Below, in pieces: positions 1-10,394 of a stretch of DNA of 10,394 nt (position 1 is the stretch's first letter; every line of letters starts with the position of its first letter). The stretch is taken from IMG/VR virus record IMGVR_UViG_3300033463_000077; one strand, 5' to 3'. Below the pieces are notes generated by a model. It had not been told where the DNA came from and did no database searches. It was given only the letters and a program-made list of their open reading frames with translations. The position numbers were made by a program, and so were the translations under genes. This stretch comes from a virus. Its lineage: Duplodnaviria > Heunggongvirae > Uroviricota > Caudoviricetes.

Positions 1-561
1 AATCCGGCCATCATCGGTTTCATTAATTACCGTCCCGGCCATCTGCTGAAGATGGAAGGACAGAACCTTGAACAGGGTTGGCCGAGTCCGCGGTCTTGGG
101 AACGGGTCAGCAATGTGATCAAAATGTTCAACGGAAATGTTGAACTGCTTCGGAAAGTGGTCTATGGTTTGATCGGAAACGGTGTGGGTCTTGAATTTAT
201 GGAATTCTTTAAGATGAGTTCCGAATTCGATTCGATCCTTGAAGTGATGATCAATGAAAAGGCTGAATTCACTCTCCCGGATAAGAACGACAAAAAATAT
301 GCCGTGGCATCCGCTGTGATCTACCATCTGTGGAATGGCACTGATGAGAAAGATACCGAAGCTAGGATCAATGGATTTTATCGGATCCTTTCCAAGATGC
401 CAAATGACTTCGGTGCCATGATGATCCGTTCGGCCATGCTGGGAAATAAAAAGGTGAAGCCGATGGATGCAATGAAAAAAATCATGACCAACAAAAATTA
501 TGCTACCGCGGCTAAAAAGTTCATGACCGCCGTAAACGGTCAGCCGACTGGTACTCTTTAA
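1..561 (+). CDS. MoxR-like AAA+ ATPase, C-terminal part (5'-truncated by window edge)
   Basis: Frame 1 is open from base 1 (NPAIIGFINYRPGHLLK-MEGQ...), so the track start at 52 is internal. The WPSPRSWERVS motif and helical lid region are typical of MoxR/AAA_5-type ATPases that partner DUF2201 VWA proteins, and such a partner lies 585 bp downstream. Walker motifs are outside the window. Confidence 0.8.
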   Translation, partial: NPAIIGFINYRPGHLLKMEGQNLEQGWPSPRSWERVSNVIKMFNGNVELLRKVVYGLIGNGVGLEFMEFFKMSSEFDSILEVMINEKAEFTLPDKNDKKYAVASAVIYHLWNGTDEKDTEARINGFYRILSKMPNDFGAMMIRSAMLGNKKVKPMDAMKKIMTNKNYATAAKKFMTAVNGQPTGTL

Positions 562-570
562 GAGAGTGTT

Positions 571-649
571 AGAAGCCTCCTGATAGGGTTGTGGTTGGCC
601 CGACAGAGATTTCCATACCTCCTGTGGAAATCTCCCTCAGGAGGCTTCT
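571..649 (+). ncRNA. Putative structured RNA element / complex terminator, copy 1
   Basis: AGAAGCCTCCTGA (571-583) pairs perfectly with TCAGGAGGCTTCT (637-649) and is followed by a T-tract. Internal hairpin GAGATTTCCA (606-615)/TGGAAATCTC (625-634) has loop TACCTCCTG. Weaker hairpin at 590-605. Confidence 0.55.
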
Positions 650-658
650 TTTTTATTA

Positions 659-687
659 GTTTACTTTTTGAGTTAGGATGTTATATT
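659..687 (+). promoter_or_regulatory. Early-type sigma70 promoter (GTTTAC-17-TATATT with extended -10 TG)
   Basis: GTTTACTTTTTGA GTTAGGA TGTTATATT, upstream of ORF 729; exact consensus copy. Confidence 0.85.
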
Positions 688-728
688 AAAATAACGAAAC
701 AAACCGAACAAAATAAAGAGGTGAAGAT

Positions 729-1073
729 ATGAGTACGTCCGCCCTGATCGCTTACAAAAATGAAGATGGAACCTATGATGTGAATGCCATTAACTTTGAT
801 GGTTACATTGAAGGTGTTGGCAAAACTTTGCAAAACTTTTGGAATGATGCTGAAAAGGCAAAAAATATCTGTCACGAAAAAGAGATTCGTTCTCTTGGAG
901 AGGACATGAAAGAAACAGAATTCTATACCGGATATCTCAGTGTTCTGAGAAGGAGACAAGGTCTTTCCTTTGAAAAACTTTGCAATGAAGCTGGAAATTT
1001 CAGCTATACCTATGTTTATGAAGATGATATGTGGCAACAGCTGAGTGACCGTGAAATTATTGAGCCCTACTGA
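729..1073 (+). CDS. Conserved phage hypothetical protein (114 aa; 'MSTxxxI...DG...xxDGY..GVG..L' type)
   Basis: SD GAGGTG at 718-723 and own promoter. N-terminus MSTSALIAYKNEDGTYDVNAINFDGYIEGVGKTL resembles a widespread uncharacterised phage family recalled as ...HxDGYP. Confidence 0.75.
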   Translation: MSTSALIAYKNEDGTYDVNAINFDGYIEGVGKTLQNFWNDAEKAKNICHEKEIRSLGEDMKETEFYTGYLSVLRRRQGLSFEKLCNEAGNFSYTYVYEDDMWQQLSDREIIEPY

Positions 1074-1081
1074 TTTTTCCG

Positions 1082-1110
1082 GTTTACTTTTTGAATTCTG
1101 CTGTTATATT
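1082..1110 (+). promoter_or_regulatory. Early-type promoter
   Basis: GTTTACTTTTTGA ATTCTGC TGTTATATT, exact consensus copy upstream of the VWA gene. Confidence 0.85.
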
Positions 1111-1145
1111 AAAATAACAACCACAACAACATGGAGGATTCACAA

Positions 1146-2588
1146 ATGACCAACGACAAGCTGCAAGAGCTGAAAACCACCGCTCGGAAAATCCTTGCAT
1201 ATAATCGTATGCAACTGCTGAATAAGCATCCCTTTATCGGAAATATTGCAATGAACCTTGATCTGATTCCGATCCGAGATGCTCGTTGTGATTCGGCTAT
1301 GACTGATGGCAATGCAATTTATTTCGATATTGATTTTATGTCCCGTCTGAATTCTGATGAGATCCAGTTTGTTCTCGGACATGAAATTTGGCATGTGGTC
1401 ATGGTCCATTTTCTTCGGAAAGGTGATCGGATCCATGACATCTTTAATATTGCATGTGACATGGAAGTTAATCAGATCCTTGATTCTGATGGATTTTTGG
1501 CTCCGTCTGATGCACTGTTTCCGAATAAAAACCATGCACGGAAATGTGAATATAATTTTGATGACGGTCTGTCCGCTGAAGAATATTATGATCTGATTAT
1601 TGAATGGCATAAAAAACAGGCTGAACAGAACCGCAAAGAAGAGTCTGAAGAGATTGAAAATGAATCCATGGATCCGATTGATCAAAAGGATGAAAATGAT
1701 CAAAATGGGAATGGTGAGACCAAATCTCAGACCAAGGCTCAGACCAAGAAGAAAACCAACCGTCCGAAACGAAATACAAAGAAATGTGAAGGACAGTTTG
1801 ATAAGCACTTTGATCAGTCCGAAAACCAAGAAGAAGCCTTGAAAGAGGCAATGAAAAACGGAGCCGAAGATAAATATGGCACCAAAGAAGAAGATGCTGA
1901 ATTTAAGCCGAGGTCCTACAAAACGGAATCTGAAAAACGAGAAGCTACCGAACAGGTCCGTGAAATGGTCATCAGTTCCGCTCAGACCTACGAAAGACAA
2001 AAAGGTGACCTTCCTGGACATATTAAAAAATATGTGGATAAGCTCCTTGAGTCTAAGCTCCCTTGGAAGGAACTTTTGTCCGCCTTCATCACCGCTGGGT
2101 TCCAAAACAGATCCAATTGGAATGTACCGAATAAAAGATTTGCATATAGCGGTACTTATCTTCCGAGCCATACCGGCGATATGATGAGAATTGCGATCGG
2201 TATTGATACGAGCGGATCCTGTGAATCTGAATGCGGCAAATTTTTATCTGAAGTGAATGCCATTGCAAAGAGCTTTGATCAGTATGAGCTCCATGTTATT
2301 CAGTGTGATGCTGAAGTCAAAGATTATACGATGTTCAATGAATCCAATCCGATGGACCCTGAAAATAAAATTGAGTTCAAAGGATTTGGCGGAACTCGGC
2401 TCCATCCGATCTTTGATTATATTGATCTGAATAATATTGAAGCCGATGCGGTTTTGATCTTCACCGATGGGTACTGTGAAAACTTTGATAAGAATGAGAA
2501 TTTTGACCGTCCGATCATGTGGATGATCACCGGAAAGAACGAATGCAAAAATATTGAAATTGGACAAAAGGTTTATATGGCGGAATAA
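1146..2588 (+). CDS. DUF2201-type protein: N-terminal HExxH metallopeptidase-like domain, charged linker, C-terminal VWA-like domain
   Basis: HEIWH (HExxH) followed by FNIACDMEVN; MIDAS motif IDTSGS, then GFGGT and FTDG. Start placed at ATG 1146 because GGAGGA (1133-1138) is a well-spaced SD; ATG 1131 has none. Confidence 0.9.
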   Translation: MTNDKLQELKTTARKILAYNRMQLLNKHPFIGNIAMNLDLIPIRDARCDSAMTDGNAIYFDIDFMSRLNSDEIQFVLGHEIWHVVMVHFLRKGDRIHDIFNIACDMEVNQILDSDGFLAPSDALFPNKNHARKCEYNFDDGLSAEEYYDLIIEWHKKQAEQNRKEESEEIENESMDPIDQKDENDQNGNGETKSQTKAQTKKKTNRPKRNTKKCEGQFDKHFDQSENQEEALKEAMKNGAEDKYGTKEEDAEFKPRSYKTESEKREATEQVREMVISSAQTYERQKGDLPGHIKKYVDKLLESKLPWKELLSAFITAGFQNRSNWNVPNKRFAYSGTYLPSHTGDMMRIAIGIDTSGSCESECGKFLSEVNAIAKSFDQYELHVIQCDAEVKDYTMFNESNPMDPENKIEFKGFGGTRLHPIFDYIDLNNIEADAVLIFTDGYCENFDKNENFDRPIMWMITGKNECKNIEIGQKVYMAE

Positions 2589-2595
2589 AGATGCT

Positions 2596-2674
2596 AGAAG
2601 CCTCCTGATAGGGTTGTGGTTGGCCCGACAGATATTTCCATACCTCCTGTGGAAAGCTCCCTCAGGAGGCTTCT
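2596..2674 (+). ncRNA. Putative structured RNA element / complex terminator, copy 2
   Basis: Same 13-bp closing stem (14 with T2595-A2675) and same loop TACCTCCTG (2641-2649). The two substitutions (2633, 2656) both weaken the inner hairpin. Confidence 0.55.
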
Positions 2675-2683
2675 ATTTTATCA

Positions 2684-2712
2684 GTTTACTTTTTGAAATT
2701 GAATGTTATATT
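2684..2712 (+). promoter_or_regulatory. Early-type promoter
   Basis: GTTTACTTTTTGA AATTGAA TGTTATATT, exact consensus copy. Confidence 0.85.
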
Positions 2713-2752
2713 AAAATAACGAAAAATAACCGCAAATTAAGGAGATATAAAA

Positions 2753-3001
2753 ATGAAGAATGTGCTTTCCGCTGCATATGATAATGTCTGTGATTTGATC
2801 CTTCGGGATGTCATCGTTGCAAAAGATGAGTTTGAGCTTCTTACCGAAGTAATGAAGAGCGCAAAATTCCTTGCACTCAAACTTCACGGCAAGGTTTCTG
2901 AAGAGGCATATGACAATCTTCTGAAAGACATGGAAGAGATCAAAGCTAAACTTTATAATTTCGAATTGTTCTTCGCTGATTATGAAGATGATGAAGAATA
3001 A
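2753..3001 (+). CDS. Hypothetical protein (82 aa, acidic, helical)
   Basis: Own promoter and strong leader TTAAGGAGATATAAAAATG; no recognisable domain. Confidence 0.75.
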   Translation: MKNVLSAAYDNVCDLILRDVIVAKDEFELLTEVMKSAKFLALKLHGKVSEEAYDNLLKDMEEIKAKLYNFELFFADYEDDEE

Positions 3002-3003
3002 CG

Positions 3004-3032
3004 GTTTACTTTTTGAGTTAAGATGTTATATT
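3004..3032 (+). promoter_or_regulatory. Early-type promoter
   Basis: GTTTACTTTTTGA GTTAAGA TGTTATATT; 34/35 identical to the copy at 659 over the extended motif. Confidence 0.85.
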
Positions 3033-3074
3033 AAAATATCGAATAACCACCAAATAAATTAAGGAGAACGAATT

Positions 3075-3929
3075 ATGGAAATCCGCAAACTGTCCGCCGC
3101 CAATGAAGAGCAGATCAAATCCCAGAGCGAAAGCTTCTTTGATCTCGGCATCACCTCCCAGAAAGCCGCTGTGCTTCTCAACTATCTGTTTCAGTACAAG
3201 TTGGAACACTGTGCATCCAAGCGGGGCTATTACTACGACACCAAGACCGCTGACAGTGTGAACGGCGGTGGGCTGTTGGTCAAAGGAAAGGCACAGATCA
3301 CCATCAATGATATGAATGAAGTCGGAATTTATTTCCGTGATCATTGGGCCATCAATAAATATGTCCGGGTTGCCTCCGGGAAATCTGAGGTCATCAAATC
3401 CATCAAAGATAAGATGGGCAATGAGCTGAAGAAGCTTTGGAAGATGTTCAAAGATGAACGGATCGTCATTAATATCAAAGATCACACTGCACTCTACAAT
3501 GAAGTCGGTAAATACCTTAATCTCTCAGATGATATTGTGACCACCACCGAAAGCGGAAAGAAGGTCATTATTATCAGTCTGAACGAATACCGTGCTCTCT
3601 ATGAATTCCTTAAGAGCCGGGAACCCGCCAAGATCAAGGAACGGTATGGCACCACTGCCTACAATACCATGGTCGGTCAGCGGATCGAGGATCAGTTCCT
3701 TCTCTCCGCGATTGATGTGATCAAAAATGAGATCAGAAACGTGGAACATGAATATTCCGAGACCTGCAAGAGAGCCGAGGAATCCTTTAACGAGAGCTAT
3801 AAACAGCTCCGTGACAAACGTGAACTGGAAAAGGCGGAGGCTGAAAAGGCCAAGCTCTTCAAGATCGAGGAACTTAATCAGCAGATGAAAGACCTTCTGA
3901 ATTCCGCTTTGGGAATGACGGTTCAGTAA
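3075..3929 (+). CDS. Hypothetical protein (284 aa) with C-terminal coiled coil
   Basis: SD AAGGAG at 3061-3066, own promoter, long ORF with strong C/G third-position bias. Glu/Lys/Arg heptad-like tail (EIRNVEHEY...QQMKDLLNS). Confidence 0.85.
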   Translation: MEIRKLSAANEEQIKSQSESFFDLGITSQKAAVLLNYLFQYKLEHCASKRGYYYDTKTADSVNGGGLLVKGKAQITINDMNEVGIYFRDHWAINKYVRVASGKSEVIKSIKDKMGNELKKLWKMFKDERIVINIKDHTALYNEVGKYLNLSDDIVTTTESGKKVIIISLNEYRALYEFLKSREPAKIKERYGTTAYNTMVGQRIEDQFLLSAIDVIKNEIRNVEHEYSETCKRAEESFNESYKQLRDKRELEKAEAEKAKLFKIEELNQQMKDLLNSALGMTVQ

Positions 3930-3930
3930 G

Positions 3931-3995
3931 AGGAGATAAAGGGAGATAGAGGGTGATTGAAACTGCCCTCTATATTACCTTTTAGTTATCTGCCT
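3931..3995 (+). terminator. Long imperfect hairpin after ORF 3075 (terminator or processing stem)
   Basis: Core ATAGAGGGTG (3946-3955)/TGCCCTCTAT (3964-3973), extendable through AAGG/CCTT and AGG-AGATA/TATCT-G-CCT. Confidence 0.55.
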
Positions 3996-4062
3996 TTCAT
4001 CACTAGAAGTGAAGTTGAAATTTTCAAAAATGAATCAAAATTTTTAAAGAAGGGTTTGAATA

Positions 4063-4371
4063 ATGGAAGACAAAGATATTGATTATGAAGTGAAGATCTA
4101 TCAAATCTACGATCAGTTGGCTAAAGAAAATTTATTGAATGCATGGTGTGATTTTTCCAAAAGAGTGATGAAGTATTTGGAAATGGAATGGGAGCCTGAG
4201 AATCCTCCAACCGTTGAAGAAATTCAATCAGTGACCGAAACTTTTGTTGGAAATAATGTTGGAAATATCAATGATATTGGAGCAAAACTTCACATTGATG
4301 ATTTTTCCTTGCTTCTTACTTTCATGATCGTTGGGTTTGATCTTATCATAAATGGAGAAAAGGAAGTTTAA
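4063..4371 (+). CDS. Hypothetical acidic protein (102 aa)
   Basis: ATG with upstream GAAGGG; protein-like composition; same orientation as neighbours; no domain recognised. Confidence 0.7.
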   Translation: MEDKDIDYEVKIYQIYDQLAKENLLNAWCDFSKRVMKYLEMEWEPENPPTVEEIQSVTETFVGNNVGNINDIGAKLHIDDFSLLLTFMIVGFDLIINGEKEV

Positions 4372-4394
4372 ATTTTCATTTGAGATGTTATAAT
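4366..4394 (+). promoter_or_regulatory. Promoter of the tRNA pair (GTTTAA-17-TATAAT, extended -10)
   Basis: GTTTAA ATTTTCATTTGAGA TGT TATAAT, ending 23 nt before tRNA-Thr; overlaps the stop codon of ORF 4063. Confidence 0.8.
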
Positions 4395-4417
4395 AATAAA
4401 TATGAAAAAGAGCTATT

Positions 4418-4505
4418 GCCGGGTTTCCCCTAGTGGACGAAGGGACCGGATTCGTAATCCGGTAGCGAAAGCTCATCGTGAGTTCGAATCTCACACCCGG
4501 CTCCA
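4418..4505 (+). tRNA. trnT: tRNA-Thr(CGU) with long variable arm (class II body), 88 nt, CCA encoded
   Basis: Acceptor GCCGGGT/ACCCGGC, discriminator U, CCA at 4503-4505. D-stem CCCT/AGGG. Anticodon stem CCGGA/TCCGG with loop TT-CGT-AA. V-arm AGC-GAAA-GCT. T-arm GTGAG-TTCGAAT-CTCAC. Confidence 0.9.
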
Positions 4506-4507
4506 AT

Positions 4508-4583
4508 AGGCCATTGGTGTAGCGGCTTTGCACATCAGATTTTGGATCTGAGGGTCCTCGGTCGGCACGAGGATGGCCTGCCA
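4508..4583 (+). tRNA. trnQ: tRNA-Gln(UUG) with non-canonical T-loop, CCA encoded
   Basis: Acceptor AGGCCAT/ATGGCCT, G73, CCA. D-stem GTGT/GCAC. Anticodon stem TCAGA/TCTGA with loop TT-TTG-GA. T-stem CCTCG/CGAGG with loop GTCGGCA. Confidence 0.88.
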
Positions 4584-4586
4584 ATT

Positions 4587-5570
4587 TTATTTTGAAGGTG
4601 ATTTTCTTTTTTTACATTTTTGAAGAAGATCTGGCATATATTTTTCCATCCATCTTCTTATTTTTTGTGGCGGTTTATCAATTAAAATTGCAACTTTTGA
4701 AATCCACCCATTTTTTGTAAAGTCAATATTTGAAGTTTTAACAAGCTCTATTAGTGGCTTATTCATTTCCAGCAATTTCATTTTTTGTTCTTTCAAATAT
4801 TCCAACCAGCTTCTTTTTGCTTTTTTATTTACTTCTTTATATTTGAACACTCTATTTTCTAATTTTTTTAATCCGACATCAATATTAGATATAAATTTCA
4901 AAAATTCATTTATAGTTTTTTGTGTATTTTCAGAATATCCTATTCTAAATACAGTCCAGCCTTTTTCATCTAAGTATGCATCTTTTTTATTATCATGTCC
5001 TTTTCTTGTTTCCCCATGAATAAAATGTTGTTTTCCATCAAGTTCAACCGCAACTTTTATATTCATAAATGCAAAATCAATAAAATATGGAGACTCACAG
5101 TACTCATTTACAATATCATATTTTTTAAAAAGATCAAATTTTTGAATGCATTCATCAAAAAACCATTGTTCTAAATATGACATTTCACCAGCTGCACGGC
5201 GTTCCCAAGCAGTTTTTCCGGTTTTTTGCTTTAAATAATTCACTCTTCTTTGTCTTGCTTCTTCAACCGCTTCTTGATGAGTGGACCAAAAATTTATTTG
5301 TGCATCTGTTAAAAATTTTGATTTACATTCTTTATTTGAACAAGTCAACTTCCAAAACCTTCCATTTGATCTTAATGCGGCGCCTAAAGGTCTTGAAAAA
5401 ACTTCAACTTTATTTTTATTACAATATTGGCAAATAGGAATATCTAAATAATTTAATACATAATCAAATAGTGATAAATCATGTTTTATTTTTATATGAG
5501 TACAAAATCCAATATTTGTTTCAAATGATTGATTGCAAATTTTACAATTTTTTAAAAGTTCATGTATCAT
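4587..5570 (-). CDS. Putative free-standing homing endonuclease: Zn-binding N-terminus, DUF559/Vsr-like PD-(D/E)xK nuclease, C-terminal HTH-like tail
   Basis: C2H2 finger CKIC...HIKIKH; second Cys cluster CQYC...CSNKEC; nuclease motif IDFAF...VELDGKQH...DNKKDAYLDEKGWTVFRI; tail IDFTKNGWISKVA...PQKIRRWM. Start placed at ATG 5570 (SD-like AAGGAAAG upstream); the track start is 5594. Confidence 0.85.
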   Translation of the reverse strand: MIHELLKNCKICNQSFETNIGFCTHIKIKHDLSLFDYVLNYLDIPICQYCNKNKVEVFSRPLGAALRSNGRFWKLTCSNKECKSKFLTDAQINFWSTHQEAVEEARQRRVNYLKQKTGKTAWERRAAGEMSYLEQWFFDECIQKFDLFKKYDIVNEYCESPYFIDFAFMNIKVAVELDGKQHFIHGETRKGHDNKKDAYLDEKGWTVFRIGYSENTQKTINEFLKFISNIDVGLKKLENRVFKYKEVNKKAKRSWLEYLKEQKMKLLEMNKPLIELVKTSNIDFTKNGWISKVAILIDKPPQKIRRWMEKYMPDLLQKCKKRKSPSK

Positions 5571-5616
5571 ATTTTTCTTTCCTTTAGTTAACACATCTTA
5601 TTTGTACCATTACTTT

Positions 5617-5624
5617 TATTTATA
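5617..5624 (-). promoter_or_regulatory. T4-late-type promoter box TATAAATA upstream of the endonuclease
   Basis: + strand TATTTATA is TATAAATA on the - strand, 46 nt upstream of ATG 5570. An 8-mer in AT-rich DNA can arise by chance. Confidence 0.5.
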
Positions 5625-5674
5625 TTTGGTGAAGTGAAGTTTACTTTTTGAATTTTAATGTTATATTAAAATAT
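5625..5674 (+). repeat. 50-bp direct repeat, copy 1 (promoter with extended upstream flank)
   Basis: TTTGGTGAAGTGAAGTTTACTTTTTGAATTTT.. matches 6407..6456 at 46/50; first 32 bp identical. Confidence 0.9.
5639..5667 (+). promoter_or_regulatory. Early-type promoter
   Basis: GTTTACTTTTTGA ATTTTAA TGTTATATT, exact consensus copy. Confidence 0.85.
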
Positions 5675-5704
5675 TCAATTTCAACAATTTAAGGAGAAAA
5701 CAAA

Positions 5705-6067
5705 ATGAATCAGAAAGACATCAACACCATTTCCATTGAAATTGTAGATCCTGTTAAAGCTATCGAAGAAAACTGGACAAAAAATTATTTTGGAGATTCC
5801 TTATATCCTATTGGCCTTTATAATTATCGTCCACGTTTGAAAAAGCTTTCAAAGGATAAAGGAATTGGGAAACTCCTTCTCATCATCAAAGATTTTCCTC
5901 ACAGTAAGAAAAAAGAGATCAGGGAAAGAATGGGTACATCTGCTCAAAGAAATGAAGAGTTCTCTTTTATGATGAAAGGTGAAATGATCAAATATTCCAG
6001 AAAAGAAGGTTATGAAATTACTCCCTTGGGTCTGACCTTACTTCGGAAATTCAATTTAATATCGTAA
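5705..6067 (+). CDS. Putative winged-helix DNA-binding protein, paralog A (120 aa)
   Basis: SD AAGGAG. C-terminal half has a helix-helix-helix-wing pattern ending EMIKYSRKEGYEITPLGL, typical of wHTH wings. About 40-45% identical to 6770..7132 by manual alignment. Confidence 0.75.
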   Translation: MNQKDINTISIEIVDPVKAIEENWTKNYFGDSLYPIGLYNYRPRLKKLSKDKGIGKLLLIIKDFPHSKKKEIRERMGTSAQRNEEFSFMMKGEMIKYSRKEGYEITPLGLTLLRKFNLIS

Positions 6068-6089
6068 GTATTATTCATTCCATTTTATC

Positions 6090-6124
6090 AAGGATGAAGG
6101 AGATGAAAGTTTTCTTCATCCTTT
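6090..6124 (+). terminator. Hairpin after wHTH paralog A (likely intrinsic terminator)
   Basis: AAGGATGAAG (6090-6099)/CTTCATCCTT (6114-6123), extendable to 14 bp with G-U pairs; loop TGAAAG; weak T-tract. Confidence 0.6.
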
Positions 6125-6333
6125 ATAGTTTTCCATAAGAGAAAATAATTCTCCCTCTAGATGCCTCCAAAAGCTTTGACATTTTCTTTAAATAATAGGT
6201 CAGGACTGCCGGCTTGCCGGGCAATATTATTAATAATTTATCCATTATTATTGTGTTACTTTTTTCATTTTTTACCCATTCAAGAAGCACGATAAGGGAG
6301 GAGTCTTCTCCATAGTTTTATATGGAAAAGAAG

Positions 6334-6371
6334 CTTTCATCTTTCTAGATGCTTCTAGAAGTGAATGAAAG
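6334..6371. terminator. Hairpin CTTTCAT..TTCTAGA-TGCT-TCTAGAA..ATGAAAG
   Basis: Two 7-bp stems separated by an internal loop. The A-rich run upstream (6326-6333) would give a U-tract on the - strand. Confidence 0.4.
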
Positions 6372-6406
6372 TATACTAAAATGAAGTTGAATATTTCAAA
6401 TGTGTC

Positions 6407-6456
6407 TTTGGTGAAGTGAAGTTTACTTTTTGAATTTTGGTGTTATATTTTAATAT
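6407..6456 (+). repeat. 50-bp direct repeat, copy 2
   Basis: 46/50 identical to 5625..5674; offset 782 bp. Confidence 0.9.
6421..6449 (+). promoter_or_regulatory. Early-type promoter
   Basis: GTTTACTTTTTGA ATTTTGG TGTTATATT, exact consensus copy. Confidence 0.85.
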
Positions 6457-6480
6457 GAAATAATTATAGTGAGGAAAAGA

Positions 6481-6777
6481 ATGAATATTGATGGATTGGC
6501 TCAAGCAATTGTTTTGACAAAAGAAGAGGAAGATTTTTATACATGGCTTAATGAGTCAAAGATTCAAAATATTCATTTTGGTCAAAGAGTTAACATTAAA
6601 AAAGTTCCTTTCTTTGTCGTTGGAGGAACTATTGATGGTAATATTTATTGTCAAAGTTTTCCTGCACGCACTCATGTTTCAAAGATTAGATATGATGAGT
6701 CAAAACCAAAAGTGATTCTTTATTGGAAAGTTTTTCTTTCCATTCTCAATAAGCAAAAGGAGAATAAAAATGATTGA
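6481..6777 (+). CDS. Hypothetical protein (98 aa)
   Basis: GAGG SD at 6471-6474 favours ATG 6481 over GTG 6469; own promoter; overlaps the next gene by 8 nt. Confidence 0.7.
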   Translation: MNIDGLAQAIVLTKEEEDFYTWLNESKIQNIHFGQRVNIKKVPFFVVGGTIDGNIYCQSFPARTHVSKIRYDESKPKVILYWKVFLSILNKQKENKND

Positions 6778-7132
6778 ACATATCAATGAACTTGCAAATG
6801 AAATTGTTGATCCAATTCAATGTGTTGAAGAAAATCTTACAAGAAATTGTTATAGAGGTTATAGAAATTTTTATTCAAGTCTTTGGTGGAGAAGACCTGG
6901 ATGGACAAGACTTTCAAAGGATAAAGGAATTGGTGGAGTGCTTTTTAGAATTAAAGAACATCCTCATGAAAAGAGAAATTCTATTTCTGATGCATTAAAG
7001 ATTGGCGAAGGAACATGTGGTGAATATGTTCAAACACTATTGAAAGCTGAAATGATTACTTGGACAAGAAAAACTCATTATGAAATTACTCCTCTTGGAC
7101 TTGCAATGCTTAAACTTTTTAACCTTGTTTAA
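6770..7132 (+). CDS. Putative winged-helix DNA-binding protein, paralog B (120 aa)
   Basis: SD AAGGAG inside the upstream gene. Shares EIVDP, LSKDKGIG and YEITPLGL blocks with paralog A. Confidence 0.75.
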   Translation: MIEHINELANEIVDPIQCVEENLTRNCYRGYRNFYSSLWWRRPGWTRLSKDKGIGGVLFRIKEHPHEKRNSISDALKIGEGTCGEYVQTLLKAEMITWTRKTHYEITPLGLAMLKLFNLV

Positions 7133-7134
7133 AT

Positions 7135-7163
7135 GTTTATTTTCTTTTTGAAAATGTTAAATT
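7135..7163 (+). promoter_or_regulatory. Variant early-type promoter (GTTTAT-17-TAAATT)
   Basis: Same geometry, TG extension and downstream AAAATAA as the consensus copies. Confidence 0.65.
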
Positions 7164-7194
7164 AAAATAACCAGAAAAGATTAAGGAGATAAAA

Positions 7195-7530
7195 ATGATT
7201 ACGATTAATGAAGAAGATGAAAGCATTGAAATTTCTGAATGCCTTACTTTTAGCGGAAAGGTTCAGGAAGAATACAATAAAATTCTAGAGGATCAGCAAT
7301 TTGATCTTGAGAATTCTCCTGATATTTTTTCTTCTGATGATATTGAAAACGTTAAAAAGTTTGTAAATCATATTCTTACTCATGAAGATAAATTGAAAAT
7401 TCTTGAGTGCATTATGGATGAATATGACCGTTCTTCAAATTATTTTGACAATCAGTCAATCTTTGATGAAGATTTGATTCAAAAAGGAATTGAAGATTGG
7501 ATAAATGATAATTTTGATTTGAATCTTTAA
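7195..7530 (+). CDS. Hypothetical highly acidic protein (111 aa)
   Basis: SD AAGGAG and own promoter; very Asp/Glu-rich. Confidence 0.75.
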   Translation: MITINEEDESIEISECLTFSGKVQEEYNKILEDQQFDLENSPDIFSSDDIENVKKFVNHILTHEDKLKILECIMDEYDRSSNYFDNQSIFDEDLIQKGIEDWINDNFDLNL

Positions 7531-7546
7531 GAAAGGGATTTTATAA

Positions 7547-8221
7547 ATGAAAATTCGTAACGGGTTTGTTTCCAATAGTTCAAGCAGCTCATTTCTGATT
7601 ATCTATAAATGCTTGAAGGATTTTTGTCAGTTTGATCAGTTTGACTGTTTTGAAACTTTTTACAATGATTTGAAGAATGCCGATCCTTCTATAGCTTTTA
7701 ATCATATTAGAGCTATCATAGATGGAGCATTATATAGACTTTATGATAGGCTTGAAAATTTTATGTTTCTTGATCCTGAAAATGATATATGGGATCTTTT
7801 AGAAATATCAGGAGTTCCTTATGAAGAATTCAGAAATCTTGAAGAAAAGGTTTTGAACTTGGGACATCAGTATCAAGAAAATGTATTCAAAAAATATCCT
7901 GATATCCGTGATATTTGTTTTAATGCTGAAGGAAATTATTATTGTTTTATCGATAAAGAACAGATGAATTTTATTCAGGAATGTGGAAAGAAATATAGTG
8001 ATGCTTATTATGATGAAGCATTTCAGAAAGAACTTGATGAAGGCATTGAAAATTTGGCAATGAAAATTCAAGATGCTTTGACAGAGAAGGGATACCAAAT
8101 CAGAAGTATCAGATATGAAGATCATGATGATAAAGGATACATGATGGAACAAGGATTTATGCCTTTCTTAAAGAGAAACCCCGAAAGAAAATATGAAATT
8201 CTTATCACAAATGAGCACTGA
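7547..8221 (+). CDS. Uncharacterised 'MKIRxGFVSNSSSSSF' family protein (224 aa)
   Basis: N-terminus MKIRNGFVSNSSSSSFLI is a motif I recognise from many uncharacterised phage and bacterial proteins; upstream AAGGG. Confidence 0.8.
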   Translation: MKIRNGFVSNSSSSSFLIIYKCLKDFCQFDQFDCFETFYNDLKNADPSIAFNHIRAIIDGALYRLYDRLENFMFLDPENDIWDLLEISGVPYEEFRNLEEKVLNLGHQYQENVFKKYPDIRDICFNAEGNYYCFIDKEQMNFIQECGKKYSDAYYDEAFQKELDEGIENLAMKIQDALTEKGYQIRSIRYEDHDDKGYMMEQGFMPFLKRNPERKYEILITNEH

Positions 8222-8624
8222 AATGAAAAAGAAAATAAATTATGAATGGTATTTTGAAATTTGGAATAAATTTTTCTTAAGTAAAGGATTAGAAAAAATT
8301 TATTCTGAGAATCTTCAAGATGATTTTTATTCTTCTTTTAAAGGAGAAATTAATAGATCTTCTGAATTAAAAATTGATCTTTATGCAGGTGATTATAGAA
8401 CAGATACAAATACTCACGGATGCATTGGTGTTGATTTTGTAAAAAATTATAATAAGCTTTCTCAAATGCCAATTTATGTAGATCTTGACATTGATGAAGA
8501 AAAACTTTGGGAAGCAATTCTTTTATTGGTTAAACATGAAGAAGAATTTCCTGAAAAATATTCATCAATTAAATTGTCGGAAAAAGGAAGATGGAAACTT
8601 ATTAAATGGGAAGATGAAGAATGA
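8193..8624 (+). CDS. Hypothetical protein (143 aa; true start may be ATG 8211 or 8223)
   Basis: Long ORF in operon orientation; ATG 8223 lies 1 nt after the upstream stop; no domain recognised. Confidence 0.7.
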   Translation: MKFLSQMSTEMKKKINYEWYFEIWNKFFLSKGLEKIYSENLQDDFYSSFKGEINRSSELKIDLYAGDYRTDTNTHGCIGVDFVKNYNKLSQMPIYVDLDIDEEKLWEAILLLVKHEEEFPEKYSSIKLSEKGRWKLIKWEDEE

Positions 8625-8746
8625 GAACTTTTCTTTTCTTAATATTTCTTTTTGTCATTCTTCTTAGTGGATGGTTTATTTGGTTTTTGATTGCAGATTC
8701 GATCAAATATTACCAAAAGAAGAAAAAGAAAAGAATGAAAAGATAA
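8621..8746 (+). CDS. Small single-pass membrane protein (41 aa), absent from ORF track
   Basis: MRTFLFLIFLFVILLSGWFIWFLIADSIKYYQKKKKKRMKR*. ATGA overlap with the upstream stop; fills the gap up to the next promoter, with the stop 2 nt before it. Confidence 0.75.
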   Translation: MRTFLFLIFLFVILLSGWFIWFLIADSIKYYQKKKKKRMKR

Positions 8747-8748
8747 AA

Positions 8749-8778
8749 GTTTACCTATGAAGCGAATTCTGTTATATT
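8749..8778 (+). promoter_or_regulatory. Variant early-type promoter (GTTTAC-18-TATATT)
   Basis: GTTTAC CTATGAAGCGAATTC TGT TATATT upstream of the radical SAM gene; spacer one nt longer than consensus. Confidence 0.6.
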
Positions 8779-8825
8779 TTAATAAGGATTAGCTTTTTAT
8801 ATATTTAAAAACCAAGGAGGAAAAG

Positions 8826-9998
8826 ATGAACCTTATCGAAGGTATGATCAAATTAATTATTGCAAAATCTGTTTATACTTTTAAACCAACTAATGGAAAT
8901 TATAAAGTATATATTGACAAAAATGGCAATCGGTATATGGTTGCAAATGATGATTCCTTTCATCTTCTCTTTTTGAAGCAAAATGGTTGGACTGCTAAGT
9001 GGGGAAAAACTTTTGATGATGATCCTCTGTATTGTCCGTTCGGGAATGAAATAGCGGATATAGAAATTACAAAAATGTGTCGCGGCATTCGTAATAAAGA
9101 TGGAAAAAGAACTCCTTGTCCTTGGTGTTATAAATCCAATTCTCCTAACGGGACCTTCATGAATTTTGAAACTTTTAAAAATATTTTTAATACTTTGAAT
9201 GCTCAAAGTACAATGACCCAAATTGCATTTGGAGTTGATGCTGAAGCATCGGATGTTTTAAATCCTGATATTTGGAAAATCATGGATTATACAATCCAGA
9301 ATGGAGTGACTCCAAATATTACTGTTGCTGACATTGATGAACATACTGCAAAGAATCTTGTTAAGAGATGTGGAGCAATTGCGGTTTCCATGTATGGGTT
9401 AATTGATAAAAATCGCTGTTATGATACCGTAAAACTTCTCGTTGATGAAGCCAGAAAAATTGAAAAGAAAATGAAAATCAATATTCATTGTCTTCTTTCT
9501 AAAGAAACATACGAATCAGTTTTTGAATTGATGAATGATCGCATTACCGATAAAAGATTGGAAAGCATGGGTGCTATTGTTTTCCTTTCACTTAAGCAAA
9601 AAGGTAGAGGAGAATATTTCAATCGAATTACTGATGAAGAATTCAAAAAAATTATTGATATTAGTTTTGGTAATAAAATTAGTATTGGATTTGATTCTTG
9701 TTCAGCTCCAAAATTTTTGAAATCAATTGAAGATCGTCCTGATAAAAATGAATTGAAAAATTATGTTGAAAGTTGCGAATCAACACTTTACAGCCTTTAC
9801 ATTGATGCAAATGGAATGTTTTATCCATGCTCTTTTATGGAAAAAGAAGGAGATTGGAAAACTGGAATTGATATGACAAAGGTTGAAGATTTCATTAAAG
9901 AAGTTTGGAATGAAGAACGAGTTGTAAAATGGAGAAATGCTTCCATTAAATGTCTTGAATGTAATGGTTGCAATATGTGTAAATTTTACAATGTTTAA
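8826..9998 (+). CDS. Radical SAM protein with SPASM/twitch-like C-terminus (390 aa)
   Basis: SD AGGAGG. EITKMC-X12-CPWCYKSN cluster motif, following MNFETFKNIF helix, QIAFG strand; C-terminal C-x15-C (..IDANGMFYPC) plus CLECNGCNMC. Confidence 0.85.
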   Translation: MNLIEGMIKLIIAKSVYTFKPTNGNYKVYIDKNGNRYMVANDDSFHLLFLKQNGWTAKWGKTFDDDPLYCPFGNEIADIEITKMCRGIRNKDGKRTPCPWCYKSNSPNGTFMNFETFKNIFNTLNAQSTMTQIAFGVDAEASDVLNPDIWKIMDYTIQNGVTPNITVADIDEHTAKNLVKRCGAIAVSMYGLIDKNRCYDTVKLLVDEARKIEKKMKINIHCLLSKETYESVFELMNDRITDKRLESMGAIVFLSLKQKGRGEYFNRITDEEFKKIIDISFGNKISIGFDSCSAPKFLKSIEDRPDKNELKNYVESCESTLYSLYIDANGMFYPCSFMEKEGDWKTGIDMTKVEDFIKEVWNEERVVKWRNASIKCLECNGCNMCKFYNV

Positions 9999-10016
9999 TT
10001 TAAAAGGAGAAATAAA

Positions 10017-10313
10017 ATGAAATTTTATATCACTAAGAACAAATATTTTAATAATGGAAATAAAGTTAGTAAAGAATATTTTTCTAATGTAGATGTTAAT
10101 GAAAACTTTGCATATAATTTAATAAATTTGATCAATACATCAATTCTTTCAAAAAATCTTTGGGAAGAACTTGGAATCATTTCAACATTTACTGATCATG
10201 TTACAATCTCCATTGATGACATTGAAATTAAAATTAAGTCAGAAGATCTTTCTTTTAATTTCGAAAAATATGATGTAGAACTTTATAATGAATTTGCAAA
10301 GATAAGATATTAA
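10017..10313 (+). CDS. Hypothetical protein (98 aa)
   Basis: SD AAGGAG at 10003-10008; operon orientation. Confidence 0.7.
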   Translation: MKFYITKNKYFNNGNKVSKEYFSNVDVNENFAYNLINLINTSILSKNLWEELGIISTFTDHVTISIDDIEIKIKSEDLSFNFEKYDVELYNEFAKIRY

Positions 10314-10332
10314 GATTAAGGATGGAAAGAAA

Positions 10333-10394
10333 ATGCTGAAAGAAAATAAATTTGATTATACTTATTATTTAATGTGGCTTGCTTCAATAGCAGT
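10333..10394 (+). CDS. Start of a further hypothetical protein (3'-truncated)
   Basis: ATG 10333 with upstream AAGGATGGA; frame MLKENKFDYTYYLMWLASIA.. is open to the window end. Confidence 0.45.
   Translation, partial: MLKENKFDYTYYLMWLASIA

Follow-up and report, generated by a model that had tools for sequence, protein, structure and literature searches.

Location and gene context of the element

The window analysed here, a 10,394-nt stretch of DNA, comes from an uncultured phage whose relatives occur in rumen and gut metagenome assemblies. On its plus strand it carries two copies of a 79-nt element which folding predicts to be a three-way junction, at 571–649 (copy 1) and 2596–2674 (copy 2). 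Copy 1 lies behind the gene for a MoxR-type AAA ATPase and copy 2 behind the gene for a DUF2201 metallopeptidase/VWA protein, 7–9 nt past the TAA stop codon and upstream of the next promoter, which at each copy begins 10 nt past the stem, after a U-rich tract. Since a stop codon stands just upstream and a U-tract and a promoter follow, the element sits between the end of one transcription unit and the start of the next. The features of the two sites are:

559–561, plus strand: TAA stop codon of the MoxR-type AAA ATPase gene, 9 nt ahead of the copy 1 stem (open reading frames; Pfam AAA/AAA_5 matches for the same gene in L001)
571–583, plus strand: 5' arm of the 13-bp closing helix of copy 1, containing CCUCCUG (fold; three helix pairs changed on both sides in relatives)
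586–601, plus strand: small hairpin 1 of copy 1, a GGG/CCC core with G·U pairs, its GUGGUUGG region conserved (fold and alignment; a G-C pair becomes A-U in L027)
606–634, plus strand: hairpin 2 of copy 1, 12 pairs, bearing the apical loop (fold; the lower stem GAGA/UCUC becomes GUAG/CUAC in L027)
618–622, plus strand: CCUCC apical loop of copy 1, anti-Shine-Dalgarno (anti-SD)-like (11 of 11 aligned sequences; unpaired probability 0.83–1.0)
637–649, plus strand: 3' arm of the closing helix of copy 1, containing CAGGAGG (fold)
650–658, plus strand: U-tract TTTTTTATT right behind the copy 1 stem (sequence)
659–694, plus strand: early promoter behind copy 1, TTTACT, a 16-nt spacer and TGtTATATT (repeat family, promoter scan)
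2586–2588, plus strand: TAA stop codon of the DUF2201 metallopeptidase/VWA gene, 7 nt ahead of the copy 2 stem (open reading frames, domain search)
2596–2674, plus strand: whole element of copy 2, with arms 2596–2608/2662–2674, hairpin 1 at 2611–2626, hairpin 2 at 2631–2659 and the CCUCC loop at 2643–2647 (fold, repeat search)
2675–2683, plus strand: U-rich tail ATTTTATCA of copy 2 (sequence)
2684–2719, plus strand: early promoter behind copy 2 (repeat family, promoter scan)

The full repeat unit, 567–699 versus 2592–2724, includes the stem-loop, the U-tract and the promoter. The early promoter itself is of the sigma70 type (TTTACT-N16-TGtTATATT) and is present in 8–9 copies within the 10.4 kb of the window, where the stem-loop is present in 2.

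Several other features of the window were noticed. A small hairpin at 555–569, ACTCT-TTAAG-AGAGT, encloses the ATPase stop codon directly upstream of copy 1; it is kept at the copy-1 sites of relatives and lies outside the duplicated unit. G+C content shifts from 39–44% in positions 1–4000, which hold the ATPase/VWA block, to 28–33% in 4001–10394, and so sharp a shift suggests modules differing in origin or expression class. An unusually long tRNA-Thr(CGU) gene of 88 nt (4418–4505) and a tRNA-Gln(UUG) gene (4508–4583) lie tail-to-tail with the sole long minus-strand gene, which encodes a DUF559/Vsr-like endonuclease (4587–5594). Two paralogous 120-aa genes, at 5705–6067 and 6770–7132, have 72% identical DNA segments, and each stands behind its own early-promoter copy or neighbouring gene; the one paralogue tested had no Pfam match.

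Structure of the two copies

Sequence and folding confirm the two main helices that the initial annotation had described in copy 1. Its closing stem, 571–583 with 637–649, is perfect over 13 bp, eight of them G-C pairs, and the hairpin reported as 10 bp at 606–615/625–634 is extended by U616·G624 and A617-U623, which brings the pairing to 12 (606–617 with 623–634, ten of the pairs Watson-Crick). The weaker small hairpin also exists, but its position had to be corrected: it was placed at 590–605, whereas in the minimum-energy fold it occupies 586–601 as GGG(UUG)/(UUG)CCC, with three G·U pairs. The motif ACCTCCT is found where it had been reported, at 617–623 and 2642–2648.

Copy 1 has a folding energy of −43.5 kcal/mol (z −6.9; equalled by 0 of 200 shuffles) and copy 2 of −36.6 kcal/mol (z −3.6), while the reverse strand folds weaker in both cases (−38.8 and −33.2 kcal/mol, respectively). 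With model R1, copy 2 scores 117 bits. As had been stated before, 77 of 79 nt are kept between the copies, and neither of the two substitutions (G608 to T and T631 to G) is compensatory. Since T is the majority state at position 608 among relatives, G608 of copy 1 is a derived change, one that perfects the stem.

Searches for known families and rejected candidates

The suspicion that the element belongs to no described family is borne out by Rfam (4227 families, E ≤ 1), which gives no match over either copy. Hammerhead and other ribozymes, tRNA, SSU rRNA and known anti-SD sRNA families were rejected on this ground, and the earlier proposal of 16S-tail mimicry is left unsupported, as Rfam reports no SSU rRNA match at E ≤ 1. 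Rfam applied to L021, L022 and L027 returned nothing relevant either. We also rejected a tRNA relic, as ARAGORN finds only the two real tRNAs in the window; a weak match of model R1 in L016 (15.9 bits) is an ordinary tRNA. The reading frame is open in both copies of the element; since it is in phase with the upstream gene in copy 1 only, and since 1-nt indels occur in L005, L016 and L009, the element is not coding.

A distant blastn search with positions 1–4000 of the window found no match among GenBank phages, and three DNA patterns and one protein query found none in IMG/VR. A genome pattern scan gave chance matches except for a Desulfococcaceae MAG (L021 4383–4478; L022 7337–7430; L028–L039), which carries palindromic intergenic repeats of ∼80 nt with 58 BLAST matches. 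Their consensus starts CCCCTCCTGAGAGGGG and ends CTCTCAGGAGGGG, and the outer motif together with a CCCGxCTGA piece resembles the phage element; two loci have the core in the opposite orientation to the flanks, and the repeats have a REP/MITE-like look. They were rejected as homologues, being plain hairpins with the consensus GAGAGGGG instead of GATAGGG, and their likeness to the phage element is probably convergence rather than homology.

Distribution among relatives

Relatives were gathered from contigs encoding DUF2201 homologues and from one metagenome pattern scan, which yielded four true relatives (L010, L011/L016 and L014) and three chance matches. At the ends of the ATPase and DUF2201 genes they carry the following (percentages are DUF2201 identity):

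L002/L003, 84%: both copies present
L005, 81%: both copies present
L010, short contig: the post-DUF2201 copy alone visible
L014, short contig: the post-ATPase copy alone visible
L009, 64%: post-ATPase copy only
L016/L011: post-ATPase copy only in L016; in L011, 2.1 kb around the post-ATPase copy examined
L027/L026/L040, 63–65%: a diverged version behind DUF2201
L041, 69%: a simplified version behind DUF2201
L007, 64%: plain hairpin and T-run terminator after the ATPase gene; DUF2201 end bare
L008, 61%: plain hairpin and T-run terminator after the ATPase gene; DUF2201 end bare
L025, 63%: plain hairpin and T-run terminator upstream of DUF2201; DUF2201 end without the element

Model R1 finds the stem-loop in one or two copies, at fixed gene ends, per 7–13 kb locus searched, and in these loci we did not find the many dispersed copies expected of REP/MITE-like palindromic repeats. 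Homologues keep the loop and the loop-bearing hairpin in five of six lineages. The exception is L041, where a simplified homologue in a 260-nt intergenic region (1830–1924) forms a perfect ∼20-bp hairpin, in which GATAGAGAG/CTCTCTATC lengthens the outer stem. Hairpin 1 and the U-tract are missing, CUUCU replaces CCUCC, and the interior is A+U-rich and unstructured. As L041 has lost hairpin 1 and CCUCC and has kept the outer stem, the interior is dispensable in at least one lineage. Taken with the plain terminators of the sister phages, the comparison of loci indicates that this is a predicted terminator site across the wider group, of which the branched element is a lineage-specific version.

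Some relatives have the second copy and others lack it; because L009 and L016 have the post-ATPase copy only, it represents a recent duplication of the cassette. Both L005 copies carry the same 1-nt deletion, and the copy-2 sites of the window and L010 share a GGAAAG variant with the copy-1 site of L014. The 3.6-kb contig L026 starts in the 3' half of the element (1–44) and ends in its 5' half (3574–3620), and L040 is also cut within the element (3567–3602). The ends of L026 mean either that the assembly broke off where the cassette is repeated or that the segment is circular or in tandem, recalling PeSL mini-circles.

Such observations could be taken to mean that the element is a recombination cassette only, that is, a selfish or structural DNA repeat (PeSL, REP or MITE-like) whose likeness is kept by gene conversion and by exchange between co-infecting phages, and whose interior has no RNA function beyond not disturbing the hairpin. 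The L005 deletion and the common polymorphisms show copies evolving in concert, the promoter was duplicated together with the stem-loop, L026 has half an element at either end, the interior has decayed in L041, and the Desulfococcaceae MAG provides palindromic repeats with a similar outer motif. We nevertheless consider this account unlikely: with 1–2 copies at fixed gene ends there is no hint of mobility, the loop is invariant while the stems vary, and the compensatory changes of L027 in both inner hairpins, together with one-sided G·U changes (see below), argue for selection on RNA pairing.

Conservation and covariation

The element is the conservation peak of its region, with 80–97.5% identity versus 72–86% for the adjacent coding sequence (up to 93% for L002 coding sequence):

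L005: element 97.5%, adjacent coding 80–86%
L002: element 96%, adjacent coding 86–93%
L016: element 89%, adjacent coding 76%; the former is biased upward, since L016 was retrieved with a pattern that fixes 21 nt
L009: element 85%, adjacent coding 72%; found via protein, unbiased
L027: element 80%, adjacent coding 72%; found via protein, unbiased

It should be noted that high identity between phages could partly reflect recombination of the cassette, not purifying selection. Seven pairs are changed on both sides, compared with 1.3 ± 1.1 in column shuffles (0 of 500 reaching this number) and 0–2 in slid controls; the alignment behind this count had been fitted to the model, and six of the seven pairs owe their double change to a single sequence, L027. 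In L027 the compensatory pairs are spread over the outer helix (two), hairpin 1 (one) and the lower stem of hairpin 2 (three), and a further pair of the outer helix is changed on both sides in L009. No covariation was seen among the closely related copies by themselves; it appeared on adding L027. Every homologue folded singly gives the same junction.

Many pairs are G·U or change to G·U, and as these would be A·C mismatches on the opposite strand, the plus-strand RNA is the selected molecule. The junction and loop pieces UA, GACA, GUGGUUGG and CCUCC are conserved among the aligned homologues; variable columns make up 5 of 18 unpaired and 29 of 62 paired positions, a trend only (Fisher exact test, P = 0.18). 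Judged from these alignments and folds, the structure is a genuine, selected RNA on the gene strand, and the selection acting on it exceeds what termination needs. The view of the initial annotation that this is more than a plain terminator thus holds, given the conservation peak, the compensatory changes in all three helices and the invariant loop. What we have is a real, conserved and new RNA motif of narrow distribution, whose main job is probably ordinary and whose one additional feature is intriguing and open to testing.

The CCUCC loop

The apical loop exposes CCUCC, the anti-SD pentamer of the ribosome. The pentamer is unchanged in all 11 aligned sequences, which represent five lineages, even though 15 of 24 stem columns of the hairpin that bears it vary; it is lost in L041. 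In the 11 sequences it is predicted to be unpaired with a probability of 0.83–1.0. The loop-closing pairs are not kept, which lets loop size vary between 5 and 11 nt. The CCUCCU/AGGAGG of the outer helix has become CCUCUGG/CCAGAGG in L027, where the loop still reads CCUCCU; as one changed and the other did not, the loop motif is conserved for its own sake.

The same substitution bears on a possible termination switch. In window-type sequences, with two CCUCCUG and one CAGGAGG, the loop CCUCCUG and the 5'-arm CCUCCUG might compete for the 3'-arm CAGGAGG, and two exclusive folds would then tune termination. The two compensatory changes in the outer helix of L027, however, bring the alternative pairing down to ∼4 bp, the Y-shaped fold dominates the ensemble, and in every homologue the loop has an unpaired probability of at least 0.83, which makes such a switch most improbable.

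Because changes accumulate in the stems and spare the apical CCUCC(U) loop and the GUGGUUGG region, the mRNA 3' end, or a fragment trimmed from it, probably serves as a putative binding site in addition; the role we would predict first for the loop is to pair with ribosome-binding sites of the GGAGG type. In its fullest form, which we regard as possible but doubtful, this idea supposes a stable ∼80–90 nt RNA derived from the 3' UTR, whose CCUCC would pair in trans with host or phage Shine-Dalgarno (SD) sequences or titrate factors recognising the 16S tail and so alter translation. The motif is invariant and unpaired in five lineages over a covarying stem, and the 11-nt loop of L027 reads CUCCUUA and complements 7 nt of UAAGGAG, the usual ribosome-binding site of this phage. 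There are also precedents in RsaE and RNAIII (PMC2790875), the cuckoo RNAs (PMC4615179) and terminator loops (PMC11979758).

On the other side, no plus-strand promoter was found in the ∼170 nt ahead of either copy, nor any other sign of an independent small transcript, and Rfam offers no SSU rRNA or known sRNA family match. The exposed motif is single and held in most copies in a tight 5-nt loop, and its complementarity to ribosome-binding sites of the window never exceeds the 5-nt SD core, with no target-specific extension. Loop pairing specific to the ribosome-binding sites of the two element-bearing genes was not found; the ATPase gene uses the common UAAGGAGA. Other CCUCC-loop hairpins were sought in related loci, none convincing, and the element, with the motif lost in L041, is confined to one phage sub-lineage. 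We therefore put it forward only tentatively, as an idea with the odds against it, that the three-way junction might be a stable 3' fragment which outlives its mRNA and whose loop would pair GGAGG-type sites or act as a decoy for a factor recognising the 16S 3' tail, biasing translation early in infection. If true, this would be a terminator-resident anti-SD riboregulator embedded in a 3' UTR, a type not described for phages.

In the contig of P0028, a 54% DUF2201 relative, a gene for a homologue of ribosomal protein S21 (PF01165) precedes the ATPase/VWA pair by a few genes. S21 sits close to the anti-SD region of 16S rRNA, and its gene near this pair could matter if the CCUCC loop has a ribosome-related role.

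As an alternative, the element may be a site of processing or protein binding. RNase III is known to cut double-stranded RNA at intergenic sites of T7, and with the closing helix stacked coaxially on hairpin 2 the element would offer it ∼25 bp of dsRNA; or else the loops could dock a phage or host RNA-binding protein which sets the stability or dosage of the ATPase and VWA messages. Conservation of the loops and junctions (UA, GACA, GUGGUUGG, CCUCC) and the presence of the same element on two functionally paired genes would fit such a processing or protein-binding site, and the 20-bp perfect helix of L041, without a U-tract, suits a dsRNA role over a terminator. No candidate protein was identified, however, and in L009 and L016 it is the ATPase gene alone that bears the element, so that we find this quite improbable.

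A putative terminator–promoter cassette

The position past the stop codon, the U-tract, the immediate promoter and the plain terminators of sister phages point to termination as the primary role. The initial annotation had set a terminator role aside, and here we disagree with it: the context at both copies, together with the plain terminators of the more distant sister phages L007 and L008, argues for termination. Behind the G+C-rich stem there is a U-tract, TTTTTT in copy 1 and ATTTT in copy 2, where it is interrupted (A, then UUUU); U-rich tails stand behind all homologues of the three-way-junction type, and the simplified L041 copy has none. Unlike the usual terminator with a loop of about 3–8 nt, the closing stem encloses a 53-nt branched interior, and a terminator scanner run on the window did not call the full element.

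We infer from these features how the cassette might work. The 13-bp G+C-rich closing helix and the U-tract would bring host RNA polymerase to a halt where the MoxR-ATPase message ends. By compacting the 53-nt insert, the two inner hairpins would let the arms meet, and the finished mRNA would then carry a very stable 3' cap. The sigma70-type early promoter 10 nt downstream would launch the next unit, which would make terminator and promoter one cassette of ∼130 nt. In the sub-lineage formed by the window, L002/L003, L005 and L010, a duplicate of the whole cassette appears to have been placed behind the DUF2201/VWA gene, with recombination presumably keeping the two copies alike.

Our preferred reading, to which we give moderate confidence, is that the element would be a branched intrinsic terminator in a PeSL-like cassette, with RNA structure and loops selected beyond the needs of termination. 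A branched interior of 53 nt is atypical for intrinsic terminators, the stem-loop occurs once or twice per ∼10–13 kb where PeSLs are many, and L041 keeps the outer stem without hairpin 1, CCUCC or U-tract; these points speak against this reading. Terminators are usually seen as interchangeable hairpins, and here is one conserved above the genes it closes, with covarying inner helices. Should the loop prove functional, phage mRNA terminators could have a second use as regulatory RNAs, and the element would offer a small and easily mutated test case. If it is a terminator only, it still illustrates clearly how a terminator can be branched and how a PeSL-like cassette can be duplicated outside the classic T4 phages, which helps the annotation of uncultured rumen phages.

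Comparison with known systems

The PeSL cassettes of T4-type phages fuse a terminator stem-loop to a sigma70-like early promoter and mediate modular shuffling (PMC2839356, PMC4122927). The arrangement described here resembles them in being a repeated unit of ∼100–130 nt in which a terminator or attenuator stem-loop, here a predicted one, is followed by a strong sigma70-like early promoter. PeSLs also flank small genes, and their copies bear signs of recombination, to which the polymorphisms and the deletion shared between copies here may be a parallel. Promoter and stem-loop are joined in one conserved unit here too (133 nt, 93% identity between the two). PeSL stem-loops, however, are simple, often polyG/polyC and present in many copies, which flank small accessory genes in plastic regions. 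The stem-loop described here is a three-way junction of 79 nt whose inner hairpins covary and whose loop is invariant; it was found at one or two fixed gene ends, and only the promoter recurs more often, 8–9 times in the window. The phages that carry PeSLs are T4-like myoviruses, and positions 1–4000 of the window gave no DNA match among GenBank phages.

With intrinsic terminators the element shares a G+C-rich helix, a U-tract and a place just past a stop codon, and sister phages have plain terminators at the same site. It differs from them in that, instead of a 3–8 nt loop, there is a two-hairpin interior of 53 nt, conserved more than termination should require.

For S. aureus RNAIII and RsaE, action of C-rich (UCCC) loops on SD sequences is established (PMC2790875, PMC2837412), while for the cuckoo/alpha-r14 RNAs with their CCUCCUCCC loops it is proposed (PMC4615179). 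Common to them and to the phage element is a pyrimidine-rich, anti-SD-like motif unpaired in a hairpin loop and conserved over compensatory stems. In contrast to these independent small transcripts, the phage loop is embedded in an mRNA terminator for which no promoter of its own was found. Most of them also carry two or more motifs (2–4 hairpins in cuckoo RNAs, whose loops are 9–27 nt; several copies in RsaE, RsaG and RsaC), whereas the phage element has a single motif in a loop of 5–11 nt, matches no Rfam family, and its target binding is only predicted. That a terminator loop can carry regulatory information is known from the E. coli sRNAs SdsR, RseX and ArrS (PMC11979758). Their terminators are Hfq-dependent, simple hairpins acting on one 5' UTR target, probably without base-pairing, and bear no relation in sequence or structure to the phage element.

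Follow-up and report, generated by a model that had tools for sequence, protein, structure and literature searches.

The tRNA-Thr(CGU) gene of an uncultured large phage, an intact gene with the long variable arm of a class II tRNA, is probably a working decoder of ACG that would be charged by ThrRS and stands on a class-II-shaped chassis carried by phages. According to textbooks and reviews, a long variable arm identifies a bacterial tRNA as one for Leu, Ser, Tyr or Sec, and tRNA annotation follows this view. The phage family to which this tRNA belongs places one class-II body under anticodons for Thr, Lys, Cys, Asn, Trp and Arg, each together with the cognate elements of acceptor stem and discriminator.

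The stretch of DNA analysed, which we call the window, is the 10,394 nucleotides of the IMG/VR record IMGVR_UViG_3300033463_000077 and covers part of the genome of a large uncultured phage. Compared as a whole with cultured phages by megablast it gave no match, and a search of IMG/VR with the proteins of two neighbouring genes found no relative. Besides the genes listed in Table 1, the window holds a MoxR-type ATPase, a DUF2201/VWA protein and a radical-SAM/SPASM gene matching a PHROG family. The lineage of the window also encodes the RNA ligases 1 and 2 (Rnl1 and Rnl2), and a phosphodiesterase domain of the tRNA-ligase kind and a KTI12/AAA_33-type kinase domain are matched there more weakly; such a set of ligase, phosphodiesterase and kinase would suit the repair of cut tRNAs.

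Structure of the tRNA-Thr(CGU) gene

ARAGORN called the gene on the plus strand with the anticodon at position 36, and the Rfam model RF00005 gave it 40.6 bits for a gathering score of 29, which places it among the tRNAs. Folded alone, it takes a minimum-free-energy structure of -37.1 kcal/mol (z = -3.5) in which one further hairpin, the fifth, is added to the cloverleaf; none of 200 shuffled sequences reached the same stability. The cloverleaf with anticodon CGU read by the original prediction is thus borne out by gene finder, covariance model and fold. The acceptor stem GCCGGGU/ACCCGGC counts 7 bp and the T stem 5 bp (the 7/5 arrangement), A26 separates the D arm from the anticodon arm, the CCA end is encoded at 4503-4505, and the tertiary and conserved bases are all in place: U8, A14, G15/C48, G18G19, U33, G53-C61 and the TΨC bases. 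This is an intact, real tRNA gene, whose parts are collected in Table 1.

Table 1. Positions in the window of the tRNA-Thr(CGU) gene, its parts and its neighbours
Feature	Position	Strand	Description	Basis
Promoter-like site for the tRNA pair	4367..4394	+	TTTAAA, 16-nt spacer, TG-TATAAT; sigma-70-like	consensus scan
tRNA-Thr(CGU), class-II shape	4418..4505	+	88 nt including the encoded CCA	ARAGORN, Rfam, family model R1, fold
Connector, acceptor stem to D stem	4425..4427	+	UUC, 3 nt	model-based alignment
D arm	4428..4444	+	stem CCCU/AGGG, loop AGUGGACGA (A14, G15, G18G19, 20a/20b, A21)	MFE fold
Anticodon arm	4446..4462	+	CCGGA-UUCGUAA-UCCGG; anticodon CGU at 4453-4455	ARAGORN, sequence
Variable region	4463..4477	+	15 nt: U44 + AGC-GAAA-GCU + CAUC	sequence, fold
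T arm	4478..4494	+	GUGAG-UUCGAAU-CUCAC; T-loop UUCGAAU	sequence, fold
Discriminator U73	4502	+		sequence
tRNA-Gln(UUG), second gene of the cassette	4508..4583	+		ARAGORN; Rfam 39.8 bits (search limited to 4380-4620)
DUF559/Vsr-like endonuclease gene	4587..5594	-		Pfam DUF559 5.9e-9; PHROG families annotated HNH endonuclease

The variable region had been described as 15 nt long and of the class-II type, and both sequence and fold agree. Positions 4464-4466 pair with 4471-4473 to form a stem of 3 bp, closed by the GAAA loop (4467-4470) and followed by the unpaired CAUC (4474-4477); class II is defined by a variable region of more than 10 nt with a stem-loop, and here the stem also covaries, both in the distant relative L172 discussed below and in the wider family. 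In the tRNA-Ser of the phage loci compared, the variable stem counts 5-7 bp and the tail about 1 nt, where the window tRNA has 3 bp and a tail of 4 nt, and the phage tRNA-Tyr of these loci have a 3' tail of 2-3 nt as compared with the 4 nt of CAUC. With its one base, its short stem and its several unpaired 3' bases, the arm is in its geometry nearer to tRNA-Tyr than to tRNA-Ser or tRNA-Leu.

The connector between the acceptor and D stems normally has 2 nt. That it has 3 nt here, as first read, is upheld by the covariance model of the family, which aligns the window tRNA and that of L172 alike with one inserted base between the two stems, while the generic Rfam model has to slide the acceptor stem by one base, at the cost of one pair, in order to arrive at 2 nt. 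The connector is UUU in L172, and in the phage tRNAs for Lys(CUU), the only other anticodon class of the family to share the 3 nt, it is either UUC or UCA. It is genuine but unusual.

Long and ordinary alleles at one locus

Sister contigs were found in metagenomes through the close relatives of the window's VWA protein. One of them (L164) is identical to the window; in the others the VWA protein is 84% (L165 and L166), 81% (L168) or 64% (L172) identical to that of the window, and the DNA of L165 and L166 is about 88% identical to it over one 10-kb alignment. At the position of the long tRNA, L165, L166 and L168 have an ordinary class-I tRNA-Thr(CGU) of 75 nt followed by a tRNA-Gln(UUG). Long and ordinary genes share the locus, the promoter, the tRNA-Gln partner, the CGU anticodon and the ends GCCGG...CCGGC-U-CCA, that is, the pairs G1-C72, C2-G71, C3-G70, G4-C69 and G5-C68, the discriminator U73 (found in all three sisters) and the CCA. 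They differ between these ends: the window tRNA has a variable region of 15 nt in place of 5 nt, a class-II D arm and the 3-nt connector, and the D, anticodon and T arms of the two forms are unrelated. The long form and the 75-nt form are thus interchangeable alleles of a single locus in this lineage.

The alignment of the sisters also locates the limits of the exchange. The promoter-like site, which has 10 of 12 consensus matches and an extended -10 element, ends 24 nt upstream of the tRNA-Thr, and the block that carries it is nearly identical in L165, L166 and L168 up to the start of the tRNA. The tRNA-Gln, with an atypical T-loop GUCGGCA, begins 2 nt past the tRNA-Thr. Between the window and L165, identity falls to 48-70% across 4401-4600 only, the flanks remaining at 84-98%; the drop is so confined that the tRNA-Thr and the tRNA-Gln must have been exchanged together as a sharply bounded cassette. 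The long and the 75-nt forms are swapped by way of this two-tRNA cassette, in which both genes would be transcribed together from their own promoter of early type.

Adjoining the cassette is the DUF559 endonuclease gene, which is 84-96% identical to that of L165 beside a cassette that is only 48-70% identical; L165 and L166 have it in split form, and L168 and L172 lack it. The endonuclease may be the driver of the cassette exchange, a possibility that we mention as a lead only. The homing endonuclease SegB of T4 sits within the tRNA region of that phage.

The more distant relative L172 carries the long form of the tRNA-Thr at the same locus and provides a view of its evolution. Compared with the window, both bases of the acceptor pairs 6-67 and 7-66 and of one D-stem pair (C-G to A-U) have changed in a compensatory manner, as have those of one stem pair of the variable arm (A-U to G-C). 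The loop of this arm passes from GAAA to GGAA, which is still a GNRA loop, and the CAUC tail is kept. This pattern of substitutions points to purifying selection on the shape of the long form.

The locus also bears on the proposal that the tRNA serves no translational purpose and would be either a decoy, soaking up a host anticodon nuclease or a defence protein that binds tRNAs, or a pseudo-tRNA in decay. The abnormal connector would suit such a look-alike, and so would the rarity of ACG, which is the rarest Thr codon of the window's open reading frames (6 of 121, counted over 10 kb of a much larger genome); moreover, some irregular long-arm tRNAs of bacteria, the UAU variants of the allo-tRNAs, were inactive in translation assays (PMC5389517). 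We nevertheless judge it highly unlikely: all the stems are intact and the tertiary bases present, L172 has evolved by compensation, the tRNA has kept the acceptor elements for ThrRS and its encoded CCA, the gene fills the slot that an ordinary tRNA-Thr(CGU) occupies in the sister phages, and a decoy would have no need of the acceptor identity which, as shown below, follows the anticodon throughout the family.

A family of long-arm tRNAs in phages

A sensitive blastn search of cultured phages with the window tRNA returned tRNAs equal to it in length but different in anticodon: a Thr(UGU) in the Aeromonas phage phiA047 and a Lys(CUU) both in Caulobacter phages similar to phiCbK and in the Xanthomonas jumbo phage XacN1. 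The two Lys(CUU) tRNAs have exactly the variable arm of the window, AGCGAAAGCU-CAUC, and that of phiA047, AGGGAAACCU-CAUC, differs from it by the flipping of the middle stem pair. A pattern allowing both forms of the arm was scanned over IMG/VR, over 185,579 prokaryote species (one genome each) and over a metagenome collection, and found the arm in 42 phage-type tRNAs, 31 of them distinct. Their anticodons are Thr UGU (14), Cys GCA (8), Lys UUU (5), Lys CUU (5), Asn GUU (4), Trp CCA (3), Arg CCU (2) and the Thr CGU of the window (1); not one of the 42 has an anticodon for Tyr, Ser or Leu. In the bacterial genomes, tRNAs accounted for 2 of 57 matches (L049, which lies inside a tRNA array, and L064), the rest being chance matches in coding sequence. 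An earlier DNA pattern, made of the anticodon arm and a long gap, had given no match in IMG/VR.

Other long tRNAs of cultured phages widen the picture. XacN1 has long tRNAs for Gly (86 nt), Thr (91 nt), Cys, Asn and Lys (89 nt each), phiM12 an 84-nt Thr(UGU) adjoining a Gln(UUG), and EcS1 and the Karamvirus RZH each a tRNA-Cys of 87 nt.

A seed alignment of 30 phage long-arm tRNAs, from which the window was excluded, was used to build the covariance model R1. In this alignment 96.8% of the cells are paired, 20 of the 23 pairs show changes on both sides, 0 of 500 shuffles reached its score, and no slid register came near it. In the middle of the variable stem, 15 members have a C-G pair and the 15 others a G-C pair. 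Since the family was gathered with the exact pattern of the variable arm, the conservation of the arm in the seed is partly circular, and the independent variation comes only from L172, XacN1, EcS1 and RZH. Model R1 gives 93.1 bits to the window tRNA and 83.9 bits to that of L172, the seed members ranging from 82 to 100, as compared with at most 62.6 bits for phage tRNA-Ser, at most 60.5 for tRNA-Tyr, at most about 57 for tRNA-Leu and 48-51 for the class-I Thr(CGU) alleles. The window tRNA combines this high score with the other traits by which we define the family: the base, 3-bp stem, loop and CAUC of the variable region, the class-II D arm and the 7/5 arrangement. It thus belongs to a family of phage tRNAs of class-II shape, characterized by 7/5 stems, a D arm of the Ser/Tyr type, a loop that is mostly GNRA and the CAUC tail.

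The original prediction derived the tRNA from a tRNA-Tyr body recruited to Thr through a shift of the anticodon, and this derivation is not supported. One argument had been that the anticodon loop holds the Tyr anticodon GUA displaced by one position, and this is uninformative, because any NGU anticodon followed by A37 automatically produces GUA at 35-37. The family model separates the window tRNA from tRNA-Tyr by the scores given above, none of the 42 tRNAs with the arm is a tRNA-Tyr, and the class-I allele with the CGU anticodon in the sister phages indicates that CGU is the locus's own anticodon and not a shifted Tyr anticodon. In the core of the alignment, identity to the one true tRNA-Tyr is 65%, as opposed to 75-89% for the closer members of the family. 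Neither the R1 scores nor the core identity reveal a specific tie to Tyr. What the window tRNA shares with the bacterial class-II tRNA-Tyr is the short variable stem, the several unpaired bases on its 3' side and a D arm of similar make-up; two features that characterize tRNA-Tyr, the anticodon GUA and A73, are replaced here by CGU and U73. Among the relatives of the family, the tRNA-Cys of coliphages have a variable region ending in UUC, and that of the E. coli tRNA-Tyr ends in UUC as well. An ancient class-II ancestor of the Tyr type is possible.

A closer tie to the Lys(CUU) members was also looked for, as CUU is one base away from CGU and the 3-nt connector is common to both; core identity does not set them apart from the Cys or Thr(UGU) members.

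The original prediction had also allowed that long-arm tRNA-Thr might already be common and catalogued in this group of phages. They do recur in phages, including cultured ones, but we found no paper that catalogues them. The article describing the XacN1 genome (PMC5852040) leaves the shape of its long tRNAs unmentioned, and our search of a literature with few subscription journals turned up no account of phage tRNAs in which 7/5 stems and a long arm go with a class-I amino acid. The recurrent family is apparently undescribed in print. Among the closest known systems are the allo-tRNAs of bacteria (Mukai et al. 2017, PMC5389517), which also combine a long variable arm with anticodons outside Ser, Leu and Tyr. 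They differ in that they are bacterial, have 8/4 or 9/3 acceptor and T stems and a Sec-like D arm, and are in most cases Ser tRNAs by their identity elements (the arm together with G73 or U73), whereas the window tRNA is a phage tRNA with 7/5 stems and Thr identity elements.

In large tRNA arrays long and short forms stand side by side and in the lineage of the window they replace each other; either pattern fits several stories.

Charging, decoding and the role of the arm

The identity set for ThrRS, announced from the start as G1-C72, C2-G71, G35 and U36 with U73 as discriminator, is present in the window tRNA base for base. It corresponds to the bacterial Thr set as reviewed, in which the discriminator is not decisive (PMC9976931). 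The same agreement is found across the family: the Thr members have G1-C72 (12 of 12) and C2-G71 (11 of 12), the Cys members U73 (10 of 10), the Asn members G73 (3 of 3), the Trp members A1-U72 with G73 (2 of 2) and the Lys members A73 (6 of 8). Acceptor and discriminator elements thus track the anticodon and match the published identity sets (PMC9976931), a pattern that is expected if each tRNA is charged by its cognate enzyme and not if it is redirected to SerRS, TyrRS or LeuRS. On these grounds we infer that the ThrRS of the host would charge the window tRNA, which would then read ACG as threonine as an ordinary elongator.

A recoding scenario was part of the original prediction: owing to its long arm the tRNA would become a substrate of SerRS, TyrRS or, as we add, LeuRS, and ACG would be read in part as Ser, Tyr or Leu. 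There are natural precedents for it: what SerRS reads is the long variable arm, the anticodon playing no part, and both allo-tRNAs (PMC5389517) and nev-tRNAs (PMC3333845) illustrate mischarging in nature. We consider it extremely improbable here. LeuRS and TyrRS of E. coli require A73 and SerRS favours G73 (PMC9976931, PMC7609411) while the window tRNA has U73; its Levitt pair is G15-C48 and not the A15-U48 that the LeuRS of E. coli needs; and it has G35 and not the U35 of Tyr. A tRNA-Ser would present, in addition to G73, a long stem with about one unpaired 3' base at most, where the arm of the window has its 3 bp and 4-nt tail. The tracking of the anticodon by the acceptor elements in the whole family and the class-I Thr allele at the same locus point in the same direction. 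The nev-tRNAs of nematodes are charged with leucine against their anticodon. They resemble the window tRNA by their class-II bodies and by anticodons that are neither Leu nor Ser (PMC3333845), and differ by being eukaryotic and by the agreement, in the phage family, of acceptor identity with the anticodon.

If the window tRNA is, as we favour, a ThrRS-charged decoder of ACG, the question is what the arm adds to it. ACG being the rarest Thr codon in the 10 kb visible, the supply of codons to the genes of the window would be a weak motive. Class-II tRNAs are in any case among those with which EF-Tu and the ribosome work. Our leading guess, held tentatively, is that the extra arm alters the shape of the tRNA enough for it to escape a host immune system targeting tRNAs, or another factor that reads their shape, while ThrRS, EF-Tu and the ribosome would still accept it. 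Several bacterial effectors attack class-I tRNAs: PARIS, from which a T5 tRNA escapes, cleaves tRNA-Lys between residues 40 and 41 (PMC11464382), a bacterial Schlafen protein cuts tRNA-Lys, Met, Val, Phe and Ile (PMC13056530), and the toxSAS FaRel2 singles out tRNA-Gly and tRNA-Thr, its labelling falling mainly on type-I tRNAs (bioRxiv 10.1101/2024.07.05.602228). Phage tRNAs are known to evade such defences through point changes (PMC10264068, PMC11464382, PMC11555353). The tRNA-Lys and tRNA-Tyr of T5, which evade PARIS and retron effectors (PMC11464382, PMC11555353), offer a possible functional analogy, that of an isoacceptor unseen by host immunity; their shape is still that of class I, with point changes confined to the stem-loop of the anticodon, whereas in the window tRNA the shape of the whole body is changed.

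It has also to be considered that the hairpin and CAUC might be a handle for a factor of the phage itself (processing, modification or repair), or a mark of 'self' with regard to a phage nuclease that destroys host tRNAs, and not a passive screen from host enzymes, ACG being still read as Thr. Phages that infect Aeromonas, Caulobacter and Xanthomonas, and those of many uncultured hosts, have the sequence of the arm in common and not its shape alone, CAUC is kept where stem and loop differ (Thr and Asn of XacN1, L172), and the lineage possesses the ligases and the putative phosphodiesterase and kinase domains described above. However, the arm is missing from sister phages whose neighbouring genes are the same, the conservation could result from common descent together with the stabilization of a 3-bp stem by a GNRA loop, and the pattern search itself selected for conserved sequence, so that we regard such a handle as unlikely. 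A broader proposal, doubtful at present, is that the hairpin with CAUC forms a portable 'armoured chassis' on which any anticodon could be mounted with its matching acceptor identity. This body would resist systems that read the shape of tRNAs, or be distinguished by them from host tRNAs, be they host effectors or the nuclease or repair enzymes of the phage. Its cassettes would pass between related phages when tRNA loci with homing endonucleases on their flanks recombine, in the manner of the swap of class-I and long forms observed here.

Should these tRNAs be the ordinary decoders that they appear to be, aminoacyl-tRNA synthetases for class-I tRNAs would tolerate a class-II body, a property useful for engineering orthogonal or tagged tRNAs, and phages would derive a benefit from reshaping their tRNAs; the pair of class-I and long alleles in near-identical phages is a ready-made experiment for finding out which. 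Annotation pipelines may mislabel or miss genes of this kind, as exemplified by phiA047, whose long tRNA genes are left unannotated in its GenBank record.

Long tRNAs in other phages

Long tRNAs bearing class-I anticodons, those of amino acids normally carried by tRNAs with a short variable arm, also occur in a cultured virus: the Xanthomonas jumbo phage XacN1 has at least five of them. Its long Thr and Asn tRNAs present an altered variable loop (AUAAUA and UUAAUA, respectively) and retain the unpaired CAUC tail of the variable arm. The Aeromonas phage phiA047 carries two long tRNAs, and its GenBank record, OM033136.1, annotates neither the Thr(UGU) nor the Ile(UAU) gene. The long tRNA-Ile(UAU) is a second class of long-arm phage tRNA, distinct from the first. 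Because its variable-arm loops read AGAUAAG, AGAUUAG or UGAUACG, GAU is displayed on the variable arm. Large tRNA arrays of phages place long and normal versions of the tRNA for one amino acid next to each other, often with identical anticodons. That constitutes a situation different from the one observed in the lineage of the window, in which one form replaces the other instead of coexisting with it.

Features discussed in this part, with their coordinates
Feature	Location	Details
XacN1 long tRNAs	AP018399.1 38900-46300	Gly UCC, Thr UGU, Cys GCA, Asn GUU, Lys CUU
phiA047 long tRNAs	OM033136.1, L001:1498-1581 and 1743-1832	Thr(UGU), Ile(UAU)
Long tRNA-Ile(UAU) genes	L001:1743-1832, L049:2030-2120, L110:102-195, L132:78-172, L147:43-134	
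Adjacent long/normal pairs	L005:463-625; L007:6642-6806; L152	Cys/Cys, Lys UUU/Lys UUU, Asn, Ile GAU
tRNA-Gln(UUG)	window 4508-4583	T-loop GUCGGCA; A1-U72 pair
DUF559/Vsr-like endonuclease gene	window 4587-5594 (-)	3 nt between gene end and tRNA-Gln CCA
Promoter-like repeat copies	window 659-695, 1082-1116, 2684-2720, 3004-3040, 5639-5673, 6421-6455	blastn self-hits

The tRNA-Gln partner and the neighboring endonuclease gene

The tRNA-Gln(UUG) of the window is unusual in its T-loop, where G54 and G58 replace U54 and A58. It scored 39.8 bits with Rfam when the search was restricted to positions 4380-4620, but was filtered out of the gathering run over the whole window. Since the sister phage L165 carries at that place a normal Gln tRNA (T-loop UUCGAGU), the two odd tRNAs of the window move as one cassette. 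Between the window and L165, the adjoining DUF559/Vsr-like gene is 84-96% identical, against 48-70% for the cassette. This gene is split into two pieces of 198 and 93 aa in L165 (13442-14321) and the sister phage L166, and is missing from the sister phage L168 and the more distant relative L172. Its product may be a homing endonuclease tied to the swapping of the cassette. Two more islands of low identity to L165 were seen at window 3751-4000 and 5351-5600 (46-74%, against a background of about 90% or more).

Putative repair genes and promoter-like repeats

T4-type RNA ligases 1 and 2 are both encoded in this phage lineage (L165:322-1548 and gene tables of related contigs), as are IF3 and ribosomal protein S21. 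Weaker matches point to a tRNA-ligase phosphodiesterase domain and to a kinase domain of the KTI12/AAA_33 type. The set looks like a toolkit for tRNA repair and translation.

Blastn self-hits show many copies of a promoter-like block, roughly 35-75 nt in length, in the window, in the identical L164, and in L165 and L168; this is consistent with the repeated early promoters of a separate original prediction.
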